Shown piece by piece: positions 1 through 64,000 of a stretch of DNA of 64,000 nt. This DNA is from a virus. Lineage: Duplodnaviria; Caudoviricetes. The notes beneath the pieces were generated by a model that did not search any database, was not told the origin of the DNA, and saw nothing but the letters and a program-made list of their open reading frames with translations. Within the stretch, counting starts at the first letter, position 1. The number at the start of each line of letters is the position of its first letter. The stretch lies in the IMG/VR virus record IMGVR_UViG_3300042554_001750, one strand, 5' to 3'. The position numbers were made by a program, and so were the translations under genes.

Positions 1-2
1 AT

Positions 3-1409
3 TCCAGCAAATGACACATATACTCTTTCAAGTACCTGTTCTACCATTTCATCTTGACCATAGAGTTTACCCTTGACATTTACTTCAAGATTTTTAATCT
101 TGTCAAGATTGTTGTTATTGAGTTTATTTGCAGGAACACCTGTGTACTTCTCAACTTGTTCGTAAATCAGATCCTTAGTGATATCTGCTCCTGTATTTTC
201 AAGCACCCGTTGTTTTGCGCAAGCCGCATCCAACAAGTCAATACTCTTATCAGGATTTTTACGGTCGTTAATATAACGCTGAGACATTTCTACAGCAGTA
301 ACAATAGCTTCTTCAGTAATGTTTACATTATGGAAATCATTAAGTCTAGGACTTAGACCTTTCAAGATACGGATAGTAGATTCATTAGAAGGTTCATCAA
401 CAGAAATTTTGTAGAATCTACGCATCAACGCACGATCCTTTTCAAAACTTTCGTAGAATTCTTCCCATGTTGTACTTGCAATAACCTTGAGTGTTCCCTT
501 AGTAATTGCTGGCTTGATCATGTTAGCAAAGTCTACCGAACCATTGCTACTTGATCCTGCACCTTGCATAGTGTGTGCTTCGTCAATAAAAAGGATAGCG
601 TTCTTTTTAGTGTTAAGAGCATCAAGGACATGCTTTACCTTTTCTTCAAAGTCACCGCGATACTTACTACCTGCAAGCAGACTTCCGATTTCAAGTGAAT
701 ACAATTCATATCCATTGAGGAAATCAGGAACTTCATCGTTTGCAAGAGCATTAGCAAGTCCTTCTACGATAGCAGTCTTGCCTACGCCCGGATCTCCCAC
801 CATCAATACATTTGATTTAAAACGCTTGGCAAGAACATTGATAATGTCATCCAATTCTTTGCTACGACCAATAACTGGTTCTAGCTTATTGTCTCTTGCA
901 AGTTGTGTAAGATTAGTAGTGTACTCACCTAGAATTTCTTCAGCTTGAGATTCAGTAAGTGTACTTTGATAGTCGCCACCCTTATATGACTTTTGCCAAT
1001 GCTGAACAAATTCATTTTTGTTTACGCCATACTTCAACAAAAAATAATGTGCGTGACTGTTACCCTCACTGGCAATACTCAAATACAAGTCAATAGTAGT
1101 AACTTGCCTGCGTCCAGTAAACAGAACTTGTGTTACTGAACGGTTCATAACTCTTTCTAAGCTATTTGTTTTTCTCGGTGCAACATCTGGCTCTTTGCTT
1201 TGAATTGCATGCAAGCCATTGAGATATGCATCCAATTCATGGCTCAACAAATCTACATCTGCTCCGAAGCTTGTTAAGCATTTCTTAAATGGGGGATGTT
1301 GTACCAAAGCCAAAAGTAAATGTTCCACTGTACAGTAGATATGTTTTTTACTTTTGGCATATTGAATTGCATGCTCAATGATGTTTTCAATTTCGGGAGA
1401 ATTTGTCAA
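3..1409 (-). CDS. clpA: ClpA/ClpB-family AAA+ chaperone, partial (runs off the left edge; not in the ORF track)
   Basis: Manual translation from TTG at 1409: MTNSPEIENIIEHAIQYAKSKKHIYCTVEHLLLAL (Clp N domain); Walker A VLMVGDPGVGKTAIVEGLA near 770-810; start of the second NBD (GQDEMVEQV) at the edge. TTGA overlap with the dnaJ stop. Confidence 0.9.
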   Translation of the reverse strand, partial: MTNSPEIENIIEHAIQYAKSKKHIYCTVEHLLLALVQHPPFKKCLTSFGADVDLLSHELDAYLNGLHAIQSKEPDVAPRKTNSLERVMNRSVTQVLFTGRRQVTTIDLYLSIASEGNSHAHYFLLKYGVNKNEFVQHWQKSYKGGDYQSTLTESQAEEILGEYTTNLTQLARDNKLEPVIGRSKELDDIINVLAKRFKSNVLMVGDPGVGKTAIVEGLANALANDEVPDFLNGYELYSLEIGSLLAGSKYRGDFEEKVKHVLDALNTKKNAILFIDEAHTMQGAGSSSNGSVDFANMIKPAITKGTLKVIASTTWEEFYESFEKDRALMRRFYKISVDEPSNESTIRILKGLSPRLNDFHNVNITEEAIVTAVEMSQRYINDRKNPDKSIDLLDAACAKQRVLENTGADITKDLIYEQVEKYTGVPANKLNNNNLDKIKNLEVNVKGKLYGQDEMVEQVLERVYVSFAG

Positions 1410-2209
1410 TTTGTGTTTCCTTTGTTTTTATAGCTTAAAATGCTTTGAATTACTTCATCATCTATTCTATCAGGAATGAATGTTTTTAGTACAATGAATT
1501 GGTCCCCATATTGACCCGAATTCATCTTGGGCATGCCTTGATTTGGAATCTTAAGATGCATGTGTGGCTGTGTTTTGGGTTGGATATTAACTTCTAATGT
1601 TTTACCCGATATTGTTTTGAATTCAAATGTTCCCCCTACTATCAAATCAAAAACAGACACAGTATGTTGGGAGTATAAATCATCACCCTGTCGTTCAAAT
1701 TTTAAATTGTGAATAATAACATATTCTACAATCAATGTGGCATTATCTAATACATTATCATACCTAAGTTGTTGCCCATGATGTATACCTTTGGGTATTT
1801 CTAAAGTAACAACCTTAGGTCCTTGGGGAGTTTGCAATTGTAAAATATGTGATTTACCGTTATACGCTTCATCTAATGTAACGGCTACCTGTGTTCTAAA
1901 GTTTTGTCTATGAAATCCCTGATGTCCTTGTTGCCCAAACATCTGACCAAAAATTTCGTCAATATTAAAACCATGTGCATGGAATTGAAATCCACCAGGG
2001 AACCCATGCATATTGTGGGCATGTGGATTATCATGTTGTGCCCGTTTTGCAGGGTCACTTAATATGTCGTATGCTTGTTGTATTTTTTGAAATTGAGCAG
2101 TATCGCCGCCGCGGTCAGGATGATGTTGTGCTGCTAGTTTTCTATATGCTTTTTTTATTTCGTCGGGAGTAGCATTTTTAGCTACTCCCAAAGTTTGATA
2201 GTGGTCCAT
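1406..2209 (-). CDS. dnaJ: DnaJ/CbpA-like co-chaperone
   Basis: J domain with HPD motif (QHHPDRGGD), G/F-rich linker, C-terminal substrate-binding domain; no zinc finger. Confidence 0.92.
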   Translation of the reverse strand: MDHYQTLGVAKNATPDEIKKAYRKLAAQHHPDRGGDTAQFQKIQQAYDILSDPAKRAQHDNPHAHNMHGFPGGFQFHAHGFNIDEIFGQMFGQQGHQGFHRQNFRTQVAVTLDEAYNGKSHILQLQTPQGPKVVTLEIPKGIHHGQQLRYDNVLDNATLIVEYVIIHNLKFERQGDDLYSQHTVSVFDLIVGGTFEFKTISGKTLEVNIQPKTQPHMHLKIPNQGMPKMNSGQYGDQFIVLKTFIPDRIDDEVIQSILSYKNKGNTN

Positions 2210-2215
2210 ATATTG

Positions 2216-2244
2216 ATTATAACACTAACTTAGTGCAATGTCAA
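2216..2244 (-). promoter_or_regulatory. sigma70-type promoter for dnaJ-clpA
   Basis: TTGACA-17 bp-TATAAT; the ATG lies 6 nt downstream of the -10 box. Confidence 0.8.
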
Positions 2245-2247
2245 TAT

Positions 2248-2817
2248 TTATTTTGCTGCACCTTCAATTTTTTCTTTTGTGCGACCATATGCAGCGATAC
2301 CAAGAACAGCACCCATAGCAATATGGTATAGTCCAGCACCTTGCAATGTCAAGGGCTGCCACTGACTAGTAACTTGACCTTTACTCATTGCTTGTAATAC
2401 AGACCATAATACTGGAAAAATTACAAAGTCAAAGAAGCAAGTTAACATATATAGCCATCCCATTGCAGGACGCCATTTCTTATTGATCCAATCAGTAGAT
2501 TCTTTATCATGTGCAACCAATACATCAGCACCTTGAGCAGCATTGCTACCTGCTTGTGTTAAATTCATTTGCTGCTGAGGGGCTTGATTTATTTGTGTTC
2601 CGATATTGGTTGTTCCCCCGAACCCGGAATTTGAAGACGAACCGAAGCCTCCTGCGGATGGTGCACCAAATGAATTGGATACACTTGTTGTTCCAAAAGA
2701 ACTGCCTTGAGGAAATTGTTGTATTGTTGGATCTGCGGCAAGTTGCGCGTGATGATTGTCATCCGTTGCTATTGGATTTTCAAATCCTGCTTTTTTAGGT
2801 AAAATTGTCGTAGCCAT
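2248..2817 (-). CDS. 3TM holin-family membrane protein with FG-rich N-terminal extension
   Basis: C-terminal WINKKWRPAMGW...LGIAAYGRTKEK pattern typical of the GTA-type 3TM holin family. Confidence 0.65.
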   Translation of the reverse strand: MATTILPKKAGFENPIATDDNHHAQLAADPTIQQFPQGSSFGTTSVSNSFGAPSAGGFGSSSNSGFGGTTNIGTQINQAPQQQMNLTQAGSNAAQGADVLVAHDKESTDWINKKWRPAMGWLYMLTCFFDFVIFPVLWSVLQAMSKGQVTSQWQPLTLQGAGLYHIAMGAVLGIAAYGRTKEKIEGAAK

Positions 2818-2819
2818 GT

Positions 2820-3371
2820 TTACATCCCTGCTATTGCTTTTAAATTTTTGATTTCTTGGTCTTGTGCTTCTTGAGTTGGTTTAGTTGCAAGTCCAGCAAT
2901 TTCTCTCATCTCATTTAATTCTTCTTCGTTTTCTTTTTCTTTTTTATAAACATTTGGATTTGTAATAATTACCTGACGCAATACATGTTCATCAGCATCA
3001 TAATCCTCATCATCAACTTGTACAGTCCACTCAGTTAATTTTAATCCTGTCAAAGTTTTTAGGTCTGAAAGTAATTCTACGATGCGACCAGGTACAGTTG
3101 ATCTTCTGCTTAATTCAACAAATACTAAGTATTTTCCAATGTCAATCTCACTGTCACTTAAACTAGCATCTAAAACCCAGTCATAACCTCTTTCAAACCA
3201 ATCAACTAAATCATTTCCTACTTGTTCGGATTTTACTGTGAAAGCTAAAGTAACTATGTCTTTATCTTCACCCATTTTAGCCGCATACTCATCTACTGTA
3301 ACGGTAGGAAAAACTTGATTTTCCATATCGTGAAAATCTAAGCCTTCAGTAATAAAAATTCTATCTTTCAT
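2820..3371 (-). CDS. hypothetical phage protein
   Basis: 183-aa ORF tightly packed in the operon. Confidence 0.8.
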   Translation of the reverse strand: MKDRIFITEGLDFHDMENQVFPTVTVDEYAAKMGEDKDIVTLAFTVKSEQVGNDLVDWFERGYDWVLDASLSDSEIDIGKYLVFVELSRRSTVPGRIVELLSDLKTLTGLKLTEWTVQVDDEDYDADEHVLRQVIITNPNVYKKEKENEEELNEMREIAGLATKPTQEAQDQEIKNLKAIAGM

Positions 3372-3373
3372 GA

Positions 3374-3949
3374 TTATTTTGTAGCTTCTTGATTTGATTC
3401 TTGATTTTCAGTGTTTTCACTTTGGTCAATATTTTCTTTATCTAAATCTTCTTCGTATGCATTTTCAATTTCTTCTAAATCTACGGTCTGATCAGATAAA
3501 TCTATGTATCCTTCTTTGATATCGTTCATTAAGTCTTTTGGTATTGTAATTTTAACAAACCAAACTTTTCGTTCTTTCCACTTAGGATAGCGAGTTCCGG
3601 GCTCAAAGTCATCGTAATCTTTGACTTCAATAGGTACTTTAATTTCACTTTTGCCAAAAGATACATCACATCCCAAAGCAGCTAATCTTTTGATTGCACT
3701 TGGATCGGGCATAAGTTTGTATGGCCACATGAATACACAAGAAACTGTGTATCTACCAATATTAGGCCCTTGTACTAATTCACCTAGCTGCCAATTTTTA
3801 AAAGCATATAAATCGGCTTCGTCTAATACTCGTTCGTAGTCCAATAAGGTAGACATAGAACCATCGCTGGTCATGATACCTTTAACTGTGCTTATAATAC
3901 TTACAAAGTCAATGTCGTCAAAGAAGTTGTCTGCGGATTTATGTTTCAT
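3374..3949 (-). CDS. hypothetical phage protein
   Basis: 191-aa ORF preceded by GATAAATA (3954-3961). Confidence 0.8.
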   Translation of the reverse strand: MKHKSADNFFDDIDFVSIISTVKGIMTSDGSMSTLLDYERVLDEADLYAFKNWQLGELVQGPNIGRYTVSCVFMWPYKLMPDPSAIKRLAALGCDVSFGKSEIKVPIEVKDYDDFEPGTRYPKWKERKVWFVKITIPKDLMNDIKEGYIDLSDQTVDLEEIENAYEEDLDKENIDQSENTENQESNQEATK

Positions 3950-4116
3950 CTTGTATTTATCAAGATATAAAAGAAATTGAAAGATTGAAATTTTTACCCT
4001 TAGCCTAATATTTATCTAGGAATTTGTGTAAAAACATGCACATTTTACAGTATGCATGACCTTTTTAAATAACATTGAATGTTGCAACATTTACTGCTCT
4101 TAAAAAGGAGAAAAAC

Positions 4117-4896
4117 TTGAGCAAAAGAAAAACTAGTGCATTACGCAATAATATCCAAGATACACGCTCACATTCAAAACAATCAGATCAAACATTCTAC
4201 ATGAAAGAGTCTAAAACTATTGACTTCAATAAGGGACAACTAAAGGTTAAAGTACGAAAACCAGTTGACCTAATCCCCAAAACCCTAAATCAAGAAAAGT
4301 ATATACTTTCGCTACTTGACAATGAAACCGACATTGTAGTAGTATCGGGGCCAGCGGGCACGGGTAAAACTTATTTGGCAATGGTTGCAGCCATCAAAGC
4401 AATGCGCTCTGGTGAATGCAGTTCAATCATTTTAACTAGACCTGCAGTAGGTGTAGACGATGAAAAACATGGATTCTTACCCGGCGATTTAAATCAAAAG
4501 ATGGAACCATGGACTCGTCCATTACTTGATGTACTCAGAGAATATTATTCGGTTAAAGAAATACAACAAATGCTAGAAGAACAAATTATAGAAATAGCAC
4601 CCCTAGCATTTTGCAGAGGCAGAAATTTCAAAAATAGCTGGGTAATATTAGATGAGGCTCAAAACGCTACTCCAAGTCAATTAAAAATGATTATGACAAG
4701 AATAGGAGTAGGAAGCAAAATTGTAATTACAGGTGATGTTGAACAGACTGACCGAAAATCTACTCAAAATGGTTTACAAGACCTTGTAGATAGATTACAA
4801 GAATCCAAAGTTCCAGGATTAACTTCGTGTAAATTTGATATCCGTGATGTACAGCGACACAAAATCATAGAACATGTGTTGAAACTATACTCTTAA
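4117..4896 (+). CDS. phoH: PhoH-family ATPase
   Basis: GPAGTGKT Walker A; RGRNF, ILDEAQN and GDVEQTD motifs. Likely start is TTG 4117 after AAGGAG. Confidence 0.93.
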   Translation: MSKRKTSALRNNIQDTRSHSKQSDQTFYMKESKTIDFNKGQLKVKVRKPVDLIPKTLNQEKYILSLLDNETDIVVVSGPAGTGKTYLAMVAAIKAMRSGECSSIILTRPAVGVDDEKHGFLPGDLNQKMEPWTRPLLDVLREYYSVKEIQQMLEEQIIEIAPLAFCRGRNFKNSWVILDEAQNATPSQLKMIMTRIGVGSKIVITGDVEQTDRKSTQNGLQDLVDRLQESKVPGLTSCKFDIRDVQRHKIIEHVLKLYS

Positions 4897-4920
4897 AAAT
4901 GGGGCTTAGGCCCCATTTTT
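4895..4920. terminator. bidirectional intrinsic terminator
   Basis: AAAAATGGGGC-TTAG-GCCCCATTTTT between convergent genes. Confidence 0.85.
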
Positions 4921-5185
4921 ATTCGGCTTTTGAAGTAATAGTTGCTTCTTTTTCTAGTTGCTCAACTAGATTGGGATAAATTTTCTTATAATATTCCTGC
5001 ATCTTTTCCCAATCAGTATCTACAATCTTACCTTCAATAACACATTTATTGACTGTTTTTGAAACGAAATCCATAATAACATTACATGTTTGTAGATCGG
5101 CTGGCTTGATCCGTTTTGAAACTACAACCTGTTCGTCAATCTGCCCACCGGGCTTTCTAATAAAAGTTATAAGTAAATATCTCAT
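4919..5185 (-). CDS. hypothetical protein
   Basis: 88-aa ORF with ATGA overlap to the upstream gene. Confidence 0.8.
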   Translation of the reverse strand: MRYLLITFIRKPGGQIDEQVVVSKRIKPADLQTCNVIMDFVSKTVNKCVIEGKIVDTDWEKMQEYYKKIYPNLVEQLEKEATITSKAE

Positions 5186-6105
5186 GATGTTAGTTCTGCT
5201 AATGTTGCTGCCAAACTGATTTCGGGAATTCCTACTAGTGGAAGATTGGCAAGACCGTTCCTTATAATAATGATACTTTCGTCTTTCTTTTCTTGTGTAC
5301 TACCCCAAAGATCAATATTATCATACATCCATTTATAAGTATCTTCAATTCGTGTAGGATGCAGACTAATATATTGCATCAGTCGTTGTCTTCCTTCAAG
5401 AATTTTTCCAGCCTTGAATAATTGAGTCGCTTCAATCAACAATTCATGTTCACTAGCACCCTGACTTTGTGAGGGTAGAAGCTTACCACTGTTGCTATTG
5501 ACTTGAAGTTGATTCAAGCATTTGCGTAAATCTGGATAAGTTCCTCGCACATAAGTATCCAATGTATCTAAATCAAACTCAACATTTTCAGTTACAAGAA
5601 CAGTGGCTGCTCTTGCTGTGAATTCTGTCATGTCCGTTTTAGCAATATGGAATTCGTGACAGCGTGACTTCAACGCAGGAATAATCTTGTGTGCATAGTT
5701 ACAAGTTAGAATATATCTAACAGTCATATGATATGCTTCCATATCATTACGCAATGCTGCCTGACTTGGTTGAGTTAGATAGTCAGCCTCATCTAGTAAT
5801 ACGACTTTAAACTTACCAAAGGGCATTGTTTGAACAAAGCCATTGATCTTTTCACGCAACATATCAATACCGTTTTCACGGCTTGCGTTGATTTCAAGTA
5901 CATCAAAATCTTCTACACCAAGTTCGTTTATAAGAACTTTAGCCAGTGTAGTTTTACCTGTACCCGGATCACCACTGAACAGTAGATGCGGAATACTTTC
6001 GTCAGTAATCCATTGTTTTACTTGTTGTCTTTGCCGATCATCAACAAAAACATACTCATCTACTGTACCAGGACGATATTTCTCTACCCAAAGTTGATTC
6101 TTCAT
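5182..6105 (-). CDS. gp44: clamp loader ATPase subunit (T4 gp44/RFC-like)
   Basis: WVEKYRP, GDPGTGKT, LEINASRENGID, LLDEAD and SRC motifs. Confidence 0.93.
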   Translation of the reverse strand: MKNQLWVEKYRPGTVDEYVFVDDRQRQQVKQWITDESIPHLLFSGDPGTGKTTLAKVLINELGVEDFDVLEINASRENGIDMLREKINGFVQTMPFGKFKVVLLDEADYLTQPSQAALRNDMEAYHMTVRYILTCNYAHKIIPALKSRCHEFHIAKTDMTEFTARAATVLVTENVEFDLDTLDTYVRGTYPDLRKCLNQLQVNSNSGKLLPSQSQGASEHELLIEATQLFKAGKILEGRQRLMQYISLHPTRIEDTYKWMYDNIDLWGSTQEKKDESIIIIRNGLANLPLVGIPEISLAATLAELTS

Positions 6106-6791
6106 TCTTTCTTTTCACCAAAAAGTTGTAGTAACGACAAGAAGATATTAATGAAATCTAGGTACAATGTCAATGCCCCTGACACTTCCGCTGCACCCGT
6201 ATCAGTATCATAACTGACCATTTCACGAATCTTTTGGGTGTCATATGCTGTTAGTCCCAAAAAGATAATAATAGCCAAAGCACTAATAACCATAGCACCC
6301 ACAGTACTACCAATGAAAATATTAATGATAGAGGCAATAATAATGGCAATGAGACCAACAAACATAAACTTGCCAAGACTATCAAGGTTGCTCTTAGTAA
6401 AGTACCCATATAAACTCATGACTCCAAATAATACGGCAGCACCCATAAATGCTGTAAAGATGCTACCCATTTGATATACAGCAAAGATTGTAGCAAAGCT
6501 AAGTCCCATCAATGCCGCAAAACCGTATAGCATTAGTTGTGCTATTGATTTTGGAGGATTAGCGTTAAGTGCTGCTGAGATACCAAATATTGCAACCAGT
6601 GGTAGAAAAATAACAACCCACTTTAGCCAACCTGTAAAGAAAAATTCTAGCAATGCTGGAGTAGTTCCAACAAAATAACTTACAAACATACTTACAAGAA
6701 CAGCAAGGCTCATGTGTTGATATACTCTTGCCATCGCTGTGTTGATTTGTTCAGCATTTCTATATGCTGGAATAGCTTCAGTGTAAAACAT
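6102..6791 (-). CDS. Bax inhibitor-1/YccA-family membrane protein
   Basis: About seven hydrophobic segments; AYDTQKI and ALTLYLDFINIFLSLL signature. Confidence 0.9.
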   Translation of the reverse strand: MFYTEAIPAYRNAEQINTAMARVYQHMSLAVLVSMFVSYFVGTTPALLEFFFTGWLKWVVIFLPLVAIFGISAALNANPPKSIAQLMLYGFAALMGLSFATIFAVYQMGSIFTAFMGAAVLFGVMSLYGYFTKSNLDSLGKFMFVGLIAIIIASIINIFIGSTVGAMVISALAIIIFLGLTAYDTQKIREMVSYDTDTGAAEVSGALTLYLDFINIFLSLLQLFGEKKE

Positions 6792-6794
6792 AGT

Positions 6795-7085
6795 TTAACT
6801 CCTTAAATTTTGATATGTAATAATTTTTCCAATTTCAGAACCAAGGTCCTTATCATCAGTAATAATATGTAGATTCATGTTATTTTCATCGCGCTTTCTG
6901 TCATATTGGCGAGTTTCAATAACGAATCCACCGTCAGCACGATAAACACTAAAATTCATGCCGTGAGTATTCAGTGACCGTTCTGATACGGTTGCTAACC
7001 TGGGTGATATATCTTTCTCTAGTTGATTAGCATCTTCCCATGCCTCACGACACATTTTAGCAAACCATTTTTTAAAAAAACTCAT
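6795..7085 (-). CDS. hypothetical protein
   Basis: Likely start ATG 7085 (MSFFKKW), with ATGA overlap to the upstream stop. Confidence 0.75.
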   Translation of the reverse strand: MSFFKKWFAKMCREAWEDANQLEKDISPRLATVSERSLNTHGMNFSVYRADGGFVIETRQYDRKRDENNMNLHIITDDKDLGSEIGKIITYQNLRS

Positions 7086-7717
7086 TGTAAATTTACCTTT
7101 CCTCCGCACTTAGGGCATACAAAAGCACCCTCACTATCTTCGTCAGGATTCTCAACTAACTCCATAATATCGTCAGTTACAAAATCGCAACTTTCACATT
7201 TGAATTGTGCGTATTCTGCAGGTTCGGTAGCATTCTCAAAAGGCCAAGCGGCACCGGGCTTTAATTCAACTGAACTAATTTCTGTAGTTTCTTCGTGTTC
7301 GCCTGTTGTGAAACTTTCACCTTCTGTGCCATCATCATTGATTCTTGTGATTTCTAAATCACAATCAATGATCATTTCACATTCATCTTGCGTCCAGCCA
7401 TGATCACATTCAAGGTCTAACCAACTGTTACCTTCATCAAAGAATTCTTCAAGCCATTCTTGTGTTTCTTCGTCACAATCATCCAGATCATGGTCTTCCC
7501 AACAACCGTCGGTAGTTTCAATTAGTTCGCTTTCATATCCGCAGTTATAGATATCTACCCCTGCTTCAATTTTGGGAGGATTATCGTCGTCAGTGTAAAC
7601 ATAAAATTCACCCCAGCGCCAACCTGTTTCAACCATAATAGTATTGTCATCTTTGGTCAAGTAGTTGCGTTCAACTACTGACTTCTTCCAGGTTGGTTCT
7701 ACTTTCCAAGTTGCCAT
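7082..7717 (-). CDS. acidic hypothetical protein with C-terminal zinc ribbon
   Basis: CESC...CPKC at the C terminus; likely start ATG 7717 after AAGG. Confidence 0.75.
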   Translation of the reverse strand: MATWKVEPTWKKSVVERNYLTKDDNTIMVETGWRWGEFYVYTDDDNPPKIEAGVDIYNCGYESELIETTDGCWEDHDLDDCDEETQEWLEEFFDEGNSWLDLECDHGWTQDECEMIIDCDLEITRINDDGTEGESFTTGEHEETTEISSVELKPGAAWPFENATEPAEYAQFKCESCDFVTDDIMELVENPDEDSEGAFVCPKCGGKVNLQ

Positions 7718-7718
7718 T

Positions 7719-8087
7719 TTAATATACCTTATCACTCATTGTATGATCATTGACGGGTTCATCACTCACCATGAGTACTTCATTGTTATCAACTTTACGG
7801 ATAACTTTTTCACCCTCGTCATCTTCTATTTTAATCCCTCTTGTCCAACGACCGTGACTGATTAGGATATATTGCCCAACCTGTATGTCCTTTTGTTCGG
7901 GTCCAATAGCATATACCTTTGCCCATCTTGGACGAATGCCCGAACTTTTCATATCATCATTTAACAATACGATGCCACCATTACTAATACGTTCATCAAA
8001 TGTCATATCAGATACAATGATAGTATCATTTAATGGATACAACTTTTTGATTTTGTGCGCTGCGTAGGCTAACTTTTTATCTTCCAT
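7719..8087 (-). CDS. groES: GroES/Cpn10-like co-chaperonin
   Basis: PLNDTIIV...GGIVL...VYAIGP...IQVGQYIL pattern of Cpn10. Confidence 0.8.
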   Translation of the reverse strand: MEDKKLAYAAHKIKKLYPLNDTIIVSDMTFDERISNGGIVLLNDDMKSSGIRPRWAKVYAIGPEQKDIQVGQYILISHGRWTRGIKIEDDEGEKVIRKVDNNEVLMVSDEPVNDHTMSDKVY

Positions 8088-8464
8088 TACTCTTCCTCTT
8101 TATTGCTGGCCTTTTTGATTTCTTCTACTTCAAAATCATCTTCCATTTCAGCAATAAGTTCTATTTCTTCTTGGGTTAATTCTTCTTCTTTGGGTAGTTC
8201 AGCTAACACAATCTGTTCCTGGATTGGTTCAGGTTGAATTTTATCGGCGACTGCTCTAACTGGATTAGCTGTTCTATTACCCACAGTCTTAGAATAGTTT
8301 TTGTTAACCTTTGAAGTAACGGGCTGAATGATTCTGCCATTACTATCAATCGTGTCTCCGCGGGCGTTAACCTTCATATTTCCAACAGCCCTAGTTTTGT
8401 CATTTTTTGTAACCAGTGCCGACATATCAAAAGGTTTACCCAATGCTGTTCTGCGAATAACCAT
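8087..8464 (-). CDS. hypothetical protein
   Basis: 125-aa ORF with AGGAG RBS and upstream GTAAATA. Confidence 0.8.
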   Translation of the reverse strand: MVIRRTALGKPFDMSALVTKNDKTRAVGNMKVNARGDTIDSNGRIIQPVTSKVNKNYSKTVGNRTANPVRAVADKIQPEPIQEQIVLAELPKEEELTQEEIELIAEMEDDFEVEEIKKASNKEEE

Positions 8465-8486
8465 AATAATCTCCTTAAAAATGTAT

Positions 8487-8993
8487 TTACTTCAAAAACT
8501 CGTCAATTGACAAATCATAGAATATTGAATTGATTTTGTGTACTCCCAAGAGATACAAAACATAACTTGCTACGCTACTACCTCGTCCTACTCCCCAAAC
8601 AATATTATGTTGTCGCATCGTGTCTACTAAAAATTTAAGATACCTTAGTAGGTCAAACATATCCCGTTCTTGATACAACAAAAGTTCTTGACCCACCCGT
8701 TGCAATTCAACTTCCGTAGTACACAAATCTAAAACATATTTGGCTATATCCAGTTGTTTATACTGTTCGGGCATGAGCCACTGTCTTTGTAGTCCCAAAT
8801 CAAAATCCTCAACAGACAAGTTAGTTGGGATGTATTGTTCAATTTGGGGAATGTCTGACAAATCTAAAGATTCGTCAAATAAAATTTCCTTGTCAGTCAA
8901 AACTTTAGACAAAGAGATTTCAGGATTCTTTAGATAGAATTCACATAAGTCTGTTTCAGAATAAATCTTCTGACCATAAATATCTTGGCGCAT
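8487..8993 (-). CDS. dnaE: DNA polymerase III alpha (DnaE)-like fragment, N-terminal piece
   Basis: RVGQELLLY...WGVGRGSSVASYVLYLLGVHKINS...EFLK matches the DnaE segment GPGRGS...LGIT...ERFL. Confidence 0.8.
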   Translation of the reverse strand: MRQDIYGQKIYSETDLCEFYLKNPEISLSKVLTDKEILFDESLDLSDIPQIEQYIPTNLSVEDFDLGLQRQWLMPEQYKQLDIAKYVLDLCTTEVELQRVGQELLLYQERDMFDLLRYLKFLVDTMRQHNIVWGVGRGSSVASYVLYLLGVHKINSIFYDLSIDEFLK

Positions 8994-8999
8994 TTAGAT

Positions 9000-9029
9000 A
9001 TTATAAAGCATACCAACTACTGGTGTCAA
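9000..9029 (-). promoter_or_regulatory. sigma70-type promoter for the DnaE N-piece
   Basis: TTGACA-18 bp-TATAAT; ATG 6 nt downstream of -10; no SD. Confidence 0.7.
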
Positions 9030-9638
9030 CTATTCTTTATCCAAACTCAGTATGACCACATCTTGATTTTTATTCTTTTTGGGTTTCCCTGGCCAATTCA
9101 ATCCAATGTCATGCCAATCTACATCTGTTTTGTTTAAATGGACAATTTTTTCCTTTTTGGTAGTTTTCTTTACCCAATCACTAACAATGGGTTTCGTAGA
9201 GAACCACCAAGAATCGGTCATATAAAATATGTCTGATTCTTCTTCTGCTGAGATATGAAATTCTACCCCCTCACAAATTTTACTAAGGATAGTGATATTT
9301 TTAACCTTTAATCTATCTTCACAGATGCTATCAATTTTTTTCATTAGAACACATGCAACAACTTGATCATATGGATCCTCAGGCAATGTTGATATTTTTA
9401 AGCCTGCTTTTATATAATTCTCAATTATAGATTTATCCTCATGCAAAGATATAAACAACACATTTTCAAAACATTCATCAAATATAAATTTAATGCGTTC
9501 CAAACTAATTGTTTGTTCTTCCATTTCTTCAGTGTATACTTCCATCAACAAGTCAATATCATAAGTATTGATTATAAATGTGTTTTCAAAATGAATGGCA
9601 GAATTAAAAGAGAATTTTTTAGATACTAAAGCTGTCAT
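9030..9638 (-). CDS. hypothetical protein (possible degenerate T-fold)
   Basis: 202-aa ORF; fold resemblance is weak inference only. Confidence 0.75.
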   Translation of the reverse strand: MTALVSKKFSFNSAIHFENTFIINTYDIDLLMEVYTEEMEEQTISLERIKFIFDECFENVLFISLHEDKSIIENYIKAGLKISTLPEDPYDQVVACVLMKKIDSICEDRLKVKNITILSKICEGVEFHISAEEESDIFYMTDSWWFSTKPIVSDWVKKTTKKEKIVHLNKTDVDWHDIGLNWPGKPKKNKNQDVVILSLDKE

Positions 9639-9871
9639 TTGTTGTCTTTTTCAATATTGATTTTGGTTTGAATGTTTTGCTTTTTAATCAACGCATCCAT
9701 TTTTTTGTTGTATTCGGTTTTATAGCTTTCTAAAACCATATTCAGTTGATGAATAAGAGGACCATTGGCTGTCCTATAGGCAAAAGTCAATTTACCCGTA
9801 AGCTGACCAATGGTTTCTTGAAGTTCTTCTAACGATTTATCGTCTAAACTATGTACAAAAGGATGTTGCAT
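9635..9871 (-). CDS. hypothetical coiled-coil protein
   Basis: 78-aa ORF with upstream ATAAATA. Confidence 0.75.
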   Translation of the reverse strand: MQHPFVHSLDDKSLEELQETIGQLTGKLTFAYRTANGPLIHQLNMVLESYKTEYNKKMDALIKKQNIQTKINIEKDNK

Positions 9872-9883
9872 CCTAAATATTTA

Positions 9884-11173
9884 TTACCAAGAACTTAAGC
9901 TAATTCTTTTCCAGATATCTGTGCCGTTGTACGCAGTTGCAGTTATAGCAACGTTTGCATTTGGATAATTCTCATTAGTTAGAGTAACTACATTTCCGGC
10001 TACGCCTGCTGTTCTAGTATCACTTATAGAAATAACACCCGATACTGGCGTATTCAAAGTTTTAACATAATAAACTTGATTTTGGGTAATGTTTCCAAAA
10101 GCATTAGATGTAAATGCATCTCCGGTAAAGATAATAGGATCGTTGACACTTAAACTAGTTGTATTATCTAATTGAATTAAATCAGCGGTACCTGTGATTG
10201 TAGTTGAACCTACTGTTTGGCTTGTGCTGATGTTATATGTTCCTGCACCACCTGAACCTGAACCCAATGATGTAATATATGTGCCGGCTGTGACACCAGT
10301 ACCAGTTAAGAACATTCCTACTAAGAATGTACCAGTTACTGTGCCACCAACAGTTAAAACTGTTCCTGTTATTGAGCTAGCAGTGCCACTAGCTGTTAAA
10401 TGATTGGTAACGTTGCCGTAAATCGTATTTGCTCCGGACTTCAATGTAGTGGTAGCATCATATGTGCCGGTGCATACATACAAATAGTCCGCATCAACAG
10501 CGACAGTTCCAGCTACATCCCCCTTAAATCCTGTTGGGGAAGGAGTTCTATTTTGAATCTGAGTTGTTATACGAGGCCTGTTTGTTGGTGATATAACAAT
10601 TGTGTCACCGCAATCATTAGAATTAAGTTGATAATTTAATTGTGAGACTCCATATGGAGTAGTAATCACGGCTGCATTAGCAGTATTAGTGAAATTTTCT
10701 AAGGTTGTAGCACCAAAGTTATTGTTTGTACAAACAACTTCACTTGGGAAAGTGATTGACGCATTAGCATTGCTAACTGCCAATTCTAATTTTATACCAC
10801 CTTGAGTAGCTACTGGGGACCATCCGCCGAACTGAATTACTACATCTTCTGCTACTGTACCATATTGAACATCACCCAATGATGCATCTATTAAAACTGT
10901 ACCGGAAAGATTATTTCCTAAATTATAAGTTGTGGCTCTGAAACTGCGTGTGGATGCATTACTGATCAGTGTGTTGGCCATATCATTATTCAATGCAGCA
11001 TTAGCCAATGCTGATTTAAGAACTACTTTATTCTGTAAATCAGAAATTTCATTTCCTGCTGCATCTAAATTTGTTTTGATGGCGGCAAAATTATTTCTAA
11101 AGCCCTGTGAACTATTATTTTGTCCGGGCACTGGATAATTTACATCAATTCCGTTTGTGTTAATTGTACTCAT
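9884..11173 (-). CDS. virion structural/fibre-like protein
   Basis: T/G/N-rich composition; C-terminal DADYLYVC...IWKRISLSSW module; located in the tail cluster. Confidence 0.65.
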   Translation of the reverse strand: MSTINTNGIDVNYPVPGQNNSSQGFRNNFAAIKTNLDAAGNEISDLQNKVVLKSALANAALNNDMANTLISNASTRSFRATTYNLGNNLSGTVLIDASLGDVQYGTVAEDVVIQFGGWSPVATQGGIKLELAVSNANASITFPSEVVCTNNNFGATTLENFTNTANAAVITTPYGVSQLNYQLNSNDCGDTIVISPTNRPRITTQIQNRTPSPTGFKGDVAGTVAVDADYLYVCTGTYDATTTLKSGANTIYGNVTNHLTASGTASSITGTVLTVGGTVTGTFLVGMFLTGTGVTAGTYITSLGSGSGGAGTYNISTSQTVGSTTITGTADLIQLDNTTSLSVNDPIIFTGDAFTSNAFGNITQNQVYYVKTLNTPVSGVISISDTRTAGVAGNVVTLTNENYPNANVAITATAYNGTDIWKRISLSSW

Positions 11174-11193
11174 AATTTAATTCCGTATTATAT

Positions 11194-13977
11194 TTAGTAT
11201 TGTGTCTGATCGGGTAAAATAGTTTTACGGGGGAACAATACATAAAAATCTTTGCTATCAATGGGCGATGGTACGGGAGTTCCACTAGGTAATCCTGTCC
11301 AACTCGGTGGTGTGACAAAGTTATCGTAGTTGTAAGTTAACGACTTATCTACAGTAAATCTATCAAGTGCAAAATTAATCAAATTGAGTTGATAAGCATT
11401 GCCAATTGGATCCAACCACATTGTTTCAATATTCGTTTTAACTGTCGTACTATATCCTGGCTTAGTATAGCAAATTACCCATGCAGGAGTGTAGCCTAAA
11501 GTACTACCATTTTCTTGTTGACTAGTCATCCATAATGGTAAAATTCTGCTATCAAATTCTTGCCCAAGTTCTTGACCAACACGGTCACGCATGTTCGGTA
11601 GACTATTAGGATACAATGTGTTTGCGCTACCGGGTGTTAAACTGGTGTAAAATTGTTGACCTAAAATTTCAACATAGCTGGTATAAATGTTTGTTATGCT
11701 AGTATACCATGGTCCTAAATTTAAATTGATGGTTCTAGGCCAAGCAATTTCTTCAGGAATACTTATTCCCCGAGGATTGATTAAGTCATCAATAATTTCA
11801 CTATATACGACCTCGTATATTATTCTACCATTTTCATCTCTTGCAATAGCTGTTTTAATTTCACCCAATGTTATGCTGCGGTCATAATGGTTTCTAGTAA
11901 CGGCTGCTATATATTCTTGTACATCACTAGCATGTATGCCGTATGCATGTTCATAAATCACACTTGTAGATAAACCAAAATAAGGGTCATTTGGTCTATA
12001 TAGCACATTGGGTGGGAAGATTTCAGAGTTTGTTAGTAAACTTTCTAAAATATTTCTGTCCTGAATATCAGGAGCACACTTAATATATAGAGTATCTGTA
12101 GGTTGATCAAATTCTTGAACAACAGTAATAGTAAATGTTTTTTCTGATTTAACAACTGGATATTGAGGTGAATAAGCCTCTACTGTAAATGTAAATTCTG
12201 TTTCGGCACCTATAGGTAAAATTTCGTCTGTTGGCTGAAATGCAGTATACCCGGTAATTTCTCCGTTACTTAATAATACTAAGTTGGGTGGCAATGATCC
12301 CGAAATTATTCTATATTGCAATTCTACATCAGATTCTGCAACCACAGATTTGATACTTAACGACCCATTAAAAATATTTCCTAAACTGCTTGGGGATACC
12401 CATACAATATCACCATTAATTTCATTAGATACATTAAAAGAAAATATAAAGAAAGGTGTCTGAATTGCTGGATTAGAAATTTTGTTTACAGATACTCTAA
12501 AAGAAAAATTATTTATATTTACTGTGCTTAAACTAGGTGTACCTGTTACCCAACCTGTTTCTGAATTACCTGTTAAGAATGAAGGCAAATCAGCGAATAG
12601 ATAATTCAATCCTGTTCCATCAAAATCATGTCCTATGATTTTAAATGCAAAGAAATTATCATTTTTTATAGTACCGATAAATGCCGGAGTTGAAGGAGGA
12701 TATGTTCCTTCAACAGGTAAAACATAGTACCCATAATATGGATCAGTATCGTTTAAGTTGTATGTAGGTGGCCTTGTATTATAAATTGTTGGTATACGTG
12801 TGTTCGGCAAAAAGTTAGGACCATTGGGAGCATTTTGATTTACTACAGTAATTGAATAGGATTGTGTAGTGTTACCTAATGGACTTGTTAGAGTTAGATT
12901 AAAACCATAACTTCTAATTGTAGGTTGCCCAACAGATACCGGTGGCAATACAACAGTCATAAATCCAGTATCATTGTTTAAATTAAATGTTGCACCGTTT
13001 TGAATTGTACTTATTGTAAAACTAGTTGCGTCTATAACACTCTTAATATAATAGATGGTGCCTATTTCTATGTTATCAAATGCTGTAGCACCAGTAAAAT
13101 ATACAGGTCTGCCCGCAAAAAAATTAGTTGTACTTACACAGGTAATTACATCACTCGCGGAAGTAGCCGTCGCAGAGGTCGTTATTTGTGGCACAGTTAC
13201 ATTATTTGTAGGGGGTTGTGCGTAACCTCTAATAATACCCTGATCATTAATTTCTAACCCCGGTGGTAATAATCCTTGAGTTACTGATATTTTAATAGGA
13301 TTATCTACTAGAGGATTTAGATAATCTATCGGAAATTCAATCCATACGCTATCGTTCGTGCTAAACAAAATACCAGAGGGGGTTGTAAAGCTGGGTGTCG
13401 CAGATCCATTAATAGTTATAGTAAAAGTTTTATCTTTGATATTGCCTAAATTATCAGTTGCCCTTATTACTAATTTGTTAGTTTCGGCTTGGCTAATGGT
13501 AGTAGGAGTACCTGCAATAGTACCATTAGTAAAAGATAATCCCGAAGGAAGTATTCCTGATATCAAAGTGTATGAAATAGTAGTAGCCGGCAATACAGGA
13601 ATAGCCACAACACTTACTTCTAACGGTGCGTTAGTAATAAATGATCCCAAATCAGTACCTGAGGGTGACACCCATACAGGTTGTATGGGATTGTATGTAG
13701 TGGTTAATACAAAAGTTTTCGTTGAAGAATTACCTAAATTGTCTGTTGCTAAAACTGTAAAAGTGTAGTTTGTAGTGCTTAATACATATGACAAAGTGCC
13801 ACTTAGTAATCCATTAATATTTAAAGTTGTGCCAGCCGGTAAACTACCATTCGCCAAAGTGTATGATACAATTGATGTTGCGGGTAGTATAGATTTTGCA
13901 ATTAAAGAAATACTAATTTCTTCTCCGGCTGGATAAGAACTTAGGTTATAATCTGTCGTCCAAACTGGCTTTGCCAT
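11194..13977 (-). CDS. baseplate-associated protein with tandem Ig-like (He_PIG-type) domains
   Basis: Repeated P.W.T...L...GSLP.G..L...G.I.GT...YTFTV.ATD units. Confidence 0.7.
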   Translation of the reverse strand: MAKPVWTTDYNLSSYPAGEEISISLIAKSILPATSIVSYTLANGSLPAGTTLNINGLLSGTLSYVLSTTNYTFTVLATDNLGNSSTKTFVLTTTYNPIQPVWVSPSGTDLGSFITNAPLEVSVVAIPVLPATTISYTLISGILPSGLSFTNGTIAGTPTTISQAETNKLVIRATDNLGNIKDKTFTITINGSATPSFTTPSGILFSTNDSVWIEFPIDYLNPLVDNPIKISVTQGLLPPGLEINDQGIIRGYAQPPTNNVTVPQITTSATATSASDVITCVSTTNFFAGRPVYFTGATAFDNIEIGTIYYIKSVIDATSFTISTIQNGATFNLNNDTGFMTVVLPPVSVGQPTIRSYGFNLTLTSPLGNTTQSYSITVVNQNAPNGPNFLPNTRIPTIYNTRPPTYNLNDTDPYYGYYVLPVEGTYPPSTPAFIGTIKNDNFFAFKIIGHDFDGTGLNYLFADLPSFLTGNSETGWVTGTPSLSTVNINNFSFRVSVNKISNPAIQTPFFIFSFNVSNEINGDIVWVSPSSLGNIFNGSLSIKSVVAESDVELQYRIISGSLPPNLVLLSNGEITGYTAFQPTDEILPIGAETEFTFTVEAYSPQYPVVKSEKTFTITVVQEFDQPTDTLYIKCAPDIQDRNILESLLTNSEIFPPNVLYRPNDPYFGLSTSVIYEHAYGIHASDVQEYIAAVTRNHYDRSITLGEIKTAIARDENGRIIYEVVYSEIIDDLINPRGISIPEEIAWPRTINLNLGPWYTSITNIYTSYVEILGQQFYTSLTPGSANTLYPNSLPNMRDRVGQELGQEFDSRILPLWMTSQQENGSTLGYTPAWVICYTKPGYSTTVKTNIETMWLDPIGNAYQLNLINFALDRFTVDKSLTYNYDNFVTPPSWTGLPSGTPVPSPIDSKDFYVLFPRKTILPDQTQY

Positions 13978-13978
13978 T

Positions 13979-14602
13979 TTAATGTGCGCCTAAATGTTGT
14001 AATGCCAAATGATAGTGATGTTGTCTATCCGCTAAACCAATGGTGCCACCATTGATTCTTTTTGTCAATGTAATGAAATCATCTTTGTCGCAGAACTGAT
14101 TTAACTTATTATTGTCCCAGAACCAGCCGGCACTTGCTACAGCACCATTGGGTGTTTCTAAATAAGCAATTGTACTGTCAAGATCCATATCTAGTGCTTC
14201 TGCAAAGCGTGTGTAGTTGTCACGACCGGTAAGTTGAATCAACCCACGACCTCTGAACTTAAATCCATCACCACTTGCTTCATCACCGTTCTTCATGCGA
14301 TTAGCATAAACACGGTTAGCAATCATTTGTGGTTTTCTTTCATACTGCTTTGCTAATTCTTCTGTAGGAAAGTATTTCTTAAATGTAGTCATCAAACCTT
14401 TAGCACTGTAGTTAAGATTTTCTACAACAGCAGTAAATCCACCTGATTCGTGTGCTATTTGTGCCAAGAATCCTGCAACTCTGCGCGGATTCTGAAACAT
14501 CTCATAATATTCTGCTACTGTATTTAAAGGTTCCACATAACCTTCTAATATAGCTCTTTTTGTTTTTGGGCACATTGCCGTTAATAATTCTAATGTTACC
14601 AT
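13979..14602 (-). CDS. glycoside hydrolase family 19 lysin (chitinase/lysozyme-like)
   Basis: FLAQIAHESGGF, ENLNYS, FRGRGLIQLTGRDNY and RINGG motifs. Confidence 0.92.
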   Translation of the reverse strand: MVTLELLTAMCPKTKRAILEGYVEPLNTVAEYYEMFQNPRRVAGFLAQIAHESGGFTAVVENLNYSAKGLMTTFKKYFPTEELAKQYERKPQMIANRVYANRMKNGDEASGDGFKFRGRGLIQLTGRDNYTRFAEALDMDLDSTIAYLETPNGAVASAGWFWDNNKLNQFCDKDDFITLTKRINGGTIGLADRQHHYHLALQHLGAH

Positions 14603-14611
14603 ATTTCACCT

Positions 14612-17600
14612 TTATGCGTATGTTGCTCCAACTGTGTACCAATCTGTGGTATTTGGAGTCATGAATTGCAGTGTTGAACCTGCAGTCTGTGTATATGCAA
14701 CGTTGGCTGCAGCACCGTTAATATCGCCACCTGTATGCGGATAAACTAGTAATGAATTAGCAGACAAGTTCGTAATTATTATAACCATACCTGCAACGGC
14801 TGTTGGTAATCTTACACCTTGCCCGCTTGAAACAGTTGATATCATGTTAATTTCTGTAGTCAATGCTGTAGCATTGCCTTGAGCAGTACCTGCTGCCGCA
14901 ATACCAGTAGTTACTGAACGAATATGGAATCCACTTACTGAAACATTCGCAGCACTAATATTACCGCTAGATGATAAACTTGTTAAAGTACCGACAGATG
15001 TAATATTTGGTTGAGCGGCTGTTGTTACTGTACCTGCTGTAGTTGCGCTAGTAGCAGCACCGCTCAATGCACCGACGAATGTTGTAGCAGTAATAGAGTT
15101 ATTAGATAAGTTAGCGGTAAGACCGGTACTTGTTAGTTCTGCAACGTTGCCTGTTGCCGCATTTGCAAAAATAAGGAAGTTGTTTCCTGTGCCGGCAGCC
15201 ACGTTAATATTATCAGCAACGTTTGCATAAGCAACGTTCAAATTTGAAACGCGGGTAGTGCTTGTTACTGTTAGTGGAGCGGTACCAGTTGCTACGTTTG
15301 AAGTTAATGTACTTGCAACAACCGCAGTAGTCGCATTTAAATTACCGACGTTAGCATTTCCTGTTACTGCAACAGAAGTTAATGTACCAACACTAGTAAT
15401 ATTTGGTTGAGCCGCTGTTGTTACTGTACCTGCAGTAGTTGCACTTGTTGCTGAGCCACTAAGTGTTGCAGTAATAGTTCCTGCACTAAAGTTACCGCTA
15501 GCATCTCTAGCAACAACCTTGCTTGCAGTATTCGCTGATGTAGCATCAACTGCCGCTGTTACTGCTGTACCACCATTGAAACTTGTACCAGTTAGGAATG
15601 AACCTAAAGTCAATGTTTGTGTAGTGTTTGCAGTAATAGTTCCTGAACCACCAAGCGTAATACTTGTGCCGTTAACAGTCAATGAACTGTTAGCAAGTCT
15701 TGCTTGTGCAAGAGTACCACTTGAAATGTTACTTGCATTTAGTGTCGTTAAGTTAGCACCACTACCACTAAATGTTGTTGCGGTTATTACGTTACCTGCA
15801 AAACTACCATTTGTATCACGCGCCACAACCTTACTTGCTGTGGCTGCATCTGTTGCATCAACTGCCCAAGTAATAGCAGTTCCACCGTTGAAACTACCAC
15901 CGGTTATATATGAACCATTACTATGGCTTTGAGTAGTATTAGCAGTAATTGTGCCTGAACCACCAAGCGTAATACTTGTGCCGTTAACAGTTAATGATGC
16001 GTTAGCAAGCCTTGCTTGTGCTAATGTACCACTTGAAATGTTACTTGCATTTAGTGTCGTTAAGTTAGCACCACTACCGGCAAATACACCTGTATTAGCA
16101 GTGAAGTTTACTGCGGTGACTGTGCCGTTAACACCTAGTGAAGTTAGTGTACCCACTCCAGTGATGTTTGGCTGGCTTGCGGTAGTTAGTGTGCCACCTA
16201 ATGTCGTTGCGACAACACCCGCAGCTCCTAAATTACCAACGTTAGCATTACCGGTTACATTCAATGTACCTGCAACGTTTACTCCCGTACCTGTTACTAC
16301 AACAATATTAGCATTACCTGATGCACTGATAGTTACATTACTATTACTGAAAGTTCTTACATTAGCATTTCCGTTTTGTATTGCAGTTGCATCTATACCT
16401 GTTAGTTGACTACCATTTCCTATAAAATAATTACCAGTGATGTTTCCAGTAGCTACTACTTGTCCGGCTGTAGTTAGATTTCCACCCGTGACATTGCCGG
16501 CGGCATTTACGAAACCTGCATTTAGAATAATATTTCCGCTGCTATTGATATTTCCGGAAAGAACTAAAGATACTAAAGTACCAACACTAGTAACATTTGG
16601 TTGCGAACTTGTTGTTAAAGCACCGGTAAAAGTTGTCGCAGTAACATTATTGCCTACAACTAAATTACTTGGTAAATTTACATTACCGGTAGTCTTATTA
16701 AATGTAAATCCTGAGTTAGCAGCATAATTGCCATTGTCATTAAAAAAGATTTGTGTGTTAGACCCGGGCGCGGGAACTCCTGCTGCATTATTCCATGATA
16801 GAGATCCTGATCCGTTTGTCATCAAAAAATAATTTGCAGTGCCACCTGTAATTGTCACATTACCAACGGCACCTAAATTAGTTGTACCACTAACTGTTAA
16901 ACCTGTTAATGTGCCTAAACTTGTGATATTAGGTTGTGCTGATGTAGTAACATTACCAGATAAGTTTCCAACAATAGTAGTAGCACCTAGGTTTCCTACG
17001 TTAGCATTGCCAGTAGCATTTAATGTTCCTGCCACAGTAACACCGGTACCAGTGACTACAAATACATTTGCGTTTCCACCAACACTAGTCCTTACATTAC
17101 TATTAATATCTACATATACATTACTAGTACCATTTAAAATATAGCTTCCAGCTGCTACTGAAACATTAGTTAATAAGCTACCATCACCTTGAAAGAAGTT
17201 AGCTTTAGCTAAGTTACCTAAATTTGCATTTCCCGAAGTCAAGTTACCAGTAACATTTAAGTCACCGGTAATATTACCGGATCCTGTTATAGCAATATTT
17301 CCTGTAGAAATATTAGCAGCAGAAATATTTGATGTTACTGCTACATTTCCACTAATGTTAGCACCGGTGTTTGAAACAACAACTACATTAGAAGTTCCAG
17401 CCACACTTATTGCAACGTTACCATTGGCAACAGGAACGATACTTGTATTACCGCTGGTTATGTTTGCAGTCACATTAGGTGTTGAAATTGAAGTGTTTCC
17501 GATAACCGTTGTACCAACCGTGACATTATTATTAGCAACGGTGGTATTTCCTATTACAATGTTTGCATTATTAATCGTTGTATTACCCACTGTCACTGTG

Positions 17601-17896
17601 TTATTTGCTACGACTGTATTACCAACAGTAACGTTTGCATTATTGACAGTTGTATTACCCACAGTTACACTATTATTAGCAACTGTAGTATTACCTACAG
17701 TAATATTGGCAGGGCTAACAGCAACATTTCCTGTAGTAACATTGCCATTTGAAGTTACAACATTGGCACTAGGAGATGAAATATTAGAAACCGTTTGTGC
17801 TATCTTAGTCCAGGATCTGAACATAGAATTATAACGGTAATTATAAGTACCATCGTTGTAGATTTGATTATTTGTAGGACTTACTGGAAATGGCAT
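14612..17896 (-). CDS. long repetitive tail-fibre-like protein
   Basis: 1094 aa, N/G/T/V-rich; multiple T.AQPNITSVGTLTSL repeats. Confidence 0.7.
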   Translation of the reverse strand: MPFPVSPTNNQIYNDGTYNYRYNSMFRSWTKIAQTVSNISSPSANVVTSNGNVTTGNVAVSPANITVGNTTVANNSVTVGNTTVNNANVTVGNTVVANNTVTVGNTTINNANIVIGNTTVANNNVTVGTTVIGNTSISTPNVTANITSGNTSIVPVANGNVAISVAGTSNVVVVSNTGANISGNVAVTSNISAANISTGNIAITGSGNITGDLNVTGNLTSGNANLGNLAKANFFQGDGSLLTNVSVAAGSYILNGTSNVYVDINSNVRTSVGGNANVFVVTGTGVTVAGTLNATGNANVGNLGATTIVGNLSGNVTTSAQPNITSLGTLTGLTVSGTTNLGAVGNVTITGGTANYFLMTNGSGSLSWNNAAGVPAPGSNTQIFFNDNGNYAANSGFTFNKTTGNVNLPSNLVVGNNVTATTFTGALTTSSQPNVTSVGTLVSLVLSGNINSSGNIILNAGFVNAAGNVTGGNLTTAGQVVATGNITGNYFIGNGSQLTGIDATAIQNGNANVRTFSNSNVTISASGNANIVVVTGTGVNVAGTLNVTGNANVGNLGAAGVVATTLGGTLTTASQPNITGVGTLTSLGVNGTVTAVNFTANTGVFAGSGANLTTLNASNISSGTLAQARLANASLTVNGTSITLGGSGTITANTTQSHSNGSYITGGSFNGGTAITWAVDATDAATASKVVARDTNGSFAGNVITATTFSGSGANLTTLNASNISSGTLAQARLANSSLTVNGTSITLGGSGTITANTTQTLTLGSFLTGTSFNGGTAVTAAVDATSANTASKVVARDASGNFSAGTITATLSGSATSATTAGTVTTAAQPNITSVGTLTSVAVTGNANVGNLNATTAVVASTLTSNVATGTAPLTVTSTTRVSNLNVAYANVADNINVAAGTGNNFLIFANAATGNVAELTSTGLTANLSNNSITATTFVGALSGAATSATTAGTVTTAAQPNITSVGTLTSLSSSGNISAANVSVSGFHIRSVTTGIAAAGTAQGNATALTTEINMISTVSSGQGVRLPTAVAGMVIIITNLSANSLLVYPHTGGDINGAAANVAYTQTAGSTLQFMTPNTTDWYTVGATYA
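15642..16078. repeat. internal near-identical direct repeat (15642-15766 and 15954-16078) in the fibre gene
   Basis: Two 125-bp copies encoding GSGANLTTLNASNISSGTLAQARLAN.S.TVNGTSITLGGSG, differing almost only at synonymous sites. Confidence 0.9.
17486..17701 (-). repeat. 12-aa (36-bp) tandem repeat TVGNTTV(A/N)NN.V, about 6 copies
   Basis: Visible in the translation, aa 66-137 of the fibre protein. Confidence 0.8.
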
Positions 17897-17908
17897 AATT
17901 AATTATCC

Positions 17909-19327
17909 TTAAAAGCTTGGTGGTAAAAAGTCATAGAAGTAGTCACTTGATCCATCAGTAACCCACATATATAGTCTTTGAAAATTATTTGGTGCATCAA
18001 TGTAAAAGAATATGTCTCCATAATTTAAATCACTAAAGGTCGGTGGAGTGTTACCATAATAAAATTGTGTAGACCAAATCGCATTACTGTTACCATCTGA
18101 CTTGAGTGTTTGCCCCCTAGTTCCAAAGCTACCACTCAATGAGACTCCTGATGTTGCTCCGCTTAGAATAACATTACCTGCGGTCGTATTTCCTGTAACA
18201 TTAAGTGTACCAGTAACATTTGCACCCGTGCCAGTTACTACTACTACGTTGGCATTCCCTACAGCACTAAGGTTGATATTACCATTGGCATTTGGTATGC
18301 TTATATTACTGTTACCATTGGCCAATGAACCTTGTAAATTTGCTCCGGTAATATTACCCGTAACAGATAGACTTGTTAATGTACCGACACTAGTAATATT
18401 AGGTTGTGCATTAGTTGTCAACGTGCCTGTTAATAATAAAGCACCAATCGTGCCACTATTCGCATAAACATTACCAGCGGTCACATTACCAGTTACTGCT
18501 AAAGAAGTTAATGTACCAACACTAGTGATATTAGGTTGTGCATTAGTTGTTATTGTACCTGTTAACAATGTCGCTGAAATGTTTCCGGCAGACACATTGC
18601 CTGTTATAGAAGCATTGCCTGTTGTAACAAGGTTTGCACCTGACACATTGCCAGTTGCAGACACATTTCCACTAGTGATTAAATTACCACCGGTTATATT
18701 TCCGGATACTAAAAGATTACCGCTGAATGAACCGTTACCTACACTAATATTACCTGTAGTGAACGCCGTGATGCTAATTGAGTTAGCTGAGATATCACCG
18801 TCTTTATTAACACTAAATTTACTAGCTGCATTTACTTGTAAATCAATTAGTTTTGAGGCGGATGAACTATTAGTATCTGTAATATTTGTATAGAAAGCAA
18901 TGAATGTATTTGATGCACTATTCCAAGTTTGTTGTATTCTTACTGCAGGCGCATTTGATAATAAAGTTGTAGTAGGTTGTAAGTTGATAGATTGAACATT
19001 AGAAATGTTGATAGGTAAATCTACCCAAAGAACCTGAGATGAAGATGTTAATGTTGCATCTGTAAGACCATTGGCACCTATACCAACAGAAAGTGTGCTA
19101 GTATGCACTTGAACACAGGCAATATTTGCAATTAAAACTACATTTCCTGCTGGGCTGCTTACATCAATGCCTCCACCTGTAGGGCTTGATATAGTCTGTA
19201 CGCTTCCCGAAGAGGCTTGTGTGAATAGTTGATTAAAGTTATTCTGTGTTTTTTGAAACGCGGTTCTAATCGCATCTGCATCTGGATCATCAGGAAATGA
19301 ACCAAAATCAATAAACTGTTGAGCCAT
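17909..19327 (-). CDS. baseplate/fibre protein with T4 gp9/gp10-like N-terminus
   Basis: FIDFGSFPDDPDADAIRTAFQKTQNNFNQL resembles the gp9/gp10 N-terminal motif; AQPNITSVGTL repeats follow. Confidence 0.6.
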   Translation of the reverse strand: MAQQFIDFGSFPDDPDADAIRTAFQKTQNNFNQLFTQASSGSVQTISSPTGGGIDVSSPAGNVVLIANIACVQVHTSTLSVGIGANGLTDATLTSSSQVLWVDLPINISNVQSINLQPTTTLLSNAPAVRIQQTWNSASNTFIAFYTNITDTNSSSASKLIDLQVNAASKFSVNKDGDISANSISITAFTTGNISVGNGSFSGNLLVSGNITGGNLITSGNVSATGNVSGANLVTTGNASITGNVSAGNISATLLTGTITTNAQPNITSVGTLTSLAVTGNVTAGNVYANSGTIGALLLTGTLTTNAQPNITSVGTLTSLSVTGNITGANLQGSLANGNSNISIPNANGNINLSAVGNANVVVVTGTGANVTGTLNVTGNTTAGNVILSGATSGVSLSGSFGTRGQTLKSDGNSNAIWSTQFYYGNTPPTFSDLNYGDIFFYIDAPNNFQRLYMWVTDGSSDYFYDFLPPSF

Positions 19328-19348
19328 TTTATTTTTTACCTTATTTTG

Positions 19349-19356
19349 TATTTATC
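19349..19356 (-). promoter_or_regulatory. T4-type late promoter variant GATAAATA
   Basis: Matches the recurring (G/C/A/T)ATAAATA box upstream of structural genes. Confidence 0.7.
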
Positions 19357-19380
19357 GTTAATATACAAACACTATACCCA

Positions 19381-19408
19381 AAAAAATACCCGACATTAAG
19401 CCGGGTAT
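19381..19408 (-). terminator. intrinsic terminator
   Basis: ATACCCG stem with a U-tract on the minus strand after the 19426-21429 gene. Confidence 0.75.
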
Positions 19409-19425
19409 GTTTGTGAAGTAAAGTA

Positions 19426-21429
19426 TTACTTCTTAATGCCAGCAAGTCTTGCCCAGGCCATTGGATCTTCCATACGGGTATCTTGACCAGCAATAACTGG
19501 AATAGTTGTTTGACCCGTTGACTTAGGCTTGTTCAAGCCGCCCGCAATCACTTTAGTCATGAATTCAATATCTTGCTCAAAACTTGCATCAGTACCTTTT
19601 CCGGGTCCTGATCCTGTTTGATTAGCCCACTCTTTTAAGCTGTCAGCTTTTGCCAATGCCTCATCTTCCTGAGCTTCTGCATTTTCATCGGCTGCAGTTT
19701 CTGCTTCATCACTATCAGGGGCATTATCTTCAGCGACTTCGTATGTCATTTGATCTTCAGATTCTACTTCATCAACCATTTCTTTGTCACATTCGCACTT
19801 GCTTTCCATGTACCCACATTCGTTACATGTTTCTTCATCGGAATGCTCATGGTCGTGTTCTTCAGATCCTTCTTCATCAGCATAATCACCGTTACTAGGC
19901 TCACCACCGGTTACTTTCTTAATTAGAGCCATCATACCATCATGGTCTCCCACAACATCTACACCACCGTGTTGAGGTGTATCACCCTGTGGAGCACCAT
20001 AACCGTTTGATTCTTCACCACCAAATAAACCTAAACCAGCTTGCTTAATAAGACCTAGCAATTGTTCCGCTTCACCGTCTTGTGCTGAAACACTTACTGA
20101 GTCTGGCATGCCTTGTTGACCTTTACTGATACTTACAGTCATGCCTTCGTCTACTTGCTCACCTTCAGTTAACAAAGCATTTAACTGCTTGTCTAGTGAT
20201 TCAAAAGCCATAGAGTCCATTTCTAAAACATCTTTGTCTTTCATGGTTTGACCGAATGCTTTGAATGTATCGCCCGGTGTTGTTTTTGCTTTGTGTTTCA
20301 TCCACTCAGACTTATCCATTTCGTACATGTCATCTTCCATTGCTGGCATAGCTTGACTTGCCATTCCAGGAACTGTTGCTGGTGGAGTTTCTTTTACTAA
20401 ACCAACGATAGGTTGTTGACCATAGCACTCATCAAGACCTTCTTTGAAACCTTCGTGATACTGTCTTGCTTCTTCCATGTCTTCATATTTGCAATTATAT
20501 GCTTCTTTAGCTAGAGCATGGTGCTTACCTAATAATCTTGCTGCGGTGTGCTTATGCATACTTTCATTTACTTTCTTTTTGTCTTTTTTAGCATCGTCTG
20601 CTGCTTTCTTCATAGATTCTTTTTTATTACCATCTTTATCTAAATCTATAAAGTCAGGCTTTGCTGCCTCTAATGTTGTTTGACTACGACCAGCACCTAG
20701 ACCAGCTCCAATAGTATCTATACTTGAAGATGAAGGAATGTCACCTTCATTTGTTTTGGCGCGCAATTTAGCAAGAACGGCGCCAGCTACTTTTTCACCA
20801 CGCTCTTTGCTACCGTACTTTTCACCGGCTGCCTTAGCAATCTTAGCAAACTGCTTACCTGGCTTACCAATATCTTTACCAGCACGGGCTTTCTTTGCAC
20901 TGTAATCTTCATCACCTTCACCTAGCTTATGATCACCTGCTAAGGTCATTTCACCCTTACCAATAGATTGCTTAATTTGTGCAGCTAGTTGAGGATTAGT
21001 TACAGTTCCTAATGTCTTTGTACCTTGCTTAATAACCTGTGTATTTTGTTGGGCTGGTTGAATTGTAACTTGTTCTGCTTCAGCAACATACTTTTCTTCA
21101 ATCTCTTGAACCCACTCTTTCAAGCTATGCTTCTTGCTAGCCTTGCCTGGAAGTTTACCTTTTGGTAAATTACCAATCATATATGATTGTAGTTCTTTAG
21201 CACCGCCGTATGTTTTTACTTCTCCGGTGTCGCTATCGGCACCCTTCTTAGGACGACCACGACCACGCTTTACTTCGGGCTTCTTTTCTTTTTTCTCATC
21301 ACCCTCTTCATCGGTGTCAAATTTACGGCCATAACCACCTGGTTCTGCTTTGTGTACTTTACCAGTTGAAGTTTCTTTAGTTGCTTCACTTAACTGGCTA
21401 AGTTGATTTAACATTGATTTGAAATCCAT
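19426..21429 (-). CDS. large acidic/charged protein, candidate internal head or scaffold protein
   Basis: 667 aa, E/K-rich; KRGRGRPKK AT-hook-like motif; codon usage like the highly expressed structural genes. Confidence 0.6.
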   Translation of the reverse strand: MDFKSMLNQLSQLSEATKETSTGKVHKAEPGGYGRKFDTDEEGDEKKEKKPEVKRGRGRPKKGADSDTGEVKTYGGAKELQSYMIGNLPKGKLPGKASKKHSLKEWVQEIEEKYVAEAEQVTIQPAQQNTQVIKQGTKTLGTVTNPQLAAQIKQSIGKGEMTLAGDHKLGEGDEDYSAKKARAGKDIGKPGKQFAKIAKAAGEKYGSKERGEKVAGAVLAKLRAKTNEGDIPSSSSIDTIGAGLGAGRSQTTLEAAKPDFIDLDKDGNKKESMKKAADDAKKDKKKVNESMHKHTAARLLGKHHALAKEAYNCKYEDMEEARQYHEGFKEGLDECYGQQPIVGLVKETPPATVPGMASQAMPAMEDDMYEMDKSEWMKHKAKTTPGDTFKAFGQTMKDKDVLEMDSMAFESLDKQLNALLTEGEQVDEGMTVSISKGQQGMPDSVSVSAQDGEAEQLLGLIKQAGLGLFGGEESNGYGAPQGDTPQHGGVDVVGDHDGMMALIKKVTGGEPSNGDYADEEGSEEHDHEHSDEETCNECGYMESKCECDKEMVDEVESEDQMTYEVAEDNAPDSDEAETAADENAEAQEDEALAKADSLKEWANQTGSGPGKGTDASFEQDIEFMTKVIAGGLNKPKSTGQTTIPVIAGQDTRMEDPMAWARLAGIKK

Positions 21430-21444
21430 TTTCTTATTTCCTTA

Positions 21445-22074
21445 TTATTTGTTAAACGCAGCACCGGTTTGTGGTTTGGCTGGTCTTGTAATCTTTGACA
21501 TGGGGCTTTCTTTGCCCATTGATGCCATATATGTTTCTGGCTTGAAGGGATCAAAACTATCAGGTGTTTTCTTACCTTCATATGGTATATCAATTTTGTC
21601 GTCTTTAGTTTGATCTTTAATGCTGTTTAGATAACTATTGCCATATGCATCACTAGCTTCTTTAGCGCCTGGTGCACTTCCCATTTCTTCTTTAGTTAGT
21701 AATGGGTCTTGACTCATTTGATTTACATAGTCATCATGTTCAGTATTAATACTGTCATCATACTTTGTAGAAACAACACGAACAGCATTTACATTATAAC
21801 CAAGCAATTGAGCAATTTGTTGAATCATTGGCTCTGTTGCTGGATATCTAAATTCGCATTTAATAATTGTCACAGGGACATTACTCATATTAGGAAAACC
21901 ATATGGGTCTTTCTGAATAGGAGTTGATTTTGGGGTATCAATTTTGATAGGATCAAACTTCTTTAGATTGTAGGCAAACATATCTAAGAAGTTCTTATCC
22001 ACTTCACCCGCAATTTTAATAGTGTAATTATATGTATGTACACTTTCTACGATGTATTGTTTAAGGCTTCGCAT
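21445..22074 (-). CDS. hypothetical late protein
   Basis: 209-aa ORF with GATAAATA at 22094-22101. Confidence 0.8.
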   Translation of the reverse strand: MRSLKQYIVESVHTYNYTIKIAGEVDKNFLDMFAYNLKKFDPIKIDTPKSTPIQKDPYGFPNMSNVPVTIIKCEFRYPATEPMIQQIAQLLGYNVNAVRVVSTKYDDSINTEHDDYVNQMSQDPLLTKEEMGSAPGAKEASDAYGNSYLNSIKDQTKDDKIDIPYEGKKTPDSFDPFKPETYMASMGKESPMSKITRPAKPQTGAAFNK

Positions 22075-22102
22075 GTTTTAATCCTGTATTAATTATTTAT
22101 CA

Positions 22103-22585
22103 TTATTCACTGTTTTTATTGAGCAGGGCTCTAAGCAACTCGTTACGGTCTAGTGACTTACCCTCTCCCAATGGGGTGGCTTCAATTTGTTCGTCTTTAG
22201 TCTGTTGCTTTTGATCCAGTGCTGCTTTCTTTAATTGCAACTCAATCATTTTAAGTTTTTTGTTGATTTTAGCTGTTTTTGCTGTAATAGCATGACCTAA
22301 CATTGTTCCGGCAACACCAAATATTTCAGCACTAAAACGACTATCCACTTGCATCCCAAGATCCATTAAGTCTTTGTAACTGTTAGTGGCAAGACTTGTA
22401 AGCTCATCCATTTCAGTGTCAGTAGCTTCCAAGCCACGAACTTGAGGCAATGCATTTTCTATTTTTTCTAAGTTGGTGTAAGCTTCTTGCGAAGTTATAT
22501 CATACTCAGCCTTCTCTAAATTAGACTCGTTAGCTTCTTTTTCAGGCTGAGGTAATTCAAACAATTCTTCAAGTTTCTTAGTCAT
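22103..22585 (-). CDS. putative terminase small subunit (gp16-like)
   Basis: Helical 160-aa protein, EIFGVAGTML...KKLKMIELQLKK, adjacent to gp4; similarity is weak. Confidence 0.45.
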   Translation of the reverse strand: MTKKLEELFELPQPEKEANESNLEKAEYDITSQEAYTNLEKIENALPQVRGLEATDTEMDELTSLATNSYKDLMDLGMQVDSRFSAEIFGVAGTMLGHAITAKTAKINKKLKMIELQLKKAALDQKQQTKDEQIEATPLGEGKSLDRNELLRALLNKNSE

Positions 22586-22596
22586 GAAGTATTTAT

Positions 22597-23034
22597 TTAC
22601 CTTTTTCTACCGTTGTAGAAAAGGTCATCTTCAGTTATTACGCGAAAAGTATAGCCCTGCGACTTGCAATATGCCATTGCTGCTGCCCACTTAGCATGAT
22701 TTATAGCAATAACTGCCCTATCCTTTGCACTTACTACTTTACTTTCTATGATACTTTGTTTTTTGGGCTTTATTTCTACTACTTCTGCAATTTGTTTTCC
22801 GTACTTGTTTTTGTATAGTACAAAAAAATCAGGTATGTAATTTGTAGGTTTACCTGTTAATGGATGCCTATATGGAATAGCCATCGCCTCACTAGCCCAA
22901 TATATTACATTATCATTACCATCGCAGAAGGTCATGAATGTAAGTTCCCAACCACTGCGGTATTTAGGTTTATGTTTACCTACATATTTCTGAGGATTTT
23001 TAATGTTATAAATGCCTTGTGCCCACTTAGCCAT
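22597..23034 (-). CDS. gp4: head completion nuclease (T4 gp4, TnsA-like)
   Basis: YRSGWE..FM.FCD.N..V..WASE...IPY...Y.PDF...EIKP motifs. Confidence 0.88.
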   Translation of the reverse strand: MAKWAQGIYNIKNPQKYVGKHKPKYRSGWELTFMTFCDGNDNVIYWASEAMAIPYRHPLTGKPTNYIPDFFVLYKNKYGKQIAEVVEIKPKKQSIIESKVVSAKDRAVIAINHAKWAAAMAYCKSQGYTFRVITEDDLFYNGRKR

Positions 23035-23397
23035 TTATAAAACCACATTTCTTGCAGCAAATTGATTAGGCTTGGGTATACTTGCAACGCCGTATAATGA
23101 TGTCTTTGATTTAAAACTATTTAAATAATAGGCTAAAACTTTATTCATTTGTAACTTATTATTCAAGCCTTTGATTTCGTTCAATAGTTCTAATACATCT
23201 ACATTAGCTTCTTGTGCAACTCTGAAAAATAAAGCAGTAAAGTTTTCTGCTATATTTTTTGTTGGGCAAACGCCTCTAAAATATCCGAAAACTATATCAT
23301 ATTGAGCAGCGCCAACTACTAAATTGGTAGCATAAAAACTATCAAAAATTCTTATTGTTTGATCTAATGATGTTCTATTATCTATAATTTGTGTCAT
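23035..23397 (-). CDS. hypothetical protein
   Basis: 120-aa ORF, tightly coupled to its neighbours. Confidence 0.8.
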   Translation of the reverse strand: MTQIIDNRTSLDQTIRIFDSFYATNLVVGAAQYDIVFGYFRGVCPTKNIAENFTALFFRVAQEANVDVLELLNEIKGLNNKLQMNKVLAYYLNSFKSKTSLYGVASIPKPNQFAARNVVL

Positions 23398-24644
23398 ATG
23401 TCTAATCCGTTAATATTATCTTGTGGATTGGTTGTGTCCAAATCTAATCCATTAATATTATTTTGTTGACCTGCAGTATTTATAGTACCTACATCCTGCG
23501 GAGCTGCTCTAGCAACAGGTGGGGTACCTGCTGTACCTTGTGTAGAAGCAGTAGCCCCATATGTAGGTATATCAAAGTTTTTAGAGCGTGTATTATTTGT
23601 GGCTCCTTGCAAGGCATTCTGGATACCTTGCTTGAGTTCTGCACTTAATGTGGCTTTTAGATTAATATTTTTTGCAGAGTTATATGCAGCACCTGCGGTT
23701 CTTATGCCTGTTAAAAGATTTCCTTCAGCCATATCTTTAATTGCACCACCTGCACTTGCAATCAGTCCCGTTGGACCTAAAACATTTGAATTAGAACCAG
23801 GTGTAGCTATCGGACTTAGACGCTTATCGTAATTTGCCTCTAAACCAAATCCAGTAACAATGTCCGATGATTTTTGACCGTCCATGTTTCCTCTGTTATA
23901 GACTACTGTTTCATAGTCTAATGTCATGCTATTAGTCATAGTACCGGCGGCTTCAGCGTAGTCATATGTGTCATGGCCAAATCGTGTAATTATTGGATTT
24001 ATTAAAGTATATGCTAAAAAGTTATGTTGATTAAATCCAAAGATAGTAATATTTTTAAAGAATGTTGCTTTGCCCTTACTAGGATCGCCTGTTTCTCCGA
24101 TATAACCCCAATCATCACCACCGGTTATAGAATCTAAATAGGTAGTTCTTTCGTTATAGTTTGCTAAGGTAGCAGTCGCAGAGTTTCCTCCACCAACTAT
24201 ATCTGAAGCTGGAGCACCACCTCTGTTGCCTTTAAAAACTACTTTAGGCTTTGTGCCGTCTTTGTAATAATATGTATAGTACTTGTACCACAAATTTGCT
24301 ATAGAATCATCATTATCATCATGGAATTGAATATCTATAGGGTCATATTTGATTTTAGTTTGTACAATTCTTTTTCTGTTGTACTGATTTAATTGATGTG
24401 TATCAAAACTGAAGTTAGGTAACTTAACAGATTTAACTAATAAACCAAAATTAGTCTGTGATGTTCTAGGTTGTGCTTCTGGATTAATTTCAAAATAGAC
24501 ATGGAAAAGAAACTTAAACTTGGGTGCGTTTGCATAGAACCCAGGTTTAAATGTCTTGCTTGCGTGAGTGTAATCCCTAAGGTAATCGTTGCCGAAGAAT
24601 CCTCCGGCAACGTCCTTAAGAAAAGTTTTGATTGCGCCTGGCAT
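23394..24644 (-). CDS. tail tube-like protein (gp19/gp54-type tube initiator)
   Basis: KSVKLPNFSFDTHQLNQYNRKRIVQTKIKYDPIDIQFHDD and TLDYE tube-fold motifs; adjacent to the tube gene. Confidence 0.65.
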   Translation of the reverse strand: MPGAIKTFLKDVAGGFFGNDYLRDYTHASKTFKPGFYANAPKFKFLFHVYFEINPEAQPRTSQTNFGLLVKSVKLPNFSFDTHQLNQYNRKRIVQTKIKYDPIDIQFHDDNDDSIANLWYKYYTYYYKDGTKPKVVFKGNRGGAPASDIVGGGNSATATLANYNERTTYLDSITGGDDWGYIGETGDPSKGKATFFKNITIFGFNQHNFLAYTLINPIITRFGHDTYDYAEAAGTMTNSMTLDYETVVYNRGNMDGQKSSDIVTGFGLEANYDKRLSPIATPGSNSNVLGPTGLIASAGGAIKDMAEGNLLTGIRTAGAAYNSAKNINLKATLSAELKQGIQNALQGATNNTRSKNFDIPTYGATASTQGTAGTPPVARAAPQDVGTINTAGQQNNINGLDLDTTNPQDNINGLDI

Positions 24645-24673
24645 CAGAATCCTTTTAGGATCTTAAATCCCTA

Positions 24674-25312
24674 TTAGGTTCCGCCACCGATACCTGTTAC
24701 GACTGAGCCGCCAAGTATACGACCAACTGATGTACCAACCCCAGAAGTCAATGGTGACTGAACTGCGTTATCATAACGAATTGTCAATGATACAGTTACT
24801 GCATCGCTTGCCGCATAGTTTAATGTGTTATAGTTAGCTGTCTGTAAGAAGCAACCATAAAGTTCCCATGTTTCTAATACGATTGGTGCGTTTGCTCCAT
24901 TACCACCATCAAGAATTTCAATGTTTGTTTGGAACTTGTAATCTTGACCTGTTGCTGCTGAAGCCTGCTCTACGAAGTCTAATTGTTTCTGTAATTGCTG
25001 ACCAACTGCTTTTGAAACAGATCCTGAAGCATCATCACGAATATTAACAGTGATTGGTGCCCAGGTGTGCTTACCTGCTAGATATAATGTTGAGTTATAT
25101 ACGGGCAATGTGATTTCAGCAAATGATAGGTTAGGACGAGTAACGTCTACTACTTGCTTTGTTAACTGTAATCCATTAACTGCATCTACGCCAAAGTTTA
25201 AGAAATTAACTCTAAAGCGATATTGTAGTTTGGGCATCAACAAGCCTTGGTTTCCACCAGCGTTGTCAGACGCTACGGTCATGTTGAACAATGATTGTGA
25301 GGCTGTTGCCAT
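24674..25312 (-). CDS. gp19: tail tube protein (gp19-like)
   Basis: PKLQYRFRV...RPNLSF...AGKHTW...WELYGCF...LTIRYDNA; directly downstream of the sheath gene. Confidence 0.85.
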   Translation of the reverse strand: MATASQSLFNMTVASDNAGGNQGLLMPKLQYRFRVNFLNFGVDAVNGLQLTKQVVDVTRPNLSFAEITLPVYNSTLYLAGKHTWAPITVNIRDDASGSVSKAVGQQLQKQLDFVEQASAATGQDYKFQTNIEILDGGNGANAPIVLETWELYGCFLQTANYNTLNYAASDAVTVSLTIRYDNAVQSPLTSGVGTSVGRILGGSVVTGIGGGT

Positions 25313-25333
25313 TTTTTAAGTTCTCCTATGTAT

Positions 25334-25341
25334 TATTTATC
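25334..25341 (-). promoter_or_regulatory. late promoter GATAAATA for the tube gene
   Basis: Box followed by a GGAG RBS. Confidence 0.75.
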
Positions 25342-25346
25342 TTAGT

Positions 25347-25369
25347 AAAAGGGGGACTAGCCCCCTTTT
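25347..25369. terminator. intrinsic terminator after the sheath gene
   Basis: AAAAGGGGG-ACTAG-CCCCCTTTT. Confidence 0.85.
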
Positions 25370-25370
25370 A

Positions 25371-28300
25371 TTATGCTCCGCCTAGTTCACCTGTGTTCAA
25401 GATACGAACTGGTATATAGATGAATTCAGCAGCCTTGACAGGCTCAACTGCAACATCTACCCACAATTCATTTCTATCAATTCTAGCAGGAGTGTTGTTT
25501 GACTCATCACAAACTACTAGATAGTCATAGATACCACGTTTTGCGACTAGATCAACCATTAATGACTCAATGACACCAGCGATTTGCTGTCTTGTCAATG
25601 CATCATTAGGTTCAAACACGAATGGTCTTCCTGCTAATGTCAATTGTCTGCGGATATATGCAACTAGTCTTGCAACGTTGCATCTATCTAGTGCGCTTTG
25701 ACTATTGAAGCTAGACTTGTTACCATAGTTCAACAAACCGTTACCAGTGAAGAACACTAATGGGTTGATGAAGTTTGTGTATAGAACATCACGGACACCT
25801 ACGCGAGTCTTGATGACTACGAATTCGCCAGTTGTTCTGTCAACATAGCCAATATTTGCTGCGTTGTCAATAATACCACGGCGTGTACCTGCTGCTGCTA
25901 ACCAAGGATAAGCAACAGTATCATTGCGTAAGAAAGTGCGTAGCATCATGTGTGATGCAGGAACAGCTACTAAGTTACCACTTAGGTCAGTTGCCAAGCC
26001 ACTTGGATAGAACAATCCCATGTAAGAACTACGGTTTACAAGACCTTCTTCACCTGTGCTTGTTGCGCCTGCAGCATTGGTTGCCCAATTTTGAATTGCA
26101 GTTGCATTGTCAGATAGACCTAATGGAGTGTCACCGATAATGAAGCCAGTCTCTCCACGATCACTATTAAGAGTAATCATGTTAGGCTGCAATTCAGGAT
26201 AATTTGGAGCAGCCATTAGATTGAAGAAATTATCTTCATCACGGATTGCCAAATTAGTGTCAATTGCACTTCTCAATGATTGAACTACCATTGCACGCTG
26301 AGCCTTACGACCCATATATGGTGCACCGTTGCTCTGTAATCCACTCTGACTTACCCAAGCATTTGTCTCAGTGGGCAATGATGCTCCTGGGAAGTTAGTT
26401 GTATTAAAGTAATTTGAACGGAATTGTTTTACATTATATCCTGAACGGCGTGTGTTAAACAACAACATTCCTGTTGGATACAATGCGCTAGAAGGTGCAT
26501 CTAAATCTAGATAGTTACTTGTTAACAATGACACTATTGTTGGAATAGGATCATCAGTAACGCTTGTTACACCGTTAGTTGCCCAACGTGCATCAGCAAA
26601 TACAATGCCTTCTGAACTTGTTTGATCTGTGTTGTTTAGTAACACCCACTGATCAGCACCGTCTACTAGCTGCCAACGATAGATAACTGGATAGTTTTCT
26701 AGATCAGCAGTAGAAATCCATAGATCACCGTATACCAGTGCAGTAGCGTCACTCTGGCTTGTAGGTGCAGTAGCACTTACGATAGGACCATTTGGATCAG
26801 TTGCATTGCTACCTGTTGGTGTAGGAAATCCATTGGTATCATAGTTTTGATTCTTGTATCCTCTCCAGTTACCGTTGTAGTTAACCATGATGTCAACTTC
26901 ATCAGTAACGCTATAGAACCAATTTGTATTATTAGCAGGTTCTGCTACTGGAGCACCCTCATTAGGTGTGAAGTATGAAAACTCTACCCAGTTACTTAGT
27001 TGAACAGTGGTATTATTAACTGCCTGACCAGATACAATAGCCACAGACGTTACCGCGTTAGTAGGAGCTCCTGATGTAGTGATAACACGAATTTCAAGGT
27101 TATTACCAGATGGGTAATTTCCAGTTACACCTCCCAAGTTTGAACCATCTACATATAGTGTATCACCTACTGTATATCCAGATCCTGCATTGTTAAAAGA
27201 TGTACCTGTGATATTATACACACCGTTGTTTCTAACAACAGTCAATGTACATCCTGAACCACTGCCGCCGGCGGCACTGACTGCATTATATACTTGCTGA
27301 CTGTTTGGTCCAAATTTAACACCGGCAGTCGTACCTGCAACAAAACCTGCTTCTAGACATAGTCCAGTGGACACCCCGTTTTCGTTATCATCAATTGTAA
27401 TTGATCCACCCTCAGTGTGCGTGATTTGTATCGCACCACTGGTAGTTACAGCAGCCGTAGTAAATGGAATACCAGCTGCATACCAGGCAGTAACAAAATC
27501 AGTTGCATCAGAATTGTCAGCTAATGTTACGGTGTATGTAGACTGGCTAGATGAATTTGGAACACTAATAGTAACAAGGAATGTATAAGGTCCATTGTCA
27601 AAATTTGGATTTGTGTTTGTTCCAGTTACTACTGTAGGTCCTGTAGCAATTCTTTCCCAATAGTAAACAGGAACAGTTCCAACTGAAGATAGTTGTGTAC
27701 CGAAATTGTACTGACCGTAAATTGTTCCTGCAGGGATAGCTTGACCGCCCGTAGGATCTAGTTCAAGGTTAACTGCTGCATCAGATGTTGACATTGTAAC
27801 TGTCTTTGCAACCCAGCTAGCAATACTAGAATTATATTGACTTAGAACAGAATTTAAACCTCCACCTGCATTACCTATTTTAATCCAGACAGATCCAGTT
27901 GGCATAGGAGTTGTTTGACTGCTTGTCCACAAAGGCATTTGAGCAGAAGTACCATATGCTACTGAAGGCTGATAATATGTTCCTGCAGGGATACCCAATG
28001 CAGTTAACAACCCGGCAGTTCCACTAGCAATTTGAATTGAGCGAGAACCAACTGGACCACCGTTTTGAGAAGAAAATATACACAATCTTCCATTACGGAC
28101 AGCAGCACTGACATATGAAACACCAAAGTTATTTATTGCAGTAACCACGTTACTTATTGTATTACCTGGAGTGATTGTTACAGTAAGAACAGTGCCAGTA
28201 CTAAGTGTGATCGTAAATGTTCCAGCAACTAATGATGGATTAGTTGCTGTGCTTATTACTGTAGGAACATCACTCATCCATTCTGGAGAACCTAATGGGG

Positions 28301-28940
28301 TCCAGGCGTTTTGAGTGGTTTTATAATAATAAGTTTTCTCAGAATCAATTGTTGAAACAGTAGTTACAGGAATTGCTACTACCGCATAGTCACCGATACT
28401 TCCGATACTTGCTAGAGGTACTCCACTTGAAAGATTTACAGAATCAGTAATAACAACTGGACTTTGCTCAGTGAACTGGCCAGTTGTTTCGTCAAATTCA
28501 AAAATACCCCAGGTAGAAGTTGTTGCATCTAACCAGTATGTACCATTGTCAGGTGCACCAACTGGGCGACCTGTTTGACCGACTAAACTTGCTAAGTCAA
28601 TATCAGCACGTAAAACATAGCAACGATTGGTTACACCTAATAAACTATAAGCTGCTAATAAACCATATTCGTTGAGTTCATAACCCTGAATAGGGGTACC
28701 ATTTGTCGTTGTATAGAAGAAAGGTACACCATATAAGGTTGTCAAATCACGCTGACTTGTGACTTCAAATAATTTTCCGGCGTTTGCAGCAGTTGTTGCT
28801 TGTGCAACGCCAATACCGTTTGGATCAGCTTTGTTCTGTGCTGTAGCAAGTACAACTAATGGAACAGAGCCAGTTGGGGCTGGAAGATATTGACTTTGAT
28901 CAATAATTGATACTTCTACGCCTGGAGATGTTAATGCCAT
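25371..28940 (-). CDS. gp18: tail sheath protein (gp18-like), enlarged
   Basis: N-terminal SPGVEVSIIDQS; C-terminal YPWLAAAGTRRG, LYTNFINP, NVARL, FVFEPND, CDESNNTP and PVKAAEFIYI motifs. Confidence 0.93.
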   Translation of the reverse strand: MALTSPGVEVSIIDQSQYLPAPTGSVPLVVLATAQNKADPNGIGVAQATTAANAGKLFEVTSQRDLTTLYGVPFFYTTTNGTPIQGYELNEYGLLAAYSLLGVTNRCYVLRADIDLASLVGQTGRPVGAPDNGTYWLDATTSTWGIFEFDETTGQFTEQSPVVITDSVNLSSGVPLASIGSIGDYAVVAIPVTTVSTIDSEKTYYYKTTQNAWTPLGSPEWMSDVPTVISTATNPSLVAGTFTITLSTGTVLTVTITPGNTISNVVTAINNFGVSYVSAAVRNGRLCIFSSQNGGPVGSRSIQIASGTAGLLTALGIPAGTYYQPSVAYGTSAQMPLWTSSQTTPMPTGSVWIKIGNAGGGLNSVLSQYNSSIASWVAKTVTMSTSDAAVNLELDPTGGQAIPAGTIYGQYNFGTQLSSVGTVPVYYWERIATGPTVVTGTNTNPNFDNGPYTFLVTISVPNSSSQSTYTVTLADNSDATDFVTAWYAAGIPFTTAAVTTSGAIQITHTEGGSITIDDNENGVSTGLCLEAGFVAGTTAGVKFGPNSQQVYNAVSAAGGSGSGCTLTVVRNNGVYNITGTSFNNAGSGYTVGDTLYVDGSNLGGVTGNYPSGNNLEIRVITTSGAPTNAVTSVAIVSGQAVNNTTVQLSNWVEFSYFTPNEGAPVAEPANNTNWFYSVTDEVDIMVNYNGNWRGYKNQNYDTNGFPTPTGSNATDPNGPIVSATAPTSQSDATALVYGDLWISTADLENYPVIYRWQLVDGADQWVLLNNTDQTSSEGIVFADARWATNGVTSVTDDPIPTIVSLLTSNYLDLDAPSSALYPTGMLLFNTRRSGYNVKQFRSNYFNTTNFPGASLPTETNAWVSQSGLQSNGAPYMGRKAQRAMVVQSLRSAIDTNLAIRDEDNFFNLMAAPNYPELQPNMITLNSDRGETGFIIGDTPLGLSDNATAIQNWATNAAGATSTGEEGLVNRSSYMGLFYPSGLATDLSGNLVAVPASHMMLRTFLRNDTVAYPWLAAAGTRRGIIDNAANIGYVDRTTGEFVVIKTRVGVRDVLYTNFINPLVFFTGNGLLNYGNKSSFNSQSALDRCNVARLVAYIRRQLTLAGRPFVFEPNDALTRQQIAGVIESLMVDLVAKRGIYDYLVVCDESNNTPARIDRNELWVDVAVEPVKAAEFIYIPVRILNTGELGGA

Positions 28941-28996
28941 TTTCTTTTTCCTTTATTGTAAAATTATGAGGTTTACCACCTTGAAATGCATAAAAG

Positions 28997-29054
28997 TATT
29001 TATAAAAATATTAGGAAAACAGTGGTTTACCGTACCTTCAAAGGTCTATAAATA
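28997..29054. promoter_or_regulatory. divergent pair of canonical TATAAATA late promoters
   Basis: TATAAATA on the minus strand at 28997-29004 (sheath) and on the plus strand at 29047-29054. Confidence 0.75.
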
Positions 29055-29058
29055 CTTA

Positions 29059-29412
29059 ATGCCGATTCTTAGACCTATTTGTAGTAAGTGTAACAAAAAC
29101 TTTTCTGCTGTAAATTACATACGCAATGGGGTCACACATTACCGTAGCATTTGTGATGAGTGTGGTAGAAAAAAGAACAAACTAAAACCCAGAAAAGCGA
29201 ACTGGATCAAAAGTGGATATAAGAAAAAAGCCACATGTGATTTATGTGGCTTTCATAGTATATTCCCAAGTCAAATTACTGTCTTTCATATTGATGGTAA
29301 CTTAGAAAATATTGCTCTTAATAATCTAAGAAGTATTTGTCTTAACTGTGTAGAAGTTGTTAAAAAGAAAAATGTAACTTGGAAACGGGGAGATTTAGAA
29401 GTTGATTATTGA
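29059..29412 (+). CDS. zinc-finger protein with degenerate HNH domain
   Basis: CSKC...CDEC, CDLC and VFHIDGNLEN...NLRSICLNC; likely start ATG 29059. Confidence 0.7.
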   Translation: MPILRPICSKCNKNFSAVNYIRNGVTHYRSICDECGRKKNKLKPRKANWIKSGYKKKATCDLCGFHSIFPSQITVFHIDGNLENIALNNLRSICLNCVEVVKKKNVTWKRGDLEVDY

Positions 29413-30027
29413 CTTAATTTGGTGGTGCAACGAATCTATAGTACCGTTGTTGTCAATATAATGATCATAATCTAATCCTACACTAGAATATTCACTGGCA
29501 TGAATACCCAGTTTGTTGAGTCTGTCTTTAGCTATTGCCCAGCCAATCTGAGTAGGTCCTTTGTTTAGGTTTATCGCATCACTATACCAGTCAGGTTGTA
29601 GACCTCTTTCCACCCGACAAGTGATTCCCCCTGCCTTTTTGATAGCTTGTAACTCGTTGGCAAATCTACAATCGGTAATAACAATATTATCTTTAGATTG
29701 ACGAAGCTTATTTTCTACACTGGCAACCCAAATATCGGTGTGAAATCCGTTTCTACAAACTTCAGTACCCCAATATTGTAGTACCCACCTTGGAGTCAGA
29801 TTTGGAATATTTAATCGTTCTGCCCACCAAGGATCCACTTGCTCTCGCCATTCACGGCTTGACTTAGTAGTTCCCTCTAATAGTTCTCTATCCCAGCCAA
29901 ATACAGAACTCACTGCATCCTTTAAACTAGCCGCAAAACTTAATCTCTGGAATCCATGAAAAGTGCATAGATAGTCTGCAATAGTATCCTTACCACTTCC
30001 AATCAGTCCCGTAACCCCTAGAATCAT
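29395..30027 (-). CDS. deoxynucleoside monophosphate kinase (T4 gp1-like)
   Basis: GLIGSGKDT, SFAASLK, LQYWGTE and ITDCRFANE motifs. Confidence 0.9.
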   Translation of the reverse strand: MILGVTGLIGSGKDTIADYLCTFHGFQRLSFAASLKDAVSSVFGWDRELLEGTTKSSREWREQVDPWWAERLNIPNLTPRWVLQYWGTEVCRNGFHTDIWVASVENKLRQSKDNIVITDCRFANELQAIKKAGGITCRVERGLQPDWYSDAINLNKGPTQIGWAIAKDRLNKLGIHASEYSSVGLDYDHYIDNNGTIDSLHHQIKSIINF

Positions 30028-30086
30028 GTAAAAACTCCTGTCAAATACTTAGTATAAGACAGGAGTATAAAAAAGAAAAGAAGCAA

Positions 30087-30872
30087 TTAGCCCTGAATCC
30101 AAGTTAATGGTTGACTGTAATCTTGATACTTGCGTAAGTCATCAATTAGTGATTCTTGTAATGCCTTGCCTTCAGCTTTCATAGCTGTACCATTTAGGCT
30201 AGTGCCGCCGCCCGGGCCTGCAATACTGCCGAATTTTTCACGGGCCTCACCAATGATAGTTTTTAATGTTGCTAATGTGAAGTCCCCTATCCAAACTCCG
30301 GCACCCGGATCCTGCAATAATTCAATTACAGGCCTTTGTACATCAGCCCAAATAAGAATACGCTCACCCGAGCCCTTGAAATCTCGTACTACTTTTAATA
30401 CTTTAGTTACAGGGTTGAATGTATAGTTTACATATCCACCGAACATTCGTGCTGCCAATTCTACATAGCCGGCGTAAAAATCGTATGTTGCCATGCCACC
30501 TGTATAGTTATAGTTCAATAGATATGTGTTTAGAATCGCACTTGAAAATGGGTCAAATGCAGTAGAACTAGGGCCTGTTTCTAAGCCCACTGTTCTACGG
30601 TATAAGCATCTTACATTAATAAATTCTTGAGGGAGAGTATATGTGTCTACATTTTTTATAACCGTCATTAAGGTATATGATTCAATTGTAGCATTTTGTG
30701 CTCTTTGACGATATAGTTTGATAGCATAAGTGAATGCAGCCTCATAGTGTTGAGGATCTAATTCAATATCAATTATGCCGTCACCCAAACGCAACGCAAG
30801 ATTTTTAAACAATGCTTGCTTTAGTTCATCTTCTGTAAGATTGGTAGGTGTTGTTAAAATATTTGCGGTCAT
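30087..30872 (-). CDS. gp13: neck protein (gp13-like)
   Basis: LRLGDGIIDIELDPQHYE...IIGEAREKF...GGTSLNG motifs. Confidence 0.85.
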   Translation of the reverse strand: MTANILTTPTNLTEDELKQALFKNLALRLGDGIIDIELDPQHYEAAFTYAIKLYRQRAQNATIESYTLMTVIKNVDTYTLPQEFINVRCLYRRTVGLETGPSSTAFDPFSSAILNTYLLNYNYTGGMATYDFYAGYVELAARMFGGYVNYTFNPVTKVLKVVRDFKGSGERILIWADVQRPVIELLQDPGAGVWIGDFTLATLKTIIGEAREKFGSIAGPGGGTSLNGTAMKAEGKALQESLIDDLRKYQDYSQPLTWIQG

Positions 30873-30903
30873 AAGTAATCCCAGATATATTATTTATCAG
30901 GAA

Positions 30904-31341
30904 TTACAGGTCTCCCTCTTTTCGGTTCTCAGAGTAAAATGCGTCAAAGTGTCCGCCCGGATATCGTGCTTCAAGCTTCTTGACATTCTCGGCAATGACC
31001 TCATTAGGATCGTAGCCGAGTGCCCTACATGCATTAATCCAGTACCAAATGATATCTCCGAGTTCTCTTTTTAGATGATATACATTTTCATCACTCAATG
31101 GTTTACCTTGAAAAAAGATTTTCTTATTGATTTCAATAAACTCTCCGCTCTCTGCGGCTAATCCAAGACATGCCGTTAGTAGCAATGGAATATTAACACT
31201 CGGACCAGTTACATTTTCGCCATTTTGAGAATTCAATTCTTCACATCGTTGCTGAAAAATATGAAAATGGTTACTTGGATTACTTGTTACTGCTTCTACG
31301 AATTGTGTGTATTTTGTTAGGTCAATTTGATTATTGGACAT
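30904..31341 (-). CDS. MazG-like nucleotide pyrophosphohydrolase
   Basis: GLAAESGEF..INKK, ELGDIIWY and NVKKLEARYP motifs. Confidence 0.88.
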   Translation of the reverse strand: MSNNQIDLTKYTQFVEAVTSNPSNHFHIFQQRCEELNSQNGENVTGPSVNIPLLLTACLGLAAESGEFIEINKKIFFQGKPLSDENVYHLKRELGDIIWYWINACRALGYDPNEVIAENVKKLEARYPGGHFDAFYSENRKEGDL

Positions 31342-31465
31342 GTGTTTCTCCTATAGTCAATTATACACTAACTATACAGAAAAACAATAGAAAAGGACTA
31401 AATAAAAGTGTAGTTCGCGGGACGGGAATCCCCAACTACTCTATGATTGAAAAGGAATCACAGCA

Positions 31466-32176
31466 ATGATATTTAGCAAAAGAAATTATCCTTCAGGATA
31501 TTATGTTTATATCTACCTAAGAGAAGACGGTACGCCGTATTATGTCGGAAAGGGTAGTAAAGGCAGAGCGTGGTCTCTAAATCATAGAATAAAGCCGCCG
31601 CACGATACTAACAAGATTCTCATAACCCATTATGGTCTTACTGAATTATGGGCATTAGCAATGGAACGTTGGTATATTCGCTGGTATGGGCGCAAAGACT
31701 TGTGTACCGGTATTTTGAGAAACATGACCGAGGGAGGTGATGGATCTCCGAAGAGAAAATACAAGCCATTATCAGAACAAGATAAGAAAAAGAAAAGTCA
31801 AGCATCATATAAGAGATGGGCTGAGTGGCGAGGGCCAGATCCAAAGAATATTAGTATTGGTAGGTCAGGCGTCACACCGAAGGGTCATTCGTCAATGATT
31901 GGTAGTGAAAATCATAAAAAGAAGATGCTGGAAAAGTACGGTGTTACTAACCCGTCTTTGGTTCCTGCCATCAGAGAACGAAAAAGGGGTTCCGGAAACG
32001 GAAGATTTGATGCCACACTATATGTATGGAAAAATGCCATAACAGGAGAAGTTATTAATTCTACCCGTTATGACATGATACATGTTTATGGATTAAACAA
32101 AAATGAAATTATCAAAATGATTACAGGCAAAAGAAAATCCGCACATATGAATTGGTATTTTGTCACCAAGCCTTAA
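31466..32176 (+). CDS. free-standing GIY-YIG homing endonuclease
   Basis: YYVYIYLREDGTPYYVGKG..GRA; E and N of the GIY-YIG core; basic C-terminal DNA-binding modules; opposite strand to its neighbours. Confidence 0.85.
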   Translation: MIFSKRNYPSGYYVYIYLREDGTPYYVGKGSKGRAWSLNHRIKPPHDTNKILITHYGLTELWALAMERWYIRWYGRKDLCTGILRNMTEGGDGSPKRKYKPLSEQDKKKKSQASYKRWAEWRGPDPKNISIGRSGVTPKGHSSMIGSENHKKKMLEKYGVTNPSLVPAIRERKRGSGNGRFDATLYVWKNAITGEVINSTRYDMIHVYGLNKNEIIKMITGKRKSAHMNWYFVTKP

Positions 32177-33359
32177 GAATTAACATATTCTCATTCGTTC
32201 TTCCATTAAATGATGTTGCCACTGCCTTAATGTCAGCAAAAAACTTTCTACCTGAGGGCTTACCGAGTTTTAGAAATTCTTTTAATTGTTCTCCTGGTTT
32301 GCGAATAGTTTTGACTTGACTTTTACCGGAGTCAAACCCAAGAATAGCAGTACCTTTCACAGTAAATGACTTGCTATACTCATCCGCACATAGATAGATT
32401 AACTTGCGTTTGGCACTGTCGTATAGATAACATTCACTAGCACCATGCAGTTTAACAGGATGCAAACTAACAAGGTCCAATTTCATTGCAGGATCTTTGA
32501 ACTCCTTCAGATACTTAAGCTTACTGACAAGCTTTTCAACAGGAACTGCCTTACGGGCCCGGGGTGCCTTAGCTGCCTTCTTGACGCTAATATAACTATT
32601 AAGGTCAGCGATTACCTGTTCAATAAATTTGATAATATTTTTAACTTGTGTTTTGGTTAGGTAGCTGTATCCCTCAACCAATTGCTTGTCCTTAGCCTCA
32701 AGCAACTCAGTAAATTCATTTAGTTTCTTTTTCCAAACATCAGTTAGAATACTGATATGCTGAGGCAATACATTCTTTTTAGCAACTTCATCCAGTGCTT
32801 TAGTAGCAAACTTACTAGGTGCGCCGGATAGTACAAAGTCGTCAAAGAGTCCTTCAAGTTCGCCCCCTGCTTCCCGTGCCTTTTCCTTCATAATTTCTTG
32901 CACATTGGGACGATTGACAGGTTCTTTATCCTCAGCAATCTTAGTTACACTGGTTTTACTGACTTTGATTTCGGGCTTATGAACTGCCTTGATTAGCCGT
33001 TGAATCTCGTTTTCTAGTGTAGTTTCTTCATGTTCTGTCAATTCCAAACCACGAAGTTTCATTCGTGCGACCCAACACCAACTCATCATTAGTTCATTGT
33101 CGGCAACTTTTCTAATGATTTTAGCATCATCTTTGCGGTTGCTCAGTTCCAAATATTGAATGAGTAGGTCTTTTGCGTCTTTGCGGCCATAAAACTTACT
33201 GTACCAGTTCAGTGCGCGACCAAGAGCATGATTACGCAAGTCAGGCTCGGGTTGTAGCGCAAACAAAGGCTCATCACCCATATACTTGGTGTCCGGATCC
33301 CGTGGATTCAATGCTCGGACACCAGTAGTATCAATAACCTTCTTAGATTTCTTAGTCAT
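32163..33359 (-). CDS. conserved hypothetical phage protein
   Basis: 398-aa ORF with GGAG RBS and a sigma70 promoter. Confidence 0.85.
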   Translation of the reverse strand: MTKKSKKVIDTTGVRALNPRDPDTKYMGDEPLFALQPEPDLRNHALGRALNWYSKFYGRKDAKDLLIQYLELSNRKDDAKIIRKVADNELMMSWCWVARMKLRGLELTEHEETTLENEIQRLIKAVHKPEIKVSKTSVTKIAEDKEPVNRPNVQEIMKEKAREAGGELEGLFDDFVLSGAPSKFATKALDEVAKKNVLPQHISILTDVWKKKLNEFTELLEAKDKQLVEGYSYLTKTQVKNIIKFIEQVIADLNSYISVKKAAKAPRARKAVPVEKLVSKLKYLKEFKDPAMKLDLVSLHPVKLHGASECYLYDSAKRKLIYLCADEYSKSFTVKGTAILGFDSGKSQVKTIRKPGEQLKEFLKLGKPSGRKFFADIKAVATSFNGRTNENMLILKAW

Positions 33360-33388
33360 GTTGACTCCAAATTAACATTTATACGATG

Positions 33389-33417
33389 ATTATATATCAA
33401 TAACCATTTTCTGTCAA
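33389..33417 (-). promoter_or_regulatory. sigma70-type promoter
   Basis: TTGACA-17 bp-TATAAT. Confidence 0.8.
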
Positions 33418-33438
33418 GCCTATTCCGATAAATACAAT

Positions 33439-35151
33439 ATGCCAAGATTATCCTTATACCGCCCTAACAAGCAAAACGATTACCGATTCTTAGATAGAAC
33501 TATTTCGGAACAATTGACTGTTGGCGGTACTGATTTATACATCCACAAGTATCTAGGTCCAACGGATCAAGGTGCGTCAATAGACTATACTCAGCCCCAG
33601 TATGATAAACTAGATCCTACAAATATTCAAGATTTGTTGTTCCTTGAAAACAGAGACAGAACATACGATCCTAATATTTATAGATTGCGCGGTCATTATA
33701 ATGTTCAAAATCTAGATTTTGATTTAAGTCAGTTTGGATTGTTCTTAAACAACGATATTATTTTCATCACCGTTCACTATAACGACATGATTGATATTGT
33801 GGGTCGTAAATTGATGGTTGGTGATGTTCTTGAATTGCCGCATTTACTTGATTACAATCCTTTAAAAGAATCTATTCCCACAGCGTTGAAAAGATTTATG
33901 CAAATCACCGACGCAAACTATGCTAGTGAAGGTTTCAGTCAAACATGGTTCCCACACTTGTGGCGTATTAAATGCGAACCATTAGTTGATAGTCAAGAGT
34001 TTAGTCAGATATTACAAGAACCAGTAAACCAAGACAATTATCTTGGTTTATGGGATAAGGATAAAACATACCCACCGGGCTATGTTATCAGTTATGGTGA
34101 CAAGAATTATATCTCTAAGATTGAAGTACCTATAGGTATTGCTCCGCCCAACGACACATATTGGGAATTGGACACTGCCGAGAATCTCAAAGATATTCTT
34201 GCTACTTACAATAGAAATATTGAAATTAATAATGCACAACTAGAAGAAGCACAACGCTTAGTGCCCAAAGCAGGTTACGATAGAAGTCAAATGTATATTG
34301 TACCTACTTATGGCACCTACGAAACAAATACACAATTATCTGGAAAAACAAATCAACCTGCACCACCCATCAATGTTGTCATTGACGGTACTGGTGGCCC
34401 AACAACGGCTACTGGTAGTGTATTAATGATTAGAGATCCAAAGTTCAAGAAAGCAAGTCCTGTCATTAGAATTCCTCAACAAGCTGTTCAAAGCATATGG
34501 GACATGACAGCCGACATGGATCATGCAGAGATACTAGATAAATTTGCGACTACTAGTTTAGAAATTGTTGAGAAAGCTCCGACAAAGCTTGACACTGGTT
34601 CGGGCGCACTAGAGGGAGAGTTAGTTCTATCTGTACAATCATTGGGTACAATTACAGGACCATATGGTACTGCTGACAATACATATGCTACAGCAGACCA
34701 AGATCCAACACAACCCGGATTTACTGGAACAATTACTCCACAAATGGACTTCCGTGCAGACTGCGATCCAAGATTCCAATATATTACAAGAAGCAGTCCT
34801 AGAACATTCGGTTACACAATGGGTTATCTTGATGGAACCGATCAAGCTCCCAACGGTGAACCAACTGGTGCAGGAATCAGTTTCCCACAAAATCCAAAAG
34901 TTGGAGACTATTTCTTGCGCATTGACTATTTCCCACAAATACTATATCGCTGGGACGGTAAACTTTGGGTCAGAATTTCTACCAATGTAAGAACAGATAC
35001 TGGCTTCACACAGAATGATACATCACAGTTGTCAGGCTTCATAAATAACAGTAATGTGACGGTTAAGACTGATGGGGCAATAGTACCGCAGAAACAGGGA
35101 TTATCAACTATACTTCAGTTAACACCTGACCCTATTCCACCTAGAACATAA
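33439..35151 (+). CDS. gp14: neck/head-closure protein (gp14-like) with inserted domains
   Basis: GGTDLYIHKY, DLSQFGLFL, GDVLELPH and WRIKCEP; inserted WDKDKTY.PG.VISY...YWE module. Confidence 0.75.
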   Translation: MPRLSLYRPNKQNDYRFLDRTISEQLTVGGTDLYIHKYLGPTDQGASIDYTQPQYDKLDPTNIQDLLFLENRDRTYDPNIYRLRGHYNVQNLDFDLSQFGLFLNNDIIFITVHYNDMIDIVGRKLMVGDVLELPHLLDYNPLKESIPTALKRFMQITDANYASEGFSQTWFPHLWRIKCEPLVDSQEFSQILQEPVNQDNYLGLWDKDKTYPPGYVISYGDKNYISKIEVPIGIAPPNDTYWELDTAENLKDILATYNRNIEINNAQLEEAQRLVPKAGYDRSQMYIVPTYGTYETNTQLSGKTNQPAPPINVVIDGTGGPTTATGSVLMIRDPKFKKASPVIRIPQQAVQSIWDMTADMDHAEILDKFATTSLEIVEKAPTKLDTGSGALEGELVLSVQSLGTITGPYGTADNTYATADQDPTQPGFTGTITPQMDFRADCDPRFQYITRSSPRTFGYTMGYLDGTDQAPNGEPTGAGISFPQNPKVGDYFLRIDYFPQILYRWDGKLWVRISTNVRTDTGFTQNDTSQLSGFINNSNVTVKTDGAIVPQKQGLSTILQLTPDPIPPRT

Positions 35152-35153
35152 AC

Positions 35154-36524
35154 ATGGCACAATACTTTTATGATAATCAGGTACGAAGGTTCCTGATTCA
35201 ATTTGCAAAAATCTTTAGCAACTGGTATGTAACTAAAGGTAAAGATCCAGCCGGTAATGATATATTGGTTCGTGTACCCGTGATGTACGGTGACAGCAGT
35301 AGACAAGCTAGCACAATTATCGCAAACAATAGTGCAAGTAATTTACCTAGTGCACCACTAATCACCTATTACATAACAGCATTAGAGTATGACCAGCGTA
35401 GAACACAAGATCCTACATTTGTTGATAGAATAAATGTAAGACAAAGGGCATATAACCAAGAAAATCAACAGTATGAAACTACGCAGGGCCAAGCATTTAC
35501 GATTGAAAGATTAATGCCTGTGCCATACACACTAAGAATAACAGTAGATTTTTGGACTACCAATTATAATCAAAAGTTAGAACTTATTGAACAACTTGGT
35601 GCATTGTTTAACCCGTCATTAGAAATTCAAAGTACTGACAACTTCATTGATTGGACATCATTGAGTGTTGTATACCAAGATGGATTGACATTCACCAGTA
35701 GAAGTATACCACAGGGCACAGGTAATCCAATTGATGTAATGACCTGGAAGTTTTACATGCCTATTTGGATTAGCACCGCAGCTAAACTTAAAAAGATGGG
35801 TGTTATTCAGAAAATCATCGCAAGTATTTTTGCAGGCAAAGCAATGTCAGACATTCAGGACGATGATTTATTGTTGGGCACAAGACAAAAAATTACGCCG
35901 TACGGCTACAAGGTTTTATTGTTAGGCAATACATTACAGTTGTTGCCAGCCAATCAAGCATTTTATCCTAGCAATGCTAACTTGGATGCGCCACCTGCAC
36001 CCAACACAAATTTATATTGGTCTAGTTTATTGAATGTATACGGTACATTAAGACCCGGTATAAGTCAAATTTGGTTGCAAAACCCATTCATGGATACTGA
36101 GATTGTAGGAACTATCGTACCAGATCCAATGGATGATAGATTGTTAATCTATAATATTGACCCAGACACATTACCACAAAACACACTTAATCCAGTTGAT
36201 AGTGTTATCAATCCATTGGTATCGGGACCTAATGCAGGATTGCCCGGACCTGTACAGGGTCGTAGATATCTAATCGTTGAAAATATAGGAAGCGACAATA
36301 ATACTACCACTGCTTGGGGAGACTTGATTGCTGAAGCCAATGACATTATTGAATATAATGTTGGTACAGGAAAATGGTTTGTAAGTTTTAATGCGTCAGC
36401 ATCTACAACAGTTCAGTATGTTACTAACCTTACAACCAATATTCAATATAGATATACCGATAACATGTGGATGAAATCGTATGAGGGCTGGTATGATCAG
36501 GGAGATTATTCTATTGTGATTTAA
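35154..36524 (+). CDS. gp15: tail terminator/sheath stabiliser (gp15-like)
   Basis: YFYDNQVRRF, RVPVMYG, PVPYTL and EQLGALFNPS motifs. Confidence 0.8.
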   Translation: MAQYFYDNQVRRFLIQFAKIFSNWYVTKGKDPAGNDILVRVPVMYGDSSRQASTIIANNSASNLPSAPLITYYITALEYDQRRTQDPTFVDRINVRQRAYNQENQQYETTQGQAFTIERLMPVPYTLRITVDFWTTNYNQKLELIEQLGALFNPSLEIQSTDNFIDWTSLSVVYQDGLTFTSRSIPQGTGNPIDVMTWKFYMPIWISTAAKLKKMGVIQKIIASIFAGKAMSDIQDDDLLLGTRQKITPYGYKVLLLGNTLQLLPANQAFYPSNANLDAPPAPNTNLYWSSLLNVYGTLRPGISQIWLQNPFMDTEIVGTIVPDPMDDRLLIYNIDPDTLPQNTLNPVDSVINPLVSGPNAGLPGPVQGRRYLIVENIGSDNNTTTAWGDLIAEANDIIEYNVGTGKWFVSFNASASTTVQYVTNLTTNIQYRYTDNMWMKSYEGWYDQGDYSIVI

Positions 36525-36541
36525 TTTAGATAAATCATAGT

Positions 36542-36955
36542 ATGAGTCAATCAGCAGGCGTTTTCTTTTATTCCAAATCAACAGATAGATTTTTATATCT
36601 CCTAAGGTCAGATAATAAAAATCCATCTAATTGGGGTATTCCTGGCGGAAAAATTGAAGCCGGCGAAATGATTCTTGAGGGATTAGAAAGAGAGTGCATT
36701 GAAGAAATTAATTTTTGGCCCCCGGATTCTAAATTAATTCCTATACAAAAGTTTGTGAATAATACATTCACTTATCACACATTCTTCTGCCAAGTTGACA
36801 ATGAATTTATACCAGAGTTGAATTATGAACATTGCGGATATGCCTGGGTAGGGGATAATCAGTATCCAAAACCATTACATCCGGGATTGTTCAGTACAGT
36901 CAATTTTGACGTAGTACAAGAAAAATTAAAGTCATTAACAAAAAAGGGGCCTTAA
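36542..36955 (+). CDS. NUDIX hydrolase
   Basis: WGIPGGKIEAGE...GLERECIEE Nudix box. Confidence 0.9.
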   Translation: MSQSAGVFFYSKSTDRFLYLLRSDNKNPSNWGIPGGKIEAGEMILEGLERECIEEINFWPPDSKLIPIQKFVNNTFTYHTFFCQVDNEFIPELNYEHCGYAWVGDNQYPKPLHPGLFSTVNFDVVQEKLKSLTKKGP

Positions 36956-36965
36956 GCCCCTTTTT
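36940..36965. terminator. bidirectional intrinsic terminator
   Basis: AAAAAGGGGC-CTTAA-GCCCCTTTTT between convergent genes. Confidence 0.85.
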
Positions 36966-37276
36966 CATTGTAGCAATTTAGCTATCGCGTCAAATCCTAA
37001 CGAACCGATAACAATACCGGCTCCCATCATCATCCATCTCCATTTTTCTAAAGCTGAAACTTTTGATGCTAGAGATGCATGAGCTTTTGAATCGCTTTCT
37101 TGCATCTCCTTAATCATTTGTTTCATCTCATCACTATTCCTATCCAAACACTCATGCACGGATTTCAAGTCGTCCTTTAATTCACCGATTTTTTCCTCGA
37201 TGTTTTGAACTTGAACTTGAAGAACTGCAATATCAGTTTGTGCTTGCTGTGGCATAGTTATAGTCTTGGCTATCAT
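36965..37276 (-). CDS. coiled-coil protein with C-terminal membrane anchor
   Basis: Heptad repeats followed by WRWMMMGAGIVIGSLG. Confidence 0.7.
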   Translation of the reverse strand: MIAKTITMPQQAQTDIAVLQVQVQNIEEKIGELKDDLKSVHECLDRNSDEMKQMIKEMQESDSKAHASLASKVSALEKWRWMMMGAGIVIGSLGFDAIAKLLQ

Positions 37277-37278
37277 GA

Positions 37279-38535
37279 TTATGCATTAGAAATTGTAACT
37301 AAGTTGTATGGCATAGCGTTAGATGTATTAGCATCTTCGGCTGTGTTAAATGTCACATAAACTGGTGTAGCATTGGCTAATACAATGTTTCCAGTTGCGA
37401 TTGGACCGGATGTAGCTGTAAACAACTCACCTGTATGATCGCTTAGACTTTGAACAGTTTGTGTAGCACTATTGGCGTAGGTAGCAAGAACACGCATTGT
37501 ATTTGGTGTTAATGCAGTATTTGCAACGTTAGCCATTAAGCACTGTGCTGTCAAGCCTGATGTACTACCTGTTACCAAATACTTTTGCTTGCCTTTTTGA
37601 CGAACAATGTAACCTGCTTCGTCATTTGCATACACAAACGCCGCGCCTTCAAAGTTTGCAGTAGCATTTGCCGTCAATACAGTAACGTCAATAGTAGCAT
37701 TTGCCGCTGTTGTACCAGTTGTAACTGCTCTTACAGGACCATATTGTGTATTAGATACTGTAAATGCGGCTGCGTTGGCAATAGTTTTAACAAAGTATGT
37801 TGAGCCTGCAACTAAGCCACCGGTGTTTGCATCAAATGTTACTGGAGCACCAACAAACAATGTTTGTGCATTACCTGAAGTACCAATTACATTACCAGTA
37901 GCGTTTGTATTAGCAACTGCAACGGTGATGTATCCGGTATTAGTAGAAACGAAACCAACTGTTGTATAGTCAGTACCACCGTTAATATTTGCAGAAGCAA
38001 CTTGAACAGCAGAACCAACGGATAATGTATTGGCAAAATCTGTACCAGAACCATATACGTTCATATTAGCTGTATCACCATAAAGTGTACCTGTACCATT
38101 GATACCGATAGCAACTTGTGCTAATACTTGTGGGCCAATAATAGCTGTATTACCACCAACTACGCTATATGTATTGCTATTTGTTGTTGGGAAACCAACG
38201 CCACCATTTGGATTGTTAAAATATGCATCAACTACACCAACTGATGTTGATACTGTTGTTCCACTTGTTGCACTCAAATTAACTGGAGTATATGTTGGAT
38301 TAGCACTTAGTTCAGTTGCGGATGCAGTGAAAGTAGTATTACTTGTTACATTTAAAATCCAGTAAGTTGTATTGGCAGTTAAACCACCTGTTGTGCTTGC
38401 TGGAATGAACGGCATACCTTTGATAACACCTAAAGTTGATAGGTTTTGTGAAACCGTTACTTCTTCAGATGTTGCATCTGTACCCGTGATTGTTAATATG
38501 GCTTGCGCCTTTGCGATTTTTAGAGGACGTCCCAT
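37279..38535 (-). CDS. abundant virion structural protein (MGRPL-type)
   Basis: A/T/N/G-rich; strongly biased codons; structured leader and late promoter. Confidence 0.65.
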   Translation of the reverse strand: MGRPLKIAKAQAILTITGTDATSEEVTVSQNLSTLGVIKGMPFIPASTTGGLTANTTYWILNVTSNTTFTASATELSANPTYTPVNLSATSGTTVSTSVGVVDAYFNNPNGGVGFPTTNSNTYSVVGGNTAIIGPQVLAQVAIGINGTGTLYGDTANMNVYGSGTDFANTLSVGSAVQVASANINGGTDYTTVGFVSTNTGYITVAVANTNATGNVIGTSGNAQTLFVGAPVTFDANTGGLVAGSTYFVKTIANAAAFTVSNTQYGPVRAVTTGTTAANATIDVTVLTANATANFEGAAFVYANDEAGYIVRQKGKQKYLVTGSTSGLTAQCLMANVANTALTPNTMRVLATYANSATQTVQSLSDHTGELFTATSGPIATGNIVLANATPVYVTFNTAEDANTSNAMPYNLVTISNA

Positions 38536-38555
38536 TTGTTTTTCCTTTGTAAAAT

Positions 38556-38611
38556 TAGCGGGTTCTAGCCGCTACGCAGTGGGTTACTGCATAAACTCTC
38601 CGAATGAGAGT
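38556..38611 (-). promoter_or_regulatory. three-hairpin structured 5' leader
   Basis: ACTCTC/GAGAGT, TATGCAGT/ACTGCGTA and TAGCGG/CCGCTA stems directly after the GATAAATA at 38620-38627. Confidence 0.7.
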
Positions 38612-38638
38612 GTATAATGTATTTATCAATAATAAGTA

Positions 38639-38926
38639 TTATTCTGTGCCGGTATTAGCGTGATTCATACCTAATGTACTAACACTAAATGCACCTGCTG
38701 TACCGGCTACGTTAATATATGCTATGTAATTACCTTGTCCAACTAAAAAGTTGTTGTCTACTGTGTTTGCAGGAATGATCTCACCTGTTGTTAGATTAGC
38801 AGTAACACTAGAGTTACCTACCGCTACCGCGATTGCTGATGTTGTTGTAGCAATACGCACTTTATCAGTAGTTGCTACTGCTGTTAGTTGACTTGTACCA
38901 TTTGCTGTGTAAATTGCTGATGCCAT
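38639..38926 (-). CDS. small structural-type protein
   Basis: 95 aa, A/T/N-rich. Confidence 0.75.
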   Translation of the reverse strand: MASAIYTANGTSQLTAVATTDKVRIATTTSAIAVAVGNSSVTANLTTGEIIPANTVDNNFLVGQGNYIAYINVAGTAGAFSVSTLGMNHANTGTE

Positions 38927-38938
38927 TTTATTTTCCTA

Positions 38939-41233
38939 TTATAATCTTCCGACAGCAACTTCAATGACGCCTTCGATTCCGTCAAAGTTTTCTAGTGCTT
39001 TGCCGATAACTGACCCCATTACTGGAGAGTTACAGGGTCTAGCATATCCATTACCACCGCTAATCATCATATCACCTTTAGATACAATGCCACGAACTTT
39101 TACCGGAACACGACCTTGAAGTGCTATAGCAACTGCAATACCTTTACATCCTGTATTCATTGCGTATGCAGGATCAGTTGACACTACACCCGCAACACGA
39201 ATCGTAGCATCTTCGGCAACAGTTACTTCTTTCTCTCCGCCGAACTCTAAAACTGTTCCGGGTTCATAGTGCTGGTCAGCTTCATAGTATTCTGCCAAGT
39301 CAGCGTATGTTGCATTAAGCCTTGATCCAGAAGTTAATGTCCAATTTCCGGTAATGTAACCAAGAGTTACATTTGATCCTGCTGTTAAGTTTGTAGTTGT
39401 TAATGCTCCATTGCTACCAACAGTTAAAGAAGTTAATGTACCTACGCTTGTGATGTTTGGTTGTGCGTTTGTTGTAACTGTGCCTGCAGTCGTTGCTGAT
39501 GTAGCTGACGTTGCTGATGTGGCTGTCGTTGCTGATGTGGCTGTCGTTGCTGAGCCTGCACTAGTGGCGTATGCTGCATTAGCGACCGTTCCGGTAACAT
39601 TTGCTCCTGCCAGCTGACTTAATCCACTACCATTTCCTGTAAAGACACCTGTATTTGCTGTAATGTTAGCTGCTGTTATATTTCCATTTACACCCAATGA
39701 TGTTAATGTGCCTACGCTAGTAATATTAGGTTGGGCATTGGTATATACTGTACCCGCAACAAGAGCATTTGCTACTTGTCCAGATATATTTCCACCTGCA
39801 AGATTAGTCAAGCCCGAACCATTGCCTGTAAATATACCTGTATTTGCTGTAAAGTTTGCAGCGGTAACTGTTCCATTAACACCTAACCCTGTTAATGTAC
39901 CTACTGATGTAATATTTGGTTGGGCCGCAGTTGCTAATGTGCCTGTTAATAATGTTGCTGAAATGTTTCCCGCAGATACATTACCTGTTATAGAAGCATT
40001 GCCAGCTGTAACAAGGTTTCCACCAGTGATATTACCGGTAGCAACAATTAATCCACTAGTTCCTAAATTTCCTACATTAGCGTTTGATGTAACATTTAAT
40101 AATGTTGCACCTAAATTACCAGTTGCAGAATTAAATGTTAAATTAGCGTTAGCACTTTCGGAAACATTTCCTGTTAATGCATTTGAAAGCAACACATACT
40201 GTGTTCCTGTAGTAGAGGTTGTTATGTTGACAAAATCTGAAACATTGGAATAGCTTACATTTAAGTTAGGAACGCGAGTGGTTGATGATACTTGTAATGG
40301 TGTTGTACCCGTAGACACATTAGATATAAATCTAGAAGCTGTCACTAAACTTGTACTATTCAAATTTCCTACATTAGCATTACCAGTTAAAGTTAAAACA
40401 TTTGTAACTGAGTTATATGTAAAGTTTGCGCTACCACTTGAAATATTACTAGAATTATATTGAACGGTGCTGTTTGCTCCGCCTGCAACACCACCGCCAC
40501 CTCCACTTAGGTCAGTAACAGCAATAGCATTTGGACTATTTGTATATGTCAGAGAACCTAAAGTAAAAGCATTCGCAGAAACTAAATCACTTGTTGTGAA
40601 TAGTATTGTATTTCCTGAAGTTGGAAAATCGGTTGCCAACTTCACATAAAATGTACTTGAGTTAATTGATGAATTACTGACACCATTTACACCTGAAATG
40701 GTTACTGCTGCACCATTGGTATATGGTGTAGTGTTAGCAACACGCATAATCACAGCATTTGCCAATATACCAAACGAATTGGATGTGTCTCGGGTCAAGC
40801 CAATAACATTAGCTCTAATAGTTCCCTTAGGTGTCCAACTTAAGTTACCAGTGCCGTCAGTTTCAAGGACATAACCGATTGCTCCGCCACCGATTTTAAC
40901 ATTTGAAACGGTGCCTAAATTGATTAGTCCACCTGCATTGCCTCCAGCATTGATCCAATTATTGCCATCAAATGCTAATACTTCTCCCACACTATTCGCT
41001 GCAACATTAGCATTACTAATGCTAATGTTGAGATTACCGTACGAACCTTCAATTTGACTGAAATCTATATTAGAATATGAAGTCAGTACTTCAATATTTT
41101 CGTTGGGTGTAGTTTTACCAATAAAAAGTCTTTTTGCATCCGTAGCCCAGCCCAGTTCGCCTTCATCAAGTTGAGGTAAATCAACTAAGTTCCCTGATCT
41201 TGTTTGGATTTTTGATATCTGTACAATTGCCAT
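38939..41233 (-). CDS. tail fibre/spike with Mtd N-terminal-like domain and C-terminal autocleaving chaperone (peptidase G2-like) domain
   Basis: MAIVQISKIQTRSG...LPQLDEGELGWATDAKRLFIG; C-terminal ADLAEYY...GVVSTDPAY...GRVPVKV...IGKALE. Likely start ATG 41233. Confidence 0.75.
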   Translation of the reverse strand: MAIVQISKIQTRSGNLVDLPQLDEGELGWATDAKRLFIGKTTPNENIEVLTSYSNIDFSQIEGSYGNLNISISNANVAANSVGEVLAFDGNNWINAGGNAGGLINLGTVSNVKIGGGAIGYVLETDGTGNLSWTPKGTIRANVIGLTRDTSNSFGILANAVIMRVANTTPYTNGAAVTISGVNGVSNSSINSSTFYVKLATDFPTSGNTILFTTSDLVSANAFTLGSLTYTNSPNAIAVTDLSGGGGGVAGGANSTVQYNSSNISSGSANFTYNSVTNVLTLTGNANVGNLNSTSLVTASRFISNVSTGTTPLQVSSTTRVPNLNVSYSNVSDFVNITTSTTGTQYVLLSNALTGNVSESANANLTFNSATGNLGATLLNVTSNANVGNLGTSGLIVATGNITGGNLVTAGNASITGNVSAGNISATLLTGTLATAAQPNITSVGTLTGLGVNGTVTAANFTANTGIFTGNGSGLTNLAGGNISGQVANALVAGTVYTNAQPNITSVGTLTSLGVNGNITAANITANTGVFTGNGSGLSQLAGANVTGTVANAAYATSAGSATTATSATTATSATSATSATTAGTVTTNAQPNITSVGTLTSLTVGSNGALTTTNLTAGSNVTLGYITGNWTLTSGSRLNATYADLAEYYEADQHYEPGTVLEFGGEKEVTVAEDATIRVAGVVSTDPAYAMNTGCKGIAVAIALQGRVPVKVRGIVSKGDMMISGGNGYARPCNSPVMGSVIGKALENFDGIEGVIEVAVGRL
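39492..39553. repeat. 18-bp tandem repeat (about 3.4 copies) encoding a TSAT/TATS linker
   Basis: Unit GTTGCTGATGT(A/G)GCTG(A/T)C. Confidence 0.85.
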
Positions 41234-41267
41234 AAGTGTAATCTTTAGGTTATTACACTTATTTATC
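41233..41267 (-). promoter_or_regulatory. late promoter overlapping a start-codon-occluding hairpin
   Basis: TAAGTGTAAT-9 nt-ATTACACTTA perfect stem (41233-41261) overlapping GATAAATA (41260-41267). Confidence 0.7.
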
Positions 41268-41275
41268 AAATTTCT

Positions 41276-41959
41276 TTAGACAAACTTCATGTAATATTCT
41301 TCTACCCGTTTAAACCACTTATCTGTCCATTGATCAAATTCATTACCCTCAACAATGAATTCTTGGTAAATGTTGTCTGCTGTACACATAAAAATAACAC
41401 CCTTGCGTATGTTAGTACCGTGTACTTCGTTGTGTGCATTAGCATAGGCTACTAATTGTAAGAAGTAATCCTCAATCCACTCGCGCTTCTTTAATTTGTT
41501 AGATTGCTTGTGATCCATGATAGCAGGACTGCCATCATGTACGCCCACTAAGTCGGTAGTTCCTGCGTATATTTTAGGAAAGTATAATGATACTTCTGTG
41601 CCCCAAAACTCATTACACTTGATAAGTCCTTGATTAATGATAGATTGAGCCATTTGATGACTTTGAATGCTATATGGATTAGAACCGGGCGTCCCCAGTT
41701 CACCAGTCTTAATATAATCTTCAATCCACTTATGCATGCGAGTTCCGCGGCCCGCTGCCTCAGTAGTTATAGCTTGCGCTTGCTTTTCACCGACCCGTTG
41801 ACGCCATTCACGCAAAGCTTTTTTTGCTTCCTCTGGTTTTGTTGCATCTAAAATCGTAGTAACGCTTGGAAGCTTTTCACCGTCAGGTGTGGCGTATTTA
41901 CGGGCGCCATCTATGTTTTCGCGGTTGATCGCTGTGTAATTAAATTTTTGAGTAAGCAT
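41276..41959 (-). CDS. PD-(D/E)XK exonuclease
   Basis: PSVTTIL, RGTRMH, EVSLY, YAGTTDLV, IMDHKQS and QLVAY motifs. Confidence 0.8.
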   Translation of the reverse strand: MLTQKFNYTAINRENIDGARKYATPDGEKLPSVTTILDATKPEEAKKALREWRQRVGEKQAQAITTEAAGRGTRMHKWIEDYIKTGELGTPGSNPYSIQSHQMAQSIINQGLIKCNEFWGTEVSLYFPKIYAGTTDLVGVHDGSPAIMDHKQSNKLKKREWIEDYFLQLVAYANAHNEVHGTNIRKGVIFMCTADNIYQEFIVEGNEFDQWTDKWFKRVEEYYMKFV

Positions 41960-41965
41960 TAGGAA

Positions 41966-41994
41966 ATTGTAATGCTTTCATGAACAGATTGCAA
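41966..41994 (-). promoter_or_regulatory. sigma70-type promoter
   Basis: TTGCAA-17 bp-TACAAT; ATG 6 nt downstream. Confidence 0.65.
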
Positions 41995-42003
41995 CAAAAA
42001 AGG

Positions 42004-42327
42004 TTACTTAATGGCTCTTTTAGCCATTTGTTGAACAACTTTCTTTTGTTGGTCAACAGGTGCAGATACTCCTAAATCGTACCCTTTAAATATAACTTGA
42101 TCACCCTTGATATTAGAAATCAATTTGTTTAAGGGTGGTCTCTTAATCATATTGTATAAATCTTGATTACTCAATGAAATATCGTACTTGCGTAGGTACT
42201 TTAATAGTTCTTCCAGTGACATTTCAGGTGAAATGTCACCGGCATCTAAATCGGATTTTAATTGGTCAGTGACCGCAGCTAGTGCGGTCGCTCTAGGATC
42301 AATTTGATCCAATTCAAATATACGCAT
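42004..42327 (-). CDS. hypothetical protein
   Basis: Likely start ATG 42327 (MRIFELD). Confidence 0.75.
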   Translation of the reverse strand: MRIFELDQIDPRATALAAVTDQLKSDLDAGDISPEMSLEELLKYLRKYDISLSNQDLYNMIKRPPLNKLISNIKGDQVIFKGYDLGVSAPVDQQKKVVQQMAKRAIK

Positions 42328-42328
42328 A

Positions 42329-43033
42329 TTAACGCTTTTCTCTACCAGCGCCTCCGACTGGACCAACTTCTGGCTCTTCAGGCTCTAAGTCTGGCTCAGG
42401 TAATTCTGCCATTTCATCGTCGGACACATCAAGGTCAACCTCTTCTTCAGATCCCATATCTGCTCCCATATCAGGAGCGGCAAATGCATCAGGTTGTGCA
42501 CCTTGACCTGTGATTGTATTCAATGCACCTTGCATAGAAGCCTTTGATTGGCTAAGTGCGGTTTGTAGAGAAGTCAATGCTTCTGTGGCTTGATTGTTGA
42601 ATTGTTCGCTTTCGTTAACACCCATTTCAGATTGAATGCTATTAACTAAAGCAGGCAATTCTTTAACTAACATGTCACTGACATCTTCAACCATTTTTTG
42701 AATGCTGTCAACCATGTCTTGTGCCGCTAAAACAACTTGAGACTTTTCAACTTCTTCGTTTTCAATAACGATACGAGGTTGTGGTCTTGCCATTAGTTCA
42801 TTGTGATGACTAACAAGTGCCTGCTCCATGAACACTAGTTTCATGTATGAAGGCTTTGAACTTTCTGTGTAAAAGTCTTTGTCTTGTTTAGCTTCCATTG
42901 CCAAAGCTCTTACCTTTTGCAACATCATTTTTACTTCAGGTAATGTCATTTTTGACACATCAAAAGAAACTTTATAGTTTTCTTTAAGTGCTTTAGCAGC
43001 ATAGTCTTTTTTATCAAAATCTGTTAATTTCAT
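42329..43033 (-). CDS. hypothetical late protein with acidic tail
   Basis: 234-aa ORF; GATAAATA at 43059-43066. Confidence 0.8.
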   Translation of the reverse strand: MKLTDFDKKDYAAKALKENYKVSFDVSKMTLPEVKMMLQKVRALAMEAKQDKDFYTESSKPSYMKLVFMEQALVSHHNELMARPQPRIVIENEEVEKSQVVLAAQDMVDSIQKMVEDVSDMLVKELPALVNSIQSEMGVNESEQFNNQATEALTSLQTALSQSKASMQGALNTITGQGAQPDAFAAPDMGADMGSEEEVDLDVSDDEMAELPEPDLEPEEPEVGPVGGAGREKR

Positions 43034-43076
43034 AGTGGTTTTCCAAAATGTTATAATGTATTTATCTTTAATGAAT

Positions 43077-43556
43077 TTATTTTTGGTCTTTTAAGTAAAG
43101 AGTATTATACTGATGGAATTTAGCGGTTGCTGAGTAACCTTCTAGTTCCGCCAGCATAGTCTTTCTTTTGAGTTTTTCTTCATTAAGCTTTATCATATGC
43201 AAAAACTTTGCATCTAAATTGTTTTCTTTTGCTATTAATCTTTTAATAATAGACATAGAAACTTCAAGTCCGGATATTTTAGCATCCAGTTCTGCTACTC
43301 TGTTAGAAATCTGCCATTTTTTACGCTTTTCATAGATGCACCAGGTAACTGCATTTTTAAGGTTTGAAAAGATTGATTTAGAATCTCCATATAATCCGAT
43401 AACTTCAAATAGATTAGAATCTATTCTAGTTATTTTATATCGGTTAAACAACTCATAATTTCCATCTTCATTTTTAAAGATGGATAAATCTCCAGTAACC
43501 GAGTTCATTTCTCGGATGAAAAAATTTGTTACCTTTGTTTCTATGTTTTTATTCAT
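43077..43556 (-). CDS. hypothetical protein
   Basis: 159-aa ORF. Confidence 0.75.
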   Translation of the reverse strand: MNKNIETKVTNFFIREMNSVTGDLSIFKNEDGNYELFNRYKITRIDSNLFEVIGLYGDSKSIFSNLKNAVTWCIYEKRKKWQISNRVAELDAKISGLEVSMSIIKRLIAKENNLDAKFLHMIKLNEEKLKRKTMLAELEGYSATAKFHQYNTLYLKDQK

Positions 43557-44001
43557 TTACAATACTAAAATAAATGTTTCTAAGTTCAGGAGTTGAATCC
43601 AAAAAATTGTTAGTTTTTGGATATTCGTTTCCCGACAACAACATCGGCACTCCATGACAATCATTATATAATGCCCCTAATTCAGTTATACCATTATAAA
43701 ATACACTGGGATGTTGTACAGAAAAATTAAATGTCCAGCAGGGTACAGAAACTGTTTCTTGTTCAGATAGTAAAAACCCAAAATATTCAACTTCGTTTAA
43801 TTTTAAATCAAATTTTTTAGGTACCGATATTTGTTCAGGCTGTGATCTTAATGAGATTACCTGCAAGATGGTATCTAGGTTGCATTGAGAATTTCTTTTT
43901 GACTTCCATTCTTCAATGTGATCTTCAGGTGGTTTGGACCTATTTGACACCCCTGTTTGAGTAATATCAAATAATGTATAGCAAATCATCCTATGGCTCA
44001 T
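43549..44001 (-). CDS. hypothetical protein
   Basis: 150-aa ORF; CATAAATA 5 nt upstream of the ATG. Confidence 0.75.
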   Translation of the reverse strand: MSHRMICYTLFDITQTGVSNRSKPPEDHIEEWKSKRNSQCNLDTILQVISLRSQPEQISVPKKFDLKLNEVEYFGFLLSEQETVSVPCWTFNFSVQHPSVFYNGITELGALYNDCHGVPMLLSGNEYPKTNNFLDSTPELRNIYFSIVNE

Positions 44002-44020
44002 GAAGATATTTATGAGGTAA

Positions 44021-44049
44021 AAAAACCCGAGAATAATTCTCGGGTTTTT
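44021..44049. terminator. intrinsic terminator
   Basis: AAAAACCCGAGAA-TAA-TTCTCGGGTTTTT. Confidence 0.88.
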
Positions 44050-44065
44050 GTGTCAAACTAAAAGA

Positions 44066-44434
44066 TTAGTTTGTGAATGTAGCACTTGCAGCTACTGTTA
44101 CTGCAATACCAGCTGCTGTTACAGCGGTATCTAATGTTGCTGCTGTCCATGCACCAACTGGATATACAGCCATTGCGAATGTATCGTCAGAAGCGTCTGT
44201 ATACTCATAGATATAGATTGTAGCTAATTGCTGAACAGTCTGAACGATTGTAGCAACGTTTGCTGTGCTGAATGCACCTGTGTCCTTGGTTAGAGTGAAG
44301 AACTCTAGCTTAGGACCTTGTGGTTGAACTGTTGCACCAGAAACAACTGCGTTTAAGCCATTGTTGGTATATGCTGGAGAGTCATAGTTGATGACTGGTT
44401 GAAAGTCGCCGTTAACTTTTGTAAATTGTGCCAT
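44066..44434 (-). CDS. highly expressed small structural protein (possible capsid decoration)
   Basis: Own late promoter (44479-44486), 5' hairpin (44456-44472), AAGGA RBS, own terminator and biased codons. Confidence 0.6.
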   Translation of the reverse strand: MAQFTKVNGDFQPVINYDSPAYTNNGLNAVVSGATVQPQGPKLEFFTLTKDTGAFSTANVATIVQTVQQLATIYIYEYTDASDDTFAMAVYPVGAWTAATLDTAVTAAGIAVTVAASATFTN

Positions 44435-44513
44435 TTTAATATTCCTTAAATAAGTTGCAACCTACTGTTGCATGATAGTATTTATGCCTGGCACAAAAAA
44501 ATGTTGGTTTTGG

Positions 44514-45671
44514 TTAGGTTCTTCCGGCTAAATTTTGTGCTGAAAAGCCCATTCTATCTACAAATTTCAAGCCCTGACTGACGAATCCTTCTTGGGTTCT
44601 AGTACCGTCTTGTAGGTAACCCTGTACAGGAGCAGATTCAGCGGCTTTGTTTAGTTGCTGAACTACAGCCATTTTTAAGTTGTATAATGCTATCCAAATT
44701 CTAAATGCACCCAACAAGCCTTCTTTATTAGCTTCAATATGCTGTGTCAATTTAGTACGCATATTATCTGTCATGGGTCTACTTTCAAAGTATTCCATAA
44801 ACCCGTCATACAAATTACTTAAATTTTTACTAACTATTTTTTTGTTTATGTAGGTAGTGAACAAGTTTTGAAATGCGCTAGCAGCCTGAGGGGCTGTACT
44901 CATTAGTTTATCTACAGCAGGTCCATACTTGGTAATCTCAGCTTGTGCATTTCTAATCAATTTAGGATCTACTCTAAGATCAGGAGTCATGGGCATCTTA
45001 GCAGGAACAATCGCTACATCACTTGCGTTCTTTAAATTACCTATAGTACCATTTAATGGAGTAGCCTGATCGGTTGTGATAGCTCCCTCGGGAATATATT
45101 GATGAACTACAATTCCTGCTGTTTTGTTTGTTAATTCTTTTCCAATTTCACTATCAGGATCTACTGTGTATTCTATACCGTTTGGATTAGCTTTAAAATG
45201 ATATAATCCATCATTGCTGGGTTTTAACGGTTGACTAAACAATAAGTCTCCCCAGTAATAGCCCTTACCCGGGGTTGACTTTTCTAACCCAGACCATATC
45301 TCACCAATTAGTTGATGTAACTGACTTCTATCTACTCCCCTATCACTGTCATATTTGACAAACTGACTAGGGCTGTAGATTGCTCTACCGGACCCGTCTT
45401 TTTTGTTGAACATATGCTTGTCCATGATAGAAAACTTCCCATCAGAACCACGCCCGAATATCAATGCAGGATATCCGTCCCATTTAATTGTAATTGCTTT
45501 GGGATTTTTAACGGTGTTTACAATTGCATCTACAGCTTGATTGGCGCCGTCACTTCCACCTAAAAATACCAGATCCTCAGGATGGTCTAAATGACCCTTT
45601 GCCTCAAAGACTAAAGAATCCAAATCCTTTAGCCTGTCTGTCAATTTAGATAAAGATTCCGATAAGTTCAT
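44514..45671 (-). CDS. ligase-like nucleotidyltransferase (DUF6267-type)
   Basis: HLDHPED, ITIKWDG (motif I KxDG), WGDLLF, QEGFV and LKFVDR. Confidence 0.6.
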   Translation of the reverse strand: MNLSESLSKLTDRLKDLDSLVFEAKGHLDHPEDLVFLGGSDGANQAVDAIVNTVKNPKAITIKWDGYPALIFGRGSDGKFSIMDKHMFNKKDGSGRAIYSPSQFVKYDSDRGVDRSQLHQLIGEIWSGLEKSTPGKGYYWGDLLFSQPLKPSNDGLYHFKANPNGIEYTVDPDSEIGKELTNKTAGIVVHQYIPEGAITTDQATPLNGTIGNLKNASDVAIVPAKMPMTPDLRVDPKLIRNAQAEITKYGPAVDKLMSTAPQAASAFQNLFTTYINKKIVSKNLSNLYDGFMEYFESRPMTDNMRTKLTQHIEANKEGLLGAFRIWIALYNLKMAVVQQLNKAAESAPVQGYLQDGTRTQEGFVSQGLKFVDRMGFSAQNLAGRT

Positions 45672-45672
45672 A

Positions 45673-45924
45673 TTATTCGTCTTGTTCTTTAGTTTTCTTT
45701 AATGATTTTGAAAAACGGTTTTGGTCTCTGCTTTTTATAGCATTCAAAAGTTTTCTTTCTAAAACCTCAGACTTATCTTTATCGTAATGTCTATTAATAA
45801 GTTCTAGTAAATTAATAGCACTGGTAATGATATTATGAGCCCTATTTTCAATAATATGTGACATGTCACGATTACTGCCAATGGACTCTAATTCTTCTAA
45901 TAGGCTACGGGTTTTCTTTTGCAT
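45673..45924 (-). CDS. hypothetical protein
   Basis: 83-aa ORF; GATAAATA 4 nt upstream of the ATG. Confidence 0.8.
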   Translation of the reverse strand: MQKKTRSLLEELESIGSNRDMSHIIENRAHNIITSAINLLELINRHYDKDKSEVLERKLLNAIKSRDQNRFSKSLKKTKEQDE

Positions 45925-45947
45925 CTAGTATTTATCTAGTATCTAGA

Positions 45948-47363
45948 TTATTTTTTGAGCGAATTTAATAGGGCCTTGAGTTTTGCACTTCCTACATCAG
46001 CGACCACTTTCTTAGTTTCAGGCTGAATTTCGCCTGTGTTTGGATCTACAGTTTCTGAAACTACTGTACTCTGAGTTTTAAGCCTATTCATTAGATCATT
46101 GGGACTAGGTTGCGGAGCTTTGTAAGTATTTGCGTCAGGATTAGGATCCGTAATTCTTAATGTTTCTACATTAAATTCCAACTCAATCTTTTGTCCCACA
46201 CCCGAACTACTACGGGTTTTCATTAACTGTAATTGATACTGTCCACGCTCACGCATAGACCTAGAAGTAAAGATACCGAACACATTATCTGCTGTGTTAA
46301 TCTTTGAAATACCACCTGAGATATGACTATGATCAAATTCAATTTCTTCTACAGCACTACGGTTCAACTGACTTGCTGTGACAAATAATACATTTAATTC
46401 TTTAGCCAAGTTACGCAACTCTTCCGATACATATTTGTCTTTCACAAACAAGTCTGAAGGACTGACCTTTGCGCTGACAGGCATGAGCAAGTCCAAATAG
46501 TCTACACACAAAAAGTCAAGTCTCAAACCTGTTTGAATTTGAAGTTCTTTACAATATGCTCTTAAATCATTTACTGTACTTTGAGCAGGCATATATTTGA
46601 TTCGCAAGCCACCTGCTTTCTTTTGTAGCATCTTGACCTTCATTTCAACATTGTCAATGTCTTTGAAGATTTCACGGCTGCTTGTATCTGTCATCATACT
46701 ATCAATACGCATACTACACAAGCCCTCACTAAGTTCTAGTGTTACATACACACCGTTTAATCCTGCTTGTGCCCAGTTAACTGCTAAATTCTGCATGAAC
46801 AAACTCTTGCCTGATCCTGAGCCACCTGCAAAAATTTGAAGTTCACCGCGATTGAAACCACCATATAATTTCTGATCCATACTAGGCCAGCCAGTGCTAT
46901 TCTGTCCATTGTTAGATTTCAATGCCATCAATCGTGCTCTAGGATCAGCAAAGTAATCTGTACCCATATCTTTCTGTAGACTAATCTGCACGGCGTCTTT
47001 GATTAGTTTTTCTACAGGACCATACTCACCCTTTTCAAGTAAGTCTGCTGATTTAAGAATCGCTCTTTCAAGTTCTTGTCGTTTAGTGAATTGTTCAAAT
47101 TCATCTAGAAACCACTGATAGTGCCCATCATCAAGTTCTGAAATGTTTTCAACTTCAACTCCTGTTGATGCCTTTACCTGCGCAGGGTCGGGCATAATGT
47201 TATATTTTTTGCTATGCTCTACTAAAAATTCTGCTACAGGTTTTAATTTGCGGTCAAAATTACTTGGGTTCATGATATTCATGACCCGTGTATACAGTTC
47301 TGCGTTTGTAACCATCATACGCAAAAACAACAACTGCATATCACTATTATATTCTGTGCTCAA
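45948..47363 (-). CDS. gp41: replicative DnaB-like helicase (gp41)
   Basis: AGGSGSGKS, VTLELSE, VDYLDL, TASQLNR and KINTADNV motifs. Confidence 0.92.
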   Translation of the reverse strand: MSTEYNSDMQLLFLRMMVTNAELYTRVMNIMNPSNFDRKLKPVAEFLVEHSKKYNIMPDPAQVKASTGVEVENISELDDGHYQWFLDEFEQFTKRQELERAILKSADLLEKGEYGPVEKLIKDAVQISLQKDMGTDYFADPRARLMALKSNNGQNSTGWPSMDQKLYGGFNRGELQIFAGGSGSGKSLFMQNLAVNWAQAGLNGVYVTLELSEGLCSMRIDSMMTDTSSREIFKDIDNVEMKVKMLQKKAGGLRIKYMPAQSTVNDLRAYCKELQIQTGLRLDFLCVDYLDLLMPVSAKVSPSDLFVKDKYVSEELRNLAKELNVLFVTASQLNRSAVEEIEFDHSHISGGISKINTADNVFGIFTSRSMRERGQYQLQLMKTRSSSGVGQKIELEFNVETLRITDPNPDANTYKAPQPSPNDLMNRLKTQSTVVSETVDPNTGEIQPETKKVVADVGSAKLKALLNSLKK

Positions 47364-48321
47364 GTTTTCTCCTCTGTATTTCTATTTTGACTTTACTTGT
47401 AGTTGCACTCTGTAAGATACTTAGTAATGTAGGGAGTTTACCATATTTTACTACTGCATCGTTTACATCTTTTACATCATTGTCCCAATTTGGTATACTA
47501 ACACTATATCCTAATTCTAATGCTTTATCACAAGTACTAAGCCCTGTCTTATCACGATCTGGTACAAAGATAATTTTTCTATTGAGTTGGCTCAATAACT
47601 CAACTTGGTCATCATTAATTGTGTTATGAGTTAACGCACAACCATTGATACTTAATGCGTCAAAAATACCTTCTACCAATATACAAACTTCATATTCAGG
47701 TTTTTGAAAATCAATACCAAACACATATCCTTGCTGTTGCTCATTGATGTATTTAGGTGTCTTGTTGTCTAAGAAGCGACTGGTGTGACCTACAATTTTA
47801 TTTTGATAGGTATATGGAATGATTATTCTATTGCCTTGGCGACCACTTTCATTTGGTGTAATCATGAACGGGTAGTCACTAACATTTATACCCCGTGCCT
47901 GCACATAATCCACATATACTTTGTGTAATGGATTGTTTACATCAAGTAATTCACCTTCGGGAAGAGTATGTTCTTTAAACTTGATTTTCTTTTTATTCTT
48001 TTTAACTTGTACATAAGACAATAAATCTTTATGCTGTAAACTTTCAAGGCTCCAGCGTTGGATTTGCTGTTCGTCTATGCCAGACCACATCAATAATTGT
48101 TTTGTATTTTTGGTTATGCTTTTTCCCAACATGAATCCACACTTGAACCCACAGTTGAAACAATGCATACTCCAATTATCACCGTCCATTCTGATTCCGC
48201 CGCGACTGCGTTTATCGGGTTTGTGACCACGATTATGGCAACACACTGCGTTGAAACTATGCCAACCGCTTTGTGTGAGTTTTTTCTTACCCGGAATAAC
48301 AGACAGGATATCAAACATCAT
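47347..48321 (-). CDS. gp61: DNA primase (gp61-like)
   Basis: N-terminal zinc-binding CCH...HCFNC; TOPRIM VEGIFDA...PDRD...KDVND. Confidence 0.9.
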   Translation of the reverse strand: MMFDILSVIPGKKKLTQSGWHSFNAVCCHNRGHKPDKRSRGGIRMDGDNWSMHCFNCGFKCGFMLGKSITKNTKQLLMWSGIDEQQIQRWSLESLQHKDLLSYVQVKKNKKKIKFKEHTLPEGELLDVNNPLHKVYVDYVQARGINVSDYPFMITPNESGRQGNRIIIPYTYQNKIVGHTSRFLDNKTPKYINEQQQGYVFGIDFQKPEYEVCILVEGIFDALSINGCALTHNTINDDQVELLSQLNRKIIFVPDRDKTGLSTCDKALELGYSVSIPNWDNDVKDVNDAVVKYGKLPTLLSILQSATTSKVKIEIQRRKLEHRI

Positions 48322-48324
48322 GTA

Positions 48325-48353
48325 AGTATAACATGATTTCTATAGAAGATCAA
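48325..48353 (-). promoter_or_regulatory. sigma70-type promoter for primase-helicase
   Basis: TTGATC-17 bp-TATACT with TGn extension; second ATG (48318) 6 nt downstream. Confidence 0.65.
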
Positions 48354-48356
48354 CTA

Positions 48357-49139
48357 TTATCTAGCCAATATGTTTGTTGCAACGCCGGCGTTGCTCGTAA
48401 ATACCATTCTTACATATGGGTGATATCCACGAATAGACCATCCAAATGTGTCAGTTACATTGGCATAATCTTCACTAATAGTAATTGGATACCAATCACC
48501 GTCAACAATAGTAGATCCTTCAATTCCAACCGTACCGTTAAACTCTGTCAAATGAGTTTGTATGGTTAGTACGGGATTGTCTTCTGTGTTGATAACACTA
48601 CTATAGTAAATGTTAGCGTTAGGTAATGGATTATTGGGATTTACATCAGGATTTAAATTAGGAAACGGTTGTCCTGTAGGAATTGTAATAGTTTCGCTAG
48701 GAATAAATGCAGGTAATACAGAATTAACAATATACAAATCTCCGCGGGCGCCTGCATTCTGATCCACGAAAACCGGGAAATCAAATTCACCGATTGGAAT
48801 TTCTAATGAATAATGTGCTCTTTGTGCATCAATATTTTCAATGTCTGCTGCATTCAAATATAATGATGCGATACCTGTTAATGGTAACTGTAATGTCAAT
48901 GCTTTTCGCAATAGAACTTCGCTACCATTATAACTGATAGCTCTAAAAACTATGCTTTTTCCAGTAATGTCAACTGGCTTTTGTTCTTGATTTAAAAATT
49001 GAAACTGGAGCTGATTGTCAACTCCCTTATGTAGAGTTAGAGGTTTGGCATACTGTGGCATATATTTCCTTACTGAATTGCCCGTCAATAACACAACTAT
49101 CTGTCGTTGTGTGTAAATAAAAACCGATGTTGAATACAC
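48357..49139 (-). CDS. hypothetical structural protein (BppU N-terminal-like)
   Basis: GTG start after AAGGA; GVDNQLQFQFLNQEQKPVDITG pattern. Confidence 0.6.
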   Translation of the reverse strand: MYSTSVFIYTQRQIVVLLTGNSVRKYMPQYAKPLTLHKGVDNQLQFQFLNQEQKPVDITGKSIVFRAISYNGSEVLLRKALTLQLPLTGIASLYLNAADIENIDAQRAHYSLEIPIGEFDFPVFVDQNAGARGDLYIVNSVLPAFIPSETITIPTGQPFPNLNPDVNPNNPLPNANIYYSSVINTEDNPVLTIQTHLTEFNGTVGIEGSTIVDGDWYPITISEDYANVTDTFGWSIRGYHPYVRMVFTSNAGVATNILAR

Positions 49140-49231
49140 AAAAGATTTCCTTTACTGTATTTAGCATGAAAAAAATTAAAATAAATAGTTCGGGTAAGGT
49201 GAGTAAATAATAGTTATTCATATAATAATTA

Positions 49232-49612
49232 ATGGCTTTAAACGATTTTTTTAAGAAGTTGAGCGAAAATCATCCCTTTATAACGGTTTGCTCATACGCT
49301 AATCAAGACTATGTAGGAATAGTGCAAAACAGGGATGATACAGTCACCACAATATATGATTACGGAGCCATTGTTGATCAGGAAATCAAGAGTAAATTCT
49401 TAGAACTAGGTGATATTTGGTGGTGGGAAAGCAATAGACTTATACCTATAAATCTATTTTTGAAAGATGAATGGAGTATTTTTAAGCCCTATCTAAGAAC
49501 TTTTAATAATAAAAGTTTAGTAATTTTACACGGGCCCACATGTAGTATGAATGAACTTCACAAACGCCGTAGTAAGAGGCGTAGTATCACGCTAGTCAAG
49601 CGTATTTCCTAA
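49232..49612 (+). CDS. hypothetical protein
   Basis: 126-aa ORF whose 3' end overlaps the convergent DnaE C-piece. Confidence 0.8.
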   Translation: MALNDFFKKLSENHPFITVCSYANQDYVGIVQNRDDTVTTIYDYGAIVDQEIKSKFLELGDIWWWESNRLIPINLFLKDEWSIFKPYLRTFNNKSLVILHGPTCSMNELHKRRSKRRSITLVKRIS

Positions 49613-50176
49613 TTCTACTAATAAATTCATATGTACTGCTACTAGCCACGCATACCCAACCGCGTGTGCTTTCTTAAACTGATATCCGTCAGTGCCACGA
49701 TCCCATATTGTTTTTGCTACTTCAATCCAGGGTAGTCCAATCAGATGCTTTTTTCCCGGGCGAATCAATGCTAGAAACATAGCAAGTCTAGGAATACTAT
49801 TGACTGGTTCGGGCATCTTAGTTAGTGACGGATAATGATTTCCAATATGAATTAGTTTTTCTACAAAGAACGGATCATTCAATTTCTTCCAGTCAGGATC
49901 CCGCATAAGTTCTATCAAATGCTTTTCATCACGGACATGCTTATAAACATGTACATTCAATAAATCCAACTTAAAATAACCCCTCTTTTCTGCGTCTGAA
50001 TAGTCAATAGCTGCCATATCATTTACAGGATCGTAGGGTATTTCTGTAATATGAACTCCAGTAGCATGCTTGCGAATAGGATTTACCTTTAGCATAGCTG
50101 AAGGGATATGTTTTATATGTTGCAGTAATGTACTTCTATCTGCTAAGTCAATGTCTACATCAGTATCAATTTTCAT
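49592..50176 (-). CDS. dnaE: DNA polymerase III alpha (DnaE)-like fragment, catalytic palm/finger piece
   Basis: TDVDIDL (PDxDxD), RKHATGV, GYFKLDLL, LALIRPG and YQFKKAHAVGY, in DnaE order. Confidence 0.85.
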   Translation of the reverse strand: MKIDTDVDIDLADRSTLLQHIKHIPSAMLKVNPIRKHATGVHITEIPYDPVNDMAAIDYSDAEKRGYFKLDLLNVHVYKHVRDEKHLIELMRDPDWKKLNDPFFVEKLIHIGNHYPSLTKMPEPVNSIPRLAMFLALIRPGKKHLIGLPWIEVAKTIWDRGTDGYQFKKAHAVGYAWLVAVHMNLLVELGNTLD

Positions 50177-50763
50177 AATTGTATTGTTTTTATGCCACGC
50201 AATAACATTTCAACGCTAACTGCTACCAATATAAGACCCATTAATCTTTCCATAGCAATTAAAAATCTATTACCCAATAGATGTTGTATTCTATCACCTA
50301 TTAATAAAGCAATCATACTTATGGTAATACCTACTCCCATCGCTGCCACCCATACCCAAAACTCATCGGGTTGCTGACTAACTAATAACATCACAGTAGC
50401 TAACGCACTAGGTCCTGCAATCAATGGTATTGCCAATGGCACTATAAATGGTTCATGGTCCAATATTTCTTCTTCAACATTAGAATCATTAGGAAATACC
50501 ATTTTTATAGCAATAAGAAATAAAATAACTGCGCCTGCTAATTGGAGACTAGCATTACTTAATCCCAATGCACTTAAAAAGTGCTGACCCACAATCATAA
50601 AAAGAAATAGAATACCGAAAGCAATAAAATGCTCACGCACGATAATCCAACTTCTTTTTTCTACGCTATACTTTTTTAGTGTACTACTAAAGATGGGAAA
50701 ATTTCCAAACGGATCAAATATAAGTATCAGTAGCATCAATGCTGAAACAAATGTGTAGGTCAT
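50173..50763 (-). CDS. marC: MarC-family integral membrane protein
   Basis: DPFGNFPIF, IVPLAIPLIAGPSA and ERLMGLIL signatures. Confidence 0.9.
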   Translation of the reverse strand: MTYTFVSALMLLILIFDPFGNFPIFSSTLKKYSVEKRSWIIVREHFIAFGILFLFMIVGQHFLSALGLSNASLQLAGAVILFLIAIKMVFPNDSNVEEEILDHEPFIVPLAIPLIAGPSALATVMLLVSQQPDEFWVWVAAMGVGITISMIALLIGDRIQHLLGNRFLIAMERLMGLILVAVSVEMLLRGIKTIQL

Positions 50764-51317
50764 GACATAAAACCTGCCTTCATTAATTTCATGTAAGCCT
50801 GTTGTACAACAATTGCCTGTCGTTCAGCATCTTCTACTGCTTTGTGACTAGTCTTGTGTCCACCATCTTTTAATTTTACTCCGGCAATCTCATACAATGT
50901 TCTAGTATCACGAACAGTATAGAAAGGCCAGGGTATAGGATTAGGATAATCAGTTAATGTTTGACGCATGCCTGTTTCGCATGCGACCACATCAAATGCC
51001 GCTCCGTTACTCCAAACTGCTCTACGATTCCAACAAAACTTATAAAGTTGTTCCATACATTCTTTAAATGAAATACGATCCCTATCTCCCAATGCTTCTT
51101 CCATTGCTTCAGGACTTTGTGTACTCCACCAACGCAATGTATCTTCGTTGATAACTCTGTTGTGTATTTCTGTCTGATCCTCAATTGTAGGACGCAACTC
51201 TAACCGTTCTATAACACCTTGACCCTTAGGATCAAATCTCACAGCCCCGATGGTAAGTATAACACAATAAGGGCTTGTGTCAAGCGTCTCCAGATCAACC
51301 ATTATATCATTTGCCAT
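50760..51317 (-). CDS. DEDDh 3'-5' exonuclease (Rv2179c-like)
   Basis: MVDLETL, WSNGAAFD and HKAVEDA motifs. Confidence 0.85.
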   Translation of the reverse strand: MANDIMVDLETLDTSPYCVILTIGAVRFDPKGQGVIERLELRPTIEDQTEIHNRVINEDTLRWWSTQSPEAMEEALGDRDRISFKECMEQLYKFCWNRRAVWSNGAAFDVVACETGMRQTLTDYPNPIPWPFYTVRDTRTLYEIAGVKLKDGGHKTSHKAVEDAERQAIVVQQAYMKLMKAGFMS

Positions 51318-51598
51318 TACTGAAACTTTAATAGAAATAGTAAATATTTTTTCTCGTCCATAATCTTGTAACCATCAGTAATGTTACCATTGACCATGTT
51401 CATCTTTACACCATAATTATTTTCTAGATAATCTTCAAATTCGTAGGCATCAAATTGATTACTTGATGTATCCAAGATACTCATATATTCTTGCCGAACT
51501 TGTTTTAATGCTGCCCAGTAATCCCAGCGTTTTTTCCGTTGATCGTTCAACGGGTCATCTTCATCATAGTCTTGAAAACTTTTAGGGATGCTAGCCAT
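51317..51598 (-). CDS. small hypothetical protein (paralogous family)
   Basis: Ends DEKKYLLFLLKFQ. Confidence 0.75.
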   Translation of the reverse strand: MASIPKSFQDYDEDDPLNDQRKKRWDYWAALKQVRQEYMSILDTSSNQFDAYEFEDYLENNYGVKMNMVNGNITDGYKIMDEKKYLLFLLKFQ

Positions 51599-52292
51599 TA
51601 CTTTGCCAAATATTATCTAGACTTCTTACATCTTCAATGATACTACTGTCAAGATAATTAAGCAAGAGAGCTGGGCGATTTTGTTTAGTAGGATTGGGCA
51701 TACTAGAATGCAATACCCTAGAGTTATATAGCAACACACTACCTTTTGGTAAAGAGGGCTGAATAGAATTCGCTTTAAAGAATCCGTCGTACATTCCCTG
51801 ATAACAAAAATCTATATTGTAATTTACCATTTGACTTTTAGGAACTATACCTGTAGCTCCATTAGTTTTATCTAAGTCATATAAGGAAACTATAGCTTGT
51901 ATGCCTAAAAAGTTTTTGTTAAAGTTATATTTTTTAAATCTATGCGGAGTATCAACATGGGGATTGATCCAAGTAGATCCTGCGTTTATAGTTACAATGT
52001 CGCTAGCATACCATTCTGCTTTAGGCAGATGCATATTAACTGTGGGGTTTATTAATTGTTCTATTTGTATAACTTCGGGCCAATCCATAACAAATTGGCT
52101 CCACCAAACACTTACATTAGGTAATTTTTCAATCTCATTACGCTCGGCATACTTTTTGTTACTAGAACTAGCACGAACTGGATACAGTAATTCTTTTTTA
52201 GCCAAGATACTATCAATCAATTCATCTGGTATTATTTTTTCAAGGATAAGGTAGCCGTTGCCTGTGGTAAGCTGGTGTTTAACTACATTCAT
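51591..52292 (-). CDS. Fe(II)/2-oxoglutarate dioxygenase, PhyH-like
   Basis: HVD...GATGIVP.S...KGSVLLYNSRVLHSSMPN...R facial-triad pattern. Confidence 0.85.
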   Translation of the reverse strand: MNVVKHQLTTGNGYLILEKIIPDELIDSILAKKELLYPVRASSSNKKYAERNEIEKLPNVSVWWSQFVMDWPEVIQIEQLINPTVNMHLPKAEWYASDIVTINAGSTWINPHVDTPHRFKKYNFNKNFLGIQAIVSLYDLDKTNGATGIVPKSQMVNYNIDFCYQGMYDGFFKANSIQPSLPKGSVLLYNSRVLHSSMPNPTKQNRPALLLNYLDSSIIEDVRSLDNIWQSNG

Positions 52293-52293
52293 A

Positions 52294-52527
52294 CTATTCC
52301 CATTTTAATTTATATAAGGTAGCATGAGCAGGGTTTTTAAAAATAAATTCTACTTTTGATGTTGCGTCCTCAGTAGGTGTATACCATACCCATTGAAAAT
52401 CAACATCAAGAACAAGACCTGCTCTTATAAGTTCATACTTGTAGTCTATTGCTTCTGTAGCTTTAATTTTGTACAGCCTAACTACATTATCTACCCATTC
52501 TATATTTATGCTTTTAGGAGTTTCCAC
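52294..52527 (-). CDS. small hypothetical protein (paralogous family)
   Basis: Ends FIFKNPAHATLYKLKWE. Confidence 0.7.
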   Translation of the reverse strand: METPKSINIEWVDNVVRLYKIKATEAIDYKYELIRAGLVLDVDFQWVWYTPTEDATSKVEFIFKNPAHATLYKLKWE

Positions 52528-52844
52528 ATGTACCTTTTTTCTAATTCTGTTTGTAGGTCAGTTGCGTGTTCTTTACTATCAAACACAACTCCAGTAATGT
52601 TATATTGGCTCATTAACCATTCGCTATAATTCATTCCACTATTGCTATACCAAACATGGGCATTAATAGTAACCATGTTGTCGGTATTCAATAGCAACTG
52701 CACCTGATTTAATTTAAATTTTTCAAATAACATTTTGAGTAAGTTATTGCAACTGTCATTACCTCGTATGTCGTGGAATGCGGGCCATGTAACTGTGTAT
52801 TTGTGTTTTAACTTATTTAATATAAAAGGGCTACTCATGACCAT
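52506..52844 (-). CDS. small hypothetical protein
   Basis: 112-aa ORF in the same tandem run. Confidence 0.7.
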   Translation of the reverse strand: MVMSSPFILNKLKHKYTVTWPAFHDIRGNDSCNNLLKMLFEKFKLNQVQLLLNTDNMVTINAHVWYSNSGMNYSEWLMSQYNITGVVFDSKEHATDLQTELEKRYMWKLLKA

Positions 52845-53086
52845 CTCAATGTAAACATAATATAATCACGCTCATATCTAAATTTAAAGCCAGAACTTTC
52901 CGCAAATCGTATCCATCTAGTATGCCGTTCAGTTCCATCTATATTCTCATAGAGCCAAGTTACTATTTCAGAGTGTTTGAACGGACTTGTGTTTTCTAAA
53001 ATGATAGTATACCATCCTGGATTAGTATTGTCCCATCCTTTATCATAATCATAGTAATTAAAGACAGCAACATCAGTCTTGCTCAC
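52835..53086 (-). CDS. small hypothetical protein (paralogous family)
   Basis: Ends FKFRYERDYIMFTLRWS. Confidence 0.75.
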   Translation of the reverse strand: MSKTDVAVFNYYDYDKGWDNTNPGWYTIILENTSPFKHSEIVTWLYENIDGTERHTRWIRFAESSGFKFRYERDYIMFTLRWS

Positions 53087-53339
53087 CTGTAATCTCTTTT
53101 TCTACTAATGTGTATGGGCGCCAATCATCGTTAGGATCATACATCAATGTAAAGTATGTATAGTCACTTTCTTTAGTGAACCATACAAACAATTCATAAC
53201 CCGCAGTTTGATACTTAAACTCTACACCTTGTTCTTTGCGGAATCGTTCAAATCTTCTTAGTACTAATGCTCTAGCCATTTGCGCTGACATACCACCAGC
53301 ACCATATGGCAAATCAAATTTTAGTAATTTTATAAACAT
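53073..53339 (-). CDS. small hypothetical protein (paralogous family)
   Basis: Contains VWFTKESDYTYFTLMY. Confidence 0.7.
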   Translation of the reverse strand: MFIKLLKFDLPYGAGGMSAQMARALVLRRFERFRKEQGVEFKYQTAGYELFVWFTKESDYTYFTLMYDPNDDWRPYTLVEKEITGEQD

Positions 53340-53542
53340 ACTAAAGAAAAATGTATAGCGTCCTTTTCTTCCATAAAAATAAAATCCATACTATCTTCGG
53401 TAAGATGAGTAATATACTTCAACCCCGGAAGTCCAAATGTTTCTATGGCAAAGATACATTTTTCATCCCAATTTGAAATTGTATCTCCGTACTTCCATGG
53501 AATATTGACGGTATACTTGTATTTAGTATCCTGCGGCATCAA
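53330..53542 (-). CDS. small hypothetical protein (paralogous family)
   Basis: Ends FIFMEEKDAIHFSLVCL. Confidence 0.7.
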   Translation of the reverse strand: MMPQDTKYKYTVNIPWKYGDTISNWDEKCIFAIETFGLPGLKYITHLTEDSMDFIFMEEKDAIHFSLVCL

Positions 53543-54233
53543 GCAAACCCTTGATTTCTTTTACTTTGTCGGGATTCCGTTTAAATTTGATAGCCCATAG
53601 TTCAGGATTAATATAATCAAGAACCATCTTAACCTGTGTTTGATCTAGTTCATCTAAAAACTTTGTGCCACTATTACTTTGATATAACATCCATGGGCTA
53701 ATTTTACCTGTTGTTATCGCATAACAAACACGGTTACGGTTAGCATAACGCAATACATCTTTAGTTTGTATCGTTTCAACTTCAGCTAGTTTTTGTGTTG
53801 TTTCAATACTTCTTGCAACTGCATCAAGTGGATCTTCTTCACGCAAGTATTCAACTAGAAATTTTGTATAGGTGGTGTCAGTATTCCATGTATCAATCTT
53901 GACTTGATTCTTTAACAGCCAATCTACAAATCTGCTAACATTCAACACATTGGCATCACTACAATATGTGCCGAATTTTACGAATGCAGTATAGTATGCC
54001 GACTTAATAAATTCTTCGTAGGTTTTTTGCTTTTTAGTACTAGTATTCTTTTTGTAAAACTGTAGCCATGCTTGAAAGCCCAGTCTATTACCTTGCAGTT
54101 CTTTGTTCAACCATCGTTGTTTGTATTCACACAAATGCTTTGCGATGGTAGTCTCGCGCAAAAAACTACGCCCACAAAAATCACAACTAAAATTTTTAGT
54201 TTCAGTTGCCCCTGTCTTTTTCATATTGTTCAA
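53523..54233 (-). CDS. hypothetical protein with N-terminal C2H2-like zinc finger
   Basis: CDFCGRSFLRETTIAKHLC. Confidence 0.75.
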   Translation of the reverse strand: MNNMKKTGATETKNFSCDFCGRSFLRETTIAKHLCEYKQRWLNKELQGNRLGFQAWLQFYKKNTSTKKQKTYEEFIKSAYYTAFVKFGTYCSDANVLNVSRFVDWLLKNQVKIDTWNTDTTYTKFLVEYLREEDPLDAVARSIETTQKLAEVETIQTKDVLRYANRNRVCYAITTGKISPWMLYQSNSGTKFLDELDQTQVKMVLDYINPELWAIKFKRNPDKVKEIKGLLDAAGY

Positions 54234-54792
54234 TGTCTTTGTCGGTTACGATTTGATTTAATGTTTCAATATCTTCAATTTTAAGATAAGGAAACAATTC
54301 ACTTAAATGAATTTTACGCTTGTTGTCTCGGACGAATTCTTCTGCGAATTCTTGCAATGTACTACTATCTGTGTTTGGATATACCTTTGCAAAGTACTCT
54401 TTAATGTCTTTGACTTTTGCCGGAGATTTTAACTTACTTACACTACTTGAGATATGCGGGATCCACTGATGAAACTGTTTACCTACACCCGGACTTGATG
54501 CACACAACATCATCCAAACTAGTTTAGGATGCTTTTGTACATTTTCATTAAACAAATATTTGTTAGCGAACTGGTTAACGCTCATTACATAGTAACGGCT
54601 TAAGCCTTCACTACCTTTGATTGCGCTCATCCAATGAGTCATCATAAAGGGAACAAACTTTTTCTGTTGCTCCTCAGTCAACTTATCATAGTATCCATAA
54701 TCTTTTTTGTCTAAAGCCGCAAGCACTTCAAACAAGTCAAGATCCTGCTTTTCAAACTTTTCGTCTTTGGATAACTTTTCTTTTGCCATCAA
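54202..54792 (-). CDS. putative clamp loader small subunit (gp62-like)
   Basis: LFEVLAALDKK...FVPFMMTHWMS...WI pattern resembles gp62; located near UvsW. Confidence 0.5.
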   Translation of the reverse strand: MMAKEKLSKDEKFEKQDLDLFEVLAALDKKDYGYYDKLTEEQQKKFVPFMMTHWMSAIKGSEGLSRYYVMSVNQFANKYLFNENVQKHPKLVWMMLCASSPGVGKQFHQWIPHISSSVSKLKSPAKVKDIKEYFAKVYPNTDSSTLQEFAEEFVRDNKRKIHLSELFPYLKIEDIETLNQIVTDKDIEQYEKDRGN

Positions 54793-55289
54793 AACGCCTG
54801 ATTATAATCTACAATCTCACAGTTTCTACTAATCTCTTTAACAAAGTAAACACATCTGGGCTTAGGACCATCGTCAATGGGCACAGATAAAAACTGCCCG
54901 TTCTTTAATCTAGGAGCATACCAAGTTACATCATGGTATATGTCTATGATTTCAATGGGTAGAAAATCTGGTCTAAAGCTACTAAGTGGATTAAATTCAA
55001 ATGCTGAAAAGCCCCTGTCGTTAATACTAGTAAGTGGAAGTGTTTCTAAGTCGCCGTGTTCTTTCTCACCGATAAGTATCTGCCAATCTACTGGCATCTT
55101 AATACGCTTGTTGCCAATGTTTAATACCAGTGCAGGCGCACTAAAGCTTTCTAAAAAGATTAATGGAATATAATGATAGTCTACATTTTGTGGATTACTG
55201 TTGTCTAGTATTGCAAAACGCAGATCGTCTATTTCTTCGGGAAGATTTTCTAGGTTGTAAGGTTGATTGTCTAATGTTAATATCCGCAT
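54789..55289 (-). CDS. conserved hypothetical protein downstream of UvsW
   Basis: 166-aa beta-rich ORF. Confidence 0.8.
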   Translation of the reverse strand: MRILTLDNQPYNLENLPEEIDDLRFAILDNSNPQNVDYHYIPLIFLESFSAPALVLNIGNKRIKMPVDWQILIGEKEHGDLETLPLTSINDRGFSAFEFNPLSSFRPDFLPIEIIDIYHDVTWYAPRLKNGQFLSVPIDDGPKPRCVYFVKEISRNCEIVDYNQAF

Positions 55290-55301
55290 ATTATGAATAT
55301 A

Positions 55302-56759
55302 TCACTTATAATTAAGTTTTTCAATATCAAATGGATAACTTGCCTCTTTGTAAAAGGCTTTTCGTTGGCTCAAATGCCGTTTGGCAAACTTGCAACTACT
55401 TGTTATGTCCCAGATTTGTACGAAGTCCTTGTCCTCAGCTTTTCTAATGCCTCGCCCAATAGATTGTATAACCCTAACAAAGCTTTTTCCGGGCTCCAAA
55501 AGAACCAGATTAAAAATCCGAGGAATATTAATACCCACAGCGGCCACACCGTAAGTCGCCACAATAATCTTATCACTACTCGTCGCCACCTCATCATATT
55601 CTTCTTTTCTTTCAGTTAATTTTGTTTCGCCACTGACAAATACTGCATTAGGTAATCGGTCTACTAATTCTTTGCCGGCTGCTACACGGTCAACAAGGAT
55701 TAAAGTATTACCACTGTCTTTTATTTTTAAGATTAGCTCGGCGATTGTGTCTAATCTTTTCTTATCTTCTAATAGATGTTTTAGCTCACTTTGATAGTTT
55801 GTAAACTCTACGCCATCTTGTAACTGCACAATGTTTACATGACATTGTGCCAACACACCTTTGTCTTGTAATTCGCTGGCACTTAGTTTTCCTACAACGG
55901 ACCCGATACTAACAAACAATGCTTGTGCTTCAAACTTTGCTTTGGGAATAGTTCCAGTAAGACCCCAACGAATAGGTACATGACTGAATACGCTAGTCAT
56001 TAGTGTTTTAAGTGCGTCTGCCTTTGCTTGATGCACCTCGTCTACAATGATACAAACAACATCTTCAATAAACTCACCGATAGGAATTTCTGCTTCACCT
56101 GCTTTAGTTTTCTTCAACATATTGTTGAGACTTTGCCAAGTACAAATTGTGTGTGTCTTGCCTATTTCTTTTCTATCACCGAAGTAGACACCTACATCTA
56201 ATCCTACATTGCGATAATCTTCTTCTGTTTGTGTAACAAGTGACTTGTTAGGAACGATTACGATACTGCGACCATAGTTTTGTATGCTATAACTCAATGC
56301 TGCCGTTGTAATTGTTTTACCTGCACCTGTTGCTACTTCCTGAATACACTGCGGATTCTCTAAGAAACGGTTGATAACTTCTACTTGATAGTCACGCAAC
56401 TTAATAGGCTGACCCTCTAATGGATGCTTCTTGGGCCATACATGTTGAGAAAATAGATCCTCGGACACTTGAGCAAAATTGAATGTTGTGGAGTATTCGC
56501 GCAAGTCCTCTAACTGAATGTCATATCCTGCCTGATCAAGTAAGGGCAAAATCTCAGGCAATAGATTAAGATAAGTGCTACCACCTAAACTAAAATAACT
56601 TACCTTACCATTCCAACGACCTAACCTAACCGCGGGCAAATACCTTGCACCAGGAATTTCGTACTCAAACATATGAAGTAACGTTTTTCTGTCTCCTAAA
56701 TCCAAGTTTTCTATTTTACAATTAACTTCATCCTTAACAATAATTTTACAAGTTTTCAT
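55302..56759 (-). CDS. uvsW: UvsW-like SF2 helicase
   Basis: LRDYQ, ATGAGKT, VDEVH, GLTGT, GINIP and QSIGRG.R motifs. Confidence 0.92.
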   Translation of the reverse strand: MKTCKIIVKDEVNCKIENLDLGDRKTLLHMFEYEIPGARYLPAVRLGRWNGKVSYFSLGGSTYLNLLPEILPLLDQAGYDIQLEDLREYSTTFNFAQVSEDLFSQHVWPKKHPLEGQPIKLRDYQVEVINRFLENPQCIQEVATGAGKTITTAALSYSIQNYGRSIVIVPNKSLVTQTEEDYRNVGLDVGVYFGDRKEIGKTHTICTWQSLNNMLKKTKAGEAEIPIGEFIEDVVCIIVDEVHQAKADALKTLMTSVFSHVPIRWGLTGTIPKAKFEAQALFVSIGSVVGKLSASELQDKGVLAQCHVNIVQLQDGVEFTNYQSELKHLLEDKKRLDTIAELILKIKDSGNTLILVDRVAAGKELVDRLPNAVFVSGETKLTERKEEYDEVATSSDKIIVATYGVAAVGINIPRIFNLVLLEPGKSFVRVIQSIGRGIRKAEDKDFVQIWDITSSCKFAKRHLSQRKAFYKEASYPFDIEKLNYK

Positions 56760-57787
56760 GATATCTTTATGGGAGTGTTGTTGAGTACTTTGATTCTTTT
56801 AGTAATGTTAAGATCGGATACAGTATGCTTGTAATTCATTTTGCTAGAAAAATAAATGATAGCTATTTTTTTAGTTTGATAACTATCAACATCTTCTAAG
56901 AATAATTTCATTAAATTAAAAACTTGAATTCCAGATTCAGAAAACTTTTGTCTTAGTTCGGTCTTCAATGATTGGGGCAAAGAGTGTTCTGCAATTATAC
57001 CAACTGCATCGCATTCTATTTCACGAAGCCAATGAGGTAGATCAAAAATATCTTCAATTAAAATTTCAGTATCGTATTCACTAGCAAATTTGGTTTTTTT
57101 GTTTTGAAATTTTATCTCGTCTGAGATATCTACACCTAGAGTAGAAAGATATGCTAGTGTTTTTATATCAGTATTTAGTGTTATATTAGACAACTGATTA
57201 TGAATATGATTGTTGATAGCCGCAATCATATACTGATTATTTACCTTTACCAGAGTTGGGTTCCAATACTTGACAGAATCATGTCTTTTTAGTTTTTCTA
57301 AAAGTGTTTTAGTCGTATCGCAGTAATTAATCACTGGATAATATTTTTTAGCTGTGTCTAAAATCAACTTCAAAGAATACGACCCATACGGAGCCGAATA
57401 TCTTTTGTTATCCTTATCCCATTTAAAAAAATGAGTTTGTGTTCTTAAATCACTTATAAATTTTTTACTGAAGGGGGACCGAAAGTATATGAAATTGTTT
57501 TCAATAGAAACCTTTGCCTCTGTATATTCTTTTTCGCTGGGGACAATATTGGTTGCTTGCCAATTTAATTTAGATATCAAGGTAGGTGAAATTTTATTTT
57601 TTGTTAGTTGTCGTTGATACTTAATCACTAATTTTTCAAATAACGCTATTTGGTTTGTAGTCACAGACTGATTTTGTAAAATGGCAAAGTGCAAATTAGT
57701 AACAAACTTTAAGTCCAACGAACTTAGTTTCATCATTCCAACCTGCATGTAGTATACCAAATGTTCCCGAGTTTTTAATTCAATCAT
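56756..57787 (-). CDS. hypothetical protein
   Basis: 343-aa ORF coupled to uvsW; extended -10 TGCTAAAAT 6 nt upstream of the ATG. Confidence 0.8.
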   Translation of the reverse strand: MIELKTREHLVYYMQVGMMKLSSLDLKFVTNLHFAILQNQSVTTNQIALFEKLVIKYQRQLTKNKISPTLISKLNWQATNIVPSEKEYTEAKVSIENNFIYFRSPFSKKFISDLRTQTHFFKWDKDNKRYSAPYGSYSLKLILDTAKKYYPVINYCDTTKTLLEKLKRHDSVKYWNPTLVKVNNQYMIAAINNHIHNQLSNITLNTDIKTLAYLSTLGVDISDEIKFQNKKTKFASEYDTEILIEDIFDLPHWLREIECDAVGIIAEHSLPQSLKTELRQKFSESGIQVFNLMKLFLEDVDSYQTKKIAIIYFSSKMNYKHTVSDLNITKRIKVLNNTPIKIS

Positions 57788-57833
57788 CTTTTGATTTTAG
57801 CATTTTACAATATACAATCACAAGTACAAAGGC

Positions 57834-57857
57834 AAAAAAAGGGAACCAAAGTCCCCT
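57834..57857 (-). terminator. intrinsic terminator
   Basis: AGGGGAC-TTTG-GTTCCCT followed by a U-tract on the minus strand. Confidence 0.8.
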
Positions 57858-57885
57858 AAAACTTGTTTAATCTACTTACGGAATA

Positions 57886-58908
57886 TCAGCCCTTCATGCA
57901 CGTGGCACGTGCCAGATTCTGCCAATTGGTCGGGCTAATCTTAACCAAATCAGCAATCTTCAAAGTCATACGCAAGGACACTTCACGCAACTTGTTGTGA
58001 TTGTCCCACATGAAATTCAGAATCGTTTCCTCTTGTTCCTTGTCAAACCCATAGTCAACGAACAACCCGGGGTCAGCATCACGATGGACTTGCTTGATAC
58101 GGAGCATCTTATCACGCTCGGTGTTGATAGTCAGGTCCAAGAAGTGACTGCGAGACTGGAGAGCATCCAAGTGCGGCTGAATCTTAGTGGCTCGCTTGTT
58201 ATCAAAGGTCTTGTTAGTGATAAAAATGATAGAACCATGGAAGTCAAAAGTGTTGGGGACACCTTCTTCACGCAACAGTCGGCTATCCTTGTTGTAAGAG
58301 ATACGACGGGTCTTGCCTGAATCCAAAGCACCCTTGAGAATATTCACAGCATCCTGATCTTCCCAAATGTCGCAATCGTCAAAGACCAATACATTCTTGC
58401 GATCCGAATACTTGTACAACAGAGCAAACAATCCGATAGCGGACATAGTACCCTTGACAATTTCAAAACGCAACTTGCGGCCTACAACCTGATCAAACAG
58501 GCTAGCCTTTTCCATTTGCGTAGTGACGCCGAAACTCTTACCGACACCGGGGGGGCCAGTCACAATCATAGCACGGATATCACCTGAGATACATGCCTTA
58601 GACATTTCATCAAGGACTGCAAAACGCTCCTTGATGCGGTCCATAGCCTGCTCATCAGTCTCGGTAACAACCTCAGCAGGAGCCTCGGACACTTGACTGA
58701 CAACCGAAGAGCCGTTCAGAAATTCAATAGCCTGCATATTGTCAACCTTGATTTTAATCTCATCACTGTAGCCGGGAAACTGGCCGTCATTCTTGACAGT
58801 AACATAGTTACCTTTCTTGCCGGTTTGAAAACCCTTGACAAGGGTAAAAACCTCGTTACGAACGGTTTGATTGCGATACGAACCAGAGAGAATGCGAATC
58901 GTTGACAT
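57886..58908 (-). CDS. AAA+ ATPase
   Basis: GPPGVGKS, VLVFDDCD, IIFITN and LQSRS motifs. Confidence 0.85.
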   Translation of the reverse strand: MSTIRILSGSYRNQTVRNEVFTLVKGFQTGKKGNYVTVKNDGQFPGYSDEIKIKVDNMQAIEFLNGSSVVSQVSEAPAEVVTETDEQAMDRIKERFAVLDEMSKACISGDIRAMIVTGPPGVGKSFGVTTQMEKASLFDQVVGRKLRFEIVKGTMSAIGLFALLYKYSDRKNVLVFDDCDIWEDQDAVNILKGALDSGKTRRISYNKDSRLLREEGVPNTFDFHGSIIFITNKTFDNKRATKIQPHLDALQSRSHFLDLTINTERDKMLRIKQVHRDADPGLFVDYGFDKEQEETILNFMWDNHNKLREVSLRMTLKIADLVKISPTNWQNLARATCMKG

Positions 58909-58941
58909 ATTTGCTCCTGTGTCTTAACTGTCTATGTATGT

Positions 58942-58970
58942 ATTATATAGCCAAATCCATTTATTGTCAA
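58942..58970 (-). promoter_or_regulatory. early sigma70 promoter (cassette repeat 1)
   Basis: TTGACA-17 bp-TATAAT. Confidence 0.9.
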
Positions 58971-58974
58971 CCTA

Positions 58975-59163
58975 TTAAAAATCTACAAATCCTAGGTTGT
59001 ACATTGCGTCACGGAAAGGTTCATAGCAATCCGGATCTCCGAATGAATAAATCAGTTCACGCAATTCCTCGGTGCATCCATCTTCAAACAAGTCAAAAAT
59101 TGCATAGTTATCCAAGGTCTTGCAGGCTTCAATAAAATCAGAAAGATCGGAAAGTAGAGTCAT
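58975..59163 (-). CDS. small early hypothetical protein
   Basis: 62 aa; own promoter and AGGA RBS. Confidence 0.75.
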   Translation of the reverse strand: MTLLSDLSDFIEACKTLDNYAIFDLFEDGCTEELRELIYSFGDPDCYEPFRDAMYNLGFVDF

Positions 59164-59193
59164 GTTTATTCCTGAAGTTGACTGAAAGATCCT

Positions 59194-59222
59194 AGTTTAA
59201 CACAGGATCCATTTATTGTCAA
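59194..59222 (-). promoter_or_regulatory. early sigma70 promoter (cassette repeat 2)
   Basis: TTGACA-17 bp-TAAACT. Confidence 0.85.
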
Positions 59223-59224
59223 CC

Positions 59225-59536
59225 TCAGGCCGTGATCCAAACTTCCTCAGATTCTAATACCAATGATTCGGAGCCATCGTATTCATCAATACGAAACTGT
59301 GCCCCTTCAGGTACCCACTTTACAATCAAGTCGCCTGCTCCGCCAGTGTACCCCTCAGGGTACTTCAAGTCAGCATAAGCCACAAGTTCCTCAGACTCAG
59401 CACCGCTCAATACCAAATCCACAAGGGTGGGATCAAACAACAATTCGGGCATTTCTTTGTTCCAAGTATACCAGCCGGCACCGAAGCCGGGAGATACTAG
59501 CACGGCAACCATGCCGTCACGCACAATTTTATCCAT
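59225..59536 (-). CDS. early hypothetical protein
   Basis: 103 aa; VAVLVSPGFGAGWYTWN. Confidence 0.8.
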   Translation of the reverse strand: MDKIVRDGMVAVLVSPGFGAGWYTWNKEMPELLFDPTLVDLVLSGAESEELVAYADLKYPEGYTGGAGDLIVKWVPEGAQFRIDEYDGSESLVLESEEVWITA

Positions 59537-60003
59537 TACGCAGCCTTTGCGAGGTATTCGGACACTTGATCACCGGTGACAATTGCTCCGTCACGCATCG
59601 TATACACAACACGATAGTTGGCACGACCGCCAGCCATCTCCATATCATACTCCTCGGTCTTACGCTCGACCTTGGAGTTCATATAGCCATACTCACCGTT
59701 CTCAACGGTGCGATTAGCGATCCAACGACCGCCGATCCAACGGAGTTCAAACGGGGTCTCCCACGGCTCGGTAACCTTAACATCATTGTCAAGGATGGCG
59801 TAGTCAACCACATACTCCTCAAACATATCCGAATGGGTTTCAATCAATGCCTTGAGGGTGGGTATACCACGCTCCTTGACCTTAAGGGTTTGTTCAACTG
59901 TCAGATCGGGAACAACAAAGACCTCACCGCCCTTCATCTTCCAGTAGGGTTCAGCAACGGTACCGTAGTTTTCGCGGACTTGAGTGTAAATGACGACCTT
60001 CAT
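59536..60003 (-). CDS. early hypothetical protein
   Basis: 155 aa; GGAG RBS. Confidence 0.8.
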   Translation of the reverse strand: MKVVIYTQVRENYGTVAEPYWKMKGGEVFVVPDLTVEQTLKVKERGIPTLKALIETHSDMFEEYVVDYAILDNDVKVTEPWETPFELRWIGGRWIANRTVENGEYGYMNSKVERKTEEYDMEMAGGRANYRVVYTMRDGAIVTGDQVSEYLAKAA

Positions 60004-60035
60004 ATTTGCTCCGTTATCTAACTGTCTATGAGACT

Positions 60036-60064
60036 ATTATATAACCAAATCCAATTATTGTCAA
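60036..60064 (-). promoter_or_regulatory. early sigma70 promoter (cassette repeat 3)
   Basis: TTGACA-17 bp-TATAAT. Confidence 0.9.
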
Positions 60065-60066
60065 CC

Positions 60067-60240
60067 TCAGGAATTCACCGTGCTGAACGGATCAAAATCC
60101 TCAGATTTAGATTCCATGGATTCTAGGGTGTCATAGACCCAACTCAACGGAATATTAAGAATCCTAGCAATCTTAGTGGGGTGCATACCCTCTTCCAAAT
60201 ATTCTTGAATATCCATGGAAATATCACTCATCCTAGACAT
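60067..60240 (-). CDS. small protein, possible HTH (not in ORF track)
   Basis: MSRMSDISMDIQEYLEEGMHPTKIARILNIPLSWVYDTLESMESKSEDFDPFSTVNS. Confidence 0.7.
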   Translation of the reverse strand: MSRMSDISMDIQEYLEEGMHPTKIARILNIPLSWVYDTLESMESKSEDFDPFSTVNS

Positions 60241-60254
60241 TTTTTGTCAACCTT

Positions 60255-60467
60255 TCAGCGTGAGAGAAAACGAGCCAACTCCTCATTGAGAGTGTTCATT
60301 TCAAATTGTTCAACATAGAAATCAGTCTTGGGATCCCAGTATTGACCTGCCTTCGGATCGTAATACAATACACGACCACCCACGAAAGCAAACGGACCCT
60401 CAAGACCCTTGATAGGCTTGTACCCACCATAAACATCTTCAGTGCGACCAAGAACCTTGTAACCCAT
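60255..60467 (-). CDS. small early hypothetical protein
   Basis: 70 aa; EGPF...GRVLYYDPKAGQYWDPKTD. Confidence 0.8.
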   Translation of the reverse strand: MGYKVLGRTEDVYGGYKPIKGLEGPFAFVGGRVLYYDPKAGQYWDPKTDFYVEQFEMNTLNEELARFLSR

Positions 60468-60468
60468 T

Positions 60469-60558
60469 TTACTGACCCTTCCATGCTTGGTCTTGAATAC
60501 GCTTCCATGTCTCAGCTACCCATTTATTCATCTGGGCCGAGGTGATCATCTTAGCCAT
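60469..60558 (-). CDS. 29-aa small protein (not in ORF track)
   Basis: MAKMITSAQMNKWVAETWKRIQDQAWKGQ; AAGGAG RBS; fills the gap exactly. Confidence 0.6.
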   Translation of the reverse strand: MAKMITSAQMNKWVAETWKRIQDQAWKGQ

Positions 60559-60567
60559 AATTACTCC

Positions 60568-60834
60568 TTAAATGAGGTCAACTTGAACCTGAACATCAAC
60601 CTTTTGACCATCGTGGTCATAGGCATTGTATGTACGGGCGATACCAGTAATTTCCTTGCCCGTCAGAGCCTGACTAGTACCGATGGTTTGTAGAGCCATA
60701 AGCACAGAGACACGCTGGGCAATAAAACACATATCAAACACGCCAGCCACCGTAGTAAAGAAGCCAACACCGTCAACAATCACACGGATTTTTTGGCTGT
60801 TATTCAGACCTTCAACCAAACGCTTTGCACGCAT
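60568..60834 (-). CDS. small early hypothetical protein
   Basis: 88 aa; AGGAG RBS. Confidence 0.8.
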   Translation of the reverse strand: MRAKRLVEGLNNSQKIRVIVDGVGFFTTVAGVFDMCFIAQRVSVLMALQTIGTSQALTGKEITGIARTYNAYDHDGQKVDVQVQVDLI

Positions 60835-60867
60835 AATTCGCTCCTGTATCTAACTGTCTATGAGACT

Positions 60868-60896
60868 ATTATATAACCAAATCCAATTATTGTCAA
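60868..60896 (-). promoter_or_regulatory. early sigma70 promoter (cassette repeat 4)
   Basis: TTGACA-17 bp-TATAAT. Confidence 0.9.
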
Positions 60897-61066
60897 CCAA
60901 TAATTGTAAGGAAAGTATACACTCGGACATCACGCTTTGCGAGCGTCCGAGCATCATGCAGGGCTCCGATTTTTGCGCCCTTGAGTGTTTTGTATTGCTT
61001 ACCCATCTCGGCCCAAAGATAGCCCTCGGCGTTCTTAATTAGGGTAACATGTTGTTTTTTCAGCAT
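60893..61066 (-). CDS. 57-aa small protein (not in ORF track)
   Basis: MLKKQHVTLIKNAEGYLWAEMGKQYKTLKG...TIIG; ATG 6 nt after its -10 box; the stop is the TGA inside the next TTGACA. Confidence 0.6.
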   Translation of the reverse strand: MLKKQHVTLIKNAEGYLWAEMGKQYKTLKGAKIGALHDARTLAKRDVRVYTFLTIIG

Positions 61067-61072
61067 ATTTGT

Positions 61073-61101
61073 ATTATATGCCCAAATCCAATTATTGTCA
61101 A
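61073..61101 (-). promoter_or_regulatory. early sigma70 promoter (cassette repeat 5)
   Basis: TTGACA-17 bp-TATAAT. Confidence 0.9.
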
Positions 61102-61385
61102 CCGTTTTTTAGTGCTAGAAAAATCAGTTTAGTGTCACGGGGAGTCCAACGCTTTCCGTCAGGACCACAGGCTTCGTAGGTTCCACGCATTACATTGCAA
61201 CTATGAAAATAACCCGGGGTAATTTTACCGAACACCGGGTCATACTTTTCCTCATTCCAGGACTCGGGAATATGGCACTTGAAAAAATAACTTTCACGCA
61301 ATAGCCGAGCCATGAATGAGCCCTTGGCGTGTTTACAATCCTTGCACTTAAGTTCCTTATTGTACACAGGCTGTGACATGTTCAT
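61098..61385 (-). CDS. small Cys-rich hypothetical protein
   Basis: CKDCKH...C...C...CGPDGKRW. Confidence 0.75.
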   Translation of the reverse strand: MNMSQPVYNKELKCKDCKHAKGSFMARLLRESYFFKCHIPESWNEEKYDPVFGKITPGYFHSCNVMRGTYEACGPDGKRWTPRDTKLIFLALKNG

Positions 61386-61503
61386 CCTTCAAAATCTGTT
61401 GTGAAAAAACAACGCCACCGTATGCTTGCTGGTAGCACAATGCAGTGGCTTCAATGTAGAAAGTGTAGATACGACCTTGGGGAGTTACCAGAGTGTAGTT
61501 CAT
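61357..61503 (-). CDS. 48-aa small protein (not in ORF track)
   Basis: MNYTLVTPQGRIYTFYIEATALCYQQAYGGVVFSQQILKDEHVTACVQ; AAGGA RBS and own promoter. Confidence 0.65.
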   Translation of the reverse strand: MNYTLVTPQGRIYTFYIEATALCYQQAYGGVVFSQQILKDEHVTACVQ

Positions 61504-61527
61504 ACAGTTCCTTATCAACTATACCTT

Positions 61528-61556
61528 AGTATAGCACAGGAACCATTTATTGTCAA
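61528..61556 (-). promoter_or_regulatory. early sigma70 promoter (cassette repeat 6)
   Basis: TTGACA-17 bp-TATACT with TGn extension. Confidence 0.9.
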
Positions 61557-61558
61557 AT

Positions 61559-62551
61559 TTAGTTTTTATAGACTACAGTGGTATCCGCACTCTTGGCATT
61601 CTTTTGTGAAGTCTGATTGCTTTGCCTTTTACTGCTCACCACATTGAGGGTGTTCACAACACTAAAACCCAATTCTTTATGGTAGGCAAGTACATCATCA
61701 CTCATGTCCCGATTGCGTACCTTACCTACATTCCAGCAACTAACACCATCTTCTTTAAGATGTTCAATGCTCAAATGAATGATCCCACGCAAAAAAGTAT
61801 CTGCCCAAGCTTGGTAGGTTGGTGTATTGGTAATTGATTGCGTATTTTGATGTGCGTATACTTCAAGGTCAAAGTAGGGAGGACTTGTTAAAACTAAATC
61901 TACCTTAGGTAGGTTGTATTTTTTCATGTTTAACGCATCATCACAAATCAAGGTCACACGATTTTGTATCCCCAAAAAGTTCACAATGTCATTTAGATTT
62001 TTATAAGTTTCAGTGTTTGGTTCAAATGCTATGTAATGGGCCCCATACGATACTGCACCGAGCATGCGACCTCCCCAACCTGCACAAGGATCAAGGACTA
62101 TTTCAGGCTTGTATTTTATGCAGGCTAGTTTCATCATTTGAGGTCTGTACATTGTGTTTTTTGTTAGACCACAACAAAAGTAAATGCCACGCTTTAACTC
62201 ACTCATGTACGGGGTGCTATGACTTTTACGGTTCCATCTTAGAATTTTTTCTAAATTTTCTGCCTTCCACAAACTCTTAAAACTAGTTCCTGTTGCACTT
62301 TCAATATCATAGAAATTAGGGCAAAAGTGTTCACTCAATTTCATACCCAATCTAGAGGTAGAATTGATATCGTTATCTGTGGTAGTCCATTTGCAAAGTT
62401 TTTGCCAATCTTTTTTTAATTCGTCAACAGAATAATTATGTAGGAAACTAGTTTGTTCTAACTCTTTAGCAAGATGGGGCAATAGATTTTCAAAATCAGA
62501 ATTTGATAAATTTCTTAAACTAAATCTTTTATTTAAATAATTTAAAATCAT
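61559..62551 (-). CDS. amino (N6A/N4C) DNA methyltransferase
   Basis: VLDPCAGWGGR (motif I) followed by DLVLTSPPYF (motif IV). Confidence 0.88.
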   Translation of the reverse strand: MILNYLNKRFSLRNLSNSDFENLLPHLAKELEQTSFLHNYSVDELKKDWQKLCKWTTTDNDINSTSRLGMKLSEHFCPNFYDIESATGTSFKSLWKAENLEKILRWNRKSHSTPYMSELKRGIYFCCGLTKNTMYRPQMMKLACIKYKPEIVLDPCAGWGGRMLGAVSYGAHYIAFEPNTETYKNLNDIVNFLGIQNRVTLICDDALNMKKYNLPKVDLVLTSPPYFDLEVYAHQNTQSITNTPTYQAWADTFLRGIIHLSIEHLKEDGVSCWNVGKVRNRDMSDDVLAYHKELGFSVVNTLNVVSSKRQSNQTSQKNAKSADTTVVYKN

Positions 62552-63144
62552 TTTGTTAGGTTTATAAATTTTTGAAGCATTACTTTACTCATACATTTTT
62601 TTGAATTATTTTCATCAAAGTAAAGTATTTCTAAATTTGGGCAGTCAATATATTGTTTATATCCAAATCTCACGGATTTACGAGTGGTTGAATTGTTAAT
62701 TTTCTTTAAGAGTTTTGCTTCTAAATCTGAAGTGATATGATTTGCAGGGAACCTCACCACAAAAAGGCATTTATCGTCTGCAAACCCTGAACAAAGAATA
62801 TCCCAGTCTTTAATATCATTGATTTTTTTCAAGGTAATATCATTAAAACTACCGCCACCTGTTAATTTTTTTTGTTTCCCCTTTTCATTTTTGTGAGCGT
62901 ATTCAGGTTTTACTTCAACATATTTTTTTCTTGTACTGTCATAGCCGTCTGCTCCTTGTTTTTTATCTATTTTTTTGCAACCTGCCACAGAAAGTGTTAG
63001 TTCCTCTCTTAATGTACTTGAATTTTTGTCAAATAAAAATGTCTCAATAATTTCTTGTGCTACTTTGGTCAATTTGTTAAATTCTTTTTTATCACCAAAA
63101 AAATAGTTTTTTATCAATTTAAGTGCATCTGGGCTAAGACTCAT
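62548..63144 (-). CDS. putative PD-(D/E)XK restriction endonuclease
   Basis: GADGYD...YVEVK pattern; ATGA-coupled to the methyltransferase; very AT-rich. Confidence 0.5.
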   Translation of the reverse strand: MSLSPDALKLIKNYFFGDKKEFNKLTKVAQEIIETFLFDKNSSTLREELTLSVAGCKKIDKKQGADGYDSTRKKYVEVKPEYAHKNEKGKQKKLTGGGSFNDITLKKINDIKDWDILCSGFADDKCLFVVRFPANHITSDLEAKLLKKINNSTTRKSVRFGYKQYIDCPNLEILYFDENNSKKCMSKVMLQKFINLTK

Positions 63145-63174
63145 AAGTTCCTCTCAATAAACTGTATAGAATAA

Positions 63175-63203
63175 ATTATATAGTAATTTTACGGGTATGT
63201 CAA
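63175..63203 (-). promoter_or_regulatory. sigma70 promoter for the nuclease-methylase pair
   Basis: TTGACA-17 bp-TATAAT. Confidence 0.85.
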
Positions 63204-63204
63204 C

Positions 63205-63227
63205 AAAAAAACCCGCACTAGGCGGGT
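63205..63227 (-). terminator. intrinsic terminator
   Basis: AACCCGC-CTAGT-GCGGGTT followed by a U-tract on the minus strand. Confidence 0.85.
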
Positions 63228-63249
63228 TCTGTGTTAGTGTGTGAAACGA

Positions 63250-63489
63250 TTACTTTTTGTTCCAAGCCCAAAAAATAACTGCTAGGGCAATCAAGCCTAC
63301 AAGACCCTTCTCGCCTAATGCACCAACGAACTTAGCGATAGAGCCAACTACATCAATGCCTAGGAATGGTACTGCCGCACCAAATAGGATTTGTAGAACA
63401 ACGCCTACGGCAATCAGTTTGATTCCTAAATCCATAACATGACCTAGAAATACTCCTGCCATGCCAAATGCTTTGCTTACTTGTTCCAT
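63250..63489 (-). CDS. small hydrophobic membrane/virion protein
   Basis: 79 aa with two to three hydrophobic segments; own GTAAATA box (63516-63522) and terminator. Confidence 0.75.
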   Translation of the reverse strand: MEQVSKAFGMAGVFLGHVMDLGIKLIAVGVVLQILFGAAVPFLGIDVVGSIAKFVGALGEKGLVGLIALAVIFWAWNKK

Positions 63490-63593
63490 GTTTTTTGTTT
63501 CCTTTCACAAACTAATATTTACCGTAATAAGGTACCATATTAAGTGTCAGGACTATGTGTAATAACATAGAACAGTTAGCACATTAACTGCGA

Positions 63594-63992
63594 TTAGTTA
63601 ACCAAATCATACTTTTCAACTTGATAGAATCCTATATCGTGCTTTCGTTTAGTATAATAAAGACCACTGAGAGTGATAGGATTTTGTATGAGTTGTTCAA
63701 ATATACCAGTCAATGGATTATTTTTATCTAAGTAAAGAGCAACAACATTATTGTTTTCGTCACTAAACCAATATTCATTACGCTTTAATGATCGGCGATC
63801 TAACACAGTTTTACTAATGAATGATAATGTTTTTAACTCTTTGCCTATAACATTTTTTGATACTACCGTTTTTCTTCCGCTGAAAATTTTATCAATCTCT
63901 ATATCATAGAAGTAGAACTGGGGCAAACGATATGCCAATCCAAATGTTTGCTCTACAAATTTAGTTCCATCGCTGTGAACAAATTTATTCAA
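63594..63992 (-). CDS. hypothetical protein
   Basis: 132-aa ORF at the window edge. Confidence 0.7.
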   Translation of the reverse strand: MNKFVHSDGTKFVEQTFGLAYRLPQFYFYDIEIDKIFSGRKTVVSKNVIGKELKTLSFISKTVLDRRSLKRNEYWFSDENNNVVALYLDKNNPLTGIFEQLIQNPITLSGLYYTKRKHDIGFYQVEKYDLVN

Positions 63993-64000
63993 GTCCTCAG

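Follow-up and report, generated by a model that had tools for sequence, protein, structure and literature searches.

Two distant genes of an uncultured phage encode the two parts of a probable split minimal DNA polymerase III alpha

The window analysed here is the whole 64,000-nt stretch of DNA of IMG/VR record IMGVR_UViG_3300042554_001750, a virus of class Caudoviricetes. The open reading frame at 8487-8993 (-) was confirmed as a real gene of 168 codons with an ATG start. We refer to its product as the N-unit and to a 194-amino-acid protein encoded 41 kb away as the C-unit; the two show homology to successive parts of bacterial DnaE, the alpha subunit of DNA polymerase III. The features of the two loci are as follows.

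8487..8993, (-): N-unit gene of the putative split minimal Pol III alpha, 168 aa, ATG start
9000..9029, (-): sigma-70-type promoter of the N-unit gene, TTGACA-18 nt-TATAAT, 12/12 positions of the consensus
8087-8464, (-): small protein (phrog_14844) whose first 50 residues are conserved, following the N-unit gene
7719-8087, (-): Cpn10/gp31-like co-chaperonin, also following the N-unit gene
5182-6105: gp44-type clamp loader
49592..50176, (-): C-unit gene of the putative split minimal Pol III alpha, 194 aa, product starting MKIDTDVDID
50760..51317, (-): DEDD 3'-5' exonuclease (Pfam Rv2179c-like, 2e-30), in the operon of the C-unit

The N-unit matched the Pfam family DNA_pol3_alpha (PF07733) with an E-value of 9e-9 (35.8 bits against a cut-off of 23.9), its residues 94-167 falling on profile positions 21-94 of 260, and it matched phrog_11127, described as 'DNA polymerase', at 1e-40. 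With phmmer, it was placed weakly (E 0.21) on residues 379-454 of Thermus aquaticus DnaE, the match ending at FERFL. A global profile alignment, itself weak, made the whole N-unit collinear with Escherichia coli DnaE from about residue 223, which lies just past the PHP domain, to residue 393. The GRGS motif occupies residues 136-139 and is invariant across 94 relatives, and the protein terminates with IDEFLK. In terms of the DnaE palm fold, the N-unit contains the rigid part of the large palm subdomain together with the nucleotide-binding 'GS' motif (R137-G138-S139). A profile search of the PDB by sequence gave only a weak match to DnaE (E 0.18), and a weak VHL-like match to residues 31-108 (E 0.35) was put down to chance. 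The single-chain AlphaFold2 model was poor (pLDDT 73, and below 50 for residues 133-168), and Foldseek with this model did not retrieve DnaE, a result to which we give little weight in view of the shallow alignments behind the models.

The C-unit matched phrog_11778, also described as 'DNA polymerase', at 2e-55. It had no Pfam match of its own, and the Pfam family DNA_pol3_finger was matched by 41 of its 96 relatives. Its recognizable features are an aspartate strand (D6, D8 and D10), K36-H37, K69/D71, R139-P140 and a helix-loop-helix bearing Y165 and H171; it has lost the thumb tip and most of the fingers. A PDB profile search by sequence gave no match to DnaE for this protein, a word-based search for longer relatives found none, and its single-chain AlphaFold2 model, also made from a shallow alignment, was poor (mean pLDDT 50).

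For comparison with E. coli dnaE (b0184) by hhalign, one profile was built from 94 N-units and another from 96 C-units. N-unit residues 97-168 aligned with DnaE 322-393 (E 6.7e-6), so that R137-G138-S139 correspond to R362-G363-S364, E165 to R390 and the last residue, K168, to N393. For the C-unit, residues 3-21 fell on DnaE 398-418 in a weak segment search (E 0.023), with M1 equivalent to R396 and D6/D8/D10 to D401/D403/D405; residues 35-142 fell on 509-642, equating K36-H37 with K510-H511, K69/D71 with K553/D555 and R139-P140 with R639-P640; and residues 156-184 fell on 743-773, equating Y165 with Y754 and H171 with H760. The N-unit contributes R137-G138-S139 and the C-unit D6, D8 and D71, so that the catalytic triad (D401/D403/D555) and the GS motif are complete only across both chains. 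The two chains together comprise 362 amino acids, and in comparison with E. coli DnaE they lack about 77 residues of the thumb (approximately 419-508), about 87 residues of the fingers (approximately 643-742) and everything past about residue 783.

In E. coli numbering, the N-unit stops at 393 and the C-unit begins at 396. The two proteins do not overlap, and the gap consists of two residues, P394 and E395, with the equivalent of R396 sitting at the break itself. The break is well conserved: all 80 IMG/VR N-units compared end with [E/D]-F-[L/I/M]-[K/R] plus 0-6 residues, and all 80 C-units start 3-5 residues ahead of D-[I/V]-D-I-D, in most cases with K or R as the second residue. There is no space for an intein, since nothing follows EFLK in the N-unit and only five residues precede the first aspartate of the C-unit, and none of the 80 relatives has extra sequence at the break that could represent N- or C-terminal intein fragments. 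In a 2026 cryo-EM preprint on the ternary complex of E. coli Pol III (10.64898/2026.06.29.735100), palm residues 271-393 remain rigid upon DNA binding and the part carrying D401/D403 moves; the phage cut at 393|396 coincides with the end of the rigid region given there. The palm may tolerate a break at this site because it is the boundary between its rigid and moving parts.

The preliminary description of this locus had read the 168-amino-acid protein, from the window's sequence, as a stand-alone N-terminal half of a split DnaE that carries GRGS and ends at IDEFLK, exactly ahead of the catalytic motif opening the 49592-50176 protein. The profile alignment, which leaves neither an overlap nor a large gap between the two pieces, bears this out. 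It likewise upholds the more specific statements that the residue at the position of R390 appears to be a glutamate and that the R396 region falls in the break. The description had further stated that no intein is present and that no full PHP domain is evident; both points agree with the absence of room for intein sequences and with the lack of any PHP match in the N-unit or in four related phage records.

Both genes were found, in one copy each, in all five isolates (SCTP-2, Atu_ph07, PA5oct, GAP32 and Phosso) and in all five complete IMG/VR genomes (328-462 kb), and both were also present on four of five long contigs of closer relatives, as expected if the two pieces belong together. The distance between them ranges from 34 to 224 kb in the ten isolate and complete genomes and is about 41-44 kb in the closer relatives, near the 41 kb of the window. 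A tblastn search of a phage collection retrieved 103 N-unit and 96 C-unit records, with the same counts by the first word of the phage name apart from exceptions (four Clostridium phage records with the N-unit only, and one extra Klebsiella phage record with the C-unit). The window's copy is at most 50% identical to the proteins of the isolates. The family is large; at 90% identity there are more than 8000 N-unit clusters, of the same length and with the same end point, and 5540 C-unit clusters. An exhaustive search of representatives with the C-unit gave 364 matches, nearly all of which were 180-215 amino acids long or fragments. Among the sequences examined, one natural fused form was found:

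L086 1066-2193, (+): P0289, 375 aa, both halves in one protein, on a single 2.4-kb ENA contig

Residues 21-180 of P0289 align with the N-unit (32% identity, 4e-16) and residues 190-372 with the C-unit (39% identity, 2e-40), and a linker of nine residues connects the EFIK that closes the first part with the ADFDID that opens the second. At the level of sequence, this protein bears out the predicted order of the two halves and shows them to be contiguous. The fused form rests on this one 2.4-kb contig, because searches for relatives of P0289 found none in IMG/VR and only ordinary full-length DnaE genes in JGI metagenomes.

The complex of the two units was modelled from our own alignments, from which proteins of GenBank phage records had been left out. 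The pair reached an ipSAE of 0.91 in three runs, compared with 0.00 for the best of three controls; in a benchmark, 58 of 80 solved complexes and 2 of 110 mismatched pairs attained this mark. The three runs shared at least 97% of the contacts, and the pLDDT of the partner was at least 90. Contacts in the model with the lowest error include N-unit residues 133-134 with C-unit residues 10-11, which would place the GS strand against the aspartate strand as in a single palm sheet. The model therefore supports binding of the N-unit to the C-unit, as a predicted interface. Solved relatives exist for the fold of which the two pieces are halves, so the score may reflect the model's memory of solved DnaE structures, that is, likeness to them instead of binding. 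With the alignment and the co-occurrence, the predicted interface supports the split-DnaE interpretation of the preliminary description.

The N-unit gene has its own promoter, as had been noted earlier; TTGACA-18-TATAAT at 9029-9000 (-) matches the sigma-70 consensus at all 12 positions. The -10 hexamer ends 6 nt ahead of the ATG at 8993, and no Shine-Dalgarno sequence precedes this ATG. Judging from this spacing, the transcript would be leaderless, and early expression is plausible. Of 57 upstream regions of relatives, about 20, at 39-64% protein identity, share this layout, the distance from the -10 hexamer to the ATG being 5-7 nt and the match mostly covering at least 10 of the 12 consensus positions; a simple probability calculation predicts well under one case by chance. 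The 64-kb window contains eight perfect (12/12) sigma-70 promoters, all on the minus strand and in two layouts. Three of the perfect sites and one 10/12 site have the 6-nt layout (ATGs at 2209, 8993, 61066 and 55289, (-)), which the N-unit gene thus shares with three other genes of the window. In the other layout, the leader is about 30 nt long and includes a segment, ACAGTTA...GGAG, common to these sites (ATGs at 33359, 58908, 60003, 60834 and 63144, (-)). The promoter candidates for the C-unit operon, an 11/12 sigma-70 match inside the exonuclease gene and a TATAAAT-like site before 52292, were unconvincing.

Both genes lie among genes for replication proteins. The N-unit gene is upstream of that for the clamp loader, and the C-unit gene is flanked by the DEDD exonuclease gene on one side and by the primase and DnaB-like helicase genes on the other; besides the gp44-type clamp loader, the primase and the helicase, the 64-kb window encodes a tail sheath. 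The order of N-unit, phrog_14844 protein and Cpn10-like co-chaperonin is kept in SCTP-2, Atu_ph07, PA5oct, GAP32 and Phosso, and the order extended to the clamp loader is seen in the window and in four of these five isolates; Phosso has the small protein and the co-chaperonin, and no clamp loader is annotated within the stretch that was fetched. No family B DNA polymerase (PolB) was seen within the 64-kb window, and a complete 364-kb relative encodes a PolB of 904 amino acids and no PHP domain. The replication block from the co-chaperonin to the clamp loader also contains a gene for a Bax1-I/YccA-like membrane protein (6102-6791, (-), Pfam 2.7e-54), which lies immediately upstream of the clamp loader gene and, like the MarC gene described below, is a host-like membrane gene.

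At the C-unit locus, the exonuclease gene is directly upstream of the C-unit gene in 65 of 80 close relatives and is not found within 1.5 kb of it in the five distant isolates; the exonuclease is possibly a proofreading partner. In the window, a gene for a MarC-family integral membrane protein (50173-50763, (-), Pfam 1.3e-47) lies between the two, and the ATG of the C-unit gene overlaps its stop codon as ATGA. In none of 80 related loci does a MarC gene occupy this place, so that a host-like gene seems to have been inserted recently into the replication operon. Convergent with the C-unit gene, and overlapping its 3' end by 21 nt, is a gene for a 126-amino-acid protein (49232-49612, (+), phrog_11637 at 1e-31). 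This protein is the most constant neighbour of the C-unit, being present in 79 of 80 IMG/VR relatives and in the five distant isolates (25-47% identity) even though the N-unit gene lies 34-224 kb off, and it may be a third component.

The conservation pattern bears on whether the pair could be active. Invariant residues are R99, E103, G134, G136, R137, G138 and S139 in the 94 N-units, and D6, D8, D10, K69, D71, R139 and P140 in the 96 C-units, which extend down to about 30% identity; H37, K168 and H171 of the C-unit are conserved in at least 90% of the 96. In the E. coli Pol III structure, the residues within 4 A of dGTP are those of the GS motif, D401/D403, Y754, F756, N757 and H760; R639-P640-G641 and G753 contact the templating base, and K510-H511 and K553 contact the primer (10.64898/2026.06.29.735100). 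H760 is the steric gate against ribonucleotides (PMC8485763). R362A and K553A each abolish the activity of E. coli Pol III, and R390A causes a 27-fold loss of catalytic efficiency (10.64898/2026.06.29.735100). Each of the residues that contact dGTP, the primer end or the templating base is matched by a conserved residue of the phage pair. This conservation of the nascent-base-pair pocket and of the steric gate favours template-directed, dNTP-specific DNA synthesis, and a polymerase of this type is what the heterodimer would most likely be, as far as sequence can tell. Several features argue against full competence: the position of R390 is occupied by a near-invariant glutamate, R396 is at the break, the equivalents of the index-finger residues R709, R710, K714 and K715 fall in the deleted stretch, and the pair lacks the thumb tip that grips the duplex in DnaE.

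Taken together, we consider it probable that the N-unit is the N-terminal unit of a split minimal DNA polymerase III alpha, a non-covalent partner of the 194-amino-acid protein, and that the pair is an auxiliary polymerase of T4-related (group 2.2) jumbo phages. The N-unit alone would be half an active site, consisting of the rigid palm part and the R-G-S motif that would hold the sugar and phosphates of the incoming nucleotide. It would bind the C-unit, encoded 41 kb away, non-covalently and without an intein. The C-unit would supply the three metal-binding aspartates, the equivalents of K553 and K510-H511 for the primer end, those of R639-P640 for the templating base, and those of Y754 and H760 for stacking and the steric gate. 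One beta-sheet would be completed across the subunit boundary, where Pbeta1 from one chain would lie next to Pbeta2 from its partner. Because PHP, thumb-tip, clamp-binding and OB parts are all lacking, the heterodimer would be a short-patch or auxiliary enzyme for primer extension, gap filling or repair, working beside the family B replicase of the phage.

Other readings of the same observations have to be weighed. The GS motif and the DxD...D triad are common to the whole Pol-beta-like superfamily (10.64898/2026.06.29.735100), so the pair might be an active Pol-beta-fold nucleotidyltransferase that does not copy a template, such as a terminal transferase or tailing enzyme, a primer-independent synthase or a maker of nucleotide signals. 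The change of R390 to glutamate, the absence of the triphosphate-binding R396 and of the index-finger Arg/Lys, and the lack of a thumb tip and of a clamp-binding region would all suit such an enzyme. We nevertheless regard it as unlikely, as residues whose only relevance is to the templated incorporation of dNTPs are conserved at about 30% identity, namely R139-P140-G141 (R639-P640-G641 in E. coli), Y165 (Y754, base stacking), H171 (H760) and K36-H37 (K510-H511), and as both genes are placed among replisome genes. The severe reduction from 1160 to about 360 amino acids and, again, the glutamate at the R390 position could also mean that the pair has little or no catalytic activity and is a scaffolding pseudo-enzyme, binding DNA or parts of the replisome, in a phage clade in which a full family B polymerase, seen in a relative, would replicate the genome. 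However, the 94-96 sequences show no variation at any catalytic carboxylate, at K553 or in the R-G-S motif, a pattern that is typical of active enzymes and would not be expected of scaffolds, and the scaffold appears somewhat less probable still.

That the 168-codon reading frame is a functionless, decaying remnant of a captured dnaE might be supposed from its correspondence to a fragment of a much longer bacterial protein and from the frequent annotation as 'hypothetical'. This is hardly credible for a sequence that forms more than 8000 clusters at 90% identity with the same length and end point, that is under strong purifying selection in conserved synteny, that has its own consensus promoter, and whose other half always co-occurs.

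An elaboration of the favoured split polymerase, which we offer as speculative and rather doubtful, is that the split itself is functional and acts as an AND gate, the active site forming only when two expression programmes both run. The N-unit would come from its own strong, leaderless, early promoter read by the host sigma-70, and the C-unit from the operon with the exonuclease, which immediately precedes the primase and helicase genes. The thumb-less heterodimer would then extend primase-made primers briefly and hand over to the family B replicase, much as is done by Pol alpha in eukaryotes, with the neighbouring DEDD exonuclease as its proofreader. A contact between the invariant glutamate at the position of R390 (E165) and the conserved Lys/Arg at residue 2 of the C-unit would, in this elaboration, fasten the two chain ends to each other.

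For group 2.2 jumbo phages, Iyer et al. 2021 (Viruses 13:63, PMC7824862, section 3.4.1, Fig. 3b) described a minimal Pol III alpha specific to phages, consisting of an N-terminal NTP-binding protein and a C-terminal Mg/template-DNA-binding protein, encoded by distant genes beside a family B polymerase. The split minimal enzyme has thus been in print since 2021 (PMC7824862); the gene studied here is another case of the same family, and its reading as such is correct but not new. As in that system, there are two units from distant genes with no PHP or other DnaE domain, and the 2021 homologues, in T4-like genomes with a family B polymerase, include those of RaK2, GAP32, PA5oct, Atu_ph07 and SCTP-2. 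Nothing essential differs; the phage here is uncultured, the N-unit gene has a leaderless-type promoter, and a MarC gene lies beside the C-unit gene. Our search of the literature found no biochemical or genetic test of any family member and no experimental follow-up of Iyer et al. 2021, and the main text of the PA5oct omics paper gives no timing for the N-unit and C-unit genes. Small additions to the 2021 description are a fused form, a cut that falls where the rigid palm region ends, the glutamate in place of R390 and the conserved leaderless-type promoter, of which the natural fusion, the cut position and the R390-to-Glu change could be useful for bench study.

Compared with bacterial DnaE (E. 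coli b0184; Thermus aquaticus 2HPI, 3E0D), the pair shares the palm fold and the motif order, with R-G-S, D401/D403/D555, K553, K510-H511, R639-P640 and Y754...H760. It differs in having about 360 amino acids in two chains, whereas DnaE has 1160 in one, in the glutamate at R390, and in the absence of the PHP domain, thumb tip, most of the fingers, clamp-binding motif, OB domain and tau-binding domain. The phage pair would be the smallest known core of a C-family polymerase and a natural active site built from two non-covalently joined chains, in a family that is very abundant in metagenomes (more than 8000 sequence clusters). If active, it would set the minimum requirement for Pol III-type catalysis and would show the role of a second polymerase in a T4-type replisome.

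The origin of a DnaE from two distant genes recalls the cyanobacterial dnaE-n and dnaE-c, whose products, in the work of Wu, Hu and Liu in 1998, are said to be joined by a split intein. In cyanobacteria, full-length DnaE is restored covalently by trans-splicing. In contrast, the phage proteins are cut at a different site, inside the palm, and they must associate non-covalently because they have no intein halves. We also noted an unrelated metagenome contig (L185) that encodes a full-size DnaE as two open reading frames at 3366-4514 and 4581-7382 (+), a PHP part of 382 amino acids and a polymerase part of 933 amino acids. This arrangement is due either to a frameshift or to a true split, and the cut lies just ahead of the K-S-E-D-E-L motif, near the start of the N-unit according to the weak global alignment.

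What the first reader, a model, noticed from the sequence alone, without database searches (positions are those of the whole stretch)
49592..51317. Miniaturised, intein-less two-chain C-family polymerase with an adjacent DEDDh exonuclease
Seen: the 194-aa protein keeps TDVDID (D6/D8, matching E. coli D401/D403), KHATG, KLD (K69/D71, matching K553/D555), LIRPG and YQFKKAHA in DnaE order. The spacing shows the thumb and most of the fingers are deleted, and no HhH, OB or clamp-binding region follows. Together with 8487-8993 it totals 362 aa, versus about 1160 for DnaE. A 3'-5' exonuclease is in the same operon. Established: T4-like replisomes normally use a family B polymerase. Inference: either a minimal multi-subunit replicase or a repurposed nucleotidyltransferase (primer extension, tailing, anti-defence).
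Basis: partly seen in the sequence, partly recalled or inferred. Interest (0 to 1): 0.85.

Follow-up and report, generated by a model that had tools for sequence, protein, structure and literature searches.

The report
Split mini Pol III polymerase, jumbo phage
Two small genes 41 kb apart in this uncultured giant lake phage encode the two halves of a stripped-down bacterial-type (Pol III alpha) DNA polymerase core; the reading is correct, but this split enzyme was described from sequence in 2021, so this is one more example and its job is still untested.

Summary
The 194-aa protein (49592-50176, minus strand) maps along its whole length onto E. coli DnaE 398-783, with the thumb and part of the fingers missing. 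It keeps D6/D8/D10 (D401/D403/D405), K69/D71 (K553/D555), the RPG motif and YxFKKxH. The 168-aa protein (8487-8993) maps onto DnaE 238-393 and carries the GRGS nucleotide-binding loop.

Both genes are under purifying selection, and the key residues are invariant in the 90 diverse C-half and 30 N-half homologues aligned. The two chains are predicted to bind (score 0.90, best control 0.00). Three metagenomic clusters encode them fused as one 375-aa chain.

This is the "minimal split DNA polymerase III alpha" of group 2.2 jumbo phages (Iyer et al. 2021, PMC7824862). All nine complete relatives tested carry a family B polymerase. The four close ones show no PHP, finger or HhH piece, so it is an accessory enzyme and not the replicase.

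The exonuclease is separated from the C-half gene by a MarC membrane-protein gene. It is missing from several relatives that keep both halves, so it is not an obligate subunit.

New here: the natural fusions, and a 126-aa convergent neighbour linked to the C-half gene in every relative examined.

The scan has flagged this enzyme before: 81 notes in at least 53 genomes.

The parts
49592..50176 (-). C-half of the split minimal Pol III alpha (194 aa). It carries the catalytic carboxylates D6/D8/D10 and D71, plus K69, RPG 139-141 and the YxFKKxH finger motif.
   Evidence: PHROG 11778 'DNA polymerase' 2e-55. AF2 pLDDT 95.3. Structural match to PolC, Taq and E. coli Pol III alpha only, Z 6.2-9.9. 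hhalign to DnaE 509-642. D6, D8, D10, K69, D71, R139 and P140 are invariant in 90 diverse sequences. Median dN/dS 0.13.
8487..8993 (-). N-half of the split minimal Pol III alpha (168 aa). It holds the start of the palm and the GVGRGS nucleotide-binding loop (134-139).
   Evidence: Pfam DNA_pol3_alpha 9e-9. PHROG 11127 1e-40. hhalign 8-168 to E. coli DnaE 238-393, prob 94%. GVGRGS is invariant in the 30-sequence alignment that includes the fused forms; in the 59 close relatives W133 is invariant too. dN/dS is 0.05 for residues 90-168 and 0.55 for residues 1-89.
9000..9029 (-). Consensus sigma-70 promoter directly upstream of the N-half gene. The TATAAT box ends 6 nt before the ATG.
   Evidence: 12 of 12 match, TTGACA-18-TATAAT; sequence read. 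This is a consensus match only, not shown to be functional.
49232..49612 (+). 126-aa protein of unknown function (phrog_11637). Its gene converges on the C-half gene and overlaps its 3' end by 21 nt. It is a neighbour in every relative examined and a candidate partner.
   Evidence: Adjacent to the C-half gene in 79 of 80 close loci, in 5 of 5 distant phages and next to the fused gene. Found in 88 phage records with the same taxon spread as the polymerase. No fold or family match.
50760..51317 (-). DEDDh 3'-5' exonuclease of the Rv2179c-like family (185 aa). It is a lineage-specific upstream neighbour, not an obligate partner.
   Evidence: Pfam PF16473 2e-30; motif residues read. Within 6 kb upstream in 65 of 80 close loci. 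Absent from complete relatives G002 and G005 and from 3 of 5 distant phages.
50173..50763 (-). MarC-family integral membrane protein gene (196 aa) inserted between the exonuclease and C-half genes. It is context, not part of the enzyme.
   Evidence: Pfam MarC 1.3e-47. Present in only 2 of 80 related loci. The same arrangement is seen on every contig shown of the 14 that encode the identical C-half (four places shown). ATGA overlaps on both sides.

Best explanation
What it is: the two genes encode the two halves of the phage-specific 'minimal split DNA polymerase III alpha' that marks group 2.2 (T4-related, Rak2/PA5oct/Atu_ph07-like) jumbo phages.

How it is built (shown or strongly predicted):
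- The N-half corresponds to DnaE 238-393 and supplies the start of the pol-beta-type palm with the GRGS triphosphate-binding loop.
- The C-half corresponds to DnaE 398-783 without the thumb and without about 90 finger residues. It supplies the metal-binding aspartates (DxDxD plus D71), K69 and the palm-proximal finger motifs.
- The break runs through the nucleotidyltransferase core, between the G[GS] loop and the DxD strand. Neither protein can be active alone. They must dock non-covalently, without an intein, to form one composite active site.

What it does (inferred, not shown): the enzyme is catalytically active and works beside the phage's family B replicase. My most likely single guess (about 45%) is short-patch templated DNA synthesis at the replication fork, such as extending primase-made primers before hand-off to PolB, or repair. 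The reason is that both genes sit in conserved replication blocks: the N-half with the clamp loader, the C-half with primase and DnaB helicase.

The neighbouring DEDDh exonuclease is a lineage-specific operon mate, not a subunit. The MarC gene is a recent insertion.

The confidence given applies to the identity and two-chain assembly, not to the guessed role.
For: Family membership: PHROG families and 40-47% identity to both halves in about 93-96 cultured jumbo phages, always at distant loci. The published description matches point by point (PMC7824862).

Homology to DnaE.

Functional constraint: dN/dS is 0.13 for the C-half and 0.05 for the conserved part of the N-half, and the catalytic residues are invariant. 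The C-half family has 364 clusters at 50% identity.

Assembly:
- The complex model scores 0.90 against a best control of 0.00. That mark was reached by 58 of 80 solved complexes and 2 of 110 mismatched pairs. The three runs agree in at least 93% of contacts, and the partner's pLDDT is 90. The GVGRGS loop touches residues 9-11 next to D8/D10. Both chains resemble one solved single-chain enzyme, so this pass may reflect that likeness.
- Independent support comes from three natural single-chain fusions in N-to-C order (P0047, P0151, P0152, 375-376 aa, from different samples).

Accessory role: a family B polymerase is present in 4 of 4 complete close relatives and 5 of 5 distant phages. In the four complete close relatives there is no PHP, finger or HhH domain, and no PolA hit above the Pfam cut-off.

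Replication context.
Against: No biochemical or genetic data exist for any member (literature searches).

The thumb, the beta-binding domain and about 90 finger residues are missing, so duplex binding and processive templated synthesis are not assured. The substrate could be something other than primed DNA.

The window's own genome is not held, so its PolB and the absence of further DnaE pieces are inferred from relatives.

Plain HMMER searches of the C-half against PDB sequences find nothing. Its assignment rests on profile-profile comparison and a predicted structure.
Confidence: 0.85

Rival explanations
1. It is a repurposed nucleotidyltransferase and not a templated DNA polymerase. On this reading the pared-down pol-beta-type core adds nucleotides without a template (tailing of DNA or RNA ends) or makes a nucleotide product used in phage-host conflict.
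For: The thumb, the clamp-binding region, the OB domain and about 90 finger residues are gone. The pol-beta-like superfamily includes many non-templated transferases (established knowledge). The phage already has a full family B replicase.
Against: What is retained is specifically DnaE/PolC-like, including the finger motifs RPG and YxFKKxH. The only structural matches are family C polymerases. Both genes sit in conserved replication blocks, not in defence or counter-defence islands.
Confidence: 0.2
2. It is the catalytic core of a minimal multi-subunit replicase in which the neighbouring DEDDh exonuclease acts as the proofreading subunit, like epsilon on alpha.
For: The exonuclease and C-half genes are in one tightly coupled gene string here. 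They are directly or nearly adjacent in most close relatives, with 65 of 80 loci holding the exonuclease within 6 kb. Other first readers noted the same pairing in other genomes.
Against: The exonuclease family is absent from 2 of 4 complete close relatives that keep both halves. It is absent from 3 of 5 distant cultured phages and is not within 5 kb of the C-half gene in any of the 5. The PHP domain that binds epsilon in DnaE is missing. All complete relatives have their own family B polymerase, a family whose T4-type members carry a built-in proofreading exonuclease (the exonuclease point is established knowledge, not tested here).
Confidence: 0.07
3. The two ORFs are decaying remnants of a captured bacterial dnaE (pseudogene fragments), or a non-catalytic scaffold.
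For: Only a third of DnaE is left, and it is in two pieces 41 kb apart.
Against: There is strong purifying selection, and the catalytic and nucleotide-binding residues are invariant across all aligned homologues. Lengths and gene boundaries are conserved across hundreds of clusters. Intact fused versions exist. The N-half has its own consensus promoter.
Confidence: 0.01

Closest known systems
Split minimal DNA polymerase III alpha of group 2.2 jumbo phages (Iyer, Anantharaman, Krishnan, Burroughs, Aravind 2021, Viruses 13:63, PMC7824862)
   Same: Two stand-alone proteins from distant genes: an N-terminal NTP-binding half and a C-terminal Mg2+- and template-binding half. No other Pol III domains are present, and a family B polymerase and a T4-type replisome accompany it. 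The window's proteins are 40-47% identical to those of RaK2, PA5oct-like phages, Atu_ph07 and Phosso.
   Different: There is no difference in kind. This copy comes from an uncultured freshwater lineage. In that lineage a Rv2179c-like exonuclease usually sits just upstream of the C-half gene, and in this phage a MarC gene sits between them.
Bacterial replicative family C polymerases DnaE and PolC (E. coli 2HNH, Taq 3E0D, G. kaustophilus PolC 3F2B)
   Same: They share the pol-beta-type palm with the GRGS loop, the DxD plus D catalytic carboxylates, the Lys next to the third Asp, and the palm-proximal finger motifs. The order along the chain is the same.
   Different: The phage enzyme totals 362 aa in two chains against about 1160 aa in one. 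It has no PHP domain (only the last ~30 residues align), no thumb, about 90 fewer finger residues, and no beta-clamp-binding, HhH or OB domains.
Cyanobacterial split-intein DnaE (Synechocystis/Nostoc DnaE-N and DnaE-C)
   Same: A family C polymerase is encoded as two distant genes.
   Different: In cyanobacteria the halves carry split-intein parts and are spliced into one full-length DnaE, and the split site is elsewhere (established knowledge). Here both proteins align end to end with DnaE and leave no room for an intein, and the split lies between the GRGS loop and the DxD strand.
Natural single-chain mini Pol III alpha (P0047, P0151, P0152; metagenomic, 375-376 aa)
   Same: They hold the same two modules in the same order, joined by a short linker, and a p126-like gene converges downstream.
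   Different: They are fused in one polypeptide. They are rare: 3 clusters among the relatives found with the fused protein as query, against 364 C-half clusters at 50% identity.

Membership tests
Split minimal Pol III alpha of group 2.2 jumbo phages | The catalytic module is encoded as two stand-alone proteins from distantly located genes | tested here: met
   The genes lie at 8487-8993 and 49592-50176, 40.6 kb apart, on the same strand. Cultured relatives show the same separation.
Split minimal Pol III alpha of group 2.2 jumbo phages | The N-terminal protein is the NTP-binding subdomain with the GRGS loop | tested here: met
   Pfam DNA_pol3_alpha 9e-9. hhalign to DnaE 238-393, prob 94%. GVGRGS is invariant.
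Split minimal Pol III alpha of group 2.2 jumbo phages | The C-terminal protein is the Mg2+- and template-binding subdomain with the catalytic aspartates | tested here: met
   D6, D8, D10 and D71 are invariant in 90 sequences. hhalign and structural alignment place it on DnaE 398-783.
Split minimal Pol III alpha of group 2.2 jumbo phages | No other Pol III alpha domains (PHP, full fingers, HhH, OB) anywhere in the genome | tested here: inconclusive
   No PHP, DNA_pol3_finger or HHH_6 hit, and only one DNA_pol3_alpha hit, in each of 4 complete close relatives. The window's own genome is not held, so this could not be tested directly.
Split minimal Pol III alpha of group 2.2 jumbo phages | Accompanied by a family B DNA polymerase and T4-type replication genes | tested here: inconclusive
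   PolB is present in 4 of 4 complete close relatives and 5 of 5 distant relatives. The window holds a clamp loader, DnaB helicase, primase and a UvsW-type helicase. PolB is not within the 64-kb window, and the rest of the genome is not available. An unchecked first-reader note says this phage has its own PolB.
Split minimal Pol III alpha of group 2.2 jumbo phages | Sequence membership in the phage families of both halves | tested here: met
   phrog_11778 2.4e-55 and phrog_11127 1.1e-40. tblastn finds 96 and 93 jumbo-phage records.
Full-length bacterial DnaE/PolC (replicative family C polymerase) | N-terminal PHP domain | tested here: not met
   The N-half starts at the equivalent of DnaE residue 238. 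There is no PHP hit in relatives.
Full-length bacterial DnaE/PolC (replicative family C polymerase) | Thumb domain between the DxD motif and the third aspartate | tested here: not met
   27 residues separate D10 and H37, against 106 between D405 and H511 in E. coli.
Full-length bacterial DnaE/PolC (replicative family C polymerase) | Beta-clamp-binding, HhH and OB domains C-terminal to the fingers | tested here: not met
   The protein ends at the equivalent of DnaE residue 783. There is no HHH_6 hit in relatives.
Full-length bacterial DnaE/PolC (replicative family C polymerase) | Pol-beta-type palm with the G[GS] loop and three catalytic carboxylates | tested here: met
Split-intein DnaE | Intein N- and C-fragments at the split ends | tested here: not met
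   Both proteins align end to end with DnaE (8-168 to 238-393; 1-194 to 398-783), leaving no room for about 100 + 35 intein residues. The natural fusions join the halves with a short plain linker.
Pol III core (alpha + epsilon proofreader) | A DEDDh exonuclease that always accompanies the polymerase and docks on its PHP domain | tested here: not met
   The Rv2179c-like exonuclease is absent from G002 and G005 and from 3 of 5 distant phages, and the PHP domain is lacking. A different, RNase_T-type exonuclease occurs in 4 of 5 distant phages; it was not examined further.

The most novel reading that the evidence does not exclude
The mini polymerase may be a three-part machine. On this reading the 126-aa protein p126 is its missing DNA- or clamp-binding subunit and stands in for the lost thumb, OB or clamp-binding parts. 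The grounds are that its gene converges on the C-half gene in every relative examined, that it is better conserved than either polymerase half, and that it has a small beta-barrel and a basic tail. Together the three proteins would form a primer-extension or hand-off polymerase beside PolB, the role DnaE plays beside PolC in Bacillus.
Probability: 0.15. Interest if true: 0.6.

Novelty: new member of a known kind. Interest (0 to 1): 0.25.

Why it matters
The enzyme class is interesting in itself. It is the smallest known family C polymerase core, it is cut through its active site, and it coexists with a family B replicase. Iyer et al. proposed it as a model for the ancestral Pol III module. No member has ever been assayed.

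This copy adds no new principle, but the session produced three usable leads for whoever does the biochemistry. First, natural single-chain fusions could be expressed as one protein. Second, a 126-aa neighbour linked to the gene in every relative examined should be tested as a partner. Third, the neighbouring exonuclease is dispensable across the family and need not be included as a subunit.

Tried and rejected
- Plain sequence searches of the C-half against PDB chains, as a single sequence and as a 25-sequence profile, found no polymerase. The link to DnaE needed hhalign and a predicted structure.
- Foldseek alone gave only weak E-values (best 6e-3), although its top 15 hits were all family C polymerases. 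VIA-align gave the clear separation.
- I tried to fold a fused homologue with a joint alignment. MAFFT laid the N-halves onto the C-half region, so that alignment was discarded and not folded.
- The window's own genome could not be obtained. The nearest held record, G001, is a 40-kb fragment with no PolB. PolB and the absence of further DnaE pieces are therefore inferred from relatives.
- p126 was considered as a missing DnaE piece. hhalign against E. coli DnaE gave prob 0.4%. Fold searches gave only weak small-barrel hits (best Z 3.3) and uncharacterised homologues. The Atlas search gave nothing.
- The 343-aa protein at 56756-57787 sits where RaK2 has its exonuclease gene, but it has no Pfam hit.
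- A donor for the MarC gene was sought in genome contigs, and no close relative was found.
- The PA5oct omics paper does not mention these genes, so no expression timing could be taken from it.
Full report
**What is there.** The finding's coordinates (49592-51317, minus strand) cover three genes, not two.
- A 194-aa ORF at 49592-50176.
- A 196-aa MarC-family membrane protein at 50173-50763 (Pfam 1.3e-47).
- A 185-aa Rv2179c-like DEDDh exonuclease at 50760-51317 (Pfam 2e-30; D8, E10, D109, H158, D163).

ATGA stop/start overlaps join the three genes. The 168-aa partner lies at 8487-8993, 40.6 kb away on the same strand. The rest of the window is typical of a T4-related jumbo myophage: clamp loader, tail sheath, DnaB helicase, DnaG-type primase and a UvsW-type helicase.

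**Check of the motif reading.** All quoted motifs are present, and their equivalence to E. coli DnaE holds under test.
- A 90-sequence profile of the C-half aligns residues 35-142 to DnaE 509-642. This pairs KHATG with KHAGG (510-514), KLD with KFD (K553/D555) and LIRPG with LFRPG (637-641).
- An AlphaFold2 model of the C-half is confident (pLDDT 95.3, pTM 0.88).
- VIA-align lays all 194 residues onto family C polymerases and onto nothing else. The matches are G. kaustophilus PolC 968-1302 (Z 9.9, rmsd 3.2, 190 aligned), Taq Pol III alpha 459-843 (Z 9.6) and E. coli 399-783 (Z 8.6). The first unrelated chain scores Z 3.0.
- The DxDxD at D6/D8/D10 therefore corresponds to D401/D403/D405, and YQFKKAHA to YGFNKSHS (754-761).
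- The N-half profile aligns residues 8-168 to DnaE 238-393 (prob 94%), and GVGRGS matches GPGRGS 359-364.

Together the two proteins cover DnaE 238-783 in 362 residues. The thumb is missing: 27 residues lie between D10 and H37, against 106 in E. coli. About 90 finger residues are missing: 26 lie between R139 and Y165, against 115. Nothing follows residue 783. Neither protein has room for an intein.

**Is it functional?**
- C-half: across 75 sequences from IMG/VR contigs, median pairwise dN/dS is 0.13. In 90 sequences reaching down to 30% identity, D6, D8, D10, K69, D71, R139 and P140 are invariant.
- N-half: the DnaE-like part (residues 90-168) has dN/dS 0.05 and an invariant GVGRGS loop. Residues 1-89 are looser at 0.55.
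- The C-half family has 364 clusters at 50% identity in a 1.8-billion-protein library, nearly all of them 180-220 aa.

**Do the halves form one enzyme?** There are two lines of evidence.
- The complex model scores 0.90 against a best control of 0.00. That mark was reached by 58 of 80 solved complexes and 2 of 110 mismatched pairs. The runs agree in at least 93% of contacts, and the partner's pLDDT is 90. The GVGRGS loop (133-139) touches residues 9-11 beside the catalytic aspartates. Both chains resemble parts of a solved single-chain enzyme, so this pass may come from that likeness.
- Independently, three metagenomic clusters (P0047, P0151, P0152; 375-376 aa; 78-81% identical to each other; different samples) encode N-half plus C-half as one chain in DnaE order with a short linker.

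The split runs between the G[GS] loop and the DxD strand of the pol-beta-type core, so neither half can be catalytic alone.

**Is it the replicase? Are there more DnaE pieces?** The window's genome is not held, so I used complete relatives.
- Four IMG/VR genomes (335-525 kb, 95-100% complete) each carry a roughly 915-aa family B polymerase and exactly one DNA_pol3_alpha hit, which is the N-half. None has a PHP, DNA_pol3_finger or HHH_6 hit, and none has a PolA hit above the cut-off.
- Five distant cultured phages (Phosso, Paride, Atu_ph07, RaK2, Vibrio 2.275.O) all carry a family B polymerase.

The mini enzyme is therefore an accessory to PolB, and no ordinary DnaE can be rebuilt from further genes.

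**The exonuclease.**
- In 65 of 80 close relatives the Rv2179c-like exonuclease lies within 6 kb upstream of the C-half gene, and most often directly beside it.
- It is absent from two complete close relatives that keep both halves (G002, G005).
- It is absent from 3 of 5 distant phages, and it is not within 5 kb of the C-half gene in any of the five.
- The PHP domain that docks epsilon on DnaE is missing.

It is a lineage-specific operon mate, not a defining subunit. The MarC gene between the two occurs in only 2 of 80 related loci. It is present on every contig shown of the 14 that encode the identical C-half (four places shown), so I read it as a recent insertion.

**Conserved context.**
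- Across the whole family the C-half gene sits in the block C-half / p126 (convergent) / virion protein / primase / DnaB.
- The N-half gene sits in the block p202 / N-half / p125 / Cpn10-like / clamp loader.
- The N-half has a perfect sigma-70 consensus promoter whose -10 box ends 6 nt before the ATG.

**Prior knowledge.** Iyer et al. [quoted passage not shown] They place it in group 2.2 jumbo phages alongside a family B polymerase, and suggest it helps synthesise one strand or acts in repair. Attai et al. 2018 had annotated the Atu_ph07 N-half as Pol III alpha. I found no experimental work. This scan has flagged the same enzyme 81 times in at least 53 genomes, with the same verdict from earlier follow-ups.

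**Verdict.** The enzyme is a two-chain minimal family C core. It is not the main replicase, and the exonuclease is not an obligate partner. It is a new member of a known kind. Its function remains inferred. My best guess is short-patch templated synthesis at the fork beside PolB, and a non-templated transferase role remains open.

p126 has no recognisable fold and is not a DnaE piece.

Noticed in passing
window 49232-49612 (+): A 126-aa protein (phrog_11637, no Pfam) whose gene converges on the C-half gene and overlaps its 3' end by 21 nt. It is adjacent to the C-half gene in 79 of 80 close loci, in all 5 distant phages and beside the fused gene, and it occurs in 88 phage records with the same taxon spread. 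It is 84-90% identical among the closest 120 of 3,272 metagenomic clusters, which is better conserved than either polymerase half. The model shows a small beta-barrel, helices and a basic tail (KRRSKRRSITLVKR). No known fold was found.
   Followed up: partly
L154:1066-2193 (P0047); also P0151, P0152: Natural single-chain versions (375-376 aa) of the mini Pol III alpha, with the N-half and C-half fused by a short linker. They come from three clusters in different metagenomes.
   Followed up: partly
window 50173-50763 (-): A MarC-family integral membrane protein gene sits inside a phage replication operon, joined by ATGA overlaps to the exonuclease and C-half genes. It is present in only 2 of 80 related loci, its base composition matches the phage, and no close cellular relative was found.
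   Followed up: partly
window 9000-9029 (-) and ATG at 8993: The perfect TTGACA-18-TATAAT promoter has its -10 box ending 6 nt before the N-half start codon, which suggests a leaderless mRNA.
   Followed up: no
window 51591-52292 (-): A PhyH-type (phytanoyl-CoA dioxygenase family) gene lies in the same gene string. In some relatives it sits directly upstream of the C-half gene in place of the exonuclease.
   Followed up: no
window 7719-8087 (-): A Cpn10/GroES-like co-chaperonin gene (Pfam 3e-5) lies two genes downstream of the N-half gene. It is conserved there in 57 of 58 related loci.
   Followed up: no
G004 (IMGVR_UViG_3300027749_002876, 524 kb): 19736-20581 and 508767-510176: This 524-kb relative carries two family B polymerase genes, in open frames of 1117 and 917 aa.
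   Followed up: no
window 51256-51283 (-): A strong promoter-like site (11 of 12, with an extended -10 TG) lies inside the 5' end of the exonuclease gene, downstream of its ATG. It could drive a transcript for MarC and the C-half, or it may be a chance match.
   Followed up: no
RaK2 NC_019526.1 109954-110460; Vibrio phage MG592671.1 6595-7098: A different DEDD exonuclease (Pfam RNase_T, epsilon-like, 262-288 aa) occurs in 4 of 5 distant group 2.2 phages. In RaK2 and the Vibrio phage it lies next to uvsW, about 5 kb upstream of the C-half gene. No counterpart was recognised at that position in the window.
   Followed up: partly
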